Virus record (IMG/VR): IMGVR_UViG_3300021431_000075 | Span: 512,001 to 576,000 of that record | DNA length: 64,000 bases | Strand: one strand, 5' to 3' | Origin: a virus | Taxonomy: Duplodnaviria; Caudoviricetes | Part shown: positions 1-64,000 of the stretch, piece by piece | How positions within the stretch are numbered: the stretch's first letter is position 1 | How the letters are laid out: every line of letters begins with the position of its first letter | Made by a program: the position numbers and the translations under genes | The notes under the pieces: model-generated | What the model was told of the DNA's origin: nothing | The model's database searches: none | What the model saw: the letters and a program-made list of their open reading frames with translations, nothing else

Positions 1-2171
1 TTTAACTTCAATGTGTAGTCGTCATATGACGGCATATTTGTTGTCGGAAGGTTGTTGATTGCAAATTGCATGTGTTCGCTTCCCTTTACAATCTTGCTGT
101 ACTTCGACAATCTGGAACCTCTGAAGTACAAGTCCGCGCTAAGGTATCCATCCTCGTATCCGGTCGGACCCGGTCTCCATGGATTTAAAGGACCGATGTA
201 TATCGTAAAGTCCAAGTCATGCGGTCTTGAATAGTTTGACTGATAGTCATGCTCCAAGAATCTTCTCATATACGGGAACACCATTTCGCCAGTTGGAGAG
301 AGATTGTCAATGACATTAATCTGAAATGTGTTTCTCTGGATTTTCATCAATATGAACTTGACCCTTTCGTATCTCAAGTACCATGAGAAATTGTCCCTCT
401 CGTCGTCAGTCCATTTCCATATGATGTTCGGATCGTATATCGGAACACTTGTTTCATCTCCTGTATCTTCATCAATATCATTGTAGAATCTCGGCACGAC
501 ATCTTCCAGTGATGCATACATGCTGTCTCTCTCGTTCCAGAACAGCGAAAGAACTCGATTCCTACCGTCTGTTACGTTTATGCTGTATATGAGTTGCTGA
601 TTGGATATGATACTCCAGTTCAAAATCTTTGTTAGTATGTAGTAGTTTGACTGGTTTTTCTTCTTTTCATAACTGTATATGTAGTTCTTTCCGGACTTTG
701 TGAACGGAATTGCATCTTTTATATGCCTTTCATAATATTCGTTGAACTCGTCAGACTTATAGTAGTTTATGTAATCTGTTTCTCCATCGTATGCAGGCGG
801 TTCTTCATCTGTTATTGCAACAATCAGGTTGTTTACATCTTCAGTTGTTATTAGATTTATGATTGGCGGAACATACTTCTTCACTGAATGGATGTTGAGC
901 GTATAGTAATAGTACATCTTCTGACCGGTTGTCTCGTCAGTGATAGGAGTGTTCTTTAACTGATCGAATGATATTCTAAGGTCGCTTGTTATCTCAAGCC
1001 CTTCTGCCGTAAGAACTTCTGTTTCTTCTCCGGTGAGCGGATTGCACTCTGTTAGCACATAACCGATAGATTCATATATTTCCGTATCGGCAGACGGTCT
1101 AAAAAGGATTGTGCTTGGGTTCCGGTCTGTCGTGTTGTAAACCATATAGTTTGTCGGACTTATCAAGATTTCTGAAAAGTCCGTGTTGAGAACATCGTAC
1201 AGGTTGATTGAGTCGTCTGTTGATATGAAAATGATAACTGTATTGTTCTTCTTTGCATATATGTCTATTGTCACGTCGGATGACAGGTTCTTTATGTGGT
1301 AGTACTTTCCGAACTTGAAATCGATGGTGTCATAGTTTGGTCCAACTTGGCTTGCTGGTGTTCCGCCGTTGTCAGTCAGACAGCATCCGTTCGGTCTCAT
1401 CGTGAAACCGTTCAAGTCGAACTTGAGATAGTCCTGACCGCTGTCTGTGTCTTTTGTTCCCAGGTCCATGATTCTTGGTTTTGTCGCAGACGGTTTTTCA
1501 AACTTGAACCAGCACGCAGTTCCGCTCAATGTCGTGAAGATGACATCGAACGGATCGGTCGGAGCGTCGAACGGAGTATCTTCTGTCAATACGTTCATCG
1601 CATAAATCAGGTCTGCTGTCCATCTGACCGCGCCGCTTGACTGGACTATCGTCTTGTCAAGAACAAACGGTTTGAATCCGTGCAACTTGATAGTGACTTT
1701 CTTTTCCTTGTATATCGCATTCACGTCATCAAGAAGAACAAGGTTGTTTGAATCATATACCATGCCGTCGATGACCGGAGTCGTGCCCGGAAGCATTCCG
1801 TTGACATACAGTTCCGGCAACTGACCGACTTCGCCGGTGAACTTCACGGTCTTCTCGTCTTTTATCTTGACTTCCTCGACTGTCTCGTTTACCTTGTCTT
1901 CAACATATATGATTTTGTCATAGTTTTCTTCATCCTTGTTGTACAGTGTAACAGACAAGTTCTTGCAACGCTTTATCTCTGAATATGTCGGACATTTCTC
2001 AGACATTAGCGGGTTCATGAACCTTGTTGATGACGGATACTTGTTGACGAGTTCCGGACTGTGAGAGATGACCTTGTTCACGATTCTCTCCACATTGCAG
2101 ACCGATGCGTCTATCGGTTTCGGGATGACTATGTATGATGGAGGCGGAACTTGAATGTCGATTTGTGGCAT
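1..2171 (-). CDS. Large virion-associated/hypothetical protein, runs off the left edge of the window; paralog of 2255..5149
   Basis: Not in the ORF track. ATG at 2171 (MPQIDIQVPPPSYIVIPKP...); the same frame is open at the window edge (...NMPSYDDYTLKL). Shares motifs with the neighbour (CPTYSEIKR vs CAKYSEIRK; YDSNNLVLLDDV vs YDSQNRLVRLRDV). Late-promoter motif at 2202-2209. Confidence 0.75.
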   Translation of the reverse strand, partial: MPQIDIQVPPPSYIVIPKPIDASVCNVERIVNKVISHSPELVNKYPSSTRFMNPLMSEKCPTYSEIKRCKNLSVTLYNKDEENYDKIIYVEDKVNETVEEVKIKDEKTVKFTGEVGQLPELYVNGMLPGTTPVIDGMVYDSNNLVLLDDVNAIYKEKKVTIKLHGFKPFVLDKTIVQSSGAVRWTADLIYAMNVLTEDTPFDAPTDPFDVIFTTLSGTACWFKFEKPSATKPRIMDLGTKDTDSGQDYLKFDLNGFTMRPNGCCLTDNGGTPASQVGPNYDTIDFKFGKYYHIKNLSSDVTIDIYAKKNNTVIIFISTDDSINLYDVLNTDFSEILISPTNYMVYNTTDRNPSTILFRPSADTEIYESIGYVLTECNPLTGEETEVLTAEGLEITSDLRISFDQLKNTPITDETTGQKMYYYYTLNIHSVKKYVPPIINLITTEDVNNLIVAITDEEPPAYDGETDYINYYKSDEFNEYYERHIKDAIPFTKSGKNYIYSYEKKKNQSNYYILTKILNWSIISNQQLIYSINVTDGRNRVLSLFWNERDSMYASLEDVVPRFYNDIDEDTGDETSVPIYDPNIIWKWTDDERDNFSWYLRYERVKFILMKIQRNTFQINVIDNLSPTGEMVFPYMRRFLEHDYQSNYSRPHDLDFTIYIGPLNPWRPGPTGYEDGYLSADLYFRGSRLSKYSKIVKGSEHMQFAINNLPTTNMPSYDDYTLKL

Positions 2172-2214
2172 AATGGAAATGACCTGAATTTTCTTGTTAT
2201 GTATTTATCAAAAA

Positions 2215-2248
2215 ATAGAGCAGAATGCCATATTGCATCCTGCTCTAT
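2215..2248. terminator. Hairpin, probable intrinsic terminator
   Basis: ATAGAGCAG...CTGCTCTAT stem directly after the stop of 2255..5149, followed by a T-run on the minus strand. Confidence 0.6.
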
Positions 2249-2254
2249 CTGTTC

Positions 2255-5149
2255 TTATGTGATTCTGATGAATATGTCTCTTGAACCGTTTGCTCGAGGC
2301 GGAATCATCAGCCATTTCTTCGGTTCCTCTTCGCATGCCTCTCTCATATAGAGAATCGTCTCCGGCAATGCTCCGAACTGAATCAGTGTTCCGTTGCCAT
2401 ACTCTTCGAAGAAGCCTTCTGGGGATATGTACTCAATCGGTTCTGAGTTTTCAGGGAACTTTCCTGTTCCGGTTCCGATTATCTTCGTATAGCCGCCGTC
2501 CACGTCGCTCAATATGTACGAGTAGTTCAAGTATAGTTCATTCGTGCACCAGAGCTTGAGCTTGTACTGGTTGTTGTGCTTGTAAGATGTCGTCAGTGTA
2601 ACATATGGATTGCCGCTCTGGTTCTCTGTTATGACTGTTGACGTGTCGTTCGGATTATCCCAGTCGTCTCTCCACACAGCGACATTGATATGGTTGTCTT
2701 CTGATGAAATCGAGTATGTATATACAGGAATGACAGACGGTCTGACGAACACGTCGATTTCGTCATACTCGTAGAAATATTCGAAAGTGTCGGCTTCCAT
2801 CGAGATTTCAAAAACGCCTTCTTCCTCGTTAGGAACTCCATAAGTGTCTGTCTGCACATGCTCTTGCCAGTTTCCCTTATAACCGCGCATGAAGTACTCG
2901 ATTGATGATATCTTTTGGCTTATTTCCGGAAGAAGAACAATCTTGAACCTGAAGTCAAATCCGGAAGTCATCTTGTATTTCCATAGCGAATAGAACATGC
3001 CGAGGTCTTGGACGACTCCGGAGCCTTCTGTTCCGTTGGATGTCATTGTCGTATCTGAAGTTTCCGGATTGTCGATAATGACATTCAGATTGCTTACAGA
3101 CAGCATGTCGTCATCCAAGAAATATATGTTGACAGTCTTCGGAATGTACTTCTTCATGCTTCGGATTGTCATTATGTAGTAGAAGTCGCCATTGACGAAC
3201 AGGTTCGTGTTCGTGTATGTTATGCTCTTTGCTTCTCTTGAGTCTGTGTCTGGCGGTCCGACCGGAGAGTTGTCTGAATATGCCATTCTCTGCATTGAAT
3301 ATGATATGACATCATTCGGACCGGTTTCCGTTATGGTCAGGCTTGTCTTGTTGTTATAATAGTTGTCCGCCTTTGTCGTATATGAATAACCTTCTATGTA
3401 CTCGTTAAAGTAGTTCTCGAATACCTTGATTGTGTCAGGCATCTTGTCTATCAACACATTGACCACGTCTATCTTTTGCGTGTCTATGTATATTGTAACA
3501 TCTCGTGACGGATTCGTTACAAGAGTGCCGTTGTTTTGGGCGTTGTTCGTGTTAGTCTTTCTGTTACCTAACATATAACTCCATTTCTTGATGATGGTAG
3601 GATCGTCTGCGAAAGGAGTCCAGCTGCATTTGATATAGACTATGTCATCTTCTGTCTCAAGTTCACAAGCGCCATCGTCAGGATATTCATAGTTTATTTT
3701 TTCAGATGGACTAAAGTTCATATCTTGCATATGAATCTGCATGAGTTCCAAATCTTCAGTCCCGGCAGGCGCGAATCCGATGAACACGTTTATGTTCGAC
3801 ATGACGACAAACCGGACCTTTCTTGGGATGTACTTCTCTTTCGGACGCAAGAAAAGAGAGCCGGAGAACCAGTCGATGTTTGACATAGGTCTCGGTCTCG
3901 GACGAATCGGGATGAATCCGGGAGTTGAACCTGCGCTTGTGTCTGTTGTTTCGGTTTCCGATTCTCTTACATATGTCATTTGAACCGTGCAAAAATCTCC
4001 ACTTACATATTGTTCCACATTGTCTGAATATGCGAGACGGCGTCCGTCTTTGTCATAGTATGTGCGCAAGTAGAGAATGCCGTCATATGCTCTTGAATCC
4101 TTTAGAGATACGTAGAAAGTTGCAGAATCAAGATGGTCGTATGATGTGAGGTATGTTGTTACAGTGTCATAGTAGTTCAAGACATACTCGTTGGTTGAGG
4201 CGTCTATGACGTCAAGGTCTCCCTGTGAAGATATGCTGATGACTCTACGCTCGATGACTTTTGCCACTATGTCGAATGTCAAGTCATCAATGATGTTGTC
4301 GAACTCATAGTCGGAGTCAAACAGGAACTCTTCGTCTTCAATCTCGATGCCGTTGACAAAACATTTGAACGACTCGTACCTGTTCGGAATGTCTTGGCAA
4401 TCCGGATTCATCTCGAATGTAAACGTGGTTCCTCTATCAAGAATGAATCTTATTGTCTGTTCATCTGTTATATATGAGATATAAGTGCAGTCAAGCGGTG
4501 TTCCGTCATCTTCGAAAATCTCTTTAAATATATCTTCTATCGGAGTGTTGATTGGAACGTTCCAGTTGATAAAGTTGAACGTAATCGTAAATACTCTGTC
4601 TTCGATTAGAACATCACGGAGTCGCACAAGCCGGTTCTGTGAATCATACATGTTTCGGACATAGTCGTCGATTTCATCTTCCGGTTTGGAACCGCGAATT
4701 CTGAGTTTTGACAACTGGTACCGTTCGCCGTTGAATTTGAATGTCTCTGCTGGAATCTCGCTCGTTTCCGGATGCTCCCTGTCAAGAGATATTGTGACTT
4801 CTTGTTCATCAGACTTTCGTATCTCTGAATATTTTGCACAATGGTAGTATAAAACTTTTTCAAGTAACGGCTTTCTTGTTCTTGGGTTGAACCCTATTGT
4901 AATATACACCTCTGTATCCGGCGTGACTTCGAAATCTCTTCCATACATCTGGTAAATGTACGGAGAGTCGTCTATGTATTCGCCGACAACGCTTTCAAGC
5001 GTACACATCGGATAATACTTGATGTCTTCTGTTTCTGTTTCTGAAATATCTACAGTTATGATTTCAGAGGCGTCTATGCCGCCCATCGAAGTGTTTGAAA
5101 TGCCAAGAACATGTTCGCCAAGATAACTCTCATCGACAAAATTATCCAT
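2255..5149 (-). CDS. Large acidic, beta-rich putative structural protein (964 aa)
   Basis: Long ORF with Y/T/D/I-rich composition, late promoter motif at 5177-5184 and a paralogous neighbour. Confidence 0.6.
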   Translation of the reverse strand: MDNFVDESYLGEHVLGISNTSMGGIDASEIITVDISETETEDIKYYPMCTLESVVGEYIDDSPYIYQMYGRDFEVTPDTEVYITIGFNPRTRKPLLEKVLYYHCAKYSEIRKSDEQEVTISLDREHPETSEIPAETFKFNGERYQLSKLRIRGSKPEDEIDDYVRNMYDSQNRLVRLRDVLIEDRVFTITFNFINWNVPINTPIEDIFKEIFEDDGTPLDCTYISYITDEQTIRFILDRGTTFTFEMNPDCQDIPNRYESFKCFVNGIEIEDEEFLFDSDYEFDNIIDDLTFDIVAKVIERRVISISSQGDLDVIDASTNEYVLNYYDTVTTYLTSYDHLDSATFYVSLKDSRAYDGILYLRTYYDKDGRRLAYSDNVEQYVSGDFCTVQMTYVRESETETTDTSAGSTPGFIPIRPRPRPMSNIDWFSGSLFLRPKEKYIPRKVRFVVMSNINVFIGFAPAGTEDLELMQIHMQDMNFSPSEKINYEYPDDGACELETEDDIVYIKCSWTPFADDPTIIKKWSYMLGNRKTNTNNAQNNGTLVTNPSRDVTIYIDTQKIDVVNVLIDKMPDTIKVFENYFNEYIEGYSYTTKADNYYNNKTSLTITETGPNDVISYSMQRMAYSDNSPVGPPDTDSREAKSITYTNTNLFVNGDFYYIMTIRSMKKYIPKTVNIYFLDDDMLSVSNLNVIIDNPETSDTTMTSNGTEGSGVVQDLGMFYSLWKYKMTSGFDFRFKIVLLPEISQKISSIEYFMRGYKGNWQEHVQTDTYGVPNEEEGVFEISMEADTFEYFYEYDEIDVFVRPSVIPVYTYSISSEDNHINVAVWRDDWDNPNDTSTVITENQSGNPYVTLTTSYKHNNQYKLKLWCTNELYLNYSYILSDVDGGYTKIIGTGTGKFPENSEPIEYISPEGFFEEYGNGTLIQFGALPETILYMREACEEEPKKWLMIPPRANGSRDIFIRIT

Positions 5150-5286
5150 TAGAAACCAAGAGGATATACATTTTTGTATTTATCAAATATGAGAGTTTTG
5201 TCTTGTTTTTAAAGCATAAAACAAGACAAGTTCTTGAATTGCTTTTTGCATGGTTCAAGAACTTGTCCATTTGTTATTTTTGAAAT

Positions 5287-6513
5287 TTAGATGAATATCG
5301 GCATCCCTTCGTCCAGCGGTCTTGTATTGCTTAGTTTCTTCTCCAAGTCGCTGAATACTGCCGCTGTGAGCGCTTTCTTCTTGTTCGCGCCCTCGTATTC
5401 TGTTCCTTTCAGAAGTTCTTGCGCTCTCATGTTCTGGAATGATGTTCCGGAACAGTTTCTTACCATATAGTCGATGGTTTCCTTGTAGTCGCATATGTAC
5501 TTCGGAAACATCTCGCTGTTCAGTTCAACAAGCTGTCTCTGTCGCAGCAGTCTTTCGTTATAGTCTATGTCATCGACATGCTTCTTGCAAATCTTGTCAA
5601 GAGCGTCCGGCATCTTGTTGATGTTCTCTACAAGAGATTGAACGCTGTCCGAACCTGTCTGCTCCAGAATCTTCTTTGCTTTCAGCGGAGTTATTCTTAT
5701 AAGCTTTCCGTTCTTGTAGTAACCGTAGAATGACGGAACATTGTCTCCGTCATCTCCGCACAGAATCTTGTTCAGAACCACCATGTTCGGATTGTCCGGA
5801 TAAAGTTCGATAATGGAATTCGTTCTTATAAGTTCTTTTACGTAGTATTTCTGCGGGTCGAAACTCGTGAAGAATATGTCATTCACTTCAGGCTCGTTAT
5901 ACCAGTCCATGAACTCCTTTGTTACATACATTCTTCGGTTGCTGTTCTTTCCGCGGCCTGTCGTGTTATACACGACGCAGAACTGCTTCGTCTCCTTGTT
6001 GAATGATATGAGCTGCCTGATATCCGCATCTGCGCTGACAATGATTATATTGTAGTCCGGATGCTTCTCGAAAACGTCTTCCTTGATGAGCGCGATGATG
6101 TCATCGGCTTCTGCATGCTCGACATTTGCCACGTGCATATTCCTTTTTCTGAGAATCTCAAGTAAGTCGTCTGAACACTTGTATATGTTTTCCCAGTTCA
6201 CGTTCGGATCCTTGTCGCGATTGCTCTTGTAACCGTCTGATCCGGGAAGAATGTTCTTTCTCCATGCATGCTGCCCGTCTGTTGCTATGATGATGTTGGA
6301 CGGGTTGAACATGTTGATGACAGAGCAGACGTCAACAGCAAACTTGTTCGTGAATGACTTGAGATCCTCTTCAAGCTCGTAGCCGCTGACGACATGACCG
6401 AAGATTTTGTGTATGTACAGACTCCTGAACATCAGGTTCGACCAGTCGATGACCAGCAGAACCTTGGAGTTTGCCACATTGATATTTGTATTCAAATTAT
6501 TAGTTATCATCAC
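5287..6513 (-). CDS. rnh: T4-type RNase H / 5'-3' exonuclease (FEN family)
   Basis: Motifs VIDWSN, GYKSNR, AEADDIIA, SADADIRQL, GDDGDNVP. Confidence 0.88.
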   Translation of the reverse strand: MMITNNLNTNINVANSKVLLVIDWSNLMFRSLYIHKIFGHVVSGYELEEDLKSFTNKFAVDVCSVINMFNPSNIIIATDGQHAWRKNILPGSDGYKSNRDKDPNVNWENIYKCSDDLLEILRKRNMHVANVEHAEADDIIALIKEDVFEKHPDYNIIIVSADADIRQLISFNKETKQFCVVYNTTGRGKNSNRRMYVTKEFMDWYNEPEVNDIFFTSFDPQKYYVKELIRTNSIIELYPDNPNMVVLNKILCGDDGDNVPSFYGYYKNGKLIRITPLKAKKILEQTGSDSVQSLVENINKMPDALDKICKKHVDDIDYNERLLRQRQLVELNSEMFPKYICDYKETIDYMVRNCSGTSFQNMRAQELLKGTEYEGANKKKALTAAVFSDLEKKLSNTRPLDEGMPIFI

Positions 6514-6547
6514 TAATATTTACGATTTCTCTATTTATTGTTAAAAA

Positions 6548-6576
6548 GGTATACTAACGGTTTAACAAAAAGTTTA
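6548..6576 (-). promoter_or_regulatory. Phage middle-type promoter TAAACT-N17-TATACC
   Basis: One of six copies with exact 17-bp spacing, mostly upstream of replication genes. Confidence 0.7.
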
Positions 6577-6602
6577 AATAATTAGCGATGTTTTGTGATA
6601 AT

Positions 6603-8117
6603 TTATAGAGGTCCGTGGAAAATAAAGTCTCCGAACACGCTTCTTGAAGTCGGTCCCCACCCTGTCAGTATGGACAGAACGAACCAGATGTTCTTTAATG
6701 AAAGTCTCTTGTATCTCGGAAACGTGTCCGCTCCCTGCACGACGATACCCTCAAGCATCTGGAACATCTTCTTGATTCTTGGAACATTTTCAGAGCTCAA
6801 TAGATAGCGGACCTTGAATGCGGTCGGGTCAAGAAAGTACTCGACATCTTGTATCGGCGGGAATGCGGCGCGGATGATGCTCTCTATCTTTTCATAGTCC
6901 ATGATGTTCGTCCAGTTCGGTGACATCAGCGCAATGTTCGTTTTCGGGATGATTTCGACAAAGAGTCTGCCGGCGGTCAACGGATTCTGAGCAGACTTTG
7001 CAGTCATTAGCCACCCGTAGCTTTGTGGATGGATTCCCATGAACGGATTGTTCAGCATCGTTATTATGTGGTTCATTGACTCGTTGAACGCTTTCTGCAT
7101 CTGCGCGACCACGCTCAACATCTGTGTTATTTGCGAGAATATGTTCTGCATGACTCCGTCAAGTGTTCCGAACTTGACTTTCCGCAGAAGGTCAAGCAGC
7201 AAATCATTCTTTGCAATCATCAGATTGTTGATGATGACCTTTATCTGCAGAAATAGAGCGTCTATCCGAAGTGTCACATATTCCCTGTATTCAAGCGGAA
7301 GAATAACTTTTCCTCTGATGAATTCCGGCAGACCTGTTATGAGATTCAGAGCGGCATCCATCATGTTCAGTTTCTCCTGAATAAGCCTTATCGTAGCAAG
7401 CGTCTTTTCCGCTTTCTTGGAAACCTTGTCTCTTGCTTTCTCTGCTCTGTACCTTGTCGCGCAAGTCTTTGAGCAGTATCCGTTCTTGAGCAACTGGTCC
7501 ACATATTTTCCGCAATACGGACATTTCTGCTTCTTTGTTGGTATGGTTCCGGTCTTGTCGAATGACGACTCGTTCTCTGTCGATGACAATGTGAATGCTC
7601 TGTCGTGCATCTCGAACTTGATGCCGTTCTTGAATACACATCTGTTCAGCATGTATACGCTGTCTTCGAATTGGGCGAATCTTTTCAAGTATTCAGTCGG
7701 ATTCTCGAACTGCTCTGCGTTCCATTGTCCGGTTTTATTGTCAATCTTGAGACCGAACGCTTCTTCTGTTATGATTCCATCTTCGGAAAAGAACTGCAGA
7801 CTTGTTATGTCGTTCGGATTCGGAACAACTTTCGTGCTTTCTATATAGCTTTTGTATGCATTCTCATAGTCTGTCATCTTCTTGTTGTACATATCAGACA
7901 GTTGCTTTTGAGAGAACTTGCTGTCTCTTTTCTGCATTTCTGTGTTGTAGAACTTGTCATTCTCTGCACTGACAAGGGACTTGATGTATGCATAAAGTTC
8001 CTGCGTGTGCGTCGCTATGGCACCGATTAGAACTTTCGAGTTGAAAGTGTTTCCATAGTTGTCTGTATAGAAAGCCTGTATCCTCGGTCCTTCTGTTTTG
8101 ACTGTAAAAGAAGCCAT
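6603..8117 (-). CDS. Hypothetical protein with a CxxC...CxxxC zinc finger and helical C-terminus (504 aa)
   Basis: CPYCGK...YCSKTC; late motif at 8189-8196. Confidence 0.6.
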   Translation of the reverse strand: MASFTVKTEGPRIQAFYTDNYGNTFNSKVLIGAIATHTQELYAYIKSLVSAENDKFYNTEMQKRDSKFSQKQLSDMYNKKMTDYENAYKSYIESTKVVPNPNDITSLQFFSEDGIITEEAFGLKIDNKTGQWNAEQFENPTEYLKRFAQFEDSVYMLNRCVFKNGIKFEMHDRAFTLSSTENESSFDKTGTIPTKKQKCPYCGKYVDQLLKNGYCSKTCATRYRAEKARDKVSKKAEKTLATIRLIQEKLNMMDAALNLITGLPEFIRGKVILPLEYREYVTLRIDALFLQIKVIINNLMIAKNDLLLDLLRKVKFGTLDGVMQNIFSQITQMLSVVAQMQKAFNESMNHIITMLNNPFMGIHPQSYGWLMTAKSAQNPLTAGRLFVEIIPKTNIALMSPNWTNIMDYEKIESIIRAAFPPIQDVEYFLDPTAFKVRYLLSSENVPRIKKMFQMLEGIVVQGADTFPRYKRLSLKNIWFVLSILTGWGPTSRSVFGDFIFHGPL

Positions 8118-8212
8118 TGTTCTATAATAGAAATGCCGATAAACGATTGTTGGAAATCATTTTATCGGCACTGTTTTAATCGTTTCTCTATTTATCAAAT
8201 GAACTTGCAAAA

Positions 8213-8614
8213 TCATAGATTGCATTCGATGATCTTCGTCTTTCTGAACCGCTCGACAAAGAACACTTCCTCGAATACGCTGTGCAGGTTCTTGTGTTTT
8301 GCCACATTCGCGTTGTCTATCAGCACGAACTTGTCTATGTTAGGGTCGTCGCCGAACTTTGCCTTAAGCGAATGGTACAGAGTCTCGGAAAGGTTCTTGT
8401 TGATGTATATGATTCCCTGATACTTCTTCAACTTGGACATCGAGAGGATGTCTGTCGTTATCTCGTTGTTGATGTAGTACACGTTCGACGGCTTTGTTAT
8501 GTCGAGATTCAGACTTGATATGAAATTCTGAACATCTAATACATAGAAGTTCTTGATGTTGACTATCAAGTTCTGCAGTTTAGAATATGGTTCGGATGTG
8601 ACATATATATTCAT
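8213..8614 (-). CDS. Hypothetical protein (133 aa)
   Basis: ORF in the co-oriented gene run with phage-like codon use. Confidence 0.6.
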   Translation of the reverse strand: MNIYVTSEPYSKLQNLIVNIKNFYVLDVQNFISSLNLDITKPSNVYYINNEITTDILSMSKLKKYQGIIYINKNLSETLYHSLKAKFGDDPNIDKFVLIDNANVAKHKNLHSVFEEVFFVERFRKTKIIECNL

Positions 8615-8659
8615 TTTTGATAATGAAACACGACTCTTTTTAATTTTTGATATATTGGA

Positions 8660-9889
8660 TTAGTCATTGCCTTGACTTTCTTCCTTCTTTGCATTGCTTG
8701 CCGAACTTTGCTTATAGAACTGTCCAAGACCGGCAGAAATTGATTCACGAACTTCTTCGATAGGAATAGTCGAAGTTAGACTATTTATGAACTTTTCCGC
8801 AAGACCTTCTTCGTAAACGTTACTGATAGTGTTATAAACTTCAACCGGCGGAAGAGTCAATCCAATTGACATCTTGATTTTGCACTTTTTCTTCTTTGAG
8901 CGAGAAATCATATTATTTATTAAGACATCATCTTCATCAGCATATTCCTGTTTCGGAGAACATTCATATGCAAGTCCGTCTTTTTTCAATAGCAGTTCTT
9001 TGAACTCGTCAATGGTGAACTTGAAATCGTAGTCTCCGAATTTAATTTCAATAGTTTCTGCTTTCCAGTGTTTAGACTGCCAGTCCAAGTCAATAGTCAG
9101 TTCATGTGATATTAAATCTTTCTGGTCTATTGGTTTGCAAGCGATTCCACAAGAGTTGTAATCATGAACATCTGTCACATATGTTAAATGCTCGTTCGGA
9201 ACAAATTCACAACTTGACTGTTGCTGCGGAACTGGCTGTGATGTTTGTTGTGGAACAGGTTGCTGTGTGCTCGGTTTTTGAATAGCAGGAGCCGGAGCTA
9301 CAGGCACTTGGTTGCTTTGCTGATATGCATCAGTAGTAGTCTCGTCGATTTCTGTCAGAATAGGTAGTTCTTCGAAGTTCGTGCTTATGACTTTTGTCTT
9401 AAGCAGATTCTTTCCGGGTTTTCCAAGTTCAAGTTCCGGATGAAGCGAGAGACGATAGTTGTCAAGCGGGTCGTACTCGAATCTTAAAGGAACTTTTGGC
9501 TGGATAAAGTCGATTCTGATTCCTTCTTTCAAATCCTGTGTTATCTGGAGATTCTGACCGCCCATGCCGGACACGTGCACGCCTGGGTCCGGAGCCTCGT
9601 ATACGACTCCGTCGTCTGCTTTCATTTTCTTGGAAGATGCCTTGACTTCATGTCGTTCAAGAGTCCATTTGTATTGTGGACCGTACAGTTCAATCATAAT
9701 TCTTCTGTTCAGCTTCGGATCTGTTTCCTTAACAGTACCAATGAATAGTTCATTGCACTTGCTTCCATCTTCGAAATAGTACAGTGTCATCTCATCGTCA
9801 GAGATGTCGTCTATATATTTCAGTTTCGTGACTTTCTGGTTCACAGTGTCGTTTTCCAAAATCTCAAGATGCTGATAAAACTTTGACAT
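8660..9889 (-). CDS. Hypothetical protein with a Q/P-rich linker (409 aa)
   Basis: Long ORF; AATAAATA motif at 9921-9928. Confidence 0.65.
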   Translation of the reverse strand: MSKFYQHLEILENDTVNQKVTKLKYIDDISDDEMTLYYFEDGSKCNELFIGTVKETDPKLNRRIMIELYGPQYKWTLERHEVKASSKKMKADDGVVYEAPDPGVHVSGMGGQNLQITQDLKEGIRIDFIQPKVPLRFEYDPLDNYRLSLHPELELGKPGKNLLKTKVISTNFEELPILTEIDETTTDAYQQSNQVPVAPAPAIQKPSTQQPVPQQTSQPVPQQQSSCEFVPNEHLTYVTDVHDYNSCGIACKPIDQKDLISHELTIDLDWQSKHWKAETIEIKFGDYDFKFTIDEFKELLLKKDGLAYECSPKQEYADEDDVLINNMISRSKKKKCKIKMSIGLTLPPVEVYNTISNVYEEGLAEKFINSLTSTIPIEEVRESISAGLGQFYKQSSASNAKKEESQGND

Positions 9890-9923
9890 ATATAATGTTT
9901 CAATTAGTTTTCAATTTTTCTAT

Positions 9924-10136
9924 TTATTTGTCATCCAGTTCATTCTCGACTTCGATTTCGAAGTCTTCAAAGCCGAGAACCTTGCAGTCATATTCACAGT
10001 TGTCATCCGCTTTATTGTCAGCGTCAAAATGATCATCTTTGCTGTTGTTATTGTGAAATATGTGTATCAAGAAGTTCCAAATTTTTCTAAACATAGTTTG
10101 TCTTTCTTCTGGGGACAGTAGAGAATGCTGAAGCAA
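9924..10136 (-). CDS. Small acidic hypothetical protein (start possibly the internal MFRKIW)
   Basis: Fills the gap between co-oriented genes. Confidence 0.4.
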   Translation of the reverse strand: MLQHSLLSPEERQTMFRKIWNFLIHIFHNNNSKDDHFDADNKADDNCEYDCKVLGFEDFEIEVENELDDK

Positions 10137-10179
10137 AAAGCAATAAGATAAAGACTGTTATTGTATCAAAAATCAAGAA

Positions 10180-10557
10180 TTAATCAGCAGATTCTGTCTG
10201 AATTATCTCTGGTTCTGCTGTTTTCTTGCGTTTCTTTGCGGTCGGTTGCTCTTGTGGGAACTCCGGTGCCATCATGTTTACTTTGTTCGCGCCGATGGAC
10301 GATGATATTGACTTTATGCCCATCAGACCGGCTGAAATTCCGAACACTGTGATGATCTTGTCAATGAACAGGAGAATCACTGCCGACTCCTTGACATTGA
10401 ACATATAGAAAATCACAAGAACAACAAACAGCATCATGCATACAAGCGATGAAATGAGACCGATAGTCTTTGTGGAACTTGTCTTTCCGCTGTTGTTCAG
10501 GAATATCTCAACCAGAGAGAATTTTGTTGCATCATATGGCATGGCAAAAGTCATCAT
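10180..10557 (-). CDS. Small membrane protein, holin-like (two hydrophobic helices, basic C-terminus)
   Basis: Segments IGLISSLVCMMLFVVLVIFYMF and IITVFGISAGLMGI; KKRKK tail; late motif at 10564-10571. Confidence 0.45.
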   Translation of the reverse strand: MMTFAMPYDATKFSLVEIFLNNSGKTSSTKTIGLISSLVCMMLFVVLVIFYMFNVKESAVILLFIDKIITVFGISAGLMGIKSISSSIGANKVNMMAPEFPQEQPTAKKRKKTAEPEIIQTESAD

Positions 10558-10562
10558 TTTCT

Positions 10563-10724
10563 CTATTTATCAATAGAAGGAACCAAAATGCGGATTATAG
10601 TGAATAAATGCTTCTTTAACTTGACAAATTTTATATATGCTTTTGGATGAAATGTCTTGATTTCATAAATCCACAAGTCGAATGACTGTGGAATGCTGAA
10701 GCCTTTCAATATGTATTTTATCAT
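10563..10724 (-). CDS. Unlisted 53-aa ORF (MIKYILKGFSIPQSFDLWIY...)
   Basis: Begins about 28 bp downstream of the promoter at 10752-10780; ends in TAG at 10563. Confidence 0.4.
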   Translation of the reverse strand: MIKYILKGFSIPQSFDLWIYEIKTFHPKAYIKFVKLKKHLFTIIRILVPSIDK

Positions 10725-10751
10725 CGCTTTTTTGCTAAAAACTCTTTTGAA

Positions 10752-10780
10752 AGTATACTATATAATGTACAAATAGTTTA
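10752..10780 (-). promoter_or_regulatory. Phage middle-type promoter TAAACT-N17-TATACT
   Basis: Exact consensus and spacing. Confidence 0.7.
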
Positions 10781-10788
10781 AAAAGAGA

Positions 10789-10814
10789 TATGGGTACTCT
10801 CGCGAGCACCCATA
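10789..10814 (-). terminator. Intrinsic terminator with a GNRA (GCGA) tetraloop
   Basis: Minus strand reads TATGGGTGCTC-GCGA-GAGTACCCATA, followed by TCTCTTTT. Confidence 0.75.
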
Positions 10815-10930
10815 CCAGAAAGAAAAATTGAAACTAATTGAAAAACGAGCAAAATCGTTTTTTCAAAGTTTCTTTTAATTTGCAAGATTCTGAAGTTTTT
10901 GATTTCAGAATCTTGCGTGCAGGTTAAGGA

Positions 10931-12529
10931 TTAGAGGTCCTTGAATATCTCATCCGGGTCGAAGTCGAAGTCATCTGGATTTTCATCGTCAGATGACTTT
11001 TCTCCATCTCCGTCTCCGTCGTCTTCATTTGATTCATCGCCATCTTCTACAATTTCACCGATGTTCTGTGTGAACTCCTCTTCTGTCACGCCCCACTTGT
11101 CTATGAGAACTTCTTTGAACTTAGGAAGCTCGTCTGTGTCTGTGAGGGTGAGCTTGTATGAACCGTCTGCATCTTCTTCGCTGCTGTCATCAGACTGTTC
11201 TTCATCTTCATCAGAAGTTTCTTCTTCATCGTCGTCTTCATAAAGGCGGTTCTTGTACTTGCGACCGAAAGACTCTTCTGTCTTCTTTTCTTGTTCTTCT
11301 TCACCTTCTTCTTCCTTGTCAGAAGTTTCTTCCTCATTGTCTTCTTCTGATTCTTCATCTTCAACAGGAGAAATCTCGATAACATCTTCTGGAATGCCTG
11401 CTTCGATGCAGTCGCTCTTAAGATCCTCTGCATCTTCCTTGCTTGCAAGAGTGATTACGATAGAACCGAGTTCCTCGACTGTATCTTCGTCAGGGTTCTC
11501 GTCAGATGACTTGTCATCGTCGCCTTCTTCTGGTTTTTCTTCTGAATCTTTATCCTTGTTTTCTTCTTCATTATCATCAGTCTGGAAGTCGCTTGGATTC
11601 AGACTCTTGAAATCAAACTTGTCGTCTGCTTCGTCATCCTTATGTTCATCGTCTTCCCTGAGAGCAAGTGCTTTTCTGTATGAAATCTCCTCATCAAGAA
11701 TCTTACGAATCTTGTTCTTCTTGTCAAGCTGTTCATGGAGCTTCTTAACACCGTCTGCCTCATTGAGACCAGCGATTTCTTTCTGTATCTTTGCAATCTG
11801 GTTAGTGAGTTTTTCAAGAAGAACTTCAAGTTCGTTTGTTGTGTATTCAACGATTGCCTTGTTATTAATCTTAACATCTGGATAGATGGACTTCTTTCCA
11901 GCCTTAAGGGACTCGCACACGAGCTTGTATGTCTTTGGACCGAGCTTGCTCTTGATATAAGACTGCTTTGCCTTTAGCATCGCGCGACGTGCGACACTCT
12001 CAGAAAGTCTATTTCCTGTCATATTGTCAATGACATCATTGAGAGTAACATTCTTGTTGTTTGGCTTGCGGTAGTTGCCGTGAAGCGCTTCATAGAGATT
12101 GACAAGATTGCCGCTGTTCTTCTTTGCTGCCGGACGCTTCTTGCTTTCATTTACACGTCTTGCAGCGGGCTTGCGTTGAATCTGCTTTCTCTCGTTCATA
12201 GTGCTTCTGCTTACTGGAGCAGTTCTCTTCTTTGGACAGCAACTTCTTTTCTTTTCGAACAAGTCGATTTCATTGGCATAATCAATGTCATCATCGACTA
12301 TGTATCTGTTCACATCAACATCAGCAACGACTTCAAATGCTTCTTCGATGTCTTCATAATCAATATCACCACTAACGACCATAATGAGGTCATTGTTATC
12401 TTCTTTGTAACCAGCTACATTCGCGCCGGCATCAATAAGAAAGTTTTTTATGTCCTGAATTCTAACAGATGGATTGATGTCAGTCTTCAGAAGTGTAATA
12501 TTAATATTTACAGGTGCGCTAATTTTCAT
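10931..12529 (-). CDS. Putative prohead core/scaffold-like protein with an extremely acidic C-terminal half (532 aa)
   Basis: Many (L/V/I)-x-E sites (VNE, LYE, LSE, LNE, LRE), coiled coil, D/E tracts; late promoter at 12561-12568. Confidence 0.5.
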   Translation of the reverse strand: MKISAPVNINITLLKTDINPSVRIQDIKNFLIDAGANVAGYKEDNNDLIMVVSGDIDYEDIEEAFEVVADVDVNRYIVDDDIDYANEIDLFEKKRSCCPKKRTAPVSRSTMNERKQIQRKPAARRVNESKKRPAAKKNSGNLVNLYEALHGNYRKPNNKNVTLNDVIDNMTGNRLSESVARRAMLKAKQSYIKSKLGPKTYKLVCESLKAGKKSIYPDVKINNKAIVEYTTNELEVLLEKLTNQIAKIQKEIAGLNEADGVKKLHEQLDKKNKIRKILDEEISYRKALALREDDEHKDDEADDKFDFKSLNPSDFQTDDNEEENKDKDSEEKPEEGDDDKSSDENPDEDTVEELGSIVITLASKEDAEDLKSDCIEAGIPEDVIEISPVEDEESEEDNEEETSDKEEEGEEEQEKKTEESFGRKYKNRLYEDDDEEETSDEDEEQSDDSSEEDADGSYKLTLTDTDELPKFKEVLIDKWGVTEEEFTQNIGEIVEDGDESNEDDGDGDGEKSSDDENPDDFDFDPDEIFKDL

Positions 12530-12638
12530 TTTTCAAAACCACTAAATATTTTATATATTGTATTTATCATTATTGAATTGCCATATTTTCTTGAATTGTT
12601 TGCAGTTATGGAATGTAATGTTTGCATGATAGACAAAA

Positions 12639-12670
12639 AAGAAAGCATCCTGTTGATTGGATGCTTTCTT
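12639..12670. terminator. Intrinsic terminator hairpin
   Basis: AAGAAAGCATCC/GGATGCTTTCTT 12-bp stem with a T-run on the minus strand. Confidence 0.7.
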
Positions 12671-12693
12671 CTGTGAATCTATATGAGTTCTTA

Positions 12694-15195
12694 TTAAACC
12701 TCGGCTGTGTCGATTGGAATGATATGTTGAGGCTTTACACCATATTTAACAAGTTCTTTAACTTTTCCATCAAGACTATCCTTAGTATTCAGTACGATGA
12801 CAAAGAACTTTTGACTTAGTACTTTCTTCGGAAGATTGGCAAGTTGAGAAATGTTATCTTCAGCATCAGTCATTAGAATCAATAGAGTATGCTTGTCTTT
12901 GTAATACTCTTTTAGACTTCTGACATGCTCAACAGATCTTACAATATCTGTACCGCCACCAGGGTCTTTGTCTTTGTTGTATATTATTTTGGACTTCTTT
13001 AATGAATCAGGATCTTTCTTTTCCCAAGTTCTGACTCTTGATTCAAAAATGTCTGTTGAGAAGTATGTCAATGCACTGTTCTGAATCTTGATTTCTTTTT
13101 GTTTTTCAAGATTGAATATTTCTACGAACACTCTTGCAAGAACTTCAGAACTTATTGAACCGGATGCGTCTATAAGATAGAATACATCTGCAAAATTATA
13201 TCTCGGTTCTATTCTATTCTTTTCCTTAGCATTAACAAGACGGTCTCCACGCCAAGTAGAAGATAATCTTGGCTTTTTGATAGTTTTGTATATCTTTGGA
13301 TCAAGACCTGCTTCTTTCAGACAATTCTTTAAGAGTTTCTTCCAGTTGATGACCGGTTCCACTTTGAGGAGTTCTTGAATTTCTCTGATTCTTCTGGCCA
13401 ACGGACTGTCTTTTCCGCCCAATGAAGATAATTCATCTGCGTTGGCATCAAACAATCTACAAGCGTCTTCAATAGGATCTTTTAATTTTTCCTTTTTGCC
13501 GTATTGCTTCCTTTCCTCTTTGAAAATCTTCATTCCCTCTTCTTTCGAAATCATATCACCTCCAAGAGAAGAACCGCAATTAACATCGTATTTTTGTTGG
13601 GCATTTACTGCGTCAATGTTACTATTCCATACATCATCTCTGCCGCCGATTATCATTTCTTTTCCAACGCCTTTCGATGAACTATTGTTTTGTGATGGAT
13701 TTCCTCCACCCTCTTGACCGGGTTGAACGCCACCGTTAGTACTGCCTTGGTTTCCGCCTTGCTGACCACCTTGGTTTCCGCCTTGCTGACCACCTTGGTT
13801 GCCACCCTGCTGACCACCTTGGTTGCCGCCCTGCTGACCACCTTGGTTGCCACCCTGCTGACTACCTTGGTTGCCACCCTGCTGTCCGCCTTGGTTTCCG
13901 CCTTGCTGACCACCCTGCTGACCACCTTGCTGTCCACCTTGCTGTCCACCTTGCTGACCGCCTTGCTGACCGCCTTGGTTTCCGCCTTGCTGACCACCCT
14001 GCTGACCGCCTTGCTGACCGCCTTGCTGACCACCTTGGTTTCCACCTTGCTGACCGCTTTGCTGACCTCCTTGCTGTCCGCCTTGCTGACCGCTTTGTTG
14101 ACCTCCTTGCTGTCCGCCTTGCTGACCGCCTTGCTGACCGCCTTGCTGACCGCCTTGCTGACCGCCTTGCTGTCCGCCTTGCTGACCGCCTTGCTGTCCG
14201 CCTTGGTTGCCTTGGTTTCCTTGCTGTCCGTCTTGGTTTCCACCTTGCTGCCCACCTTGGTTTCCACCCTGCTGTCCACCTTGCTGACCGCCTTGCTGAC
14301 CACCCTGCTGACCGCCTTGCTGACCACCCTGCTGACCGCCTTGCTGACCGCCTTGCTGACCGCCTTGCTGACCGCCTTGCTGTCCGCCTTGGTTGCCTTG
14401 GTTTCCTTGCTGTCCGTCTTGGTTTCCACCTTGCTGACCATCTTGCTGAATATCATTGGTAAGTGACTGTGGTGGTATCTTGCTCAACACATCATTCATT
14501 TCCGGTAACAGAATATCATATATGTCTTCGCATACTCTTAAACCGAATCTGCTGTTTTTTCCATCTTTTGTGTAGCATCCACCGATAGTTTCTGTACATC
14601 CGTCGAATTCAGGAAACTGTGTCTCGATATCTCTGTTAATTTCTTCATCACCGGCAACGTTCATTAAGAAGAACTTGTTCTGATTGGTTGTGATAGAATT
14701 ATCATGTTTGATTCCTCGTTCCAAGTGTCTGTATATCTTATGATAACACTCATGAATAAGAACAAATAATAGATAACGATGTGTATAGAATACTACATCT
14801 TTTTTCCACTGGTCTCTCTTTTCTTTTGAATCATTACTGGATGGTCTATTTTTTGCAAGATCGTTGAGTTTTGTTCCTGCTTTTTCATCTTCACCGCCAG
14901 CAATACTAAACAATTTAATAGCAAATGACGGATTAAAGTATATATAGAATCCATCAGTTGCTGCAGTATCCACACGATATGTCCAAATGACATCTGTGTA
15001 AAATTTACCTATAGATGCATATTTTGAACTTGATGACTTAAGATGCTCATCGAATATTGCAGTGAATTGCTCAATGATACGATTGATGTCAACTGTACGT
15101 TCTTCAATACTGCCATCATCATTGTGAGTTCTCAATACAATGTCACCATTTTCTGCTGATTGTCTGATAACTTCATCAGTTGTTATTTCGCTCAT
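12694..15195 (-). CDS. vWA-domain metallopeptidase-like protein (DUF2201-type), partner of the MoxR ATPase, with a ~240-aa GQQG linker
   Basis: TAATDG and HECYH (HExxH) in the N-domain; MIDAS DASGS, GGGTD and TDAE in the C-domain. Confidence 0.85.
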   Translation of the reverse strand: MSEITTDEVIRQSAENGDIVLRTHNDDGSIEERTVDINRIIEQFTAIFDEHLKSSSSKYASIGKFYTDVIWTYRVDTAATDGFYIYFNPSFAIKLFSIAGGEDEKAGTKLNDLAKNRPSSNDSKEKRDQWKKDVVFYTHRYLLFVLIHECYHKIYRHLERGIKHDNSITTNQNKFFLMNVAGDEEINRDIETQFPEFDGCTETIGGCYTKDGKNSRFGLRVCEDIYDILLPEMNDVLSKIPPQSLTNDIQQDGQQGGNQDGQQGNQGNQGGQQGGQQGGQQGGQQGGQQGGQQGGQQGGQQGGQQGGQQGGNQGGQQGGNQDGQQGNQGNQGGQQGGQQGGQQGGQQGGQQGGQQGGQQGGQQGGQQSGQQGGQQGGQQSGQQGGNQGGQQGGQQGGQQGGQQGGNQGGQQGGQQGGQQGGQQGGQQGGQQGGNQGGQQGGNQGSQQGGNQGGQQGGNQGGQQGGNQGGQQGGNQGGQQGGNQGSTNGGVQPGQEGGGNPSQNNSSSKGVGKEMIIGGRDDVWNSNIDAVNAQQKYDVNCGSSLGGDMISKEEGMKIFKEERKQYGKKEKLKDPIEDACRLFDANADELSSLGGKDSPLARRIREIQELLKVEPVINWKKLLKNCLKEAGLDPKIYKTIKKPRLSSTWRGDRLVNAKEKNRIEPRYNFADVFYLIDASGSISSEVLARVFVEIFNLEKQKEIKIQNSALTYFSTDIFESRVRTWEKKDPDSLKKSKIIYNKDKDPGGGTDIVRSVEHVRSLKEYYKDKHTLLILMTDAEDNISQLANLPKKVLSQKFFVIVLNTKDSLDGKVKELVKYGVKPQHIIPIDTAEV
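13745..14450. repeat. 12-bp-unit coding tandem repeat (GGQQ/GGNQ)n
   Basis: Repeated ccgccttgctga-type units; translate to GQQG/GNQG. Confidence 0.95.
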
Positions 15196-15230
15196 AATTT
15201 TGATTTTTGTAATTTGTTATTTTTCTGTTG

Positions 15231-15238
15231 CAAAGATA
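15231..15238 (-). promoter_or_regulatory. Bacteroidota housekeeping-sigma -7 element TATCTTTG(CA)
   Basis: Matches the TAnnTTTG consensus about 36 bp upstream of the vWA start. Confidence 0.65.
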
Positions 15239-15284
15239 CAAAGATTGATTGATATAAACAATATTATTAATCCTAAAAAATACT

Positions 15285-15322
15285 AAAATGCCAGTCATTT
15301 ACCAAAAAACAACTGGCATTTT
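15285..15322. terminator. Hairpin terminator between the AAA and vWA genes
   Basis: AAAATGCCAGT/ACTGGCATTTT stem. Confidence 0.6.
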
Positions 15323-15337
15323 CAAAATATTTAATTA

Positions 15338-18300
15338 TTATTTACCAAGACCTTTGTTGTTAATAGTATTGTAAGCGCCTTCAACAAGATATTTCAACAT
15401 CTTGAATAATGCAATACAACTAATGAAATTAGCATTGTCTTTGTCCATATTCTTAAGATTAGCAAAACTTCCATTGATTAAGTTGAAGTCAATAGTAGTC
15501 TTTGTTTCTTTATCGACGACTTTCTTCTTAAGGTCTATCTTTGCATACTTGGTAATATAAGATGTCAGACTTGTGCTGTCATCGTCATTCTTGCTATACT
15601 TGAACTGACCAATCAAGTCATTGGACAATGTGAGAATTTGTGACTTAATCAAATACTTGACAACATTTACCATGTACTTATAGAACTTCACCTTATCATA
15701 CATGACACAAATCACAGCCTTGATGTGATAGTCGAACTTCTCAGGATTCAAAAGAACATTATTTGTTACTGTCTTAACATTATCCTTGTTGTATGACAAT
15801 GTAACTATCTCTTTGAACTTATTGTCAATCTTTCCAATAGCAGATTCTTTCAGTTTGAATGTTGTTGGTTCATAATCACTTCCGAAGTATTCAGCAAAGA
15901 TTTTTCCAAATGGACTCAAACGCTTAGAACCGTCAGGGATGACAGTCAATGCACGAAGCATCTTTTCAAATATGTTCTTGCTGTTTGGTGTTCCGGAACT
16001 TGCTGTCTTGCTATCTTGAAGTTCTCTGAACGTACGAACGCCTTGCAAGTACTTAATCATCTCTTCAAAATCTCCTTGAGCATTCTGGTTAGGATAATTC
16101 TCCAACAAATATCTGAATACAAGTTCAGTCTTGATTCTTTCACCCTTCCAAGAAGAACCGGTTACTGTCTGACCGGAGTCTGGAGCAGTCATACTCTTTG
16201 TAGGAGAAGATATGTTATCTTTGAACAATTTGTCTTTGTTTACATAGCATCCTGTTGTATAGATGTCTAATATGTCTTGTGGTTCAAATTCCTTGTAGAA
16301 ATCATAGAACTTCTGCATATCTGTAATTTCATTGTCTCCGTGGTTGTCAGTAGGTTCAACTGTCCATACTTGTGAAATGATTTCATAAAGTATGTTTTCA
16401 AGAGCAGTTTCAATAGTTCCCGGATTATATTCAGTAAGTTCTTCATAGAACTTTCCTGCTTTTTCTTTGTAGAACTTATTGAATTTTTCTTCAGGAATTT
16501 TAGAAACAATGGTTGCAAATGCTTTATTGTTTAATAAGGTTCTGCCTTCTGTATCAGTTGTAGCGAAATCTGTAAGTTCATAAGGTCTTTCATCTTCATC
16601 TACATAACCATCTTTATAACGTAATTTTGATTTTCGTGTTATTCCATAATTTGATAATATCATCAATAATGGCAATAATACATCATCAATATACCGTTTC
16701 GTAGCATTTTCATGAGTACGAGGGTTTATACTCTTATAGTTACCTTTCGTTACACTACCGGCTTCTGGTGCCAAGATATCTTCTCTTGTTACTGCTTCGA
16801 TTCCCCTGTTGCTATTAGCAGACTGACCTATAACGAAACCTTGACCTTCACCCTTAATTCTTTTACTAATAGCTTCAAAGTCGATGTTTGCTGCTTTGCC
16901 TTCGCGGTCATAACCGCCATTATCAATAGTAGGATACCATACTGCATCACCCGCAATTGCTTCAATATAGTCTACAATCATTGGCAATATGTTTGGCAAA
17001 CCAGTTTCAGTATTTACTTGTTTTGCCCATTTTAACCAGTCGCTCTTCTTTGGTACGAAATGGATGATAGTAAAACGGTTAGAAATTGCAGGCTGTTCGA
17101 ATTCTTTGAATGACATTTTTGCTTCTTCTGCTTCTCCTGCAACATCAATTTCTCGGTTTGATGCAGTAACAACAGCCCAAGATTTTGCAAGTCTTAACGA
17201 GCCAATAGTTTTTGCACAAATACCCATGAACAAAGGAAGTGCAGATGGAGCACAACGAAGCAATTCGTCCAAGAAAAGAATACCACCCTGATAATCCTCT
17301 GCCTTTTCTATATTCCAATATGTCGTGTTATTTATAAATTCTTTTTCATCAAAGTTTTGTTTCAATGCATCCATTGCCGTCTGGTCTTTTGTTCTATGAA
17401 GACATCTTGCAAATAATAATTCATTTTTATAGTTCTCTGTATTATCAGAACTAAAATTATAAGCAGGAAGCCAAGACAATGCTGCTTCTTCAACACGTTT
17501 CAAATCTGTGAATGAGTCGTCCGGAATTGGAATCCTAACACTATCGCTTTCCAGTTTACCACAGTCAACATATTGAATATCCATGTTTATTGCCAGTTCT
17601 GGATCGTTTCTGAAATCGTTAACCAATTGCTTTACGATTTGGGTTTTTCCGACACCCGGAGCGCCAAAAATTAACGGAACAAAACCCGGATTTGGAGTTG
17701 AGAGAATAAGTTTTTCTTTTGTCTGTTTTGCTGCTTCTAAGTTTTGAGAAACTTCTTTTAATTTCTTTTCCTTGCGTTCTATATATTTCTTAAGATTTTC
17801 TGCTTTTTCTCCGGTTGCTTTCTCTAAATCATTTTTAAAATTTTGAATATCGTTGTTTAATGAATTTATTTTTAATGTATAATTGTAAATATTATTATTG
17901 GTATATTTAATACGATTAAAATCAATCTGGCTTTGTACCAAGCCCTTGACAGTTGATACTAATTCTGTAGCATCGCATATTGAACCGGAGTAATACTTTC
18001 CTGTATCTTCATTTTGTGGCGCATACAAAGTCATCGGAGCTTCCTCGTTCAAGCGATGAGAGTTATAAAACGTGCGATTGACATAACTTATTGATTCTTC
18101 AACAGTTTTGTCAGTCGTGCCGGCAACATTCATAACACGCTTCCAGTATCTCTCGATTTGAGGAATTTCATATCTTGCAGCCACTGCGTCAATTGCTTGC
18201 TCAATGTTAGGTCTCTTGATATTGATTCCGTTTTCATTGGCTATGTTTATATTATCATCAGATGAATAAAATGTAACGCCTTCTGGCATCTCGCCACGAG

Positions 18301-18661
18301 ACTGAAGAATGGCAAGATTGATTGGGTTGCAGAAAGAGTTTGCATTAAATTCGCCATTTTGTGAACTGATTGCAATGAAACCTTTCACTTTCTTCATCAC
18401 TACCTGAAAAGCATCTTTCACCTTTCTTCCGATAGACTTAATGGCATCAATAAAACCCTCGTTGATGTATATGTCACTCATCGGGATTCCTCTCTCGATT
18501 CGACCGTTCGTAAATTTGATTGTACATGTCTCTGCATTCTCGTTGATGTTAAGGAGTTTACCGCCAATCTTGTACTGGACGTCGTCCATAACATGGAGAA
18601 TCGTAACAGGAATGTTTAGATTTTTATTATTTCTCATTTTTACAATAAGTATTTTATCCAT
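15338..18661 (-). CDS. MoxR-like AAA+ ATPase with a long N-terminal extension (1107 aa)
   Basis: Walker A GAPGVGKT, Walker B ILFLDE, sensor TASN, arginine finger SNRF, PRT; adjacent to a vWA gene. Confidence 0.85.
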   Translation of the reverse strand: MDKILIVKMRNNKNLNIPVTILHVMDDVQYKIGGKLLNINENAETCTIKFTNGRIERGIPMSDIYINEGFIDAIKSIGRKVKDAFQVVMKKVKGFIAISSQNGEFNANSFCNPINLAILQSRGEMPEGVTFYSSDDNINIANENGINIKRPNIEQAIDAVAARYEIPQIERYWKRVMNVAGTTDKTVEESISYVNRTFYNSHRLNEEAPMTLYAPQNEDTGKYYSGSICDATELVSTVKGLVQSQIDFNRIKYTNNNIYNYTLKINSLNNDIQNFKNDLEKATGEKAENLKKYIERKEKKLKEVSQNLEAAKQTKEKLILSTPNPGFVPLIFGAPGVGKTQIVKQLVNDFRNDPELAINMDIQYVDCGKLESDSVRIPIPDDSFTDLKRVEEAALSWLPAYNFSSDNTENYKNELLFARCLHRTKDQTAMDALKQNFDEKEFINNTTYWNIEKAEDYQGGILFLDELLRCAPSALPLFMGICAKTIGSLRLAKSWAVVTASNREIDVAGEAEEAKMSFKEFEQPAISNRFTIIHFVPKKSDWLKWAKQVNTETGLPNILPMIVDYIEAIAGDAVWYPTIDNGGYDREGKAANIDFEAISKRIKGEGQGFVIGQSANSNRGIEAVTREDILAPEAGSVTKGNYKSINPRTHENATKRYIDDVLLPLLMILSNYGITRKSKLRYKDGYVDEDERPYELTDFATTDTEGRTLLNNKAFATIVSKIPEEKFNKFYKEKAGKFYEELTEYNPGTIETALENILYEIISQVWTVEPTDNHGDNEITDMQKFYDFYKEFEPQDILDIYTTGCYVNKDKLFKDNISSPTKSMTAPDSGQTVTGSSWKGERIKTELVFRYLLENYPNQNAQGDFEEMIKYLQGVRTFRELQDSKTASSGTPNSKNIFEKMLRALTVIPDGSKRLSPFGKIFAEYFGSDYEPTTFKLKESAIGKIDNKFKEIVTLSYNKDNVKTVTNNVLLNPEKFDYHIKAVICVMYDKVKFYKYMVNVVKYLIKSQILTLSNDLIGQFKYSKNDDDSTSLTSYITKYAKIDLKKKVVDKETKTTIDFNLINGSFANLKNMDKDNANFISCIALFKMLKYLVEGAYNTINNKGLGK

Positions 18662-18704
18662 TTAATTATTTATTTTCCAAAAAAGAAATGCATAATCGGT
18701 TTGA

Positions 18705-19493
18705 TTATGCATTCTTTTGACCATTCTCGGTTAATTTTATGATACCGAATACCGCATAATTGATTATGTCAAGATAGTTCGAATCGACACCTTCCGAGAT
18801 TAGCGTTTTTCCGTCATTCATCTCAATCATCATGTTTCTTGAAATCTTTGTTAGAATGAAGTCTGTATATGAGCAGGTTCGCATCAGTCTCCATGCTTCG
18901 TTGTAGTCATGGTTCTTCTTCATCATCAAATCAAAAGCAAGTTTCGCAAACTTGTCATATTTGATGATTGCTTCATCGACACTCAAGTCATTGACCGAAT
19001 AGTCAGTCTCAAGCTGAATAAGCGCGATGATTCCGTAATTGACGATTGCTATGAATTCAGGATATATTCCCTCTCCGACTTTCGATATGCCAATGTCCTC
19101 AAGATTTCTTATCCTTGTTGCTTTGATAAGCAACTGGTCTGTGACAGACATCGGTCTCAAGAACTTCCAACTTACGCCATAGTCCTTAATCTTATCAATG
19201 AAGATGTTTCTGCATTCTTTCAGCGCGGCTATGAACTCTTGTTCTGTTCTTGATGCGTTGTCGGTCATATTGTTTTGTTCTCTTGCTTTTGCTTGCTCTG
19301 TTGTCTGGTCTAAATGATTTTTTTCCGGTTCTGATGGTTTTTGTTCTTTTGATTCAATTTCTGAATTGATGTAGTTTTCTTCTTTCTGAATCCCATCTAC
19401 ATCTGCTGAACTGTTAATGCTTTCTTTGAAGTTTCTCTGAAGCTTATCAACACAGTTGGAAAATTCTTGCTGATTTGTGAATGTTTCGCTCAT
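18705..19493 (-). CDS. DUF1599 / nucleotide-modification-associated domain protein (two tandem repeats), Bacteroidota-like
   Basis: KxxDYGVSW and KNHDYNEAW repeats, EGVDSNYLDIINY. Confidence 0.8.
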   Translation of the reverse strand: MSETFTNQQEFSNCVDKLQRNFKESINSSADVDGIQKEENYINSEIESKEQKPSEPEKNHLDQTTEQAKAREQNNMTDNASRTEQEFIAALKECRNIFIDKIKDYGVSWKFLRPMSVTDQLLIKATRIRNLEDIGISKVGEGIYPEFIAIVNYGIIALIQLETDYSVNDLSVDEAIIKYDKFAKLAFDLMMKKNHDYNEAWRLMRTCSYTDFILTKISRNMMIEMNDGKTLISEGVDSNYLDIINYAVFGIIKLTENGQKNA

Positions 19494-19568
19494 CTTTATT
19501 TCATTTCTTTTTTTCTTATTTTATATATCAATCTCTATTTTCAATAGAGATTTTTTTCATTCATTTTG

Positions 19569-19576
19569 CAAATATA
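19569..19576 (-). promoter_or_regulatory. Bacteroidota -7 element TATATTTG(CA)
   Basis: TAnnTTTG upstream of the DUF1599 gene, just after a terminator. Confidence 0.6.
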
Positions 19577-19588
19577 AAGAAAAAAATT

Positions 19589-19624
19589 AAGTCTGCAAAA
19601 AATTGTTAATTTTTTTGCAGACTT
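19589..19624. terminator. Intrinsic terminator hairpin
   Basis: AAGTCTGCAAAAAA/TTTTTTGCAGACTT. Confidence 0.7.
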
Positions 19625-19667
19625 TTGATGTTTATGGTTGGAAATTCAATCGTTTAGAATGATTTCA

Positions 19668-22268
19668 TCAAGAAAAGTTTATAGTCACGTCATACTTGGC
19701 AAGGTCTTCAATCTGTTTTGCATTTCCAGCATTGTAGATATATGCAATCTGGTTATGCTCTCCGAGATTCACGCCTGAAACAAATTCACCGTTGTACTTG
19801 CAGTTCTTGAAGTTGATTGTCATAGTGCTGATTGCTTCTGTGATTGCTGGATTCTGAAGCATCGCATCGTTTTGTGCAGGCTGGTAGAGAAGAAGACCGG
19901 CATAAGTGAAATCCGTCTTGCCAGCATCCTCGTAGTTCCATTCAACGTTCTCGAAATTGATAGTGATGTTCTTTGAGTTTGCATAGTTAGCAATTCTCAT
20001 CACATTGGAGTTTTCAGGGTCTAAGTTGAAGTAACTATCCTTGACAGTGATAACTGCGTTTTCAGCAGGAGTATAGACATTGATGATGTTGTGTTTGAGT
20101 TTCACATCGTCGATGTATATGTTGCTGAATGTAACAGTCTTGTTCAGGCTGCTTGCATCGTTTGGTGTCTGAGAACCTTCGAACATGTTGTATACGGTTG
20201 TCGTCTCGTCTGTAATCGTCAAGTTCTTGACTTCGAGTTCAGGAGTCTTGTAGTTAATCTTTCCGTTGTTCGTTCCGTCTTTGCCGCCGCCGATTTCAAT
20301 GCCATCGACAACCACGTTGTCAGTAGCATTCAATTTGATTGTTGAGTCAACTTCTCCGCCAACGACTGCGATAGCCTTGAATGTAGTCTCGCTGGAAGTC
20401 ATTGCTTCAACAGCCTCTGTAGATGTCAAGACAAGATTTGTCTGCAATGCGGTTTCTGCAGGGATTGCTGCGATTTCTGCTGATGTTGATGCTACAGCAA
20501 GGTTGGTCTGGTTCTTTTCAAGAACTTCGATTCTTGTAAGAAGCTTTGAGAGCATTCTATTGACTTCATTTGCAGAAGTGAAGTTGCTATCATTAGTAAG
20601 TTCGCTGACATTTTCTGGAACAGTAACATTAACATTTCCTTCTGTATCAGGTTTCTGACCATTGACAGTCTTTACAAACTTGCTCATGTCTGTTGCAAGA
20701 ACATCAAGTTGTTCAGCAGAGAGTTTTGTTTGATATGTTTGTGCAATGTTTGCAAATTCAGTTGCAACATCATTTGCATTTGCATAATTTGCAAGTTCAT
20801 CACTTGTTGCATAACCTTCAAGAGCATCTTGTGTAAGATAATTACCTTTTTCTTGATAATGTTCTGCTACGCTTGCATCGGTTGCATAGTTTTCAAGTTC
20901 TGTCTTTGCTGCATAAGTTGATGCAAGGTCGGTAGTTTTCGTATATTCTTCAAGTGCAGTTGAAATGTCAGACTTCTTTGCAAAGTTTTCACCGAGAGAT
21001 GCTTCTGTCAAGTAGCCCTTTCCTTCAAGTTCAGTTTTAGTTACGAGATTGTTAAGATCTGTCTTTGCTGCATAAGTTGATGCAATGTCGGTAGTTTTCG
21101 TATATTCTTCAAGTGCAGTTGAAATGTCAGACTTCTTTGCAAAGTTTTCACCGAGAGATGCTTCTGTCAAGTAGCCCTTTCCTTCAAGTTCGGTTTTGGA
21201 CACGAGAACGTTAAGATCTGTCTTTAATGCATATCCTTCAAGTGCGCTTGCTGTAAGATAATTTCCTTTTGGTTGATAATTATCTTCAACATCTTTGCTC
21301 TTTGCATAGCCTTCAAGTGCAGTTCCGGTCAAAAAGTTCTTGCCGTCGATGATTGTATTTACATCACTTTCGGTTGTAAAGCCATTAACTTCTGATTTCT
21401 TTGCATAAGTAGATTCAACGTCTGCGCTTTTTGCATAGCCTTCAAGTGCAGTTTCAGTCAAGAAGTTCTTGCCGTTGATGATTGTATTTACATCACTTTC
21501 GGTTGTAAAGCCGCTAACATCCGTTTTCTTTGCATAAGTAGAATCAACATCTGCGCTCTTTGCATAGCCTTCAAGCGTGCTTGCAGTGATATACTCTCCC
21601 TTTTGCTGATAGTAACCGTCGGCTTGTGTCTTTGTAAGGAAATTTTCAACTTGAGAGTTGATTTCATCAATATCGGCTGCCATCTTTGCTGCGCCAGATG
21701 TGTCATTCTTAATCCAGTCAGCAATTTCTTTCAAAGTGTCAAAATCTGCATCTGCGTTTGCAACAACTTTTGCAATCTCTGTTGAAATCTTGGAATCAAC
21801 TTCTGATTTCTTGCAATAATCGTTGAGTGTCGCCATCGTGACGAAATTCGTCAAATCTGCAAGAGCATTAATCTGTGCATCTGTAAGTTTGTCCTGCTTT
21901 CCTGCCAAATCGGAACTTGATGCGAAACCGAACGATGACAAGCTGACAGTAGCAGGATTCTTGCCTTCATTATATGTCAGAACAAGATTTCCATTTGAAA
22001 CTGAAACACTCTTGATGTAGTAGTCCTTGTCGTTTGATTTGTATTTGTTGATAGCAGTAGTGATTTTCTGGTCAACCTTGTTCTCGCTGATTCCTCCCGG
22101 ACCGCCAGAAGATGCGATTGCCTTTGCAATCTTTTTGTCAACATCTGTTTGTGTGACATGGTTCTCCTTAGCCGCCGCTGCTGCTTGCTCGACAATCTTC
22201 TGATTAGCTTCTTTCAAGTCTTGCCAGTCGTCTATAAACTGCTGCGCATTGTTTGTTTTAAGAGACAT
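19668..22268 (-). CDS. Fibre-like virion protein with a repetitive shaft and beta-rich C-terminal domain (866 aa)
   Basis: DFDTLKEIADWI motif and YAKK/LEGY repeats typical of phage fibres; late motif at 22310-22317. Confidence 0.6.
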   Translation of the reverse strand: MSLKTNNAQQFIDDWQDLKEANQKIVEQAAAAAKENHVTQTDVDKKIAKAIASSGGPGGISENKVDQKITTAINKYKSNDKDYYIKSVSVSNGNLVLTYNEGKNPATVSLSSFGFASSSDLAGKQDKLTDAQINALADLTNFVTMATLNDYCKKSEVDSKISTEIAKVVANADADFDTLKEIADWIKNDTSGAAKMAADIDEINSQVENFLTKTQADGYYQQKGEYITASTLEGYAKSADVDSTYAKKTDVSGFTTESDVNTIINGKNFLTETALEGYAKSADVESTYAKKSEVNGFTTESDVNTIIDGKNFLTGTALEGYAKSKDVEDNYQPKGNYLTASALEGYALKTDLNVLVSKTELEGKGYLTEASLGENFAKKSDISTALEEYTKTTDIASTYAAKTDLNNLVTKTELEGKGYLTEASLGENFAKKSDISTALEEYTKTTDLASTYAAKTELENYATDASVAEHYQEKGNYLTQDALEGYATSDELANYANANDVATEFANIAQTYQTKLSAEQLDVLATDMSKFVKTVNGQKPDTEGNVNVTVPENVSELTNDSNFTSANEVNRMLSKLLTRIEVLEKNQTNLAVASTSAEIAAIPAETALQTNLVLTSTEAVEAMTSSETTFKAIAVVGGEVDSTIKLNATDNVVVDGIEIGGGKDGTNNGKINYKTPELEVKNLTITDETTTVYNMFEGSQTPNDASSLNKTVTFSNIYIDDVKLKHNIINVYTPAENAVITVKDSYFNLDPENSNVMRIANYANSKNITINFENVEWNYEDAGKTDFTYAGLLLYQPAQNDAMLQNPAITEAISTMTINFKNCKYNGEFVSGVNLGEHNQIAYIYNAGNAKQIEDLAKYDVTINFS
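20899..21190. repeat. Near-perfect in-frame direct repeat (period 159 bp) in the fibre shaft
   Basis: 20899-21031 vs 21058-21190 are nearly identical; a second duplication with period 129 bp lies at ~21300-21560. Confidence 0.85.
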
Positions 22269-22357
22269 AATGGTATTTTTGAATTTGTGACGATTTATCT
22301 ATTATAAATTATTTATCAAAATGTCTCTATTTGTCATTTGGTTCAAATGCAATAATG

Positions 22358-22395
22358 AAAAAAAAACAGCATCCGATTGAATGCTGTTTTTTTTT
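22358..22395. terminator. Intrinsic terminator
   Basis: A-run, CAGCAT...ATGCTG stem, T-run. Confidence 0.7.
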
Positions 22396-22408
22396 GATTT
22401 TTTGATAG

Positions 22409-22882
22409 TTATTGTTCTTCTTCAACTTCAAAATTTTCAAGATTTGTAGATGGTTTCTTGCTCTTTCTTCCGTTCTTTGACGGACTCTTTTTCTCTTGAC
22501 TGTTTTCAACAGGTTCTCCGTCAAGCATGTATATGTTTCCTATTTGCAGCGTTTCCGGTTCTTCCATAATCGAGTTAGAGTCTATCGACTGTATATTTAG
22601 AATCTGTGAGAAAGATGCTTCGAACTTTTCGATTCTTTGCGTCAGGTTATTGAGTTGCTCATTGATTTTCACGAACTCGTCGCTGTTGTTGTTCTTCAAA
22701 TCTTCGTAGTTGACAGACAGTTCATCGAACTTCTCGTTGACTGTATCAACAGAATCGACAAGATCTCCGATGCCTTTCTTTTTGCCGCCGAGAATTACAA
22801 GAACAAGCATAATTATCTGAACTACAAATACTAATAATATTAATGTCGTTTGTAGTCCGCTGCTTAATAAAAGTGTTACCAT
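22409..22882 (-). CDS. Membrane-anchored coiled-coil protein (157 aa)
   Basis: N-terminal hydrophobic helix followed by GGKKK and heptads; start overlaps the M13 peptidase stop. Confidence 0.6.
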   Translation of the reverse strand: MVTLLLSSGLQTTLILLVFVVQIIMLVLVILGGKKKGIGDLVDSVDTVNEKFDELSVNYEDLKNNNSDEFVKINEQLNNLTQRIEKFEASFSQILNIQSIDSNSIMEEPETLQIGNIYMLDGEPVENSQEKKSPSKNGRKSKKPSTNLENFEVEEEQ

Positions 22883-24894
22883 AATTTCGCTCTTCTTTCT
22901 TTGTTTATATATAATTTATCATTCTTGCTTATTTTGAATGCTGAATACCACTCGTCGAACATCGGAAGTGTGCCGTTCACCCTGATGTAGTTGGGGCAAT
23001 GCTCGTCATTTTCTATTCTGTGCTTGATGACTTCTTCTGTCGATACGCCAGCCCAGCAGTTTGCAAAGTTGAGGAAGAAACGCTTCTTCCAGTCATAGCC
23101 GTCCTTCATCATTCCGTTCTTTCCGTACAGTTCTGCTTCGCTGAACATCGGTTCTCCGCGGTCATCTTTCATTGCAAGCAGTTCAGACAGGTATCGAACT
23201 TTTTCACCGTATATCATCTTAAGCGCGTTGTATGCAATCTTGAGACCGCCAAAGTCTGCGATATTCTCATTCAGCGTCAAGTCTCCGTTGCACTTGATTC
23301 CGGGAAGCGCGTAAATCTCGTTGAAATGGTCTCTTGTGTTCTCGGATAGTTCGTCGAACTCCTCACTTTCATCATCAGTCCACCAGTCGAACACGTTTCC
23401 GTCTATGCCGAACAGTCTTCCATAACTGTCAAAGCCGTGTGTCATCTCATGACCGATAATAACACCTATGCCCCCATAGTTGTCCGAATCATCCGCATCC
23501 TTGTTGAAGAACGGTTCCTGCAATACAGCTGCAGGAAAGCAAATCTCGTTCTTCATCGGACTGTAGCATGCATTGACTTTGTGTGCATACATCGGCCACT
23601 CTTCCATATCAACATCCTTGTCGAAATAGTCATTGATATATCTATTGTGAGAATATACCATAATCTCCCTTGTCATCTCGAAGTATGACACGTTGCTATT
23701 GACCGGCATGTCGGTATAGTCTTTCCACTTGTCCGGATAACCGACCTTGCACTTCATCATGGAAAGTTTCTTCAATGCATAGTTCTTTGTTTCCGGACAA
23801 AGCCATGACTGGTTTGATATGATTTCAGCATAACTTTTCTTAAGGTTTTCTATCAATAAAATCATCTTGTCTTTCGACTCTTTCGGAAAGAATTTCTCTA
23901 CATACTTCTGTGCAAATGTCTCACTGAAGAAACTTTCAACTTTGTCAAGTTCGCGTTTCCACAGTTCAGGTCTCTCTTTGACGCCGGTCATGAACTGAAT
24001 GAACTCGAATGCGATTTCTTCTATGTCAACTCTTAATGTATCTTTATAATTATCAATAAGATGGAAGATTGCATTGTCTTTCATCTCGACAAGAGTCATC
24101 GTGTTAATCAGTTCAAATGCTTTCTTGATGGCATCAACTTGAGCGATGTTCACTTTCTTCACATCGTTCATTCCGAACCAAGACAAATACTTGTTCAAAT
24201 CAAACTCGACAAGCTTGCTTGCTTCCTCTATATCCATCATATGATAGTTATACATCGGGTCCATGCACAGTTCTTCGATGCTGTATGAAACTTCCGCTAT
24301 CTGGCAGTCAAAGTCAATAACAGTGTCTATGATTCTGTCTATGTCGTTTTTCTGGAAATTGAGGGCAGTTAGAATATCAACCTTGTTCTTTGCAAACTTC
24401 TTCAGAACTTCTTGCTTGTACGGGTCGTTTGATGTGTAATATGACTTGTTGTTCAGAAGGAGCTTCTGTGAAAGCATCACTTCATAGTGGTTCGAATTCT
24501 TGAAATCCGGGACACACTCGACGCATAGCAAGAAATTGTATGCAAGTTCTTTCTGGCAGAATTCAATGACTTCGTCTTTTGTGTTGAAAGACATTATCTT
24601 GTTGATGTACGGAAGCATGACACGTATTCCTTCCGAGTCTCTTTTGTCATAGTTGGACATCGTCTTGTAGAATGTTGCAATCTTGTATGACATGACATCC
24701 CCGCCGCCGGGATTCTTAACAATCTCGTCAAGAATTTCCCGGTTCTGCTGTCTGACTTTGTTCTCTATGACATTCCAGCAGTCCCATTGTGCTTCGTCAT
24801 CAGGTTTCGGATTCAACTCAATCCACTTTCCGGTAGCAAACTTGAAAAAGTCGTCACCGGGCTTTATGTCATTATTAATATACTCTTTGTTCAT
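22876..24894 (-). CDS. pepO: M13 family (neprilysin/PepO-like) zinc endopeptidase
   Basis: PGDDFF, KVGYPDKW, VNACY, GHEMTHGFD, ENIADFGG, RVNG motifs. Confidence 0.92.
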   Translation of the reverse strand: MNKEYINNDIKPGDDFFKFATGKWIELNPKPDDEAQWDCWNVIENKVRQQNREILDEIVKNPGGGDVMSYKIATFYKTMSNYDKRDSEGIRVMLPYINKIMSFNTKDEVIEFCQKELAYNFLLCVECVPDFKNSNHYEVMLSQKLLLNNKSYYTSNDPYKQEVLKKFAKNKVDILTALNFQKNDIDRIIDTVIDFDCQIAEVSYSIEELCMDPMYNYHMMDIEEASKLVEFDLNKYLSWFGMNDVKKVNIAQVDAIKKAFELINTMTLVEMKDNAIFHLIDNYKDTLRVDIEEIAFEFIQFMTGVKERPELWKRELDKVESFFSETFAQKYVEKFFPKESKDKMILLIENLKKSYAEIISNQSWLCPETKNYALKKLSMMKCKVGYPDKWKDYTDMPVNSNVSYFEMTREIMVYSHNRYINDYFDKDVDMEEWPMYAHKVNACYSPMKNEICFPAAVLQEPFFNKDADDSDNYGGIGVIIGHEMTHGFDSYGRLFGIDGNVFDWWTDDESEEFDELSENTRDHFNEIYALPGIKCNGDLTLNENIADFGGLKIAYNALKMIYGEKVRYLSELLAMKDDRGEPMFSEAELYGKNGMMKDGYDWKKRFFLNFANCWAGVSTEEVIKHRIENDEHCPNYIRVNGTLPMFDEWYSAFKISKNDKLYINKERRAKLW

Positions 24895-24929
24895 CGAATA
24901 ATGAATGTAACTTATCTTTCTTTGTTTGT

Positions 24930-25919
24930 CTAAAACAGAGGCTGTGAGTGTACGAGATTGTTCGGTATTTGCTGGTATCCGAGAATGTCAAGGACTTTGT
25001 TGCAGAATGACAATATTGTTTTCTCGAACTGAATATCCATGTCTATGCTGACTCTGAACTCTCCCGGAAAACTCCCCGGAACATAGGCAAATACTTCATA
25101 AGGGTTGTTTGCTGCATTTGAATAGAACCACTTGATTTTATCAGCATTCTTAATCGGGTTGTATTTTACTTTGTACTTCTTGTTCTCCGGCTTGTTCAGG
25201 AAGTAGTTGTACACTCCTGCGGCCTTGATGTGAGCCGGACACTTGTCTGCAATCACAAGCTCTCCCTTGTCTTTCAGTATGTAGTTGTCATAGTTTCCGA
25301 CGGATGAGCCGAACGAAATCATATCCGGGTCCTTGTACTCGAAATCGGCTTTATATTTCTCTATTTTTCCGACAAGCATGTCAAGACTGAGTTTCTCGTC
25401 GTTGTCACGGTACCAGTCAAGAACGAACTTGACGAAGTCCTCCATGCATTCGCGTGCGTATTCGGACGTAGAACTCTTTACAATCTCAAGTCCCTTGTAT
25501 AGAATATGAGAGCCTTTCGGCAAGTAGATGTTAGGCTCCTCCCAGCATTTTGACATCGCATATCTTTTCTTTGCAAAAAGCAGAGTCGTGTCCGCTATCT
25601 TCTCGAGCTCAAGATTCTGTATGTTCTTGTCACAGTTGTATTCTTTTGCATACTCTTCATATTTATTATTCATGTACGGTCCGAGAGAATAGTTCCACAA
25701 GTCAACAACGAACTTCGTTTGATCTTCTTTTGGAACATTGCACCATTTCAAGATTCTTCCGAACTCTACATAAATCGAGTTGTGGACGAGAATTTCGTTC
25801 GCAAAAAACATATGGGTTTCGCCGACTTCGATGTCATATACATATTCATCATCAAAGTCCGGAAGCACTTCGATGCTTTTTATATTTTCTACCTTATAAT
25901 TTGTTTGACTAAAATCCAT
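24930..25919 (-). CDS. 43: Family-B DNA polymerase C-terminal fragment fused to split-intein C-half (IntC)
   Basis: VYDIEV...FFANEILVHN|SIYV junction, then KKRYA and YKGLEIVKSS; likely start ATG 25919 (the track uses 25931). Confidence 0.9.
   Translation of the reverse strand: MDFSQTNYKVENIKSIEVLPDFDDEYVYDIEVGETHMFFANEILVHNSIYVEFGRILKWCNVPKEDQTKFVVDLWNYSLGPYMNNKYEEYAKEYNCDKNIQNLELEKIADTTLLFAKKRYAMSKCWEEPNIYLPKGSHILYKGLEIVKSSTSEYARECMEDFVKFVLDWYRDNDEKLSLDMLVGKIEKYKADFEYKDPDMISFGSSVGNYDNYILKDKGELVIADKCPAHIKAAGVYNYFLNKPENKKYKVKYNPIKNADKIKWFYSNAANNPYEVFAYVPGSFPGEFRVSIDMDIQFEKTILSFCNKVLDILGYQQIPNNLVHSQPLF
25779..25919 (-). mobile_element. Split intein C-fragment (47 aa), ending in His-Asn, +1 residue Ser
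   Basis: Blocks F/G: YVYDIEVGETHMFFANEILVHN/S. Confidence 0.9.
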
Positions 25920-25989
25920 GATTTTTAACAATTAAAACATAAGCAAATAAACTTATAATGTGAAAATATAAGTATTTTCGCTTATAAAT

Positions 25990-26355
25990 TTAGACAGGAA
26001 TCTTGATGTACACGGGAATGTAATCCGTTTGACCTTTTTCTTTGAACAAGATAAACAAATAGTCGGTATCGAATTCAATATCGTTTGTTTTGACAGGATG
26101 CTCATCATCCAGCAAGTCAACATTCACGACGGTTTCTGAAGTTGCTCCGTTCGTGTCTGTGTACTGGATGATTTTGCCGCTCAATGAACCATGTGAATCA
26201 TCAAGAACGCTAAATCTCGTCACATAGTAGTTCTTGATCTCATATTTGCTTTTGTCTGCATCAAAAAACAAGTCATTTGAACCATTTGACATTTCGATTG
26301 TAATGCCTTCTTTTTCATTGCGTATCTTGTACTTTGAAGTTAGCGGATTTTCCAT
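25990..26355 (-). CDS. Hypothetical beta-rich protein between the two split-intein polymerase genes (121 aa)
   Basis: Intact ORF; no HNH, GIY-YIG or LAGLIDADG motif seen. Confidence 0.65.
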   Translation of the reverse strand: MENPLTSKYKIRNEKEGITIEMSNGSNDLFFDADKSKYEIKNYYVTRFSVLDDSHGSLSGKIIQYTDTNGATSETVVNVDLLDDEHPVKTNDIEFDTDYLFILFKEKGQTDYIPVYIKIPV

Positions 26356-26365
26356 AAATTTAATT

Positions 26366-27409
26366 TTAAATTGTTATTATCTTGTCGGTTTCCGGATTTA
26401 TTTCTTGCGCAGTAACTGATATGAGAATTCCGTCCCTGACGACCATGCAAGAGTGATCTCCTGTCACGATGACTTCTTTGCCGGATTCTGTTGTTATCTT
26501 GTACTTTGACTTCTTGACCTTATGTCGCATGATGTATCTGATTTGTTTATCACAAACTGTATCTGTGCTTGCGTCATATGTCTTTGTCGTTAATGTGATG
26601 TCTGACGGCGCAGGTACGACTTGGGTTCCGTTCGGAAGCATTATTACAGTATCAATGTTCATGTACTTGATTGCAGCGAAAGCGTCTTTGATTGCTATCT
26701 TTTCATCATTTATATCAATAACCGAGTTCCCGTCAATGCTGTCTGTGTCTCCTGCCACGCTTAATGATTCAGTTCCGTCAAGATAATCATATTCTGGACC
26801 GGTCAAAGGCTTTGATTCCGTTGTCTTTCCCTTTGATATGTCGAATGTTCTTGCAAGTTCGGGATTGACTTTTAGTTTGTCCCATAATTTCGCATTTCTC
26901 TTGAACCAGTCGCAGTGACCTTGGCTGTTGTCCTTGATGCATCCGATTAGATCCGGCGTCAGTCTCTTTCCCTTTTTGACAGCAGGGACATAGCTCTCGC
27001 ATTCTTCCCATGTTCCGCTGGCATAATAGTCTTCCGGCTTTTCTTTTGAACCGAAGTCAAAACGTTTTCCATCTTTGTCTATGTGAATCCACTGGTAATG
27101 TAGAATAATGTCCGGATTGCTTTGAAAGATTCCGCTAAAGTACCTGTTCACAGAGTTCTCCGAGAAGTGGTTCAGGTCTCTTCCTTGCGCTGTAATGCTT
27201 TCTGCTATTGCCGTATTGTGTGCAAAGAAGTGCTTACTTCCCAATGCGCCATATACCGAGTTGATGAACTTCTTGATGGCAAGCTGCTTTGTCTCGAAGT
27301 ATCCGGCACGGCTGTGCAAGTCAACGACTTGTTTCTTCAATTCTTCTATTGGACAGTCATACGGATTCTTGAGCCACGCATACTTGAATTTGTCTATTTT
27401 ATTGTCCAT
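26366..27409 (-). CDS. 43: Family-B DNA polymerase fingers/palm fragment fused to split-intein N-half (IntN)
   Basis: Motif B QLAIKKFINSVYGALG, AESITAQGR, then motif C AGDTD followed by intein sequence; no exonuclease or motif A. Confidence 0.9.
   Translation of the reverse strand: MDNKIDKFKYAWLKNPYDCPIEELKKQVVDLHSRAGYFETKQLAIKKFINSVYGALGSKHFFAHNTAIAESITAQGRDLNHFSENSVNRYFSGIFQSNPDIILHYQWIHIDKDGKRFDFGSKEKPEDYYASGTWEECESYVPAVKKGKRLTPDLIGCIKDNSQGHCDWFKRNAKLWDKLKVNPELARTFDISKGKTTESKPLTGPEYDYLDGTESLSVAGDTDSIDGNSVIDINDEKIAIKDAFAAIKYMNIDTVIMLPNGTQVVPAPSDITLTTKTYDASTDTVCDKQIRYIMRHKVKKSKYKITTESGKEVIVTGDHSCMVVRDGILISVTAQEINPETDKIITI
26369..26740 (-). mobile_element. Split intein N-fragment (124 aa), Ser1
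   Basis: SIDGNSVIDI (block A); IMRHKVKK and VIVTGDHSCMV (block B, TxxH). Confidence 0.9.
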
Positions 27410-27447
27410 TTTTGCTTTTTTGAAAACCGATAAAAACTAAACCATCT

Positions 27448-27476
27448 ATTTTACAAAAAAAATGCCGAAAAGTTTA
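27448..27476 (-). promoter_or_regulatory. Phage middle-type promoter TAAACT-N17-TAAAAT
   Basis: Upstream of the polymerase fragment, 17-bp spacer. Confidence 0.65.
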
Positions 27477-27530
27477 AAATAAAAAAGACAGAAATCAAAA
27501 TTTCATTGAAAACTGTCTTTTGCTTAATAG

Positions 27531-28679
27531 TTATTTCTTGTCTTTTGCTGTTTTTGAAGCAGTTGATGACTTTGATTTTGCTTTGCTTGACGCAGGTTTC
27601 TTCTTTGTAGCAGGTTTCTTTGCAGGAGACTTTGGCTTTGGTTTTGATGAAGTTGCTGCTGGTTTCTTTTCTTCAACCGGCTTTTCAACTTCAACTGGCT
27701 TTTCAACTTCAACTGGCTTTTGATCTTCAACTGGCTTTTGTTCTTCAACCGGCTTTTGTTCTTCAACCGGCTTTTGTTCTTCAACCGGCTTTTGTTCTTC
27801 AACCTGTTCTTTTTCCAGCGCTTCTGCTTCTTCAAGCATCTGAAGCATGTCAAGAGATTCTGCTGTGAATGGGTCGAGTTGTTCTTCGACTGGTTCTTCT
27901 GCTTTCGGAACCTCGATTTCCACTTTGTTCGGTTCTTCTTGTTCGGAAACCTCTTCAATGACGGCAGCATCTTCTATTGTTGCCACGACCGGTTCTTCTT
28001 CAATCTGTTCTTCTTCAACTGTTTCAGCAGTATCATCAACCCCAACAACTTTATCATCTTCTTCAATGTCATCATCAGTTCCGATGAAATCCCTTATCGC
28101 GTCAGCCATGTCTATTTCAGGCTTTTTGAAATCAACCGGAGCTGCTGGAGCATCTTGTGCTTGTGCCTCTATTTCCTTTATCTGTTCTGGAGTAAGCATC
28201 GTGGATTCTATGGTCTCGCTCTTGCGTGCCTGCTTTATCTTCATCGCTCTCCTGATTTTAGCAAGAGTGTCCTCAATTGAGTTCGCAGGATGCTCGACAA
28301 CCTTGATTCCAGCAGCCTTGTTGCTGCTCTTGTACGGTTCGTTCTCCAGACTTGTATGTTCGTCGAACTCGTCTTCCATCTGCTCGATTCTGTCCTGCCA
28401 GTTCTTGTAGTAGTCTTTCTGGTCGTTTATAATCTGATTCTCCTTAATCTTCATATATGCTTGCGCAGCATTGACATTATGGTTCATCCCTGTTATCACA
28501 TTAGGAACTCCGGTTTCCCAAGTTCCTTCTGTCGGACGCTCCACTACTCCGGAACCGTACTTCTGGTTCGGTCTATAGCTGTTGAAACTGCGGAAATAGT
28601 CTCCCCAGTCGTCAATCATATTGACTCTTGTCGTTGTCGGACCTGATGACAACGGAACATTTTTCTTCTTATTAGTCAT
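27531..28679 (-). CDS. Low-complexity protein: acidic middle, KPVEEQ repeats, histone-H1-like K/A/P/S tail (382 aa)
   Basis: Composition read from the translation. Confidence 0.65.
   Translation of the reverse strand: MTNKKKNVPLSSGPTTTRVNMIDDWGDYFRSFNSYRPNQKYGSGVVERPTEGTWETGVPNVITGMNHNVNAAQAYMKIKENQIINDQKDYYKNWQDRIEQMEDEFDEHTSLENEPYKSSNKAAGIKVVEHPANSIEDTLAKIRRAMKIKQARKSETIESTMLTPEQIKEIEAQAQDAPAAPVDFKKPEIDMADAIRDFIGTDDDIEEDDKVVGVDDTAETVEEEQIEEEPVVATIEDAAVIEEVSEQEEPNKVEIEVPKAEEPVEEQLDPFTAESLDMLQMLEEAEALEKEQVEEQKPVEEQKPVEEQKPVEEQKPVEDQKPVEVEKPVEVEKPVEEKKPAATSSKPKPKSPAKKPATKKKPASSKAKSKSSTASKTAKDKK
27672..27803. repeat. 18-bp coding tandem repeat (KPVEEQ/KPVEVE, ~7 copies)
   Basis: ttcaaccggcttttgttc-type units. 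Confidence 0.9.
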
Positions 28680-28714
28680 TGCAATTAGTTTTAATTTTTC
28701 TTTATTGTTGGTTG

Positions 28715-29209
28715 TTATTTGAGGTACTTCTTGAACTTGTCAACAATCGGTTTCCAGTTGATTTCCTCTGTCTTGTAAACTTTCTTGAAGCAATGGAGAA
28801 TCGTATAGAAGAAGTCAATGACCTCGTCCATCGTCTTGAAGATGATTCTTGTGCTGATATAAGGATTTCCCATGCCGTTATCTATCAGGTCGAATCCGAT
28901 GTTCGGGTATTTGGTATCCTTAATCATTTTAATCAGTTTCTCGGTCTTGTTCTCGCCAAGAGAAGTGTTCATCAAGTCGAAATCATTCTTCGTGAGCTTG
29001 ATGGAAGAAAGAGGAACCGGCGCGAAAGTTCCGTTGTTGTCGTATTTCTTGTATGCTTTCGGACCGAGAACGTTCATGATGAAGTCTTTTCTACTCTCCT
29101 TTGACTTCTCTTCCGCTCTCTGCAGTGCCTTCGTGTTCTTGATGAGCTGGTTCATCTGCTCTGTGCTGTCGAAGTAAGATTCGACAAGCATGTGTATATA
29201 CTTGTTCAT
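28715..29209 (-). CDS. Hypothetical protein (164 aa) with a possible short propeptide MNKYIHMLVE|S
   Basis: ORF in the co-oriented run. Confidence 0.6.
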   Translation of the reverse strand: MNKYIHMLVESYFDSTEQMNQLIKNTKALQRAEEKSKESRKDFIMNVLGPKAYKKYDNNGTFAPVPLSSIKLTKNDFDLMNTSLGENKTEKLIKMIKDTKYPNIGFDLIDNGMGNPYISTRIIFKTMDEVIDFFYTILHCFKKVYKTEEINWKPIVDKFKKYLK

Positions 29210-29221
29210 TGTCGTTCAATT

Positions 29222-30217
29222 TTAAAATTCATTTCCTAAAATCCCGCTTGTTGAGATTCTCCTGTCTGCTCCGCTGTTGTTGTCGGAAACCACGAGATAT
29301 TTCTCGTAGCCGATGGTTAGTTTCACGATGAACTTCCTGACCAAATCCTCATATTCGCCAGAATAGTATTCATCGTCATAATCATCGCTTGCTCTGTACT
29401 CGTCTCTTGCGCTGTCGATTGCGTCAACAAGGGCAAGCAGGTCTTTCCAAGAAGATATGATGATAGATGGTTCTATTGAAACTTCATCGTCAGAATCAAA
29501 CTCAATTACAGCATCATTATGACCGTACATCTCGCATATCATCTTGACAAACTCGATGTCGAACTCGTCTGTTCCTGTCATAATCTCTGCAAGACCGGAG
29601 TCCGTCTTGATTGAAGTTATCTCGCAGAAGTCATCTTCATACTTGTGGTTGTAGAATTTGTCGTCGTAGTACTTTGCCTCATAGTCTGTGAACTTGTACT
29701 CGTCGATGAGTCGTTCCCTTGCTTCGATTTCTTCAGGGTCGTTCATCTTCTCTATCTCGCTTTCCTGCAGTCTCAATGCAGACCATCCGAATTTCCTGTG
29801 AAAGTCGTTCTTGAATTCCTTTTCCATAATCTTGACTGTCTTTGGCATCAGGGCGACACGCTTCATCGTCTTGGAGTCGAATATCCAGACAAACTTCAGT
29901 GATGTGCCGCTGTTGTCTCTATATGTGAAGTTGCATATCGTCCCCTTGTGCTTCTTCTGGTCTCCGGCTCCGATGCCGGTAACAATGTCTCCGATATGCA
30001 TCTGTCCGTCATAAATCTTGTCATACTTCTTCTTCTGGTCCTTGTCGTTTCCTCTTTGAGAGAGATTCGTTGACAATGGAACAAGATTGTACTGGAAGCC
30101 CCAGTTGTACGGAGTCTCTCCATAAGGAGAGTTGATTCCGTAACCGTAGCCTTCAAGCATTTTGTTCACCTGACTGTATATCTTGTCTTGTATGTTATCT
30201 TTGATGGACATTGACAA
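29222..30217 (-). CDS. Hypothetical protein (331 aa), possible head protein
   Basis: KMLE|G and LQE|S sites; likely start is the MSIKDN ATG. Confidence 0.6.
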   Translation of the reverse strand: MSMSIKDNIQDKIYSQVNKMLEGYGYGINSPYGETPYNWGFQYNLVPLSTNLSQRGNDKDQKKKYDKIYDGQMHIGDIVTGIGAGDQKKHKGTICNFTYRDNSGTSLKFVWIFDSKTMKRVALMPKTVKIMEKEFKNDFHRKFGWSALRLQESEIEKMNDPEEIEARERLIDEYKFTDYEAKYYDDKFYNHKYEDDFCEITSIKTDSGLAEIMTGTDEFDIEFVKMICEMYGHNDAVIEFDSDDEVSIEPSIIISSWKDLLALVDAIDSARDEYRASDDYDDEYYSGEYEDLVRKFIVKLTIGYEKYLVVSDNNSGADRRISTSGILGNEF

Positions 30218-30253
30218 CTGATGCTTTTTGATAGTTGTTAAATTGCTGATTTT

Positions 30254-30802
30254 TTAGTCGTTCGGCTTGCAGATTCTGAACAAATATACATACTTGTGAA
30301 TAGTCTCAATGAATCCGGAAGTGGCATTTCTACATCCTTCGTACTCGATGTCATCGGTGTGACACTGGAACCAGTTGTTCACGCAAATCTTGAGCTCGTT
30401 GATGATTTCAAGCGGATTCTCTGAAATCGGAAGTTCAATCTTGTTGAACTGCTTGTTGTTTGCAGAGAACTGACCGATAATCGACTGGATGTTCTCGGCA
30501 ATAGTGTCGATATATTCTGACAACTCTTCGAAGAATTCGTCGATTGCCTTGTGCATAGACATGTTCTCCGCTGCCCAGTGAAGAATCTGGAACTTCTCCT
30601 TGAATGCTATCAACTTTGTAACATACAGAATGTCATCGCATTGCTGTTCTGTGCAACCGATTTCCTTGCAGTCGTCGCACACGCATTTCACGTCAGCGAC
30701 ATACTGAACTTCCTCAGGAGTTATATTCTGCGTGATGTAACGAACTGCTTCCTTTGACATCAGCGGAGAATACTGTGGATTGTTGTATTGGTCCATTATC
30801 AA
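30254..30802 (-). CDS. Ferritin-like four-helix-bundle protein (Dps/DUF5856-like)
   Basis: QILHW...HKAIDEFFEELSEYIDTIAE and HKYVYL, matching the Dps-like ferroxidase pattern. Confidence 0.65.
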   Translation of the reverse strand: MIMDQYNNPQYSPLMSKEAVRYITQNITPEEVQYVADVKCVCDDCKEIGCTEQQCDDILYVTKLIAFKEKFQILHWAAENMSMHKAIDEFFEELSEYIDTIAENIQSIIGQFSANNKQFNKIELPISENPLEIINELKICVNNWFQCHTDDIEYEGCRNATSGFIETIHKYVYLFRICKPND

Positions 30803-30909
30803 AAATGATTATTTTTCAATGTTCAACTTGCGATAAATTGCCGCATAGAATTGTATATTATAAGATATTTATCTTTGCGGAAAACAATCGCTGATTTCTT
30901 GACAACAAA

Positions 30910-30941
30910 AAGAGCGGAAACTCTATTGAAGTTCCGCTCTT
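30910..30941. terminator. Terminator after the tail sheath gene
   Basis: AAGAGCGGAA/TTCCGCTCTT stem with a T-run on the minus strand. Confidence 0.7.
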
Positions 30942-30964
30942 CCAAAATATTATAATTTCTAAAA

Positions 30965-33900
30965 TTATGCTGGAATATCTGTATGCTTGCGCAGACGGAT
31001 TCTGTTCACGATTCTCTCCATTCCGTGACCGACTACCACGTTGATGTCAACGATACCGAGATACTGGTCGATGATTTCGGCGGTGTTGTTTGTCTCGTCG
31101 CAGATGAGCTCGTACCAGTCGATTGCGCCGGAAAGCTTCATTGCCTCGAGAATCGGAGTGATTGCAGTCACGATTGAAGCGCGAGTCTGCGGGTTGTTGT
31201 ACTTGAAGTTGTAAGTCTTAAGTACGTTGTACACTGCGATTTCAAGAGTGTTGAGAGTTTCACGGGTATTCAGCTTGTTGAAGTCTGACTTCGTCTCCTG
31301 ATAGCAAGTCTGGTTTCCGTAAATCTTGATGAGGTTGTTCTCGCGGATGAGAGAGTTGATGCCGATTGGCTCCAGATAGTCTCTATCTTCCGTATCGAGG
31401 TCGCATTCAAGACCGATAACCTTGTTGTTGCTGATGACGCCGTCCATGTTAGCCACGATTGCATAAGGGTCGCCGCCCTGGAACTTGTGCATGAACGTGT
31501 TGGAAATGTCAGCTGCAGGCGGAACGATGATGTTATGACCGTTCTCCCTGTAAATCAGGTGAGGGAAGAACACTGCGCTGTACTTGGAACCGTTTGCCTC
31601 AGTGTTGATGACACTGAACATCTTGGTGCTGTACATGTCAGGGTTTCCGCCTTCAGCGATGTACTTGGTGCTGAACGATGGCTTAACATAAGTGTTCGCG
31701 TCATATGTAGCGCAGAAGCAAGGGTCGCTTGAAATCTCGAACTGATGCTTGCTTGGAGCATTGAGAAGAGCAGTCGTCTTTTCTCTGTTGTATGCGAGAC
31801 GTGCAAGATAGACCTTGCCGCCAAGGTTGTCATCAAGACCGTATGACATGGAGTCTACAATGTAGCGGTAGTCAACCATGTTGCTGTTGCAGAGACCTCT
31901 TTGGATTCCCTCGTCCTCAAGAACCGAGTAAATCTTCTTGATACCCTCGTTGATGCTGATTCTTCCGTTCTCGTCATAGCCCGGACGGTGACGTGCCGAT
32001 ATGTGGAGTCCCTTGAGCGGGATGAAGCGGAGTGACTTCGAAATTGCATCGCTGCTGATAGGAAGCTGTCTGCGGATGATGTTGCCGTTGCTGATATAGA
32101 CCGGATCTATTGTCGTGAACAGATAGAAGCCGCGCTTTCCGTTCTTCGTGGAGATGACACCCTTGGTTGCATCGTACTTGTAAGTCTGACCGCCGTATGT
32201 GAACACGTTGCTTGAAGTCAGGTTCACGAAAATCTTCTTGGTTACGCGAGTGATGCCCGGAATGATGCCGAACTTGGTTGCATCGCCATTGTTGTTGTTG
32301 ATGGCAATGTTTTCTACAAAGTCGCCAACTGTGATTTCAGCAGCATCATCAAGAGTGGTTACGATGAACATGTTTCTAATGTCCTTTGGAACCGGATTCT
32401 CGTTGAAGAACGTGCTTGTGTCTGCAAGTGTTACAGGGTCGTTGATTGTAGAGCTGTTCTTCTGACCGTTGAAGTAGTAGGCATTCCTTACATTGCAAGT
32501 AACGTTGTTGTCATCTGCAGAGTTGCTTACATAGTTGTAAGAGAGGAAGTTGATACCGTATTTCTTTGCAGAGTTGTCAGTTGTGCGAGTATATATATTT
32601 CCCTTTGGCAGTGTTCCGGTAGATGCATTGATGAGATACTCCTTACCATTGTAGTAGAATGTGTAAACTGAGCTGTCAGTTGTTGCAGTATCAGGAATCT
32701 TCACGCCGACTGGAACCTGCGTGGTCATATCAACGATTGTCTCGTCAACAACCTCAGGCGTATTGTCTGCACCGTTGCGGACAGAATATACATAAACCTG
32801 CTTTGTCGAAGTGTTCATGGAAGCATAGTTTCCGTAGAATACAGATGCGTTCTCGTAGAAATCCTTGTATGACTTCTTGTTGATTTTCACAGAAGTAACG
32901 CCTGCTGGCAATGCCTGAGAAACCGTGCTTGCATTTGCCGTTCCGTCTTCCTTATAAATCTTAAGAGCCTTGATGCTTGCATCGCTGATGCTTTCTGCTC
33001 TATCGGCAGAGATTGCAACATACTTGTAGCCTCCGTCCTTAAGTTCAATGATTCTATTGGTTGATGCATCATAAACCGGATAAAGTCTCAAAGCGGAACC
33101 GCTTGCTGCATTGTAGTCGCCAGCACTCTTTGTTTCTGTAACAATCTTAGGATACTTCACGGATGCATTTTCCTTTGCGGTGCCGACTGAAGCATTGTCA
33201 AGATAATAAACGCTACCATCAAGGTTGCCTGTGCTCGCATCGAATATGATGGACTTGTACTTCTTTGTAAGCTCGCTAATCTTGGACTTGGAACCGCCTG
33301 CCACGCCGTTTCTGAAGTTGTGACCGACCATATCAATCAAGAAGCCGTTCTCGCCGATTTCAGACTCGCCTGCGTCGGAATCAGCCTCGTTGTTGCCGTC
33401 ATAGTCATAAACCCAGCAGCCTGTACCTGTCTGCTGACCGGTTGTCAAGTCTACGCCGTTCTTGTCGTAAGAGATAACCTGCATGGCATCCTCGTTGATG
33501 GTCATCAAGATGCCGGTAGATTCAGTCTGTGCGTTAACCTTGTCAAGAATGTACCAGTAGTTGCCCTGCTTGTCTGTGAAGTCCGGAATAATCGAACCTG
33601 TCCAAGAACCGATGAACGTAACGCCTTCTGCCTGCGAGAACTGGAAAATCTTGTCCTTTCTGATACCCTTTGAATCGAAGTAGTTGCCCCAAGTCGAGTC
33701 AGAAGAAAGAATAGGATAGTTGGACCAGTTGCCCTTTACAGCAACAACGCGGATGAAGTAGTCGGACATGTAGTCTGACGGACGAATCCATCCGAACGGA
33801 ATGTTCTCTTCTCCGCCGTACCAGTCCTTTGCTGTCACGTCATAACCTGCAAAGCCCTCTGGCTTATATACAAGAAGTGAAACTTCATCTGTTCCTGTGT

Positions 33901-34519
33901 TGGCGAAGTTGATAAAGTTGGACTTCTCGAAGTTTCCAACCATCGTCTTTCCGGCAACACCAAGACCAACGGAAGCGACCTGCATCAGATTTGCAGCTGA
34001 AGGAATCCAGAAGCGGGAACGGTCGAACATGGAAGCATATGGAGCCTTTCCGACGAAAGGAATGACATTGCCGGTTGATGTTCCGTAAATCTCATTGTCA
34101 ATCGTGTCAGCAAGATAGTCAACTTCTCCGTAAACAAGACCTGGATCCGTAACAGCAGGGTTCTTCGCGCCTGCGTCAAGAGAAAGAGCAACATAGTTGA
34201 CCTGATCCGGACCGTCATAGCTGTCATCGACCTTCAATAGATTGAGTGCGAGAATTGGACTATTCTCAAGCATCGTCTGTGCTGCACGGTTGAAGAAGCA
34301 GCCCTTCTTCTCCAGCTTGGAATCAATATCGCCGAACAACTTCTGTCTCTGTGCATCATTCTGAATATACACAGGTCTATTGAAAGGACCCTTACCAGCA
34401 AAACCCACAAGAAGACGAAGCGCAGAAACCTGTGTTTCAATACGCTGCGACTCATCAATCTCGATGGTATAAATACCTGCGGATTTTATTGATGAAAGGT
34501 CGAGTGAAATTTTACTCAT
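30965..34519 (-). CDS. 18: Contractile tail sheath protein (T4 gp18-like) with large insertions (1184 aa)
   Basis: N-terminal SAGIYTIEID...GFAGKGPFNRP; C-terminal VPPAA, IYGNQT, FKYNNPQTR, CDETNNTAEIID. Confidence 0.92.
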   Translation of the reverse strand: MSKISLDLSSIKSAGIYTIEIDESQRIETQVSALRLLVGFAGKGPFNRPVYIQNDAQRQKLFGDIDSKLEKKGCFFNRAAQTMLENSPILALNLLKVDDSYDGPDQVNYVALSLDAGAKNPAVTDPGLVYGEVDYLADTIDNEIYGTSTGNVIPFVGKAPYASMFDRSRFWIPSAANLMQVASVGLGVAGKTMVGNFEKSNFINFANTGTDEVSLLVYKPEGFAGYDVTAKDWYGGEENIPFGWIRPSDYMSDYFIRVVAVKGNWSNYPILSSDSTWGNYFDSKGIRKDKIFQFSQAEGVTFIGSWTGSIIPDFTDKQGNYWYILDKVNAQTESTGILMTINEDAMQVISYDKNGVDLTTGQQTGTGCWVYDYDGNNEADSDAGESEIGENGFLIDMVGHNFRNGVAGGSKSKISELTKKYKSIIFDASTGNLDGSVYYLDNASVGTAKENASVKYPKIVTETKSAGDYNAASGSALRLYPVYDASTNRIIELKDGGYKYVAISADRAESISDASIKALKIYKEDGTANASTVSQALPAGVTSVKINKKSYKDFYENASVFYGNYASMNTSTKQVYVYSVRNGADNTPEVVDETIVDMTTQVPVGVKIPDTATTDSSVYTFYYNGKEYLINASTGTLPKGNIYTRTTDNSAKKYGINFLSYNYVSNSADDNNVTCNVRNAYYFNGQKNSSTINDPVTLADTSTFFNENPVPKDIRNMFIVTTLDDAAEITVGDFVENIAINNNNGDATKFGIIPGITRVTKKIFVNLTSSNVFTYGGQTYKYDATKGVISTKNGKRGFYLFTTIDPVYISNGNIIRRQLPISSDAISKSLRFIPLKGLHISARHRPGYDENGRISINEGIKKIYSVLEDEGIQRGLCNSNMVDYRYIVDSMSYGLDDNLGGKVYLARLAYNREKTTALLNAPSKHQFEISSDPCFCATYDANTYVKPSFSTKYIAEGGNPDMYSTKMFSVINTEANGSKYSAVFFPHLIYRENGHNIIVPPAADISNTFMHKFQGGDPYAIVANMDGVISNNKVIGLECDLDTEDRDYLEPIGINSLIRENNLIKIYGNQTCYQETKSDFNKLNTRETLNTLEIAVYNVLKTYNFKYNNPQTRASIVTAITPILEAMKLSGAIDWYELICDETNNTAEIIDQYLGIVDINVVVGHGMERIVNRIRLRKHTDIPA

Positions 34520-34546
34520 TGTTGAAATTACAATATTTTATTTTAT

Positions 34547-34554
34547 TATTTATC
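34547..34554 (-). promoter_or_regulatory. Late promoter GATAAATA (T4 TATAAATA-like); representative of ~16 copies
   Basis: The same octamer (or AATAAATA) lies shortly upstream of most structural genes on both strands. Confidence 0.75.
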
Positions 34555-34747
34555 TTTTGGCAAATCTCCGAAAGTCCATTTATAATGAATGGAAACTGTT
34601 CAACTCTTTTTCATTATAAGATATTTATTTGTGTGGGTTGTTTTTGATTAGTAGTTAAGTAAGTACATAAACAAGAAAAAGCTGGCTGCATCAGGGTTTT
34701 AATCTGATAACAGCCAGCCGGCAAAAAAAGAAAATGACAGTTATAAC

Positions 34748-35467
34748 TTATTTCTTTTTCAATAGAGGAATGTATATGACAATGCCATTATTGTTTTTTT
34801 CATCTCTCTGAACATATAGTTCTGAAACTCCGATTTTCTTGGTAACAAGTTCTTTGATGTTTTCAATAGCATCGCTTCTCAAGTCATAGAAAACAGCAAT
34901 GTCCTGAGGAATCCTTAGTTCAACCGCATGCGGAACTACTCCAGTACCGCGGATGATTGTATACTTCTTGTTCGGACCGGTTTCACTTAAAGAATTCTCG
35001 ATGTAATCGCATATCTTGTTGATTTTGTCAAGCTGCTTGTTTTGCTGCTGCTCTTTCTTAATATCTTCTTCGATTTCATCAAGAAGCTTTTCACGAATGG
35101 TTTTCTTGGATTTGGATGGCGTGTCACCATCTTGCTTTTTGTTGCAAGGTTTCAAGTTGCAGTTATTGTTCTCGGAGCACTTGTCGCAGCATGGTTCCTT
35201 GAAGTCATCAACAAAGCCGGTTTCTTTCTGTTCATCCGTATTGTCTTTGGTTTCATCCGAAGAGAATGCATCAATAATTTCTTTCAGGAAATCTGCGGCA
35301 ATATCTTCAAATTCGTTCAGGTCAATTTTGATTGTATTGACTTTCACGTCTTTTCTTGTGTCATTTGAAGTTGCTTTCTTTTCATCTTTTTTTGATGAGT
35401 TTCTTTCATTGATTGCTTCAATAGCCGTAGCGAGCAAATCAAAGATATTATTTACATTACTGTTCAT
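34748..35467 (-). CDS. Hypothetical protein (239 aa)
   Basis: ORF following the primase; terminator hairpin at 34681-34718. Confidence 0.6.
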   Translation of the reverse strand: MNSNVNNIFDLLATAIEAINERNSSKKDEKKATSNDTRKDVKVNTIKIDLNEFEDIAADFLKEIIDAFSSDETKDNTDEQKETGFVDDFKEPCCDKCSENNNCNLKPCNKKQDGDTPSKSKKTIREKLLDEIEEDIKKEQQQNKQLDKINKICDYIENSLSETGPNKKYTIIRGTGVVPHAVELRIPQDIAVFYDLRSDAIENIKELVTKKIGVSELYVQRDEKNNNGIVIYIPLLKKK

Positions 35468-35498
35468 TTGAATGAATTGTTTTTAATGATTTTCTAAA

Positions 35499-36638
35499 TT
35501 AAATAGACATGCCCAAGTCATCGAGATATATCAAGTCAAGCGGATTGTTCGAGAAGTACTTAATCCAGTCTATCTTGAAGTTGTTCCAGCCATATGTCGA
35601 TACCATGTACTTGATGATGTCATTCACGTCCCATTTGCTCTGCTTTGGAAGATTCAAGTCTTTCTTGAGCTTTCCCCACAAGAATATGTTATACTTCTTG
35701 TTGATTGCCGCTATTGCTTGTTTCTTTCCGGTAGCGTCAGAGTCGTACATATAATACAATGAGGAAATTGAGATCGGAATCTTCTTGTTTGCTCCGCTCG
35801 TAGCGATTGCATTTGGAAGCAGGAATGCATCCATCGGACCTTCCGTCACGATAATTGGCTTGTATATATCAACATTGAACAGGTCGAACAGAGTGCTTAA
35901 AGACTCAAGCTGGTCCGGAACCTTGACTGTGTCGCGTTTCAGAATATTCTTGTATATCTTGCTTAATGTCAATGTCTTGAATCTCCGGTCTTTCGGAATG
36001 TTCGGATTCAAGAAACGCATCTGGCATCCGATTACCTTGTTCTCGACAAGATTTAGAATGACGATTGCATTGCTTGACTGACTGTACATGAACTTGTTGA
36101 ACGAGAACTGGCATCTTCCGACAAGGTAGTCGTGTGCAGGCTTTGCATACCAGTCTTTTCCATCACACTCCCTCAGTCCTCCAAGGTCCCTGAACACGTT
36201 CCTGTCTATGCCGTACTGCAGTGCAAGTTCCTTGTTGAATAGGTCAAAGCCGGACTTTGTCTTGAATGACGTGTCAAACTCTGTCTTGTGCTCTTGGGAG
36301 TACTTGATGCCGGCAAGCGACAAGTCTGTGTCAAATTCCTGCATGAACTTTGTTATCGGAACGAATCTTGAGCAGTTGAAGCATTTGTAGTTTCCAGCCC
36401 ATTTTCCGTTCAGAAGGATATGACCGCGCTTCTTTGTCATGTTCGTCGCAGAGTCTCCGCAGTACGGACATGCAAAGTTGAGACCTTCTGTTGTCGTTAT
36501 GATTCTTTGCTTTTGAGGATAGTTCTGGAACCGCTTCTGAAGAATCTGACTGACTTTCTGATAAATCTCATTCACATATGATTCCGTGTTGTATGTGGAT
36601 ATGCTGGAGTCTAATGCAGACGCGTCGAACAAGTTCAT
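35499..36638 (-). CDS. 61: DNA primase (T4 gp61-like)
   Basis: Zn finger CPYCGDS...KRGH...YKCFNC; TOPRIM EGPMDA, YDSD, KWDVND. Confidence 0.9.
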   Translation of the reverse strand: MNLFDASALDSSISTYNTESYVNEIYQKVSQILQKRFQNYPQKQRIITTTEGLNFACPYCGDSATNMTKKRGHILLNGKWAGNYKCFNCSRFVPITKFMQEFDTDLSLAGIKYSQEHKTEFDTSFKTKSGFDLFNKELALQYGIDRNVFRDLGGLRECDGKDWYAKPAHDYLVGRCQFSFNKFMYSQSSNAIVILNLVENKVIGCQMRFLNPNIPKDRRFKTLTLSKIYKNILKRDTVKVPDQLESLSTLFDLFNVDIYKPIIVTEGPMDAFLLPNAIATSGANKKIPISISSLYYMYDSDATGKKQAIAAINKKYNIFLWGKLKKDLNLPKQSKWDVNDIIKYMVSTYGWNNFKIDWIKYFSNNPLDLIYLDDLGMSI

Positions 36639-36719
36639 TTTGTTTTTGCTTTTTTTTGAAAATAGTCCATCTCACTATGTTGAAAAGCAAGATGGACTAT
36701 TGACAGAAACCTTTGTTTG

Positions 36720-37931
36720 TTAGATAATTCCTTTGATGATGTCGTCGAGGTTTCCGAGACCGCCACCTGTTTCACCTTGAGGCTGTGGCTGTGGTTCGGG
36801 AGATCCGCCGAGACCGCCGAGAACATCGTTCAGATTGTCAAGCCCGTTTCCGGAGAAACCTGATGGTGGCTGCTGTGCTGGTGGGACTGGACCATATGGC
36901 TGGTCGCCGAAACCCGGAGCCTCGTTGATAGAAGGCATCTGCGGTTGTGGCGCAGGTCCGACAGGCTGTCCAAACTGTGGCTGTGCTGGTTGCTGCTGCG
37001 GTTGCGGCGCAGGGTTGATCGGCTGACCGCTGTTCATATTCACGATAGAACTTGGGTTAGCAGCAGGTTGCTGACCGTAGTTCACGCCCGGACCCATTCC
37101 GAACTGACTTGCAGCCGCTTGCATCGAAGCCTTAGGATTCTTAGAAATGTTCGCGCAAGTAATCGCGAAGTTTCTGTCATCATCTGTCATCGGATGATAC
37201 TTGTATGGTTCAAGAGACGGACCTTCTTCAAGCCATTTCTTAACTTGCTCGGCGAAGTTCTGATTAGCGATGTTTGTTTCGTTTACTGGAACATACTGAA
37301 TGCCGTTTGATGTCATAATAGGGCATTGTGCCTTTGTTCTGTCATCCGTACTGTCATAGAAAGCGCAAGCATCGAAGTTGTTAAAACCGGACTTTTCTTG
37401 GACTTTCAGGTAAAGATAGCGACCGTTCATCAGAGAGAACGGAGATACGGCAGAAACCATCGGGTTGCTCGGATTCATCTGGTCTGAGATGAGCGCGTAG
37501 ATTTTCTCGCCATAACGCCAGATTCTTAACTGGTTCACGAGAGTAGGATCAGACGGGCAGTCGAGAATCTGAATGATTGACGCATAGCGCATCTTTCTTG
37601 ACCAACCCTTGCTGTTCTCCTTAAGAACTGGGTCCGAACTGTTGCGCAAGTCGAAGAATGTCTGTGTGAAGATGGACGGCTCGTTCACCGTTGATGGGTC
37701 GTCAAGCTCTCTCTTTTCATGGGTGAGTGGATTCTCAAGCCATACAGTGTACTTGGAAACAACCGATTCAACCACATTCTTGATATACGGGATGAAGCGG
37801 ATTGTTGCCTTGAAAACATGGTCCGGAGACTTTTTGTAGGAAGGGGAGAACTCGATACTCGAGATGCTGTCTTTCCTAAGGTTGGCTCCGTCAACCTGAA
37901 CATTTGCATCAAATAAATTCTTGTCGTACAT
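36720..37931 (-). CDS. 32: Single-stranded DNA-binding protein (T4 gp32-like) with a long P/Q-rich tail
   Basis: ATIRFIP, IWRYGEKIY, PFSLMNG, KSGFNNFD; ends LDDIIKGII. Confidence 0.82.
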   Translation of the reverse strand: MYDKNLFDANVQVDGANLRKDSISSIEFSPSYKKSPDHVFKATIRFIPYIKNVVESVVSKYTVWLENPLTHEKRELDDPSTVNEPSIFTQTFFDLRNSSDPVLKENSKGWSRKMRYASIIQILDCPSDPTLVNQLRIWRYGEKIYALISDQMNPSNPMVSAVSPFSLMNGRYLYLKVQEKSGFNNFDACAFYDSTDDRTKAQCPIMTSNGIQYVPVNETNIANQNFAEQVKKWLEEGPSLEPYKYHPMTDDDRNFAITCANISKNPKASMQAAASQFGMGPGVNYGQQPAANPSSIVNMNSGQPINPAPQPQQQPAQPQFGQPVGPAPQPQMPSINEAPGFGDQPYGPVPPAQQPPSGFSGNGLDNLNDVLGGLGGSPEPQPQPQGETGGGLGNLDDIIKGII

Positions 37932-38055
37932 ACCTTAAAATTAAAACTACTAATATTTTATAATTAACATCATGTACATGGCAGTCTGCTTGTTCATCTA
38001 ACCCACTTGTTATAGTGACTATGATGTGTCAGAGAGCCAACCGATGTTTCAGAAA

Positions 38056-38084
38056 AGTATACTTTAAAGTTTCTATTTAGTTTA
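38056..38084 (-). promoter_or_regulatory. Phage middle-type promoter TAAACT-N17-TATACT
   Basis: Upstream of the SSB leader. Confidence 0.7.
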
Positions 38085-38112
38085 AACTTTTGGAGTTAAA
38101 AATTGTTAATGC

Positions 38113-39813
38113 TCATAACTCATTGACTGTCAGAGATTTTGCAGATTCGCCCTTTATGATTTTGCTGAATCCGTTCGTCTTTTCGACCTCAATCACATCA
38201 TCAAAGTAGTCCAAGTCAAGCGACGTGTGAGACACTATGATGATATTGATGTTGTTTTCTTCTGCGAATGCCTTCATGAAAGACATGACTTTGGATGAGT
38301 TCTCTTGGTCAAGACTTGATATGATTTCGTCCACGCTCAATATGTTGATGGTCGGGAACTTCATCTTAAGTAGATTGTACATGCTGCAAAGAACTACCAA
38401 GTCAACCCTTGTCGTTTCTCCGTCACTCAGTGAAGTCTCGCTCATTACGACGCCGCAATCTTTCAATGTGCTGTTGAATTCAGAATCGAACGACAACGTG
38501 TACGGAAAGCCGAGTAGTAGAAGGTTCTGCGAAATCTCTTCGTTCAATCTTGGAAGATAGTTGTCGATGACCATCTTTGTGACACCCTTGATTGAATAGA
38601 CAATCTGCAGTTTCTGTAAATATGATAGTCTCTTTGTCTTTTCATCTATTGAATTGCGGACTTCATCAAGCTGTTTGTTCGTATTGTCGATGATGTTCTT
38701 GACTGCCTGATATTCCGCGCTTGCTTTCAACTTTTCCTCAATCATCAGGTTCTCGTTGCTGATGTTGTTGATTTCAAGTCGAATCTGGTACATTCCGCTC
38801 TGGACTTTCTGTGCCGCCTCTGCAATCTTGTTGCTCTTTTCCCTTAATGATTCAAGTTCTGCAACCAGCAGTTCACGCTTCTTTTTTTTGTCTTCATAAA
38901 GTTCATTGAGCTTTGTCTTGAGCTTGTCGAAATCAGGACCGCTGAACAGGGAACTGCAAGTCGGGCAACGGTTCTTGTTGTACAAGTCTATCTTTGACAT
39001 GATGTTCCTGATGTTCATGTCATTCTCCGTTATTTCCCTGCTCTTATTCGACACTTCAGTGTTGTTCTCGTTCTGCTTTTCTATGACAGTTTTTGCAACA
39101 TCGTTATACTGGTTAAGACGATTGTTGAGCGCGTCAATCTTCTTCTTGTTCTCTTCAACCTTGCTCATCGAAGAATCGGAGTTCGTGTTCTTTTCCTGAA
39201 TCTTGACAAGTTCCGCATTCGCGTTGGTCAATGTCCTCGTCAATGAGAAAAGCAGGCTCTGGTCTCCGTTGATTGACTGCCCGAGGTCTCGGGCATCCTT
39301 CTTAATCTGGTCGAATATGATGTTGATGATTCTAACATCAAAGACTTCGTCAACAACACCTTTTCTTTCAGTCGGCGACATTGACAAGAACGACTTGAAC
39401 TTCTTCATAGATATGGCTATCATGTTCGTGAAAGTAGATAGCGGTATCTCGATGATTTCTGTTGATATGTAGTCCTCGCCTGCTGACGAGCCGAACAAGT
39501 CAACTTCATCTCCGTCCTTCCATATCCTTAGGTTGTTCGGAGTGAACTCGCGCTCTATTACAAACCTGTGTTGTCCTTTTATGATGGTTCCGCGAATCCA
39601 GCCGTGCTTGTTGATGCGGTTTGCTATTCCGGATTTTGTCACCTTTGTGAGCCTGCCGTACAGAACAAGAATCGGCAACGAGAGAATCGCGCTCTTTCCG
39701 GCTCCACTGACGCCCTTTAGAAGAATCAGTTTTCCTTCTGAAGAGTAGTTTATCTTTTGGACTTGTTCTCCGTATGAGAATATGTTTTTAAATTCAATGC
39801 TTTCGAACTTCAT
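38113..39813 (-). CDS. 46: Recombination ATPase gp46 (Rad50/SbcC-like)
   Basis: FKNIFSYG, GVSGAGKS, CPTC zinc hook, LSDGE, SVDEIISSLD, VSH. Confidence 0.93.
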   Translation of the reverse strand: MKFESIEFKNIFSYGEQVQKINYSSEGKLILLKGVSGAGKSAILSLPILVLYGRLTKVTKSGIANRINKHGWIRGTIIKGQHRFVIEREFTPNNLRIWKDGDEVDLFGSSAGEDYISTEIIEIPLSTFTNMIAISMKKFKSFLSMSPTERKGVVDEVFDVRIINIIFDQIKKDARDLGQSINGDQSLLFSLTRTLTNANAELVKIQEKNTNSDSSMSKVEENKKKIDALNNRLNQYNDVAKTVIEKQNENNTEVSNKSREITENDMNIRNIMSKIDLYNKNRCPTCSSLFSGPDFDKLKTKLNELYEDKKKKRELLVAELESLREKSNKIAEAAQKVQSGMYQIRLEINNISNENLMIEEKLKASAEYQAVKNIIDNTNKQLDEVRNSIDEKTKRLSYLQKLQIVYSIKGVTKMVIDNYLPRLNEEISQNLLLLGFPYTLSFDSEFNSTLKDCGVVMSETSLSDGETTRVDLVVLCSMYNLLKMKFPTINILSVDEIISSLDQENSSKVMSFMKAFAEENNINIIIVSHTSLDLDYFDDVIEVEKTNGFSKIIKGESAKSLTVNEL

Positions 39814-39829
39814 TATTCAGTTTCTTTAA

Positions 39830-40036
39830 TTAGACAAGCATCGAATTGCTATATATGCAAGTTTCGCCGCAATCTGGACACTTTGCTGTGCGCTGACCAT
39901 CAGGGCGTCTTTCAATAGAGTCAAGCTCGTTGATGTTTACTGTGAACTGGCAACCGCATTTCGGACACTTGAAGTAATAGTCGAACTTCTTATCTTCTGT
40001 CAAGAGTTGTTTCTTTCCGTGTTGTAGAATTTCCAT
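39830..40036 (-). CDS. Small Zn-ribbon protein (68 aa)
   Basis: CPKC...CPDC; start moved to ATG 40036 because the track start lies within the promoter. Confidence 0.7.
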   Translation of the reverse strand: MEILQHGKKQLLTEDKKFDYYFKCPKCGCQFTVNINELDSIERRPDGQRTAKCPDCGETCIYSNSMLV

Positions 40037-40063
40037 AATGTGAGAATCAATTTTATTTCTACA

Positions 40064-40092
40064 ATTATATAGAAGAAAAAGCAAAAAGTTTA
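40064..40092 (-). promoter_or_regulatory. Phage middle-type promoter TAAACT-N17-TATAAT
   Basis: Upstream of the Zn-ribbon gene and gp46. Confidence 0.7.
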
Positions 40093-40172
40093 AATATTTG
40101 TTGATTTTTTAAACCTGTTCCACATTGTTTTTGGCATCCAGACGATGTGATGTGACATTCGATCAACTAATT

Positions 40173-42086
40173 TTAATTGTCCAATCGTCCATATTCCATA
40201 TTCTCTATCATTTCGTCGCTGGTTATTGCCGATTCGATGACTTCCTTTATCTCTTTCTTCTCTGCACGAGTCAATTCAAGTTTATCAAAGATTTCATTAT
40301 CTGTATAAGCTTTGTCTGCAACGAATGGAATGAAATCCTTATATATATTTGTCCTTGCATTGACGCATGATAGTATAATGCCAACATATTTCATTATTGC
40401 AAGATGGCAGTTCTTCTTATAGTTCTCGATTTCTTCAACAGTATCCGCAACTATATAGCGCGGATTGATGTTTCTGTCTGTTAATTCAGAATTGTTCACT
40501 TCATATAACGGACTGAAGAACCAAGATTTTAAGCCATCAATCATCCGTTCAGAACGAATGCTGCATCTACTCTTGATATAGTTCTTTTGTGGAGCAGAAA
40601 GAAAATACGGATAAATCAATTTCGGTTTCTCGCCAGCGTCGCTAAGAATCGTCACTACTCCGAAACAGTCCCATAGTTTCTCCATAATCCTCTTGAATAT
40701 GTTCGGGTTTCCGAACTCGATGCAATGCCTTAACGAATATTCTTTTCGTAAGATGCCATGACAGCAGAAATCAAATGTCTCATATCTTTCGCCAAAATCC
40801 GCTGTGATAGACAAGAATGAAATGCATGCTTGTGTCTTTGTGAACTGATTCGTGTTCTCAAGACTTACATATCGGATATGTCCATCAAGCATTTTGTGAA
40901 TCTGATCTATATAATGATAAGATGTCTTTTCACCGATAACGACAGTTTTTATTGTTTCGTTGTCATAATCATCCATGACGCGTCTATGAATCACATATGT
41001 GTGAACCAATGACGAGTCTGTCAAAATTTTAGCAGTTCCTGTTTTCTTGACGTACTTCTGCAAGATGGTAGCCAAGACTTTATTGCCGAAATTTCCAGCA
41101 TTTGGAATATGCATGACAACATAGTCGTATCTTTCATCATTATGGTCCCAGAGTTCCTTGACATCTACGTTTGAATAATTAAGAAAACTCAATCTGTCTT
41201 TGACATTGTCTATCATGTCAGGTTTCATGCAATATATAGCAATCTTGCAAGTCTTTTCTATGTATATTTGCATCATATTGACAGCATCCGGGACAGATGA
41301 AGAAAATATGGCACATGAATCCGATTCTGTTATCCTGTCATCGAACAACAGTTTTCTATATGCAAATCTTTGCATACAGAACTCTTTCCTTGAATTTGAA
41401 TGGGCTTCGTCGTATTTCTTCTGTCTGTCTTTATCTGAATCATGTGCATTGTCTGTCATTTTCTTCAGATCGTTCATCACACGAGCAACATCCTTGTCTG
41501 CCTTTACCTTTTCATATAATTCATCAGTGTTCTCATTTTTGATTCCGTATATGAATTCATTTACGAGCATGATGATTATGTCGAACTCTTTCTTTGAATT
41601 GTGATAAGAGAGTTCTGTCGGACTGCCGCTCGTGTTGAACAAATCAACATCTTCCTGTGTTGCGGTTCCTTTTTCAACAAACTTCTTCAACTGCTGCCAT
41701 GTGTAATACGAACCATAGAACGGGTCTATGATTTTTGACACTGCCGGATGCAATTTTTCTCTGAAAATATCATCTATTTTCTGCGAATGATGTCCCGGTA
41801 TTATGATAATGTGCAAATTATAATAATAGTCGATCGCCTTTGATGATGATTTGGCACGCTTTGCTGTATCATCAATAATATGTTCATCGCGATTTTCTGT
41901 TTGAATGATTATGCGGTGCTGACCAAGTTTCCATGAAACATATTCGTTTTTGTTGAAACGCCGCTTGTTCTCACGGTCCGTAATGACATGATATAGTATA
42001 GTATACTGTGTAAGACCGGGTCTGAAAATGTAGTCAGGAAATGTTCTTGTTTCTGTGCAATCTGAAATATAACCAAAGTCGTTCAT
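40173..42086 (-). CDS. Degenerate adenine-methyltransferase-like (Eco57I/type IIG-like) protein (637 aa)
   Basis: YDYVVMHIPN where FDxVxxNPPY is expected; C-terminal IPFV..YTDNEIFDKLELTRAEKKEI resembles Eco57I-like MTase ends. Confidence 0.45.
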   Translation of the reverse strand: MNDFGYISDCTETRTFPDYIFRPGLTQYTILYHVITDRENKRRFNKNEYVSWKLGQHRIIIQTENRDEHIIDDTAKRAKSSSKAIDYYYNLHIIIIPGHHSQKIDDIFREKLHPAVSKIIDPFYGSYYTWQQLKKFVEKGTATQEDVDLFNTSGSPTELSYHNSKKEFDIIIMLVNEFIYGIKNENTDELYEKVKADKDVARVMNDLKKMTDNAHDSDKDRQKKYDEAHSNSRKEFCMQRFAYRKLLFDDRITESDSCAIFSSSVPDAVNMMQIYIEKTCKIAIYCMKPDMIDNVKDRLSFLNYSNVDVKELWDHNDERYDYVVMHIPNAGNFGNKVLATILQKYVKKTGTAKILTDSSLVHTYVIHRRVMDDYDNETIKTVVIGEKTSYHYIDQIHKMLDGHIRYVSLENTNQFTKTQACISFLSITADFGERYETFDFCCHGILRKEYSLRHCIEFGNPNIFKRIMEKLWDCFGVVTILSDAGEKPKLIYPYFLSAPQKNYIKSRCSIRSERMIDGLKSWFFSPLYEVNNSELTDRNINPRYIVADTVEEIENYKKNCHLAIMKYVGIILSCVNARTNIYKDFIPFVADKAYTDNEIFDKLELTRAEKKEIKEVIESAITSDEMIENMEYGRLDN

Positions 42087-42147
42087 CTGGAACTTGTTTT
42101 GTGCATAACTGTTAGATAATTTTTATTTTATAATATGTTGATGCTGC

Positions 42148-43284
42148 TTAATTAGCATCAAACTCTGCAAGCGCAGTCTTGTAGTATTCTGAACTGATCG
42201 ACTTCAGAATCCCTTTCGTTTCTTCATCGACATCAGAAAGTTCGTCAATCGACTTGTTAATCAAGTCTTCGATGCTCAACTTCTCATAATCTTCTTCGTC
42301 TGACAAGTTGATTTCACTCTTGGATGGAACAACTTCTATGATAACTTTCTTCGCATCCGGAATGTCTATGAGCTTGTATATGTCGGAACGCTTGTACTTC
42401 TTGTCTATGTCATCTTCTTCAACGATGATGTCAGTATAGTTGTTTGCAAGCATCTTGTGCTTTACGGAATCATCATAGTTGACAAGGCTGCTCAACTCGA
42501 TTTTCTGAAAGATTGGAGAGTACTTGTTCTCCGTGAAGTCCATGAACCCGGTCTCAAGATTCAGCGTGAATATGCCGCTTACGTTTCCGATGTCGCTTCT
42601 TGACATCTGATACGGGGAACCGATGTATGTTACTTTCGGAGTCTCCTGCATCTTGTGGATGTGACCGGAAATAATTTTTCCTTTGAACTTCTCTGCATCA
42701 ACCGCCCCGACGATGACCTTTCCGTTGTTGAACTTCATCTTCGATATGTCAGTATGCATGAACGCGTAGTCTGCTGTTCCGCTGAATTTGACAATCTGCT
42801 TGTTCTCTTCATTGCAGTCGCCAAGATAAGGAATCGCTGCTATGTTCTTGAAACATTTCTTTCCGTCCATGCACTTGACAAGAGTCGGTTCCCTGATAAG
42901 CGTCAGGTTCGATATGTTGTCAAGAGAACGCAGAGATGAGGTTCCCTTGTTTGTTTTCTTAGACAAGTCATGGTTGCCGTTGATTATATATACAGGTAGC
43001 ATTTTCGATAGAGTCTCGAAAGTCGAGATGCAGAGTTCGTTCGCGTCAATGTCAATCGACATCCTGTCATGGTACACGTCACCGAGACAGAACAGAACAC
43101 AATCCGGGTTCTCTTTAAGCTTGCTCTCGACAAGAGGAATGAACCACTTCTCGAAATAGTCGCTTATGTTGTTGAGCCATTCCTCGCTTGCAGAGTTCCA
43201 TCCGAAGTGAATGTCAGAAATCAGGATGATGTGCTTCGACTGTATCTTTATCGTGCTGTAGTCCTTTTCTTTATCTTGTGTCAT
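42148..43284 (-). CDS. 47: Recombination nuclease gp47 (Mre11/SbcD-like)
   Basis: SDIHFG, LGDVYH, GNHD, SGHIH, YIGSPYQ. Confidence 0.92.
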   Translation of the reverse strand: MTQDKEKDYSTIKIQSKHIILISDIHFGWNSASEEWLNNISDYFEKWFIPLVESKLKENPDCVLFCLGDVYHDRMSIDIDANELCISTFETLSKMLPVYIINGNHDLSKKTNKGTSSLRSLDNISNLTLIREPTLVKCMDGKKCFKNIAAIPYLGDCNEENKQIVKFSGTADYAFMHTDISKMKFNNGKVIVGAVDAEKFKGKIISGHIHKMQETPKVTYIGSPYQMSRSDIGNVSGIFTLNLETGFMDFTENKYSPIFQKIELSSLVNYDDSVKHKMLANNYTDIIVEEDDIDKKYKRSDIYKLIDIPDAKKVIIEVVPSKSEINLSDEEDYEKLSIEDLINKSIDELSDVDEETKGILKSISSEYYKTALAEFDAN

Positions 43285-43299
43285 TATTATTTCAACGAT

Positions 43300-44085
43300 T
43301 TATTTGTCAGCATCAATCATGCTCAAGTCCAGTTTTCCAATCGGCTCGTCAGGAAGGCTTCCCTTGAGAATCTTCGTATAGTATTTCTTTCCGAAAATGC
43401 CATAGTCAAGCATGAATCCGTAGCAGCCTTCATCCAGACGATAACCATTGTCAACAAGGTCGGCAATCGTTCTTGCCTTTCCGTTCTCGTCATTGACAAG
43501 AGAACTTGCATATAGAACAACCTTTCCGTATATCTTATCTCCGATTAGGTTGTCGTAAAGAAGATTCAAGACTTTCTTCATATCTTCAATGGACTTGAAA
43601 CTCCCACTAATCTTGACAGTTGTGAACTTGTTTATCGTATCATAATTGAAAACTCTGGACATATGCTCATAGTCAAGCCTTGACAGATGCTCGTCGTCGG
43701 TGTCCGGGATGTAACCGTATATTGTCAATGTCGGAATCTCCATTGATTCTGCAATGAAACCGCATATCGGATCCGGAGCAGTCCTAAGGCTTGTTGATGA
43801 AATCTTTATCGAAGTGTAGTTGATGTCGAATGCCGTATTGACGAACTCTGGTGCCGCAAACTTGTAATTCAGCAAGATTCCGTCCTGCGTTTTCTTGCAT
43901 CTGGTGATGCAGTTGCCGAAGAAATTGACCGGACTGTCATCAGACTTGAACCACTTGCTTGCGGTCAGCGGTTTCTTTTTTGTTTCTTTATCCGCATTAG
44001 AAGCCGCATTATCTGCAGATTCGTTTAAGACTTCTTCTTTAACTTCTGTCAGATTTTCAGTTTTGTCTATTTTCTTTTTTGTCAT
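43300..44085 (-). CDS. Hypothetical protein (261 aa), co-transcribed with gp47
   Basis: ORF downstream of the promoter at 44114-44142. Confidence 0.65.
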   Translation of the reverse strand: MTKKKIDKTENLTEVKEEVLNESADNAASNADKETKKKPLTASKWFKSDDSPVNFFGNCITRCKKTQDGILLNYKFAAPEFVNTAFDINYTSIKISSTSLRTAPDPICGFIAESMEIPTLTIYGYIPDTDDEHLSRLDYEHMSRVFNYDTINKFTTVKISGSFKSIEDMKKVLNLLYDNLIGDKIYGKVVLYASSLVNDENGKARTIADLVDNGYRLDEGCYGFMLDYGIFGKKYYTKILKGSLPDEPIGKLDLSMIDADK

Positions 44086-44113
44086 TTTCAGAGAGAAACT
44101 AAAAAATCAAATG

Positions 44114-44142
44114 AGTATACACAAAAAAACTTGTTTGGTTTA
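44114..44142 (-). promoter_or_regulatory. Phage middle-type promoter TAAACC-N17-TATACT
   Basis: 17-bp spacer; divergent from the late promoter at 44172-44179. Confidence 0.7.
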
Positions 44143-44213
44143 AAAAATAACAAAAATAATTAGTTTTTAATGATAAATATCTTATAATAATTAAAGTATC
44201 TTGAAAGTTTTCA

Positions 44214-44999
44214 ATGCCAAATGCAGTAACATTAAATGAAGTAGATGCTATACTTGACAGTGTTTATCCAAGCCAGATAAATCTTAAGTCGTTTGACAAG
44301 AAAGAAGATTTGAACAGAAAGATTTGGGGTTCAGATAACAAACTCAAGAAAGTCATCAGAAAGCATCTTGTAAACATAGCGAACGACTTTATCGACGATA
44401 TGGAGATGGGAATCAAGATTGATGATATCGTGCTTGTCGGTTCTCTTGCCGGCTATAACTGGAGCAAGTACTCTGATGTTGACTTGCACATCATGATTGA
44501 TTTCAGCAAACTTTCCGAGTATGGAAATCCGGACACTCTTAAGAAATTGTTCGACATGAAGAAAAATGACTGGAACCGCGTGCATGACGTTCTCATATAC
44601 GGTTATCCTGTCGAGATTTATGTACAGGAGAAGAATGAGGAAAATGCGTCAAACGGCATCTATTCCGTGAAGTATGACAAGTGGATTAAGATTCCTAACT
44701 CGGATGACTATGAACTGAACAAGGAACTCATCAAGACCCAGGCGTCGCAGTACATCAACATCATCGATAAAATCGAGGAACTGACTGACAGGCTTCTGAC
44801 CAAGAGACAGTGCATGATTCTCCGAGAAGAGGTTGTCAAGTTGAATGACGAAATCATTCAGGGAAGAAGAGACGCGATTGCAGAAGCCGGCGAGTATGCT
44901 CCGGGCAACATCGTGTTCAAGGTTTTGCGCAGAAGCGGACACATCGGAAAGTTGAAGGAAATCAAGGCTTACTTGTTCGACAAGATAAACACGATTTAA
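44214..44999 (+). CDS. Pol-beta superfamily nucleotidyltransferase
   Basis: LVGSLAGYNWSKYSDVDLH (hGS...DxD) with a third acidic residue in VEIYVQ; GATAAATA upstream. Confidence 0.8.
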   Translation: MPNAVTLNEVDAILDSVYPSQINLKSFDKKEDLNRKIWGSDNKLKKVIRKHLVNIANDFIDDMEMGIKIDDIVLVGSLAGYNWSKYSDVDLHIMIDFSKLSEYGNPDTLKKLFDMKKNDWNRVHDVLIYGYPVEIYVQEKNEENASNGIYSVKYDKWIKIPNSDDYELNKELIKTQASQYINIIDKIEELTDRLLTKRQCMILREEVVKLNDEIIQGRRDAIAEAGEYAPGNIVFKVLRRSGHIGKLKEIKAYLFDKINTI

Positions 45000-45035
45000 A
45001 TCAATAATAAGAAACAAATTCACAAATCTTTATAA

Positions 45036-46280
45036 ATGAGAAGATATAATAGCAATAGCACTATCAAAAACAGAATCATAAGGGATGTTATGAAAGAAGT
45101 CGGACCGCTTCTTGAGCATGACTGGACTTCATCTGAGGCTGCGATGATGGCGGACAGATACGGCGAGCTTCATCTTTCTTCCGATGCCAAGAGATGGAGA
45201 GACTTTGCAGACGAGCTTAAGGACAAGGAGCAGTCGCAGGACTATGATGACGTGATTGACGTGAAGAGCATGATGTCATTCTTCGACAACAAGAAGAGAT
45301 TCATTCTTGCGACATACATTCCGGCAAAGATGAACATTCTCATGTACTTCGGAAACAACAACAAGATTGCGATTGTCAGATTGACTCCGCAGGGAACGAA
45401 GGAAATATATTGGCAGGACATTATCCAGTCAATCGCGTCTCTGTACAAGAGAGAGCATGTCAAGAAGAACGGCAACTGTGCTTCTGTGAGCAAGTCTCTC
45501 AGGAACCACAGAAAGGAAGCAAAGGAACTATGTGCAGAAATCAAGAGAGTGTTCGGCTATGACCTCAGCTGGAGATTCTTCAGTGTGACAGGAAGCACTC
45601 GTGTTGTCAAGAACGTATTCATTGAAAAGGCATTCAACATCATCGAGATAAAGAATGACATTTTATCGGAAGAGAATAACTACACTTATATGCCGGTAGG
45701 AGAAGTTGATGCAGGAAACACGCTAAGATATTCGCGTGCCGTGTTTGACCGCGAGTTCTACATGTTCATCTTAAAAGATATGACAATCAACGAGAAGAAC
45801 TCTCAGTATTTTATCTATATCGGCAACATGACAACTGCTATCGTGTTCAGAATCAAAGCATATAGAAATAAATCGGATTTCTATCATTCGCTGCAGCCGG
45901 GTCCGGCAAATGAATACCTGAGGCATTTCAACCTTATCAGTTCAAGAAACAGGTTGAGCATCGCGACGAAGGAAACAAGCCACATTGACAATATCTATAA
46001 TTTCTTCAAGTCGAGACCTAAGGATGAGAGGGACGCATTCTTCGCATACTTGTCAAAGTGCATTTCTTCAAATGTGTCGTTCAAGGATGTTAGAGAGTAC
46101 TATAACATCGAGCACAATAACATCGTGAAGAAAAAGAAAGACGAACTCCATGAGCTCGACCTTGATGGAAAGGGTAATGTTATTGTCAGCACAGTAGATA
46201 ACACTCCTTCTGATGACATCAACGCAGATGACGATACAATCGTAGCAAGCGGCAACAATTCCGCAGAGGATTTCGTTTAG
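45036..46280 (+). CDS. Hypothetical protein with a capsid-targeting-like leader (414 aa)
   Basis: N-terminus IKNRIIRDVMKEVGPLLE resembles LYESIMRDVAKVVKRRLNE of the 49285 and 50849 genes. Confidence 0.65.
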   Translation: MRRYNSNSTIKNRIIRDVMKEVGPLLEHDWTSSEAAMMADRYGELHLSSDAKRWRDFADELKDKEQSQDYDDVIDVKSMMSFFDNKKRFILATYIPAKMNILMYFGNNNKIAIVRLTPQGTKEIYWQDIIQSIASLYKREHVKKNGNCASVSKSLRNHRKEAKELCAEIKRVFGYDLSWRFFSVTGSTRVVKNVFIEKAFNIIEIKNDILSEENNYTYMPVGEVDAGNTLRYSRAVFDREFYMFILKDMTINEKNSQYFIYIGNMTTAIVFRIKAYRNKSDFYHSLQPGPANEYLRHFNLISSRNRLSIATKETSHIDNIYNFFKSRPKDERDAFFAYLSKCISSNVSFKDVREYYNIEHNNIVKKKKDELHELDLDGKGNVIVSTVDNTPSDDINADDDTIVASGNNSAEDFV

Positions 46281-46300
46281 GAGATGAGTATTATATAAAG

Positions 46301-46334
46301 AAAAGAGCAATCCGAATTTCCGGGTTGCTCTTTT
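46301..46334. terminator. Bidirectional terminator between convergent genes
   Basis: AAAAGAGCAA...TTGCTCTTTT. Confidence 0.75.
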
Positions 46335-46337
46335 TCG

Positions 46338-49148
46338 TTATCTTCCTGTCGGATAATGCATCGGCTGCCTTAGTGGACTCGCAGTCGGATAGCCTCCGCC
46401 GTAACCGGGCATCTGCGGACTTCTCGGTGCTGATGGAACGCTTGACGGATATGACGGCATCGGTGCCGACGGATAACGTCCGGTTTGCGGATATGCAGGT
46501 GGCATTTGATGCATGCTTCCTGTCGATGAAGCTGTTGTTATCTTTCCGAAACCGCTTGCCGCGTTTCCGTACAGATGGGCGATGTCTGATTCCGAATATT
46601 CGTCGTCAAGTGTCTGGACTGCATATTTCTCTATGAACATGTTAACCTGCGAAAGCGTCTCTGTCATTTCATAGCTCACAAGTTCGGAAGAGCATAGCAT
46701 CATGAACCAGTCATCCAGCCAGTACTGGAATTCTTCTTCCTCGAAAGCGACAGAGACGAACAAGACTGTTGTCGCAAGGTCGTCGTGCATGACTCCGCCT
46801 GAATATGTTCCTGTCTTCGATTTCGCGAATGCCTCAAGCTGCTGAATGGTTGAGTTTGACGACACTTCATGGTCGTGTGTTATGATGATTTGTCTTCTTG
46901 AAATCATCTTCGCGCCGAGTTCGCAGAAGTATCCCTTTCCCTTGCTGCCGGAGACTGTCTTGAATCCCATCTCCTTCTTTGTCGCTTTGCTGGAATGGAA
47001 AGTCTTGATGACAAGAGACGGATAGAACATGTCATGCTTCTTGAATATCTTCAGCCAGTTGTGTCCATTGAAATTAATTTCTATATTGACACGGCAGTTG
47101 TCGAACTCTGTTCCGAGATATGTCATTTGTCCGTTCTTGAGCCATGTGAACACGATATGCTTTGCCGCTTCCGCGCATTCTTCCTCGTCGAACACCTGAT
47201 CCATATAGACTCCGACCTGTCTGAACGCGATGCAGTCTTTCAGTTTGACTTCCTTGTATCCGTCTCTGTTCGCTTCGATTATCTGCGGGTCCAAGAATTC
47301 GATTTTGTATATCGTTATGACGTTCCAGTCCGAATCTTCCTGTCCCTTTTCTCCGATTTGCTTTCCCTCTGCCGTGTCTATCTGCAGAAAGAACCTGCTT
47401 GTCATCAGGTCTTGTTCTGTCAACTGGTCCGGATGGAAGTCGGGATGCCAGAACAGTTTGGAAGAGACGTTTCTCGGAATGCCGTATATGTCAACAGAAC
47501 GGAAGAAGCAAGCATGGTCGTTCATCCACTTCAAATCAACAGGAGAAACAAGCTTTGATGCATCAGAGTCGAAAGAGAGACCGAATTCCTGATTGAAGTT
47601 CGCTTCGCCGAATGCCGCTATCTGCTTCTGCTTCCATTCTTCCGTATCGTGTCCCGGAACCTGCCAGTAGTCAACCCTCTTGTATCTGAATCCGTTCCAC
47701 TTCGGATTGTCGTGCGAATAGACCATGTCGCTGGAGAACAGCAGGTCTGCATAAAGGTTATGACGTCCGCGTGGCGTTGAAAGAACGATGATTTGCGATA
47801 TTTCCGATGATGAAAGAGTCGGCCAGACAGACTGCCAGAACGGAACAATTTTGTTTGCCGGAATAAGAGCGCACTCGTCAACCATGAGAAGATGAATGGT
47901 AGAACCTGTCGCCGGCGTCTCTGATGTTGCGGAACACTTGAGCGTGCATCCGTTCTCGAACTTGATTGTCGTCTTTGATACAGAGCGGACTCCGGGCTTG
48001 AGCCAGAACGGAAGTCCCTTTAGGATGTCTGTGACCTTGTCAAGAATCTCTTCTGCAGTATCTCCCTTGTTTGCTACGATTCTTGCATTCTTGTCCTTGT
48101 TGAATATCATATAATAGACCATGAATGCGGCAGTCGTTGTCGTGTTGTGCGAAAGTATTCCGTTCGTGAAGTAAGAATGACAATAGTCGTTTATTGAAAC
48201 ATCGCACATGAACTCTTTCCGGTCTGTCTTTGTGACAGAGATGACGCGAGAGAAACCTGTCGTGACTTGTAGCAGGTCAGATGTTGTCAAGTCCTTTGCA
48301 TATTTCCAGACATTTGTCGATGTCTTGACAAGATGCGTGTCCGCGCATTCGAGAGAGAAACCGTTCTCCAACTTGATTATATAGACAATGAACGGCTTCG
48401 TGATATGAAAGTGAGTAGCCGGCTTGTAGTCGTTGTTTTCAGAAAGAACAAGCGTGTCTATGTTCGTTGTCTGTATTATCTTCTTGTTAAAATGCTGAAA
48501 GTCTTTGATTTTGAACTTTCTGCACATGCACTTGTATATGAAACCGGACATGATGTTGTTCTTGTTGAACTTGTGCGCTGTGTATATCAAGAAGTCAAGA
48601 ATCGTCGGTTTCTTGATTGAACGGTAGTATATTTCATAGAGTGGAACTTGCTTGTTGTTGATTGTGACGTTTGTGTTCAGGGAAACGCATTTTCCGGTCT
48701 GTCTTGACTGAAGCAGGATGTTGAGTCTTGACTTCGGAAGGAACATCTCGTACTCTTCATTGTAGTACGAATCAGTGTACATTTCGATGACATCTTTCTG
48801 GTAGTCCCTGAGCTTGACAGTCATCCTGCCGCGGTCCGTCAAGAACTTGCAGTATGTCTCGATGAAGTAAAACGGATCGTCTTGGCATTTCTGCATCTCG
48901 TCCCACTCTTCTTTTGTGTACTCGAAGGCGAGGTCCGCGTTACGCCACTCTATCTTTCCATGAAAGAACGGAATCATGTCCGGAGCAGTTCCGTTCTCTA
49001 TGTCTTTCAGTATCTGGTTTATCTTCTCTGTCGAGTATATCTCCGCTCGTTTCTCCTTCTCAAGTTCCTTGTCGAGATAGTTTGACTTGTCATCACGAAG
49101 TTCAATCTGCTCCCGGCGTGGAATAGACATCCTGCGCTTTGTTGGCAT
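46338..49148 (-). CDS. 17: Terminase large subunit (T4 gp17-like), intein-containing
   Basis: LRDYQ, SRQTGK|intein|TTT, VDECA, STPRG, FNQEF, DTAEG, MHDDL. Confidence 0.95.
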   Translation of the reverse strand: MPTKRRMSIPRREQIELRDDKSNYLDKELEKEKRAEIYSTEKINQILKDIENGTAPDMIPFFHGKIEWRNADLAFEYTKEEWDEMQKCQDDPFYFIETYCKFLTDRGRMTVKLRDYQKDVIEMYTDSYYNEEYEMFLPKSRLNILLQSRQTGKCVSLNTNVTINNKQVPLYEIYYRSIKKPTILDFLIYTAHKFNKNNIMSGFIYKCMCRKFKIKDFQHFNKKIIQTTNIDTLVLSENNDYKPATHFHITKPFIVYIIKLENGFSLECADTHLVKTSTNVWKYAKDLTTSDLLQVTTGFSRVISVTKTDRKEFMCDVSINDYCHSYFTNGILSHNTTTTAAFMVYYMIFNKDKNARIVANKGDTAEEILDKVTDILKGLPFWLKPGVRSVSKTTIKFENGCTLKCSATSETPATGSTIHLLMVDECALIPANKIVPFWQSVWPTLSSSEISQIIVLSTPRGRHNLYADLLFSSDMVYSHDNPKWNGFRYKRVDYWQVPGHDTEEWKQKQIAAFGEANFNQEFGLSFDSDASKLVSPVDLKWMNDHACFFRSVDIYGIPRNVSSKLFWHPDFHPDQLTEQDLMTSRFFLQIDTAEGKQIGEKGQEDSDWNVITIYKIEFLDPQIIEANRDGYKEVKLKDCIAFRQVGVYMDQVFDEEECAEAAKHIVFTWLKNGQMTYLGTEFDNCRVNIEINFNGHNWLKIFKKHDMFYPSLVIKTFHSSKATKKEMGFKTVSGSKGKGYFCELGAKMISRRQIIITHDHEVSSNSTIQQLEAFAKSKTGTYSGGVMHDDLATTVLFVSVAFEEEEFQYWLDDWFMMLCSSELVSYEMTETLSQVNMFIEKYAVQTLDDEYSESDIAHLYGNAASGFGKITTASSTGSMHQMPPAYPQTGRYPSAPMPSYPSSVPSAPRSPQMPGYGGGYPTASPLRQPMHYPTGR
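48144..48689 (-). mobile_element. Cis mini-intein (182 aa) in the terminase Walker A motif
   Basis: Starts CVSLNTNV, block B CADTH, ends NGILSHN|T; no endonuclease motifs. Confidence 0.9.
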
Positions 49149-49284
49149 TGGCAGTAGTTTTGCAAAATTTTTTTATTTATCAAATGAAAATGTAGATTGT
49201 TGAAAATAATGAGTTTATGAGCATAGTGTGTTCAAAAATCCTTTTTTTTTGTGCAATAAATAAACAAAATGCATTTTTTATTAA

Positions 49285-49959
49285 ATGAGAATACAAAGCA
49301 AGAAGGCTCTTTATGAGAGCATCATGAGAGATGTTGCCAAAGTAGTTAAGAGAAGATTGAATGAGTCTGATGGAGAAATTAACAGTTCGCGTTCTTATTC
49401 ATTGAGCGAGATTCCGTTTGAATGGCTTCTTAAACCCGATCTCAATAAAAAATTCAATAAATTAAACCCAGAACTATTCAAGCTTGACAATAAAGGAAGA
49501 ATTGGCATCAATTTATATTCTCTTGGCATTAATGATGATGATTATGATGATGCACCACCAACAAACCTAAAACCGATGATGACTATTTATGCAGAAAATA
49601 TAGCACAACTCTGTTGCAAAGTTTATTATTTGTATAATGTAACACAAAATAAAATTAATCCATGTAATAAATACTTTTTTAAAGTATTTAAAACATTTGA
49701 ACGAAATTCAATTAAATTTAATCATCTTCTTGGAAATTTCAGTGATTTGATCGATGAACTCAAAAAAGTAGATCCTTGGTTTATCAATCATCCAAAAAGA
49801 TACGCCGGTGGCTTTTTGAAGTTATTTGGTTCTAATGAAGAAAAAGCAAAATTGATTCTTGATGTATTCAATCATGTCGAAAAAGTTTATCCATTTTCAA
49901 GATTAATAAATGCAACATATGGTGAGATTGAAAAAGAACTTCATGACATGTTTTCTTAA
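49285..49959 (+). CDS. Putative internal head protein, paralog A
   Basis: Leader LYESIMRDVAKVVKRRLNE; FKLD..GRIG and DPWFINH shared with paralog B. Confidence 0.7.
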   Translation: MRIQSKKALYESIMRDVAKVVKRRLNESDGEINSSRSYSLSEIPFEWLLKPDLNKKFNKLNPELFKLDNKGRIGINLYSLGINDDDYDDAPPTNLKPMMTIYAENIAQLCCKVYYLYNVTQNKINPCNKYFFKVFKTFERNSIKFNHLLGNFSDLIDELKKVDPWFINHPKRYAGGFLKLFGSNEEKAKLILDVFNHVEKVYPFSRLINATYGEIEKELHDMFS

Positions 49960-50150
49960 TGATATGAAAAGAAGCATAGAAGTAGAAGATGATGAATTCT
50001 AAAAACAATATAATCTAAAAAGGTCATCAATTTTATATGATGACCTTTTTTGTTTTTATAATGTATTGAAACATATTTATTTATTAATAAAGAAATGGTC
50101 ACCATTTTTTTGATGATGACCATTTTCCTTTTCAATTGTACTTTCTAAAA

Positions 50151-50849
50151 TCAGAGATATTTTCTAACAAACTTATCCAGTGGACAAACATGGTCAAGAT
50201 GCGTAAAAACATCTTCAATTACATTCAGACTTAGTGAACCGTCTTCTCCTGTTTTAATATATATTTTTTCATCACCTTCTTTGCCATAAACTCTTCTTGA
50301 ATGATTGATAAACCAAGGATCATTTTGTTTGATTTCATCTATTCTATCCAAGTAACCATGAATAAAATCTGCAAACCCTGGAATGTTACGCATAAAAAAA
50401 TAATACAAACGTTCAATTTTTGGATTGCATTTTCCAAATGTTCTTCTATGATCGAAAATTAAATAACTTAATTTAGCAATAGCAAATGCAATATTGTCTT
50501 CATACAATACAAATGATGGCTTTTGAACATTTGGAATATAATCACGATTTGCATCTCTAATATTTTTATAAGCATAAACATCAAAACCGATTCTTCCATC
50601 ATGGTCGAGTTTAAATATATCTGGACTGTCATTATGAAGAACTCTGTTGAATATAGGATTCAAAATATCTCTAAATGTATACTCTGAAAGTTTTTTCTTA
50701 CTTGCAATATTCATATCTATGTCATCAACATCATTAAAAGAATTTGTTGATTCAAAGTCATACAGACCTTCGTTGAGTCTTCTTTTGACAACTTTTGCAA
50801 CATCTCTCATGATGCTCTCATAGAGAGATCTTTTGTTTTGTCTTCTCAT
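50151..50849 (-). CDS. Putative internal head protein, paralog B
   Basis: Same leader and motifs as paralog A; convergent, with terminator hairpins at 50017-50050 and 50093-50126. Confidence 0.7.
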   Translation of the reverse strand: MRRQNKRSLYESIMRDVAKVVKRRLNEGLYDFESTNSFNDVDDIDMNIASKKKLSEYTFRDILNPIFNRVLHNDSPDIFKLDHDGRIGFDVYAYKNIRDANRDYIPNVQKPSFVLYEDNIAFAIAKLSYLIFDHRRTFGKCNPKIERLYYFFMRNIPGFADFIHGYLDRIDEIKQNDPWFINHSRRVYGKEGDEKIYIKTGEDGSLSLNVIEDVFTHLDHVCPLDKFVRKYL

Positions 50850-51077
50850 TTAATAAAAAATGCATTTTGTTTATTTATTGCACAAAAAAAAAACAAAATC
50901 GAACAATCTTTGTAGATATAAAAAAGATAATGAGCAACTATTTTAGTTGCTCATTATATCTTCAATTTTAATTATTCTCTATACGGAAATAAGTGTCTAT
51001 TGTTATTTGTTTAATTCAAACATATCCTCAACAAGTCTTTTGAAATTAAATAGTTATAAAACATCAATAAACATAAT

Positions 51078-53981
51078 TTATTCATTTATTGTTATTTCTG
51101 GACAATCCGCAAGCACTCTTGAGTATAACACTTTTGCTCCTGTTTGTGTCGGATGCACCATATCTGAAGAAATATGCCCTATTATATCACTCGAACTTAA
51201 TGCACTGAACACATAAGATGAATTGTTATATGAAACGGTGATTTCATTGTTTGTTTCATCTTTCGATTCTATTGTGTAATTGTCATTGACACTACCGTTT
51301 GAATTATATATATGATTTGCTGTGTTTGTGTCAAGAACCTTGTCTATACTTTTGCTTGTGTATATAGTGGCAGCAAGCGTTTCGTTTCTCCAAGCAAATA
51401 ATGTCGGCGAATTATGCCATATGCCATCTTCATCTGTACCAACAGCATCTGCAAAATCTATTATTCTACATCCAAGAGTTTTTATATAATTGTTATATCC
51501 AGTTCTCTGGACTCTCGGAGTTGTAGGAATAGTAGATATTACAACATCAAAACCATATTCATGAGACAAACTGATTAAAGTATCTATATAAGTCTTTTGA
51601 TAAGAATTGATTGTATAAGCATCATTTACCTTTTCTTCGGTTCCGCCACCATTCATACCATGACACCAAACAACTATAGATGGAACATATCCCATTCCAA
51701 GTAATGTAGTTAAATCTGAAATTCCCTCATCTGGTTTTTCTCCTGCCTTGTTATCATAAAGTGTTCCGAAATATAAATCTCTAAAATAATAATAAGGCCA
51801 TCTGTTTGCGTCATTATATGAAAAATATGAGTCGCCAAACATCCATATGCTTTTGGTTAAATCCTTTGGAAAGAATTTCACTTCAGCATCAATAATAGTT
51901 TGCGTACCATTATTTTCGATAAAAGGTCGTCCGACACCCCATTTGTTTTTAGTAGTATACTCAAAGATGTCACCTTTGCTATTAAAAATTTGTATTTTTG
52001 AAACACATTGAACATATGTAGAATTAGAAGTACTATCAATAGTTGTAGACACTACAACAGTCGTGTCATTATCTATAAATTCACTTGGCAATGTTTGAGT
52101 ATCTTCAGTGGTAGTTGATGTGTAATACCTATGAAGAATCGCTTGTGTTTGAGTTAATTCAAGCCAAGAAGCCGCATATAATCTTTTATTATTGCCATTA
52201 GTATAACCAACACCGAAACACACATTCTCTATTGTTCCCTTAACTCTTCCAACATAGGTACAGTTCTTTGAAATATTAATAGATGATGTATATATAACTC
52301 CGGAAGCATCAATAATTCCCTTTGCCGTTAAACAGTTAAATTTTTTTGGCGGAACATATGAACTAATATCAATATCTGGTATATATTCTGGCTTGATTTT
52401 TCTATCTGCTGAATACGGAACATAATTTGTTATTACAGAACCTTCTTCAACCTGTATAGAATCTTTATAATCATAATCAAATGTAAACCTTATATAAGCA
52501 TCACCCGCACATTCTACATATGTATAAATATTGGTTCTGTCACCTCTAATGTACTTTTTATCAGAGTCATAGACAGCCATGCCTGATGTATTACCAAGCG
52601 AACCATAATGATTAAGTATCAATCCATTCTCTGAAATCGGAATATAACCAGTACAACCAACTCTACCTTCATGTTCAGTACCTGCCCAAGAATATTCATT
52701 ACCTGAAGTAGAAGTGATTTGCACATTTAATTTAAAGTCAGGATCATTTGGATTACATAAATTCTTGCTATATATAATTTCAAAGAAATTTGCTTTATCT
52801 GGTGTAACTGCACTATCAACTAATTTTGTTGTTGATACTGAATTATCAGCAATTCGACCATCTTTCATTATCCAGTAAGGTTCAGCATAAGGAATGAATT
52901 CGCTTGGTAATGTACTTCCTTTGTATATTGCGTACTGGTTATTTTCGTTTGGATATAAGTTAAAACGAACATAAGCATATGAAGGGTTATCCGTTTTGGA
53001 TACTGCTATAGCACTACCGGGATTTGTAGTCTTATCAAGGAAAGTTATGTAGTCTCCATTCTCATCATATGCAACATAAGCTGCTACTCCTTGACCGCTT
53101 TTGTTCATACAACTAATGCAGATAATATCTTCTGTAAGCGGTATAAGTGGAGTACAACCGTATGTAGCATTATATGTGGGATTGGAGATATCTCCGACCA
53201 CTCCGGTATTTCTATTTACATATCTTCCTACTTCTATTGTGTCCGGATTAAGCAAATTCGTTCCGATAACCAAATCCATCGTAGCATCTGCAATTACCTT
53301 TCCTTGTGCAGCACTCAATGGTCTAACAGAATCATTAGTTGTTAAATTATTAACACTAATGTCATCTTTTAATTTCGATGCGGATATACTATTGTCTTTA
53401 AGTTGTTCTTCACCGATAATATTTGTTTTAAACTCACTTTCTAAATAATTATATGGGATATATTCATTTGGATAGTTAGAAGAAGTTCCTCTAATTACCA
53501 TAAATTCATCAAGTTGTGCGATTGCACCAGAATATCTTACATAAGCGTCTCCTTCTTGATATGTTGCTTGTTCATTGCTATAACCATGAGTAAATACTTT
53601 TTCGCTATTATAACAAGCATATCCTAAATAAGTACCACCCTTTTTTGCCAATGCAGCATAGCAACCGGCTTCATCAATAGGTATGTAATCTGTAGTAAAA
53701 GAAGCACCGACTGTTGAACTCGGTTTGAGTTCACCATCTAATCTACTGACTAAATAATCATCAACCTTTTTTCTTTTATCAAAAAGATTTATACGAGTAC
53801 TATCAATAAATTTATTAGCAATGTTTGTTAGCGGTTCAACTTTATCATTTATTTCTTCAGTAGCATCTTGCACATTTGTAGAAACTAAATCACTATTGGT
53901 ATTGTTGAACGTAATTATAGAAGCGTCTGAACCAATAAAGTAATCAAATTCTTCTACATTTATTTTCGTTACCTTAGCCAT
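51078..53981 (-). CDS. Tail spike/receptor-binding-like protein with repeated beta modules and a C-terminal SGNH esterase (967 aa)
   Basis: NL(F/L)..., T.YIP, DAY(V/I)R and YIPY modules; FGDSY, GMN, DMVHP. Confidence 0.7.
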   Translation of the reverse strand: MAKVTKINVEEFDYFIGSDASIITFNNTNSDLVSTNVQDATEEINDKVEPLTNIANKFIDSTRINLFDKRKKVDDYLVSRLDGELKPSSTVGASFTTDYIPIDEAGCYAALAKKGGTYLGYACYNSEKVFTHGYSNEQATYQEGDAYVRYSGAIAQLDEFMVIRGTSSNYPNEYIPYNYLESEFKTNIIGEEQLKDNSISASKLKDDISVNNLTTNDSVRPLSAAQGKVIADATMDLVIGTNLLNPDTIEVGRYVNRNTGVVGDISNPTYNATYGCTPLIPLTEDIICISCMNKSGQGVAAYVAYDENGDYITFLDKTTNPGSAIAVSKTDNPSYAYVRFNLYPNENNQYAIYKGSTLPSEFIPYAEPYWIMKDGRIADNSVSTTKLVDSAVTPDKANFFEIIYSKNLCNPNDPDFKLNVQITSTSGNEYSWAGTEHEGRVGCTGYIPISENGLILNHYGSLGNTSGMAVYDSDKKYIRGDRTNIYTYVECAGDAYIRFTFDYDYKDSIQVEEGSVITNYVPYSADRKIKPEYIPDIDISSYVPPKKFNCLTAKGIIDASGVIYTSSINISKNCTYVGRVKGTIENVCFGVGYTNGNNKRLYAASWLELTQTQAILHRYYTSTTTEDTQTLPSEFIDNDTTVVVSTTIDSTSNSTYVQCVSKIQIFNSKGDIFEYTTKNKWGVGRPFIENNGTQTIIDAEVKFFPKDLTKSIWMFGDSYFSYNDANRWPYYYFRDLYFGTLYDNKAGEKPDEGISDLTTLLGMGYVPSIVVWCHGMNGGGTEEKVNDAYTINSYQKTYIDTLISLSHEYGFDVVISTIPTTPRVQRTGYNNYIKTLGCRIIDFADAVGTDEDGIWHNSPTLFAWRNETLAATIYTSKSIDKVLDTNTANHIYNSNGSVNDNYTIESKDETNNEITVSYNNSSYVFSALSSSDIIGHISSDMVHPTQTGAKVLYSRVLADCPEITINE

Positions 53982-54003
53982 TTCTTATTAGTTAGAAGCA
54001 TTT

Positions 54004-54078
54004 TTATTGATTAACCGGTGTCATTTCGATTGAATTGTCTTCAAAATCTGCATCCTTTATGATTACAATCTTTCCCAT
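54004..54078 (-). CDS. 24-aa peptide MGKIVIIKDADFEDNSIEMTPVNQ (not in the ORF track)
   Basis: 18/24 identical to 54278..54352, with 8 synonymous codon differences. Confidence 0.75.
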   Translation of the reverse strand: MGKIVIIKDADFEDNSIEMTPVNQ

Positions 54079-54141
54079 GAAAACTTTGCTACATATGTTA
54101 TTTTAAAATGATTAAAACAAGAGTGTTAGTATTTTTAACGA

Positions 54142-54252
54142 TTGTTTCTAAACAGGTAAGTTTCAGTTAGTTACAACTTCATATAATGCTATTGTGAACA
54201 AATTGAAGTCTTTGAAACCCAGCAAGATGCAAACTTACCTGTTTAGAAACAA
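54142..54252. repeat. Perfect 22-bp inverted repeat with a 67-bp spacer; candidate inverton
   Basis: TTGTTTCTAAACAGGTAAGTTT (54142-54163) / AAACTTACCTGTTTAGAAACAA (54231-54252). Confidence 0.9.
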
Positions 54253-54277
54253 ACTTCTAAAAATAAGAGTGCAATCG

Positions 54278-54352
54278 ATGGGAAAACTTTTGATTATCAA
54301 AGATGCAGACTTTGAAGAAAATTCTATTGAAAGAACACAGGTAGAACAATAA
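54278..54352 (+). CDS. 24-aa peptide MGKLLIIKDADFEENSIERTQVEQ (not in the ORF track)
   Basis: Paralog of 54004..54078; ends 20 bp before the next gene. Confidence 0.75.
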   Translation: MGKLLIIKDADFEENSIERTQVEQ

Positions 54353-54372
54353 AATAACTTCCGTATCAAGAC

Positions 54373-56442
54373 ATGGGTAATCCAATCATAACGACAATAA
54401 ATGTTGAAGATGTTCCATATAAGATTAAGGGTTCATTGTATGATGGACTTGGCAACAATACAGATGGTGGTATCACGCAGGCTGCAATAACTTCTGAGTT
54501 GAATAGCATCAATGAAACCATAGACAACATCGAGCACAACAATACATTGGAATATGAAGAAAGCATCGTCATTTTAGACAATCTGGATGCATCTGTTGTT
54601 GAGATTACGTCAAGTTATGTTAATGCAAAGAATCTGAAGTCTAACGGTATTGATGTTGCCACGCTTGAAGATATCAGCACATTTGCATCAATAGATGACA
54701 TTAACGATAAACAAGACAAGATAGACAATATCGGTTATGAAGAACTTAACTTCCAAACACCGACAATAGAATTCAGGGATGATAATGATAATTATGTCGG
54801 GGAAGTTTCTCCAGAGGCAATCGCAGCAAAGAAGTTCTTAATCAAGACAAGTCCGGAAGATATTGGGGTGGACATAAGCGGTATTGTTGGCGGCACCACA
54901 GTTGCAAAGACGCTCGGGTTCAGTGACATTGTCCATGTCATCGGTTACGGTCAGTCTCATATGTCCGGCACAAACAGCGGACTCCCGGTATCGACAACAC
55001 AAAACAGGGCAAATCTTAAAAGATTTGCAGGTGGAGTCAGACCGTATGATACATTTGACCTTGATTCAAGCCGTAGAGTCATTATCGAACGTCAATCTGG
55101 TGTCGAACCTACATATCTTGAAATGTCTGACAATAAAAGCGCATGCTTGACGCAAAAGTCCATCAACTATATTGCTGCATCTGTTGATAGTCTTGTTCCA
55201 TTGACAGAGCAGAGAGTAAAATATGAAAAGAACCAAAATAACACATACAGTCCGAATCCTTCTGTAATAAATGCATCTACATCTGGACATGCGGACGGAG
55301 AGACTCCATTGACCGGTTTCTGCGAAGGTTTCTTGAACGCGATTGAGAAATCATACGGAAACAATTTCGGATTTGAAATGCTTGCTACTTGCTGTGCTTA
55401 TGGTTCTGCTGATTTCCTGAGCCTTTGTCCGCTTGACAGAGATGGCATTATTCATAACGAAAAAGAAATAGACGGGACGAACTTCAACTACTTTGACGTT
55501 TTGATGATGACTGTCAAGGAAGCAAAAGAACTTGCAGATGCAGAGAATAAGTCATATTCTGTTGATGTGGTCATATATATGGAGTCGAATACGATAGCTG
55601 AAAACCGTAGTGGAACTTCTGTTAGTTTGACCGTTCAACAGAAAGCATACAGAATCGCGCAGCTTTTCACGCTCATTAACCAGAGAGTCAAAGAAATAAC
55701 AAAGCAAAGCAATGATATAATATTCTTATGTGACCAGAGCAAGACATATATGTCACAGAGAGAAGCCATACGCATTCTTTGTATCGACAAAGAATTTGCT
55801 TTGACGGAAGCTGAACAGAACGTACTGGAGACTTTGACGAACAATGATATTGAACCATACGACATGAACAAGATTTATCTTGTTATCGGTTCCAATAACT
55901 ATGAAATCGGCACTGACCACATTCATCATCCATCATATGCACAGAAACTTGAAGGAGCAACAATCGGAGAGATATATGCAAGGATTCTCTCAAGAAATAA
56001 TTTCGAGCCTTTGTATCCAATAAAGTTCAAGGTGATTGACAATGATATCTATGTCAAATATCATGTGCCTGTTTCTCCAATCGTAATAGACATGAATGCA
56101 GTGAACGGAGCGCATACTTGTCCGAACTGGTGTACAGAACGTGGTGAAATGTACGGTTTCTCAATCTTCAACAAGAATACATCTACTTATGAACCGAATT
56201 TCATCACTGCTGCGGAAGTGACAGAAGGAGATACTATTAAACTCACGTGTGAAAGTTCTCCTGTTGGTAAAGTTCTTGAATACTGTTATAAGCCTATTGA
56301 CAATAGTGGTAGTGGTTTGCCAACGAATTGCGAGTTCGGCAATGTCAGAGACTCGCAAGGAGATATTGCAAAAATCACAATCAACAACACAGAACATCCA
56401 TTGCATAACTGGTCAATCGGCTTCTCAAAAGATATAATGTAA
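54373..56442 (+). CDS. Tail spike/receptor-binding-like protein with a sialate O-acetylesterase (SASA/SGNH) domain (689 aa)
   Basis: GNNTDGGITQAAIT fibre motif; GYGQSHM, MESN, DHIHH. Confidence 0.7.
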   Translation: MGNPIITTINVEDVPYKIKGSLYDGLGNNTDGGITQAAITSELNSINETIDNIEHNNTLEYEESIVILDNLDASVVEITSSYVNAKNLKSNGIDVATLEDISTFASIDDINDKQDKIDNIGYEELNFQTPTIEFRDDNDNYVGEVSPEAIAAKKFLIKTSPEDIGVDISGIVGGTTVAKTLGFSDIVHVIGYGQSHMSGTNSGLPVSTTQNRANLKRFAGGVRPYDTFDLDSSRRVIIERQSGVEPTYLEMSDNKSACLTQKSINYIAASVDSLVPLTEQRVKYEKNQNNTYSPNPSVINASTSGHADGETPLTGFCEGFLNAIEKSYGNNFGFEMLATCCAYGSADFLSLCPLDRDGIIHNEKEIDGTNFNYFDVLMMTVKEAKELADAENKSYSVDVVIYMESNTIAENRSGTSVSLTVQQKAYRIAQLFTLINQRVKEITKQSNDIIFLCDQSKTYMSQREAIRILCIDKEFALTEAEQNVLETLTNNDIEPYDMNKIYLVIGSNNYEIGTDHIHHPSYAQKLEGATIGEIYARILSRNNFEPLYPIKFKVIDNDIYVKYHVPVSPIVIDMNAVNGAHTCPNWCTERGEMYGFSIFNKNTSTYEPNFITAAEVTEGDTIKLTCESSPVGKVLEYCYKPIDNSGSGLPTNCEFGNVRDSQGDIAKITINNTEHPLHNWSIGFSKDIM

Positions 56443-56452
56443 AAATTAAGAT

Positions 56453-56983
56453 ATGAAACTTATATTAAAAAATAGCAATCTTGTATTTGCGCAAGGAATT
56501 CAGGATCTAACGATTCCAATACAACAAACAACCGGCGAAATGTATTATGTTGCAAATGCCCGTTCGACAATCGCTTGGGATAATTCGGATCCTTCTAATA
56601 AAGCAATCACAGCCGGTAGCAAATATCAACGTTCACAAGTAATAAATGTAGAAAGAACAAAATACAATGCTTTCAAGATTGTCACGTCGAATCCTAATGA
56701 CGTTACGACATATGCATGGATAACATTCGCTGGTTCTCAAAAAGGACAAAGAACTTATCAATCTTCTCCATTGACAGTCAACACAAAGCATGACTTTCGA
56801 GATTCTACGAAGTTCGTTATAGATTCTAAAAGACAATCATTAGACAGTGCTATTAGTAGCATAGATGGTTGTGCAGGAGAAATAGTGCATCAATTCGCAA
56901 TCAGTCTCAAAAACGACGGAACTGCGCCGTCGATGACTGCTGAAGAATTTAAAGCAATAACTATTGTTTTGATGGCTGAATAG
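56453..56983 (+). CDS. Hypothetical spike-associated protein (176 aa)
   Basis: Directly follows the spike gene; terminator at 57004-57037. Confidence 0.6.
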   Translation: MKLILKNSNLVFAQGIQDLTIPIQQTTGEMYYVANARSTIAWDNSDPSNKAITAGSKYQRSQVINVERTKYNAFKIVTSNPNDVTTYAWITFAGSQKGQRTYQSSPLTVNTKHDFRDSTKFVIDSKRQSLDSAISSIDGCAGEIVHQFAISLKNDGTAPSMTAEEFKAITIVLMAE

Positions 56984-57069
56984 TTAAAAACAATATAAAA
57001 TACGAAACCCAGACTTCTATCAAGAAATCTGGGTTTCTTCTTAATCGACCGGAATCTTTGGTTAGTTGA

Positions 57070-58287
57070 TTAGCTCTCGGAAGTCAGCCTGATTGAGTAG
57101 TACTTCTTCCCGGCGAACTTCTTGAATATACTCGTATCCGCAGTCGAGTTATGAACGCCGCGTGTTCCTTCTGTGAACTTGATGAAGAACTCCTTGTTTG
57201 CATTCATGTCAAATTGGAAGTGCTCGAGGATGGTCTGCTGGAACTTCTGCGATGAGATTGTGAACGTAGTAGGCTCGCCGTTCTTGTGGTTTCTGCCATA
57301 GATGCTGAGTCTCGCAATCTTCTTTGACTTGTTAGGAGCGTGTGTGCGGTTTTCCTGCTCCGTGAACACCATGTACATCGCGCCGTCCTTCCCGTCCACG
57401 AGAGTCACGTGCGTGAAATGATTTTCTATCATATCAGCGCCGAACTCTCTGTCCACCACCATCGGAGCGATGGTTCCGTTGCTGCGTACTCGGATTTTCA
57501 TCATGTTCGAACCGCCTGCAACCTTTGCATATGACTGGTTCTTGAACGGAGTTCCGCGACGCTTCTTGCGCTCGCTGATCGGAGTGTCGCAGTCGTACTC
57601 GTCTGCCGGAATATCGTTGGAAACAGTCACAGTTTCGGCAGCGGAGTCAGCGGCTTCTTCCGGAACATAGTTCTTGAACGAGTCCTCAAGCACGCTTGCG
57701 ATGCGATGAGGCTTCAGGAAACCGTTGAAGTGAGTCTGGTTGACCGTAACCTGCTTGGTGTTGCGGAAGTTGAAGCGAGGAGAGAAACCGCGGCACTTAC
57801 CGAGATATGCATGCACAAGACCTTTCGACATCTTGAGAATGTTCTCGTCCTCTTTGTCGAAGTTGCCTTCAGCCTTTCCTTCAAGAACGTTGTTGATGAC
57901 ATCCTCGCAGTACTTCTGGATAGCCATGAAGTCAAACAGCGGTGCAGGTTCCTTCTTTGCTGGTTCTGCTTCTGCAGTGGACTCTTCAATCTTCTGTTCA
58001 GACTTGTTCTCGTCCACTTCCGAAACGATATTCTGAACATAGTCAGACTGAACGCCTGTGCCGGTCACAGTCTTGATTGCATCGCTCACCTTGTTCTCGA
58101 CCATCGTCTTGACTGCTGTCTTGACTGTCGACACTTCGTCGATAAGAAGGTCTGAAATGGTTCTCATGGTCTCGGACATCTTCGTCATGACCTTGCTTGT
58201 GATTTCGGTTGTAATCTCGGCTACAATCTTGTCTAACACTTCAGTAGGGACTTGGAAAGTCGCCGTAATTTGTTTTGATGTTTCCAT
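57070..58287 (-). CDS. Hypothetical early protein (likely start METSKQ at 58287)
   Basis: The track start at 58338 overlaps the TATATTTG(CA) host-type promoter at 58336-58343. Confidence 0.65.
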   Translation of the reverse strand: METSKQITATFQVPTEVLDKIVAEITTEITSKVMTKMSETMRTISDLLIDEVSTVKTAVKTMVENKVSDAIKTVTGTGVQSDYVQNIVSEVDENKSEQKIEESTAEAEPAKKEPAPLFDFMAIQKYCEDVINNVLEGKAEGNFDKEDENILKMSKGLVHAYLGKCRGFSPRFNFRNTKQVTVNQTHFNGFLKPHRIASVLEDSFKNYVPEEAADSAAETVTVSNDIPADEYDCDTPISERKKRRGTPFKNQSYAKVAGGSNMMKIRVRSNGTIAPMVVDREFGADMIENHFTHVTLVDGKDGAMYMVFTEQENRTHAPNKSKKIARLSIYGRNHKNGEPTTFTISSQKFQQTILEHFQFDMNANKEFFIKFTEGTRGVHNSTADTSIFKKFAGKKYYSIRLTSES

Positions 58288-58490
58288 TTGGGCTTTTGTT
58301 TTTAGTTGAACAATCGTGTTTTGATTTTCTGCTTGCAAATATATAATGTTTTTTAGAAACCAGCAAGCAATGCAATAAAAAATATTCTAATTTTAGGAAA
58401 CATTAACTATTTCTATTGTTTTTAAATATCAAAAAAGAGAAGCAAAGTTCTTATTTTGCTTCTCTTTCCACAATATGTTGATAATTATAA

Positions 58491-60017
58491 TTATGAAATC
58501 ATCTTGATGTTCTTCTTAAGCATCTGGGTTCGCTTTCCTCCGCGAATCACCTCGACTAAGTCATCTGGTTCCACAGCCTGCGTATATGACGTCGGGTTGA
58601 TTCTGATTTTCCTGAGCGGCTCGTCCGAATCAATATCGGTCTCGAAGTCGTCGTTGTCAACCATGACAGCCCAAGGCCACTGCTCGACCGGCACGACAAT
58701 CTGGCTCATCGGCAGCACGGCGTACTCTCCGTCCTCATTGACCACATGCACGTTTTCCTTGCACTCGTTGATGTCCTTGAGACTTGCATAGTACTTCTGG
58801 AAGTTCAACTTCATACCGTTTGCAACGATGTCGCATTCAACAGTACGGTCGTTCAGGTCCTTGTAGTCCCTCGTGTAGTCGTACTTGTCGTTCTCGACCG
58901 GGTTGTTGATTCTTGTTTCCGGATTCAGGTCGAACCTTGAATAGTACTTGTCATTATAATCAGTGTTTCCCCATCTCGTGTTCAGCAGATATGTCAGGTC
59001 CGGCTTGATGTCCTTTGCCACGAACTCGAACGTCTCTCCCTGCACCATGACATATACGAACTGTCCGCCGTCGATAATGTCCCTGACAGAAGTCACGGTT
59101 CCGCTCATGTCATATCCGTCTATGTTCACGACAACCCTGTCATATGGCTCGTACATAATCTCGTTCGCCGGTGTGTTCCTGACCTCGTTCAGATAGCTTT
59201 CAAGCATCGCTCTGTGAACATTCGGCAGGTTTATTCTTGGCGCAGCGCTTTCTTGCTGCTGCTGGTCTAATGCTCCCACTGTTCCGTCCTTTTTTTGTTT
59301 GTCTTCTATTTCTTGCTGGAAATTGTTCTCGTCAGATGTTCCGTACTTCGCTTCCTTGACCTTGACGCTCTTTGCAAAGATGCCGTCAGTGCCGAGCTTG
59401 TTTCTACGAATCACTTTGATGTTCTCGTTGATTCCAGTCTCGTTCACGAGCGCGGTCCTGTCCATCGTGTTCTCGTATGATTTGCCGGTCAGGGAACTCA
59501 TGATGCTTGAAACAACGAACAAGCAGTCATCCCGGTTCTTGTAGTCAACAGAGTCAAGCAGTTCATCTATGTTCTCGTAGCTGTACTTGAAACTGTCGAA
59601 CGAGACGCCCGGAACACCGTTCTCGATATCAGAAGCGATTTGTCCGAACTCGTCAGTGTCTCTATAGTAGATTTCCTGACCTATCCTGTACACCGTGTAG
59701 CTCTCGTCTCCCATCGAGATTGAGAAGTTCAGCGGAACCGTAGTTCCGCCAAACTTGTTCACTATCTCTGACACGATAACATGGTTTCCGTCGGCATTCG
59801 CGTTGGCAGCGCACGCGTTCGCTGCATAGTTCATCGCCGAGAGCGTGTCTGCCTGCTTGTTGTCGTAGTACTCGATAGGATCGCCGTCATACTGTCCGGT
59901 CGTAAGATCGCCGGCTGTTCCGTAGCCGGGCTTCTCGATGTCGGAACCACCAACATGAACATTGAGTCCGAGATTGTCCATCTCGCTCATTCTCTTTGAT
60001 TTTTTGGTAGCCTTCAT
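58491..60017 (-). CDS. Putative head-associated protein (508 aa)
   Basis: VNE, INE, MLE and LNE sites; directly downstream of the 1248-aa gene. Confidence 0.5.
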   Translation of the reverse strand: MKATKKSKRMSEMDNLGLNVHVGGSDIEKPGYGTAGDLTTGQYDGDPIEYYDNKQADTLSAMNYAANACAANANADGNHVIVSEIVNKFGGTTVPLNFSISMGDESYTVYRIGQEIYYRDTDEFGQIASDIENGVPGVSFDSFKYSYENIDELLDSVDYKNRDDCLFVVSSIMSSLTGKSYENTMDRTALVNETGINENIKVIRRNKLGTDGIFAKSVKVKEAKYGTSDENNFQQEIEDKQKKDGTVGALDQQQQESAAPRINLPNVHRAMLESYLNEVRNTPANEIMYEPYDRVVVNIDGYDMSGTVTSVRDIIDGGQFVYVMVQGETFEFVAKDIKPDLTYLLNTRWGNTDYNDKYYSRFDLNPETRINNPVENDKYDYTRDYKDLNDRTVECDIVANGMKLNFQKYYASLKDINECKENVHVVNEDGEYAVLPMSQIVVPVEQWPWAVMVDNDDFETDIDSDEPLRKIRINPTSYTQAVEPDDLVEVIRGGKRTQMLKKNIKMIS

Positions 60018-60035
60018 TTTACAAACCGTTCAGAT

Positions 60036-63000
60036 TTACTTTCTCACCTTCTTAATGGAAAGAATAGAGCGCTTCTCGTTGATTCTCTTGCCGGAGCGTC
60101 TTCTCTTGTAAGACTCTGGAATTACGTCATCGAGTTCGATGTTCTCGTCCGCATCCTCGGCTTCATCGTCAGATGCATTTCCGATTTTCTCTGCTGGAAC
60201 CTCAATCTCTGTTCCCTCTGCATCCGTATAGGTATCAACCGGATCTGTCGCTGTGTCAACCGATGCATCGACTGCATCAACTGCATCGACATCGTCGCCA
60301 AGGTCTCCGAAAATGTCTCCGAAATCAAAGTCATCCTCGTCGTCAAGACCGTCTATCTCCAAGTCCTCGTCGCCGTTGTCGTCAATTTCGATGGTTTCGG
60401 TGTCATCAACATCTGCTGGCGGAAGATTGTCATCATCGTTCTCGATTCCTGCTGCAGCATCAACCTCGTCAGTGTCGATGTCGAAGTTCACGTCATCGTC
60501 AGTATCTTCTTCGTCCCCGATAGTGAAGATGCCCTTGTCCTCGTCGTTGCCATCCTCGATGTACTCATTCTCCCAGTCATCGTCGTTTCCGCCTGCATCA
60601 ACAGTCTTGATGTCATCCGTCACTACCGCATCAGCAGAAGAAACAGTAACGCCGTTGGCGCATACGTCTGCATACTGAGGATGCGAAGTAATCGCGTTGA
60701 TGATAGAATTGTACATAGAAGTGGACATCTTCTCATTCATATCGAGAATAGGAGTGTTATCATCTCCGCTCAAATAGAACTTGATTTCAACATTCTCGAC
60801 ATCCTTCGAACCGTCCGCTGTAATAACAGGCTTCAGTACGAGAACAGTTCCGGACTTCATCACGGTCGAGTTCTTCACGTTGCCGTCGAACATCACGTTC
60901 ACGATGCTGTAGTCCGGCGTCTCTACATGAGGATTGAAGAGTTCAGTATCAACTTCCTTATTCAAGTCAATCGGGTCTTCCACGTCGCCGCCGAATATGT
61001 CAGTCGCCTCGGAACCTTCTTCGTCAGTCTCGCCGGTCTCTGCATCGACAGTTTCCATTCCGGCAAGATTGTCATTGTTTTCCTCGCCGAAGTCATCACC
61101 TATGATAATGTCCTCGTCGCTTGGAACATCTTCTGCAGCAGGCTCGTCGGAAATCTCATCATTTCCTTCTTCATCAGTCTCGTCAAAGATGTCGTCGCCG
61201 TCAACATACTCATCGCCAAGTTCTTCCGCATCAACTTCTGTCTCGGCAGGCTCGTCGTCAAGATTGTCAACATCTTCTGTATCGACTTCTTGGAACTCCT
61301 CGTCATCGGTTGCATCAGAGCCGTCTTCGATGTCATTGACAATATCATCAACCTCTTGGTCTGATACGGAATCAGTGTCTTCAGCAGGCTCGTCATCGCC
61401 GCCGTACTGTGTTGCAAGGCTGTTGATTGCTGCCGTGTCTGCATCTGTAACGCCGTCTTCTTCTGCGTTTCCAGAACCAGCACCGTCAAGATAATCATCA
61501 AACTCTGCATCGGAAATCTCTCCGGTAGCATCATCTGCATCATACTCGCCATCAGCAGTAGAACCGTCATAGCCGGCAGGGATTTCAATATCTTCGTCGC
61601 CGGTCACCTTTTGAACAGGCTGCGAGAGTTCGTCCTTCATCGCTTCTGCCTCATCTGCGGAAACAGGCTCGTTGCTTGTCTCTGTCTTCGTGTTCTCGTC
61701 ATCTTCCTCGTCGTCATCATCGGACTTCTTTGTTGCAAGAGCCTCGTCGTTGTCCTTCTGCCACTGCTTGTACTCATCCTTGATGTCCTTGAGTTTCTGC
61801 TTGGAATCGTCAATCATGTCAGTGATTTCCTTCTTAATCTCATCTGTCGTCGCTTCTTCCTTTGCAGCCTTCAGGTCCTCGATTGCCTGAGTGTACTCTT
61901 CAATGGACTTCTCGTACTCGTTCTTGGTCTCGTTCAGGCGGAGAATAATCTTGTCCTGATTAGGAAGCAAGTCTCCGAACAGACTTGAAACGTTGATGCC
62001 CATATGCTCGTTGAGCGTGTTCTTGCAGAATATAGGATTGACATTCCTATAGAACGTGTGCTTCATGAGAGCGTTGTTGTGAGTAGCCATGTAGATGTTC
62101 TCGTCAAGCTTGAACAAGTCAGCGGTGATGTCCGTGTTGCTGTTCAGCGAAATGTGCTTAGCCCAGTCGATTCTTGCGATGTTGTTGAAGTTCTCAAGCA
62201 GGCAGGAACACATGATGTAGAAGTTCGTGTCATAGTTGTCATACTTGATGCACATCTCGTCAAGACGGCGCAAAGACTCTCTGTCTTCCTTGTATCCGTT
62301 GATGTCAACATAGCCTTCATAGATAGTCGCGCTGTAGTCTGTTCCGATGAGGTCGATGTGGTCGTCGCAGATATGAACATGAGGATCGTTCACGAGATGA
62401 CAAAGTTCCACGAACCTTTCATCCAAGTGGCTGATGTACTTCTTGTCAAGAACAGACATGATGTTGCCTTTCTTCACGAAGTACTGTCCGTTCACGTTGA
62501 AGATTGACTCGTTCTCCCTGATGTACTGGACAGGAGTGTAGATTGGAGAAACAGTCGCGTTCTGGCGGATGATGTCAATCTCTTCCTTGATGGAGATAGC
62601 CTTCTCTGAAATGCTGTTAGCCTTGATTGAGTCGGACTGATAAATCACGTCGAACATCGCGCTGATATAAGGATCGTGCGCGTAAGGCATCAACGCATTG
62701 CGGAGCTGAACTCTGTTTGTCGCGTTAGGGTTCAGAACATAGCGCGCTACGTCTTCCTGAATGAGCTCTACATATATATAAGATGAGTAAGAGTCTCTCA
62801 TCTCCTCAAGCAGCTTGGTGAGCGCGATGCTCTCCTGATTCTTCTCGACCACCTTCTTGATGTCCTTTCTCATCTTGTCAACAGGAAGCAGGTAGTTGTA
62901 CATCGAAGTGTTCTGAAGCAGAGTCTCGTAAAGACGCTCCTCATATGCTCCGTTGGCAAGAGCGTTTGCATACTCGGAAAGAACATTCTTCAACTTGTCG

Positions 63001-63782
63001 TTATTGCCGGCATCAGATGCAAGAACGCTCTTGATTCTCTTTGCAAGATTAAGACCGTTGTGGTTGGCTATGCCGGTCAGAGAGAACTTCTCGTTGATGT
63101 GGTTCTTCTTGATTTCGCTCTCGTTGAGTCTCTGGTCGATGTACCTCTCGACCTTCTTGAAAATGTTGTTCGTCAGCTTCTTCTGCTTGAACTCGTCACG
63201 CTTCCTTTCGATTTCTGCCTGCTGCTGCTCGTTCACGACCTCTCCGCCGAATAGGTAAGGTCTCTCGTTCGCAGTTTCCGTAATGTTCACGATGAACATG
63301 TCTGCGAGACCTGGGTTGAAGTTGCGGAGATTGTCAATCTCCTCAAGAAGCTCGTTGCGTGTCTCGTCGCAAGGTTCTGCGATGTAGCGGTTGTAAGACT
63401 CGCGCACAGACTCGCGCACGTACTCGTCATTGATGTCCTCAATGAGCTTGAAGCCGCAGAGCTCTGTGAAGTTCTCGTCAAGAATGTTGTCCATCTTCTT
63501 AAGAACTTCCTTGACGTTCTTGTTGCCGGTCGAGAACTGGCGCAATCCAGTGCCGAAAGACTCGAACATCATGAACTGCTTGCCGCCATGCTTGATTCTC
63601 TCGTCATAGCGCATCAGGTAGGACATAAGGCTCGGATTCTTCTTGCCTTCTCCAAGCAGACCGTCGATGTATCGCTGGATGTTGAACACGACAGAACCGT
63701 CCGGAGTGTCGTTCATCTCGTTCTGAATGGATTCAGTGATAATCTGGCGAATCGACGCCTTAACATCTTCATTTTTATCCAT
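60036..63782 (-). CDS. Large putative prohead-core/scaffold protein with a ~550-aa D/E-rich C-terminal region (1248 aa)
   Basis: Helical N-half with ITE, VNE, LNE and INE sites, acidic tail ending in basic residues; AATAAATA at 63824-63831. Confidence 0.55.
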   Translation of the reverse strand: MDKNEDVKASIRQIITESIQNEMNDTPDGSVVFNIQRYIDGLLGEGKKNPSLMSYLMRYDERIKHGGKQFMMFESFGTGLRQFSTGNKNVKEVLKKMDNILDENFTELCGFKLIEDINDEYVRESVRESYNRYIAEPCDETRNELLEEIDNLRNFNPGLADMFIVNITETANERPYLFGGEVVNEQQQAEIERKRDEFKQKKLTNNIFKKVERYIDQRLNESEIKKNHINEKFSLTGIANHNGLNLAKRIKSVLASDAGNNDKLKNVLSEYANALANGAYEERLYETLLQNTSMYNYLLPVDKMRKDIKKVVEKNQESIALTKLLEEMRDSYSSYIYVELIQEDVARYVLNPNATNRVQLRNALMPYAHDPYISAMFDVIYQSDSIKANSISEKAISIKEEIDIIRQNATVSPIYTPVQYIRENESIFNVNGQYFVKKGNIMSVLDKKYISHLDERFVELCHLVNDPHVHICDDHIDLIGTDYSATIYEGYVDINGYKEDRESLRRLDEMCIKYDNYDTNFYIMCSCLLENFNNIARIDWAKHISLNSNTDITADLFKLDENIYMATHNNALMKHTFYRNVNPIFCKNTLNEHMGINVSSLFGDLLPNQDKIILRLNETKNEYEKSIEEYTQAIEDLKAAKEEATTDEIKKEITDMIDDSKQKLKDIKDEYKQWQKDNDEALATKKSDDDDEEDDENTKTETSNEPVSADEAEAMKDELSQPVQKVTGDEDIEIPAGYDGSTADGEYDADDATGEISDAEFDDYLDGAGSGNAEEDGVTDADTAAINSLATQYGGDDEPAEDTDSVSDQEVDDIVNDIEDGSDATDDEEFQEVDTEDVDNLDDEPAETEVDAEELGDEYVDGDDIFDETDEEGNDEISDEPAAEDVPSDEDIIIGDDFGEENNDNLAGMETVDAETGETDEEGSEATDIFGGDVEDPIDLNKEVDTELFNPHVETPDYSIVNVMFDGNVKNSTVMKSGTVLVLKPVITADGSKDVENVEIKFYLSGDDNTPILDMNEKMSTSMYNSIINAITSHPQYADVCANGVTVSSADAVVTDDIKTVDAGGNDDDWENEYIEDGNDEDKGIFTIGDEEDTDDDVNFDIDTDEVDAAAGIENDDDNLPPADVDDTETIEIDDNGDEDLEIDGLDDEDDFDFGDIFGDLGDDVDAVDAVDASVDTATDPVDTYTDAEGTEIEVPAEKIGNASDDEAEDADENIELDDVIPESYKRRRSGKRINEKRSILSIKKVRK

Positions 63783-63865
63783 TTGTTATATATGATTTTT
63801 CTTATTTTTCTGCTTTGTTGAATTATTTATTTAGACAAAAATATGTCAAAATATAGAATTTTTGT

Positions 63866-64000
63866 CTAAATTATTGTAATCCAGTCACTTACGACTTTAT
63901 TCTCTTTTTGATAATGATCCTTGACAATCAGTCTGATTCTCTTTGCATCAATATTGTTGTTATACACAAAACACTCAAAATCAACAGGATTCATCTCATC
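63866..64000 (-). CDS. C-terminal end of a gene entering from the right edge
   Basis: Open frame ...DEMNPVDFECFVYNNNIDAKRIRLIVKDHYQKENKVVSDWITII*. Confidence 0.55.
   Translation of the reverse strand, partial: DEMNPVDFECFVYNNNIDAKRIRLIVKDHYQKENKVVSDWITII

Follow-up and report, generated by a model that had tools for sequence, protein, structure and literature searches.

The window analyzed here, a 64,000-nt stretch of a viral genome, contains two minus-strand open reading frames that each encode part of a family-B DNA polymerase (PolB) and, between them, a 121-aa ORF of unassigned function (Table 1). The genome is complete (673 kb, 40.7% GC) and belongs to a gut megaphage that is kin to the Lak phages. 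This Lak-like megaphage encodes its sole DNA polymerase as three genes, which we call pieces 1, 2 and 3. Profile searches of the 673-kb genome with PF00136 and PF03104 matched these three pieces and no second PolB, and searches with PF00476 and PF07733 found neither PolA nor DnaE. An earlier note on this DNA, made from the letters of the window, had described pieces 2 and 3, and its description agrees with the ORF list and the translations. It had also remarked that the exonuclease domain and motif A are absent from the window, had concluded that a third subunit must be encoded separately, and had proposed a search of the rest of the genome; that search found the missing ORF, piece 1, which is the sole other PolB match. 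The catalytic motifs are complete across the pieces, with DIEV and DFASLYPS in piece 1, KKFINSVYG and GDTD in piece 2, and SIYV and KKRYA in piece 3. Piece 2, the orphan ORF and piece 3 are three ORFs in three different frames. PHROG families already cover each piece, and automated annotation labels the pieces just “DNA polymerase” or “hypothetical”.

Table 1. Features of the three-piece polymerase and its surroundings (window positions, except for piece 1, which is given in genome coordinates)
Feature	Position	Strand	Remarks
Piece 1	G000:C1:478274-479872	-	PF00136/PF03104 match; ~58 kb from pieces 2 and 3
Terminator-like hairpin	27481..27521	-	AAAGACAG ... CTGTCTTT, then a T run; read directly; after the upstream gene
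Promoter-like bipartite motif	27448..27477	-	TTAAAC-N16-TGTAAAAT; ~40 nt upstream of the piece 2 start
Piece 2, whole ORF	26366-27409	-	347 aa; Pfam DNA_pol_B and Intein_splicing; stop TAA
Piece 2 N-extein	26741..27409	-	gp43B-1 equivalent, residues 1-223; PHROG 1918/262
IntN	26369..26740	-	124 aa; Ser1 agc 26740-26738 (= Ser224); stop TAA 26366-26368
Orphan ORF	25990..26355	-	121 aa; gap between the IntN and IntC genes; stop TAA; conserved all-beta, function unassigned
Piece 3, whole ORF	24930-25919	-	329 aa from ATG at 25919; Pfam DNA_pol_B and Intein_splicing
IntC	25779..25919	-	47 aa; block F YDIEV; block G VHN (Asn codon 25781-25779); no Cys
Piece 3 C-extein	24930..25778	-	gp43B-2 equivalent, 282 aa; PHROG 1918, E=1e-36

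Piece 1 is about 529-532 aa long. It aligns end to end with gp43A of Aeromonas phage Aes508, C-terminal end included, covers positions 105-500 of the 502 in PHROG 2062, and aligns with residues 114-486 of RB69 gp43, its best PDB match. Its C-terminus lies in the fingers, at the same point as in the gp43A of Aeromonas phages. The division is that of a two-subunit T4-type PolB: the N-terminal subunit ends after motif A and before motif B, and piece 2 begins about 45 residues before motif B, as do the gp43B of intein-free relatives and the gp43B-1 of Aes508. The alignment of pieces 1 and 2 thus places the fingers split where T4-like phages divide gp43A from gp43B, as had been supposed in the earlier note. 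Association of gp43A and gp43B subunits reportedly has a precedent among T4-like phages (Petrov et al. 2006, J Mol Biol; cited in PMC2677866), and on this precedent piece 1 would bind gp43B non-covalently.

Piece 2 joins an N-extein to the N-terminal half of an intein (IntN). The N-extein holds the second fingers helix, motif B (residues 46-54), a palm segment and the first half of motif C (AGDTD, residues 219-223). Its palm segment carries a lineage-specific insert of ~75 aa that contains Cys and His residues. For this extra segment a group I intron, such as that in Aes508 gp43B-1, was considered and rejected: the segment is open, in frame and conserved at the protein level in relatives, and an Rfam scan (positions 24500-27800, E<=1) returned neither a group I intron nor a member of any other Rfam family. 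In piece 3 the order is reversed, with the C-terminal intein half (IntC) first. Its C-extein begins with Ser+1 (tcg, 25778-25776) in SIYVEFGR and runs through the rest of the palm, KKRYA and the thumb to a C-terminal tail ending in PLF and a TAG stop at 24930-24932. The frame is open from a TTG farther upstream as well (25931), but the ATG start is supported by the length of relatives, which measure 327-329 aa. If the TAG were read as Gln, piece 3 would gain just six residues; relatives share the ...LF/LW end.

The two intein halves carry all the signatures of a class-1 intein, namely Ser1, the RH of the NX motif, T..H in block B, the block F Asp and HN/S (here and below, a slash within a motif marks the intein-extein boundary). 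The first-residue nucleophile follows AGDTD directly, at residue 224 of piece 2. In IntN, the NX motif (MRHKV) and block B, or N3 (VTGDHS), align with the Aes123 PolB1 intein, IMRHKV with IMKHTV and VTGDHS with VTADHS, so that the family resemblance suggested in the earlier note is borne out. A His preceded by Arg or Lys in the NX motif is a signature of Ser1 inteins (PMC10189870). At the other end, IntC reads YDIEV ... LVHN/SIYV, with the block F Asp, the terminal His-Asn and the +1 Ser in place. These positions are well conserved: Ser1 is found in 108 of 111 IntN relatives and Thr1 in the other 3/111, HN/S occurs in 83/83 IntC relatives, and in a sample of 62 IntN sequences both Y.MRHKV and VT.DHS are kept in at least 90%.

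IntN matches Pfam Intein_splicing (1.3e-8) and, more strongly, the solved Aes123 PolB1 intein (PDB 9HTH, E=5e-13), which also matches IntC (E=6e-3). The assignment made earlier, a Ser1/Ser+1 intein of the Aes123 PolB1 type at the DTD/S site, is upheld by these matches, and the suggested alignment to known split inteins makes IntN a homolog of the Aes type at ~37% identity. The count of two non-catalytic Cys in IntN is likewise correct; they stand at intein positions 63 and 98, neither is conserved, and 34 of the 111 IntN representatives have no Cys at all. The halves are encoded by their own ORFs in different frames, and their association is supported by a complex model, not by measurement. 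The model of IntN with IntC scored 0.85, against 0.01 for the best of three controls, at least 93% of contacts agreed between runs and partner pLDDT was at least 70. Among solved complexes 58 of 80 reached the mark used for this model, as did 2 of 110 mismatched pairs, although the pass may only reflect likeness to 9HTH, since a similar complex has been solved. Pieces 2 and 3 are very likely joined by a serine-based split intein.

The earlier note had given piece 2, the first polymerase fragment of the window, a promoter of its own, and a promoter-like element is indeed present. The motif TTTAAAC-N16-TGTAnAnT has 19 matches in the genome, 18 of them at a spacing of exactly 16, compared with 0-4 in shuffled sequences. 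Piece 1 and piece 2 are each preceded by one copy (genome 479930 and genome 539477, respectively), and the genome-wide scan found none before the orphan or piece 3. A scan for the sigma-70 consensus gave 12 promoter-like matches versus a shuffled mean of 6.3 (~2x) and is less informative than the genome's own bipartite motif. The same scan called no terminator, the hairpin beyond the promoter-like motif having been passed over because of its long loop; this hairpin may separate the upstream gene from the piece 2 unit. When the Bacteroidetes -7 motif TAnnTTTG was looked for by eye upstream of the pieces, no convincing match was seen.

The orphan ORF sits in the slot that a Vsr-like homing endonuclease occupies in relatives. 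A Vsr-like ORF stands at this position in Lak-B5, Lak-C1 and Aes508, and the Lak-B5 ORF is homologous to that of Aes508 (33% identity, E=2e-33). The orphan itself has no Pfam match and, in PHROGs, only a weak match to a family of unknown function (E=0.003). Its model is all-beta (pLDDT 87). Foldseek found nothing in the PDB at E<=0.001, the best hit in a wide VIA-align search (Z 4.5) was to generic beta-propeller blades, and scores against the ESM Atlas were <=0.76. We therefore rejected the orphan as a homing endonuclease: neither Pfam nor PHROGs returned a nuclease family, and the confident all-beta model matches no solved nuclease. An orthologue 63% identical stands at the same position in the related assembly L014; a search of 1.8 billion representatives gave ten relatives, two of which adjoin IntC genes. 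The locus looks like the post-endonuclease state of a fractured-gene arrangement. The endonuclease has probably been replaced by this conserved orphan, because of which the element is probably no longer mobile.

The junction that splicing would create exists uninterrupted elsewhere. In seven relatives that lack the intein and share 47-57% identity with the virtual spliced product, GDTD/S(I/V/L)Y runs on without interruption, and three of the seven have exactly GDTDSIYVEFGR at the junction. For pieces 2 and 3, the predicted junction spans ...AGDTDSIYVEFGR. The peptide SVAGDTDSIYVEFGR, suggested earlier for detection of the spliced product by mass spectrometry, has an N-terminus that is not tryptic; the nearest upstream Lys precedes a Pro. 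The long tryptic junction peptide begins after GK, TTESKPLTGPEYDYLDGTESLSVAGDTDSIYVEFGR. Compared with a relative 83% identical, pN/pS is 0.16/0.71 for IntN, 0.11/0.91 for IntC and about 0.05/0.65-0.76 for the exteins. Both intein halves and the exteins are thus under strong purifying selection, with synonymous sites saturated. The selfish-element view and the missing homing endonuclease predict eventual decay of the intein; the pN/pS values speak against decay so far.

We regard it as highly probable that these genes encode a replicative, T4 gp43-type family-B polymerase built from three polypeptides, two of which are joined by a split intein. In such an enzyme the N-terminal and exonuclease domains, motif A and the first helix of the fingers would come from piece 1. 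Piece 2 would contribute the second helix of the fingers, motif B, some of the palm and GDTD, with IntN attached, and piece 3 would bring IntC, followed by SIYV, the remaining palm and the thumb. IntN and IntC would associate into a class-1 Hint domain, and oxyester chemistry (Ser1, Ser+1 and the terminal Asn) would let the intein excise itself and ligate pieces 2 and 3, giving a gp43B of 505 aa in which motif C (GDTDSIYV) is whole. Once spliced, gp43B would pair with piece 1 across the fingers through non-covalent contacts, in the manner of the two-subunit gp43A/gp43B polymerases of some T4-like phages. The layout of the genes, their homology, the kept motifs, the selective constraint and the uninterrupted junction of intein-free relatives are observed; the splicing step and the binding of piece 1 to gp43B are what we infer here.

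It is improbable that the intein halves dock without splicing and merely hold the polypeptides together, in a non-covalent three- or four-part complex that retains the folded intein. The complex model supports docking, and some split inteins are poor splicers in vitro (PMC11923092); the wild-type Aes123 intein splices in vitro at only ~30% efficiency (PMC11923092). Still, that related intein does splice, and residues needless for pure docking (Ser1, the NX His, the block B Thr and His, the terminal HN and Ser+1) have all been kept here and, for position 1 (Ser or Thr) and HN/S, in every one of the 111 IntN and 83 IntC sequences, the internal motifs being scored on the 62-sequence sample. The insertion lies inside the catalytic DTD/S loop of motif C, a loop that is unbroken in intein-free relatives, and a retained 171-aa Hint domain would consequently occupy the active site.

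There is only a very small chance that the pieces are decaying polB remnants and that a host enzyme or some other polymerase replicates the phage. In favor of this, the gene is fragmented and its gap lacks the homing endonuclease usually present there. However, selection on the exteins, IntN and IntC is strongly purifying, the exonuclease, A, B, C and KKRYA motifs are intact, the genome lacks PolA, DnaE or a second PolB, pieces 1 and 2 have the promoter-like motif in common, and the three-piece layout is kept in Lak-A, Lak-B and Lak-C and in more than 100 metagenomic clusters. An intact full-length polB elsewhere in the genome, accompanied by decay of the fragments, had been named in the earlier note as evidence to look for against its reading; the genome has none, and decay is contradicted by pN/pS.

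Least credible of all is a split that is an assembly or annotation artifact, or is bridged by recoding or frameshift so that IntN, the 121-aa ORF and IntC form one contiguous intein with an insert domain: Lak phages do read TAG as Gln (PMC6784885) and relatives P0217, P0169 and P0234 have cis mini-intein alleles, but read-through or recoding that joins the ORFs is ruled out because they lie in three frames and because piece 2 and the orphan end at TAA, not TAG, while independent assemblies (L014, L015, L016) show the same three-ORF layout, the Rfam scan is negative and the orphan family is also found away from inteins (L019/L020).

With the polymerase read as three polypeptides and a splicing step, the intein break would be the derived state of a mobile “fractured gene” cassette, composed of IntN, a free-standing Vsr-like homing endonuclease and IntC, that is common to Aeromonas T4-like and Lak phages. 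Among more than 100 relatives, split, cis and intein-free states are all seen. A tree built from 119 C-exteins requires at least 14 changes of intein state, and the C-exteins of one split form and one intein-free form share 97.2% identity. A bolder reading, which we think unlikely, is that the cassette of IntN, endonuclease and IntC is actively mobile in gut megaphage populations and repeatedly breaks and re-fuses an essential replicase gene, and that the orphan, which stays linked to the IntC gene, is not inert cargo but could serve the split polymerase or the intein as a novel accessory protein, one that, e.g., keeps an aggregation-prone IntN precursor soluble.

The arrangement would make the replicase of Lak-type megaphages, which are among the largest known phages and are common in animal and human guts, dependent on three dispersed genes and a protein-splicing step. 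The split should be allowed for when replication modules are reconstructed, polB phylogenies are built or completeness is checked in such phages. Natural Ser1/Ser+1 split inteins of mesophilic gut phages, for which the searches gave more than 100 cluster representatives, form a pool for thiol-independent orthogonal ligation tools, useful because only a handful (Aes123/CL/CLm, PolB16, LCGC14) have been characterized. The coexisting split, cis and intein-free alleles, some on near-identical exteins, provide a natural series for the origin of fractured genes, the loss of the endonuclease and the drifting apart of the pieces.

The combination of a non-covalent split and a trans-splicing split, proposed in the earlier note, is not new. 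A three-piece gp43 is known from the T4-like Aeromonas phages Aes508, Aes123, Aes012 and AS-gz, and Aes508 (JN377894) is annotated with the exact three-piece layout, in the order gp43A, Seg-like HEG, gp43B-1 with IntN, Vsr-like ORF, and IntC with gp43B-2. The three-piece gp43 of Aeromonas phages is like ours in the fingers split point, the DTD/S insertion site, the Ser1/Ser+1 chemistry, the T4-type PolB and the homologous IntN (about 37% identity). In Aes508, however, the pieces are adjacent, with two homing endonucleases between them, and gp43B-1 has a group I intron, whereas in the present phage piece 1 is ~58 kb away, no intron or endonuclease was found, the 121-aa orphan fills the gap and piece 2 has the ~75-aa insert.

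The Aes123 PolB1 split intein (9HTH; engineered as CL and CLm; PMC11923092) shares with ours the class-1 Ser1/Ser+1 chemistry, the NX-motif His, the block B TxxH, the host gene, the insertion site and a typical split (IntN ~120 aa, IntC ~40-47 aa). The two IntN are only ~37% identical, and ours is not strictly cysteine-less, since it has two non-conserved Cys; its source is a gut megaphage with a Bacteroidota host lineage, while the Aes123 type comes from a T4-like phage of Proteobacteria. Related candidates are CP21 PolB1, LCGC14 PolB2 and GOM-OPS-1 PolB2 (PMC12707363).

The fractured genes of Dassa et al. 2009 (PMC2677866) similarly keep both intein halves at a single locus, unchanged in order and on either side of an ORF. 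That study defined the Vsr-like endonuclease family which Lak relatives carry, and loss of the endonuclease, step III of their model, leads to the layout seen here. PolB is absent from the 26 loci of that study. Our locus differs in that the endonuclease slot (25990-26355) holds a conserved ORF with no recognizable nuclease match and in that a second, intein-free split is unlinked.

The Prevotella megaphages Lak-A, Lak-B and Lak-C (MK250015-29; PMC6784885, PMC8346664) have a three-piece PolB with 48-56% amino-acid identity and a split intein at the same site. The two Lak papers do not mention a split polymerase or an intein, and among the papers searched we found no published description of either in Lak phages. 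Lak genomes have 26-31% GC, a recoded TAG and a Vsr-like endonuclease in the gap, in contrast to the 40.7% GC, the missing endonuclease and the ~75-aa piece 2 insert of the present genome. Piece 1 is dispersed in the Lak phages too, lying 6-9 kb off in Lak-B and ~225 kb off, on the opposite strand, in Lak-A and Lak-C.

The family B DNA polymerase (PolB) of this virus is encoded in three genes, and we consider it very probable that the enzyme is made in two steps: pieces 2 and 3 would first be joined by trans-splicing, and the spliced product would then assemble non-covalently with piece 1. An earlier note had described two polymerase ORFs in the window, one carrying motif B, AGDTD and the N-terminal half of a split intein (IntN; piece 2) and the other its C-terminal half (IntC) followed by SIYV (piece 3). 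Both were recovered with the same coordinates and motifs, each with Pfam matches to DNA_pol_B and Intein_splicing. The note had also predicted a separately encoded exonuclease/motif A subunit, which the genome search located as piece 1. PF03104 and PF00136 matched exactly these three places across the whole genome, with no intact polB elsewhere, and a whole-genome search found neither a PolA nor a DnaE-type polymerase. Both the observation and its interpretation hold.

Coordinates of the polymerase pieces and of other features discussed (window positions unless prefixed)
Feature	Coordinates	Strand	Description
Piece 1	G000:C1:478274-479872 (whole-genome record)	minus	532-aa ORF; exonuclease motifs, motif A (DFASLYPS)
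Piece 2	26366-27409	minus	347 aa; motif B (KKFINSVYG), AGDTD, IntN from Ser224 (124 aa), TAA stop
Piece 2 insert	about 26840-27130	minus	~75 aa, residues about 95-190
Orphan	25990-26355	minus	121-aa ORF in endonuclease slot between IntN and IntC
Piece 3	24930-25919	minus	329 aa; IntC (47 aa, ending VHN), SIYVEFGR, KKRYA, thumb
Promoter-like motif	27448-27477, plus 18 other genome sites		TTTAAAC-N16-TGTATACT, upstream of piece 2
M13-family peptidase	22876-24894	minus	Directly downstream of polymerase pieces
Large terminase	46338-49148	minus	936 aa, PF03237
Apparent terminase mini-intein	about 48141-48689		~183 aa
C5 methyltransferase	G000:C1 about 374.0-375.6 kb (L008:1165-2721)	plus	Cis intein
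Hint-match ORF	G000:C1 about 380.9-381.6 kb (L011:1363-1995)	plus	210 aa
TnpB and Y1 transposase	L014:11007-12949 (related genome)		Just downstream of M13 peptidase gene

Piece 1 aligns to residues 114-486 of RB69 gp43, matches the PHROG 2062 profile through to the profile end, and aligns end to end with gp43A of the T4-like Aeromonas phage Aes508, its C-terminal end falling at the identical point in the fingers. As alignments to the Prevotella Lak megaphages start at its fourth codon (ATG), the true product is probably 529 aa rather than 532. Piece 2 starts ~45 residues ahead of motif B, a start point common to Aes508 gp43B-1 and to intein-free gp43B relatives. Its insert between motifs B and C contains conserved Cys and His (EEC ... 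GC ... GHCDWF), is shared by relatives of this genome's type and by a subset of the intein-free gp43B forms, and is a possible metal-binding module of the palm.

The expected likeness to the Aes123 PolB1 type of split intein was borne out by alignment to the crystal-structure sequence (PDB 9HTH; PMC11923092), with E=5e-13 across 125 residues for IntN and E=6e-3 for IntC. All class-1 signatures are present (Ser1, VTGDHS in block B, YDIEV in block F, and terminal HN then Ser+1), as is RH at the NX motif, reported to be a Ser1-intein-specific feature (PMC10189870). The two Cys reported for IntN lie at intein positions 63 and 98, and IntC has none. Among cluster representatives, the first IntN residue is Ser in 108 of 111 and Thr in three, and all 83 IntC sequences end HN/S; Y.MRHKV and VT.DHS.MV.R are each kept in at least 90% of a 62-sequence IntN sample. 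Built from piece 2 residues 210-347 and piece 3 residues 1-62, a model of the IntN/IntC complex had a score of 0.85 (highest of three controls, 0.01), with contacts agreeing to at least 93% across runs and partner pLDDT of at least 70. At the mark applied, 58 of 80 solved complexes pass, as do 2 of 110 mismatched pairs; because a similar complex (9HTH) is already solved, the pass shows likeness to it and is no proof of binding in this copy.

Compared with L014, a locus of matching gene order from an 83%-identical relative, synonymous sites are saturated (pS 0.65-0.91) and non-synonymous differences are few: about 0.05-0.06 in the exteins, 0.11 in IntC, 0.16 in IntN and 0.23 in the orphan. None of these genes is decaying. 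Seven relatives (P0042, P0044, P0047, P0072, P0172, P0192, P0211) have a single-gene, intein-free gp43B with a matching N-terminus, 47-57% identity to the virtual spliced product (505 aa) and an unbroken GDTD/S(I/V/L)Y, exactly GDTDSIYVEFGR in three; in P0217, P0169 and P0234 a contiguous mini-intein of ~170 aa sits at the matching site. On a quick IQ-TREE phylogeny of 119 C-exteins (LG+G4, outgroup Aes508; several long branches flagged), at least 14 changes of state (split, none or cis) occur, at least 9 of these forced by starred branches, and the C-exteins of P0165 (split) and P0195 (intein-free) are 97.2% identical. On this evidence the cassette is gained or lost within the clade over short time scales. 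The window copy, having no endonuclease, is probably stranded.

Pfam, PHROG and ESM Atlas searches gave no family match for the orphan beyond one weak PHROG hit, and structure searches with its model, a confidently predicted all-beta fold (pLDDT 87), found no solved counterpart. An orthologue, 63% identical, occupies the corresponding position in L014. Only ten relatives were found among 1.8 billion representatives; of these, one sits between IntN and IntC (L016), a second immediately upstream of an IntC gene (L017), and others are located elsewhere (L019/L020).

The promoter-like bipartite motif has 19 copies in the genome, 18 of them with a spacer of exactly N16, against 0-4 in shuffles. It stands ahead of pieces 1 and 2 and not ahead of the orphan or piece 3, which suggests co-regulation of pieces 1 and 2 and a single operon comprising piece 2, the orphan and piece 3. 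Upstream regions are also enriched in (G/A)ATAAATATCTTATAAT, a motif reminiscent of the T4 late promoter TATAAATA.

Several other genes merit mention. The T4-type large terminase appears to carry a cis mini-intein in its Walker A loop (...SRQTGK/C ... SHN/TTTT, Cys1/Thr+1), a call that leans mainly on the junction residues, as Pfam matches the intein only weakly (E=0.0024). The C5 cytosine DNA methyltransferase (DNA_methylase 3.3e-39) has its intein at the catalytic Pro-Cys motif (SSP/C ... VHN/CTDFS; Intein_splicing 6.9e-12). An ORF with a weak Hint/intein N-terminal match (E=0.005), directly upstream of nrdD (ATP-cone + NRDD), could be a half-intein or Hint-like remnant. The neprilysin-like zinc metallopeptidase, unusual for a phage, keeps its position in L014, where the adjacent Cas12f1-like TnpB (PF07282) and Y1 transposase (PF01797) genes form an IS200/IS605-type element.

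The record is complete (673,114 bp, direct terminal repeats, 40.7% GC; window bases 512001-576000), and gut metagenomes are the source of its close relatives. In protein sequence its polymerase pieces are 48-56% identical to those of Lak-A, B and C and 52% to those of 'Wendovervirus sonii' (P0161; a 660-kb horse Lak phage), which makes the genome a distant Lak-group member or relative. The findings matter for correct annotation of Lak-type megaphages, as a large natural reservoir of Ser/Ser split inteins, and because the fractured-gene states form a natural series.

The Aes508 annotation (JN377894) runs gp43A, a Seg-like GIY-YIG endonuclease, gp43B-1 (group I intron and IntN), a Vsr-like-domain ORF, and IntC with gp43B-2, so a non-covalent fingers split combined with a motif C trans-splicing split is already known in a group of T4-like phages. 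The CL and CLm ligation tools (PMC11923092, PMC12707363) descend from the intein of this group. In Lak-B5 and Lak-C1 the order is piece 2 with IntN, a 372-378-aa ORF (TAG read as Gln), and IntC with piece 3. Since this gap ORF is 33% identical to the Aes508 Vsr-like ORF (E=2e-33), the whole cassette is homologous between both phage groups, in keeping with the 'fractured gene' layout described by Dassa et al. (PMC2677866); two Lak genome papers (PMC6784885, PMC8346664) mention neither intein nor split polymerase. Unlike Aes508, this locus has no detectable group I intron, and the orphan replaces the Vsr-like-type gap ORF of Aes508, Lak-B5 and Lak-C1. Lak-A, B and C lack the piece 2 insert carried here, and piece 1 lies ~58 kb from the window pieces, compared with 6-9 kb in Lak-B and ~225 kb, on the opposite strand, in Lak-A and Lak-C.

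Follow-up and report, generated by a model that had tools for sequence, protein, structure and literature searches.

Two divergent fibre genes lie in the window, by which we mean the whole 64,000-nucleotide stretch analysed here (positions 512,001 to 576,000 of IMG/VR record IMGVR_UViG_3300021431_000075), and they are separated by a 67-bp spacer with a perfect 22-bp inverted repeat on either side. We consider it likely that this cassette belongs to a shufflon-like system of dispersed loci in which a promoter is brought to one fibre gene or another, the short cassettes being silent parking sites. The proposal builds on the sites themselves, on a phage recombinase whose catalytic residues are intact, on alternative junctions that fall at the sites, and on a layout that is conserved in relatives.

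The inverted-repeat cassette of the window

On the left of the cassette lies fibre/spike unit A1 (51078..53981, minus strand; 967 aa), which carries an N-terminal fibre module common to its paralogues and matched Phage_fiber_rpt and nothing else in Pfam. Its C-terminal ~260 aa probably form an SGNH-type esterase, as suggested by a GDS motif at residue 716, a DxxH motif at residue 940, and structural matches of the C-terminus to SGNH/GDSL models in the Atlas (TM 0.54–0.66), which are leads only. On the right, fibre/spike unit B1 (54373..56442, plus strand; 689 aa) matches the tail fibre family phrog_4201 (2.7e-39), gave no match in the Pfam search, and is probably a SASA-like O-acetylesterase, judging from a GQSHMSG motif and from an Atlas feature comparison with SASA clusters (score 0.94, 27/30 matches) that likewise provides leads only. 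A phmmer search of PDB sequences returned nothing meaningful for either spike. The esterase labels that a sequence-only reading of this DNA had given to the two proteins are backed by the catalytic-type motifs and the Atlas leads, but not by an esterase match in Pfam or the PDB. B1 is followed in the same direction by a 176-aa gene (56453..56983, plus strand), which accompanies it in the alternative isomer described below.

Each spike gene is preceded by a 24-aa leader ORF, the A type at 54004..54078 (minus strand) with a gap of 22 nt to the spike start and the B type at 54278..54352 (plus strand) with a gap of 20 nt. The two ORFs were said to have drifted at 8 synonymous sites; they indeed differ by exactly 8 nt in synonymous codons, and by a further 9 nt in non-synonymous codons. 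Such an ORF was found before every type-1 fibre gene. Among nine copies compared (six from the genome of this phage, G000, one from the related contig L007 and two from the related contig L008), the first 17 codons show many synonymous changes, and the amino-acid changes are conservative only. The leader peptide also resembles the N-termini of 183–326-aa proteins encoded beside other fibres.

The repeat arms occupy 54142..54163 (plus strand) and 54231..54252 (minus strand), and no such inverted repeat appeared in 100 shuffles of the sequence, with up to 3 mismatches allowed. They are embedded in a drifted inverted duplication (53950-54410) whose 84-nt arms are 76% complementary, a level of identity that would yield an unbroken run of 22 matches with a probability of ~0.002. 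The suggestion that the inverted repeat is under selection is supported, and so is its role as a DNA recombination site. Between the left arm and its leader ORF lies a 63-bp A-type flank (54079..54141), which is 96–100% conserved across all A-type units, moves together with its fibre gene, and is still joined to A1 in the alternative isomer; the B-type flank on the other side measures 25 bp (54253..54277). The mirror symmetry described for the cassette therefore extends to the peptide-to-spike gaps, but not to the unequal distances between repeat and peptide. In other respects the sequence statements of that reading all hold, including the divergent spike units, the 24-aa ORFs, the perfect inverted repeat, the 67-bp spacer, and the lack of a recombinase gene in the window.

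Three site pairs and one recombinase segment

The same reading had proposed a search of the full genome for further 22-mers and for invertases, and this search returned six exact copies and one tyrosine recombinase. The copies lie three per strand in the 673,114-bp genome of this rumen phage, which has terminal repeats, and they make up three identical inverted site pairs, with none elsewhere. The window cassette is one of these. Cassette 2, 15 kb away at 581.5 kb of the genome, is a 96% reverse-complement copy of the entire window cassette, and its spacer differs from that of the window by 1 base. The third pair, 47 kb away (genome 613,500-615,222), encloses 1.7 kb with the tyrosine recombinase gene. 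The recombinase that had been expected to act from outside the window is the phage's own enzyme, encoded 47 kb downstream between two copies of the 22-mer, and it would be the catalyst of the exchange. The three type-1 cassettes share one layout, in which divergent fibre units (site, flank, 24-aa leader ORF, and fibre gene) surround an interior segment; this interior is the 67-bp spacer in two cassettes and the 1.7-kb recombinase segment in the third.

The 330-aa recombinase matches Phage_int_SAM_5 (PF13102; 3.5e-6, 27.7 bits versus a cut-off of 22.3) and, just below the curated cut-off of 27.1, Phage_integrase (PF00589; 2.4e-5, 24.6 bits); its profile gave no match to PDB sequences at E 0.01. 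The catalytic residues R175, K210, H290, R293, H316, and Y325 are invariant among 25 homologues. Its bacterial relatives are almost all Bacteroidota, the closest being Bacteroidales proteins of 39–42% identity; around the genes of these closest relatives we found no comparable inverted repeats, so they give no context. The host is probably a member of the Bacteroidota, as indicated by these relatives and by the TAnnTTTG host-type promoters of the phage. In the phage collection, blastn with the window region returned no match; among viral contigs, an exact scan for the 22-mer found no copy beyond the phage's own record, and a scan with the back-translated recombinase gave no confirmed relative.

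Within the 1.7-kb segment, the recombinase gene lies behind a host-type (Bacteroidota) promoter, and a terminator is located at the end nearest its 3' end. This is the sole terminator, and none was found before the fibre gene. Two late-promoter motifs (RATAAATA), at genome positions 614769 and 615133, both point out through the end opposite the terminator. The layout of the segment, with both outward motifs, is retained in the related contigs L008 and L048 (recombinase 57% identical). A point against the proposed system is that the two arms in L008 have a single mismatch in their inner halves. A TnpB gene is also present in the L008 segment. The sole match of the recombinase segment in Rfam, to the L20 leader, fell below threshold and is attributed to chance.

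Across the genome, the RATAAATA motif occurs 192 times, of which 161 fall between genes, and in 107 instances it lies 30–50 nt upstream of a gene, that of the terminase among them. The six type-1 fibre units lack a RATAAATA of their own, and the motifs of the recombinase segment may be the sole promoters for these fibres. The distance of ~170 nt from the late motif to the leader ORF, compared with the usual 30–50 nt, counts against promoter delivery. In the mechanism that we propose, the 22-bp repeats would be the target sites of the phage-encoded tyrosine recombinase, and recombination between inverted sites of different cassettes would exchange their interiors. A fibre unit at the promoter end would then be transcribed late, and units at spacers or at the terminator end would be silent. 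The window cassette would be a silent storage locus in the present isomer, because its units adjoin the spacer and not the promoter end; the silent cassettes may nevertheless not be silent, because the right junction of the spacer forms a perfect host-type −7 box (TAAGTTTGCA). A further point against the mechanism is that direct-repeat sites would permit deletions, and it leaves their avoidance unexplained.

The sequence-only reading had instead cast the 67-bp spacer (54164..54230) as an invertible promoter. A motif scan confirmed its statement that RATAAATA is absent from the intergenic region, spacer included, and the TATAAT that it noted is present at 54182-54187. However, sigma-70-type matches are at chance level in both intergenic regions scanned (4 found versus 3.4 expected in that of the window cassette), and the TATAAT and −35-like matches are of the E. 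coli type, which is not the type used by this genome, whereas its host-type promoters are Bacteroidota-type TAnnTTTG (consensus TAnnTTTGCA, from 91 upstream instances). We regard it as unlikely that the spacer itself flips, carrying or completing a promoter for either spike, or, in a variant of this explanation, that the −7 box at its junction is what moves. A flip would find identical inverted sites on both sides of the spacer and a recombinase in the genome. The right end of the spacer, read leftwards, completes a match to the host-type −7 box, of uncertain significance: the junction at 54228-54237 (minus strand) fits TAnnTTTGCA, the other junction ends in C and not G, and a TTAG lies 19 nt upstream, at the expected place of the −33 TTTG. 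Yet chance alone would be expected to place about one G in four different inner ends, and the spacer is without a late-promoter motif, though fibres are late genes. Moreover, four assemblies yielded eight spacers that are all oriented alike with respect to the A and B flanks, an orientation that the two G000 copies share; none is flipped, in consensus sequences where a minority state may still occur. A length of 67 bp is also very short for intramolecular synapsis, being near or below the limit in Cre/FLP-type systems. The spacer is probably a promoter-less linker that fills the cassette while the recombinase segment sits elsewhere.

Alternative arrangements at the sites

Other assemblies of the same phage carry the recombinase segment exactly between the two spikes of the window, with the 67-bp spacer at the third locus. 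All isomers are consensus assemblies, and the same-phage comparisons rest on fibre genes that are 100% identical. In ERZ12302814, A1 is joined to the promoter end of the segment (contig L016), B1 to the terminator end (L020), and fibre B3 to the spacer (L033); in ERZ28612978, B1 is again joined to the terminator end (L019) and the spacer to fibre A3 (L037). The spacer accordingly lies between B3 and A3 in the assemblies that have the recombinase segment at the window locus (L033 and L037). In L019 and L020, B1 is immediately downstream of the recombinase, and 100% identity to the window begins exactly at base 54231, the edge of the right site, with the recombinase segment before it. The left site, of which there are exact copies in the genome, is likewise a breakpoint of rearranged assemblies. 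ERZ28612959 and JGI 3300002641 have the arrangement of G000. In the alternative isomer, the late promoters would face the SGNH spike, making the window cassette the locus of expression. The two spikes, proposed earlier as a switching pair, are supported as parts of a switching system; the change actually seen is the replacement of the spacer by the 1.7-kb segment and not a flip. Similarly, the comparison of related assemblies suggested in that reading revealed alternative arrangements at the repeat, but no flipped 67-bp spacer in the eight observations.

More distant relatives add the opposite polarity of the segment relative to the two flank types. The terminator end is joined to an A-type flank both in L007 (recombinase 98% identical) and in L008 (84% identical), and in L008 the promoter end leads to a B-type flank. 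Because the A and B flanks diverge from the first base beyond the repeat, the crossovers in L007 and L008 lie within the repeat. The promoter end, identified by motif, is next to an A-type flank in G000 and in L016 but next to one of the B type in L008, so that both orientations occur.

A second, related family of sites (type 2) lies between the other fibre pairs, with five good sites. Eight more fibre genes are served by it, arranged around an interior of 375 bp whose two late-promoter motifs, both of them RATAAATA, point to a 1549-aa fibre. In contig L053 a short spacer has taken the place of this long interior, and the crossovers are narrowed down to 12 and 21 nt; this junction predicts that strands are exchanged within the outer 12 nt of the site. 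The breakpoints of the alternative arrangements fall at the sites in L016, L019, L020, L033, L037, L007, L008, and L053. Tentatively, and with the balance of our judgement slightly against it, one tyrosine recombinase may act on two orthogonal site families and two mobile late-promoter segments, serving ~14 complete receptor-binding or depolymerase genes, with the 24-aa leaders as the translated part of the cassette.

That paralogous promoter-leader repeats underwent ordinary homologous recombination or gene conversion, with the 22-mer as a conserved operator or leader element and the recombinase as a passenger such as a decayed integrase, appears improbable. The flanks and leader ORFs are 87–97% identical over 130–200 bp, and the same-strain isomers differ by a double exchange that preserves A/B polarity, as double homologous crossovers would (crossover windows of 69 and 47 bp, repeat included). 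The two leaders of one L008 cassette also share an identical 3' part, which points to gene conversion there. By contrast, in L007 and L008 one end of the interior adjoins the opposite type of flank, where the homology is the 22-mer only, and the narrow type-2 crossovers of L053 occur between flanks that are otherwise different. Recombinant flanks are 100% parental up to the repeat, the sites precisely enclose the recombinase in each of three lineages, the most distant with 57% identity, and its catalytic residues are intact.

We give very little credence to the 22-mers being the terminal inverted repeats of mobile elements, with the 1.7-kb unit autonomous, the 111-bp units MITE-like, and a preferred target upstream of fibres. 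The inverted terminal repeats around a recombinase gene, the short non-coding derivatives with the same ends, and the TnpB gene of the L008 segment would all suit such elements; all copies, however, lie between an A-type and a B-type flank, with 0 copies elsewhere in 673 kb, the flank sequences show no target-site duplication beside the repeats, and the exchange is reciprocal, the spacer being found at the locus vacated by the long segment. That the alternative junctions are chimeric assemblies at a repeated sequence is scarcely credible: contigs L010, L012-L014, L016, L033, and L037 end at or near the repeat, which indicates that assemblers struggle there, but the junction of B1 to the terminator end occurs in two assemblies with different contig naming, the remaining junctions in both fit one coherent isomer, the mixed junctions of L007 and L008 share 22 bp only, and four contigs from several samples show the L008 arrangement.

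Relation to known inversion systems

With at least three sites in both orientations, a recombinase at the locus, and breakpoints in the sites, the promoter-moving system proposed here would be a shufflon in the broad sense. It departs from the classical shufflon (R64 Rci, p15B Min, and bifidophage Rin) in that its sites are not inside coding sequence; they precede the complete fibre ORFs by 110–160 nt, and every one of these ORFs has a start and an N-terminus of its own. A close parallel in segment architecture is the H-segment of Salmonella Hin, in which the recombinase gene is also within the segment, inverted sites form its bounds, and a promoter leads out of one end. Hin is a serine recombinase with two sites, whereas the phage has a tyrosine recombinase with six; unlike the Hin segment, the one described here can trade places with short spacers of other loci as far as 47 kb away, and its targets are phage fibre genes.

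Receptor-binding fibres determine phage host range, and switching among them may change that of this phage. As in Min of p15B, which has six crossover sites, Gin of Mu, and Cin of P1, a phage-encoded invertase would vary a receptor-binding fibre. According to the summary in PMC6109161, Min, Gin, and Cin are serine invertases with sites within the fibre gene at one compact locus, and with the sites so placed, a constant N-terminus receives one alternative C-terminus or another. In contrast, the sites described here are upstream of complete genes with their own N-termini, and the cassettes extend over 50 kb. The Rin shufflon of Bifidobacterium prophages, which diversifies a phage receptor-binding protein (PMC6109161), and R64 Rci are alike in using a tyrosine recombinase without an arm-binding domain and short asymmetric sites at several positions. 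Rin and Rci, however, swap C-terminal coding segments beside the recombinase gene, whereas here a promoter and recombinase segment swaps among whole-gene cassettes; unlike the Rin prophages, this phage has a genome of 673 kb with terminal repeats, in which no integrase other than this enzyme was detected. Bacteroidota have invertible promoters flipped by tyrosine invertases such as Tsr15 (cited in PMC6109161). These switches likewise have short inverted repeats upstream of surface or receptor genes, but they flip one promoter fragment in place, on or off, whereas the fragment of the phage changes partners among gene pairs.

Our literature searches turned up no inversion system in megaphages or in Lak/Jug phages. 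Perhaps, though we would not put it at even odds, this is expression-site switching for virion fibres of a kind undescribed in phages, with a logic comparable to antigenic variation. To our knowledge, programmed fibre variation is otherwise achieved by C-terminus swaps of serine invertases (Mu, P1, and p15B), by the Rin shufflon, and by diversity-generating retroelements. Keeping many complete fibre and esterase genes silent and moving a promoter among them would, if confirmed, be a further strategy, and it would help to account for the persistence of very large phages in gut and rumen, whose hosts, probably Bacteroidota, phase-vary their own capsules. Assemblies of such phages break or differ at the sites, and gene content alone cannot tell which fibre is expressed. 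The module may be widespread, since the recombinase family is common in metagenomes, where one search gave 160 relatives.

Type-1 sites and the recombinase segment

Two divergent spike units around a perfect inverted repeat had been described in the window by the sequence-only reading, which proposed that flipping of the spacer between the repeats chooses the esterase spike expressed. On re-examination all of its sequence statements were borne out: perfect 22-bp arms (54142–54163 and 54231–54252) enclose a 67-bp spacer; the 24-aa leader ORFs, 54004–54078 (−) and 54278–54352 (+), show eight synonymous differences and lie 22 and 20 nt from their spikes; and TATAAT is present at 54182–54187, where RATAAATA is absent. 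The mirror symmetry is imperfect, with repeat-side flanks of 63 bp (A side) and 25 bp (B side), and the esterase labels of both spikes are plausible leads that draw on motifs and Atlas matches and find no support in Pfam or PDB sequence searches. The arms sit within a bigger, drifted inverted duplication (84-nt arms, 76% complementary), in which a perfect 22-mer is unlikely to reflect drift alone (p ~0.002).

The 22-mer has six copies in the genome and none elsewhere in it. The second pair (genome 581,506/581,595) has the 67-bp spacing of the window and belongs to a reverse-complemented copy of the whole window cassette, 96% identical, whose spacer is oriented to the A and B flanks as it is in the window. 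The third pair (genome 613,478/615,223) has a 1,723-bp interior, bordered by A and B flanks and by leader ORFs as in the other cassettes. Inside it is the gene (genome 613,595–614,587, −) for a 330-aa protein, the sole tyrosine recombinase in the genome, whose catalytic set is complete and invariant among 25 homologues. A host-type promoter motif lies 48 nt 5' of this gene, a terminator hairpin of 14 pairs directly 3' of it, and two GATAAATA motifs (genome 614,769 and 615,133, +) point outward through the right site. No terminator was found between these motifs and the next fibre gene, and all six type-1 fibre units lack a late-promoter motif of their own. Just past the first late-promoter motif, a non-coding block (614,766–615,006; ~8766–9006 of contig L031) has 71–73% similarity with stretches at 442.7 kb and 74.8 kb of the genome; it had no match in Rfam and may be a small RNA or a mobile-element end. 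Six small serine-recombinase/resolvase genes (~200–215 aa; genome 76.6, 86.0, 119.4, 198.8, 308.1, and 655.5 kb) may be IS607-like elements.

Promoter roles were inferred from motifs. The genome (673,114 bp, 40.6% GC), of which the window covers bases 512,001–576,000, has direct terminal repeats and is rated complete, and two motifs are strongly enriched upstream of its genes. The first is the phage-type RATAAATA, frequently in the longer form RATAAATATCTTATAATA, of which 107 instances, including that of the terminase, lie 30–50 nt 5' of start codons; across the genome, 161 of 192 RATAAATA motifs are intergenic. The second is a Bacteroidota-type promoter, TTTG ~20 nt 5' of TAnnTTTGCA. Since nearly all bacterial relatives of the recombinase are from Bacteroidota, a rumen or gut bacterium of that phylum is the probable host; the record names suggest that the samples are sheep-rumen metagenomes.

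The leader ORF precedes every type-1 fibre and is probably translated, because its first 17 codons carry many synonymous changes and only conservative amino-acid changes. The first ~15 residues of the leader peptides are common to the N-termini of 183–326-aa proteins encoded just 3' of other fibres (window 54004–54078 and 54278–54352; genome 584,797, 591,545, 603,791, and 617,391), and the leaders may represent either functional short forms or relics of this family.

Alternative junctions in other assemblies

Exact copies of the fibre proteins were sought in other assemblies, and the sequence on both sides of every 22-mer was classified; the isomers are thus those of consensus assemblies from one study plus relatives. 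ERZ28612959 (673,736-bp scaffold) is arranged as the reference genome, as are the type-1 cassettes of JGI 3300002641. In ERZ12302814, the site connects the 967-aa spike with the promoter end of the recombinase segment (L016), the 689-aa spike with the terminator end (L020), and the 441-aa fibre of the third locus, B3, with a 67-bp spacer (L033). In ERZ28612978, whose record name carries the same BioSample number as that of ERZ28612959, the 689-aa spike is likewise joined to the terminator end (L019), and the spacer lies between A3, the other third-locus fibre, and a 33-nt stub matching the B3 flank (L037). In both assemblies the recombinase segment is exactly between the window's two spikes, and the spacer is now at the third locus. 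Fibre-gene identity among these assemblies is 100%, and the match to the parental sequence continues right to the repeat. Metagenome contigs of the phage and its relatives (L010, L012–L014, L016, L033, and L037) often stop at the recombination sites or a few bases from them, so that the sites systematically break assemblies.

The alternative isomer amounts to two inversions, left site by right site across cassettes, with crossover windows of 69 and 47 bp. Because A/B polarity is kept, this isomer taken alone could also result from a homologous double crossover in the flanks. Mixed junctions in two relatives remove that ambiguity. In L007 (98% identical recombinase), the terminator end joins an A-type flank that leads into the cassette-2 fibre, as a 32-kb inversion by way of sites 581,595 and 613,478 would produce; in L008 (84% identical recombinase), a B-type flank adjoins the promoter end and an A-type flank the terminator end. 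Since the two flank types already diverge at the first base outside the repeat, these exchanges must, to judge from the junctions, have taken place within the 22-mer.

L008 and also L048, which comes from unrelated samples and has a 57% identical recombinase, conserve the module: a related site, in inverted copies, bounds the recombinase on either side, and the outer 16 nt of the site are the part common to all three lineages. Both relatives keep the host-type promoter for the recombinase and the hairpin 3' of the gene, and at the opposite end, beside fibre genes, two or three RATAAATA motifs point outward. A TnpB (OrfB_IS605) gene is inserted within the segment of L008.

A second, 20-nt site (type 2) is found in four other divergent fibre pairs (genome 586,700–611,000; L029–L031), three of them with ~70-bp spacers, and has an outer hexamer and an inner decamer in common with type 1. 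The long interior (375 bp, 601,794–602,168; sites 601,774/602,169) carries two RATAAATA motifs facing a 1549-aa fibre. In L053 (JGI 3300002641), this interior is swapped for the short spacer of the 588.5-kb cassette, with crossovers narrowed to 12 nt and 21 nt, outside which the flanks differ; as read from these junctions, strands are exchanged in the site's outer half, and the inner half would thus move with the interior.

Proposed switch and known systems

We propose that host polymerase would transcribe the recombinase early in infection, that inverted sites of different cassettes would then recombine and re-partner interiors with fibre units, and that late transcription would be confined to the unit linked with the promoter end. 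This unit would be the 652-aa fibre A3 in the reference genome and the window's 967-aa SGNH-like spike in the alternative isomer; for the 689-aa SASA-like spike to take this place, an exchange of mixed polarity such as that in L008 would be required. In this arrangement the 67-bp spacers resemble placeholders. Their proposed flipping in place was not seen in the consensus assemblies (0 of 8 spacers inverted), and inversion of so short a segment is sterically unfavourable. Together, the inner end of the repeat and the right end of the spacer match the host-type −7 box perfectly in the direction of the A side; this may be a weak promoter or may be chance, because the required G is present in only one of four interior ends.

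The closest layout is that of Salmonella Hin, with a recombinase and an outward promoter inside the invertible segment, and the closest biology is that of the fibre-switching invertases Gin, Cin, and Min and of Rin, a tyrosine-recombinase shufflon (PMC6109161). Unlike in these systems, the sites here are upstream of complete genes, so that a promoter moves instead of a C-terminal exon; the cassettes, moreover, are scattered across 50 kb, and two site families appear to be served by one enzyme. Literature searches found no report of a megaphage system of this kind.

Elsewhere in the window, the large terminase (46338–49148, −, 936 aa) has a weak intein-splicing match just before its Terminase_6N domain (Pfam E 0.0024, below the cut-off) and may be an intein-containing TerL. 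Two paralogous genes, 49285–49959 (+, 224 aa) and 50151–50849 (−, 232 aa), encode near-identical N-termini and have near-identical upstream regions with AATAAATA; similar upstream blocks are also present at genome 301.8, 303.0, 323.0, and 660.0 kb.
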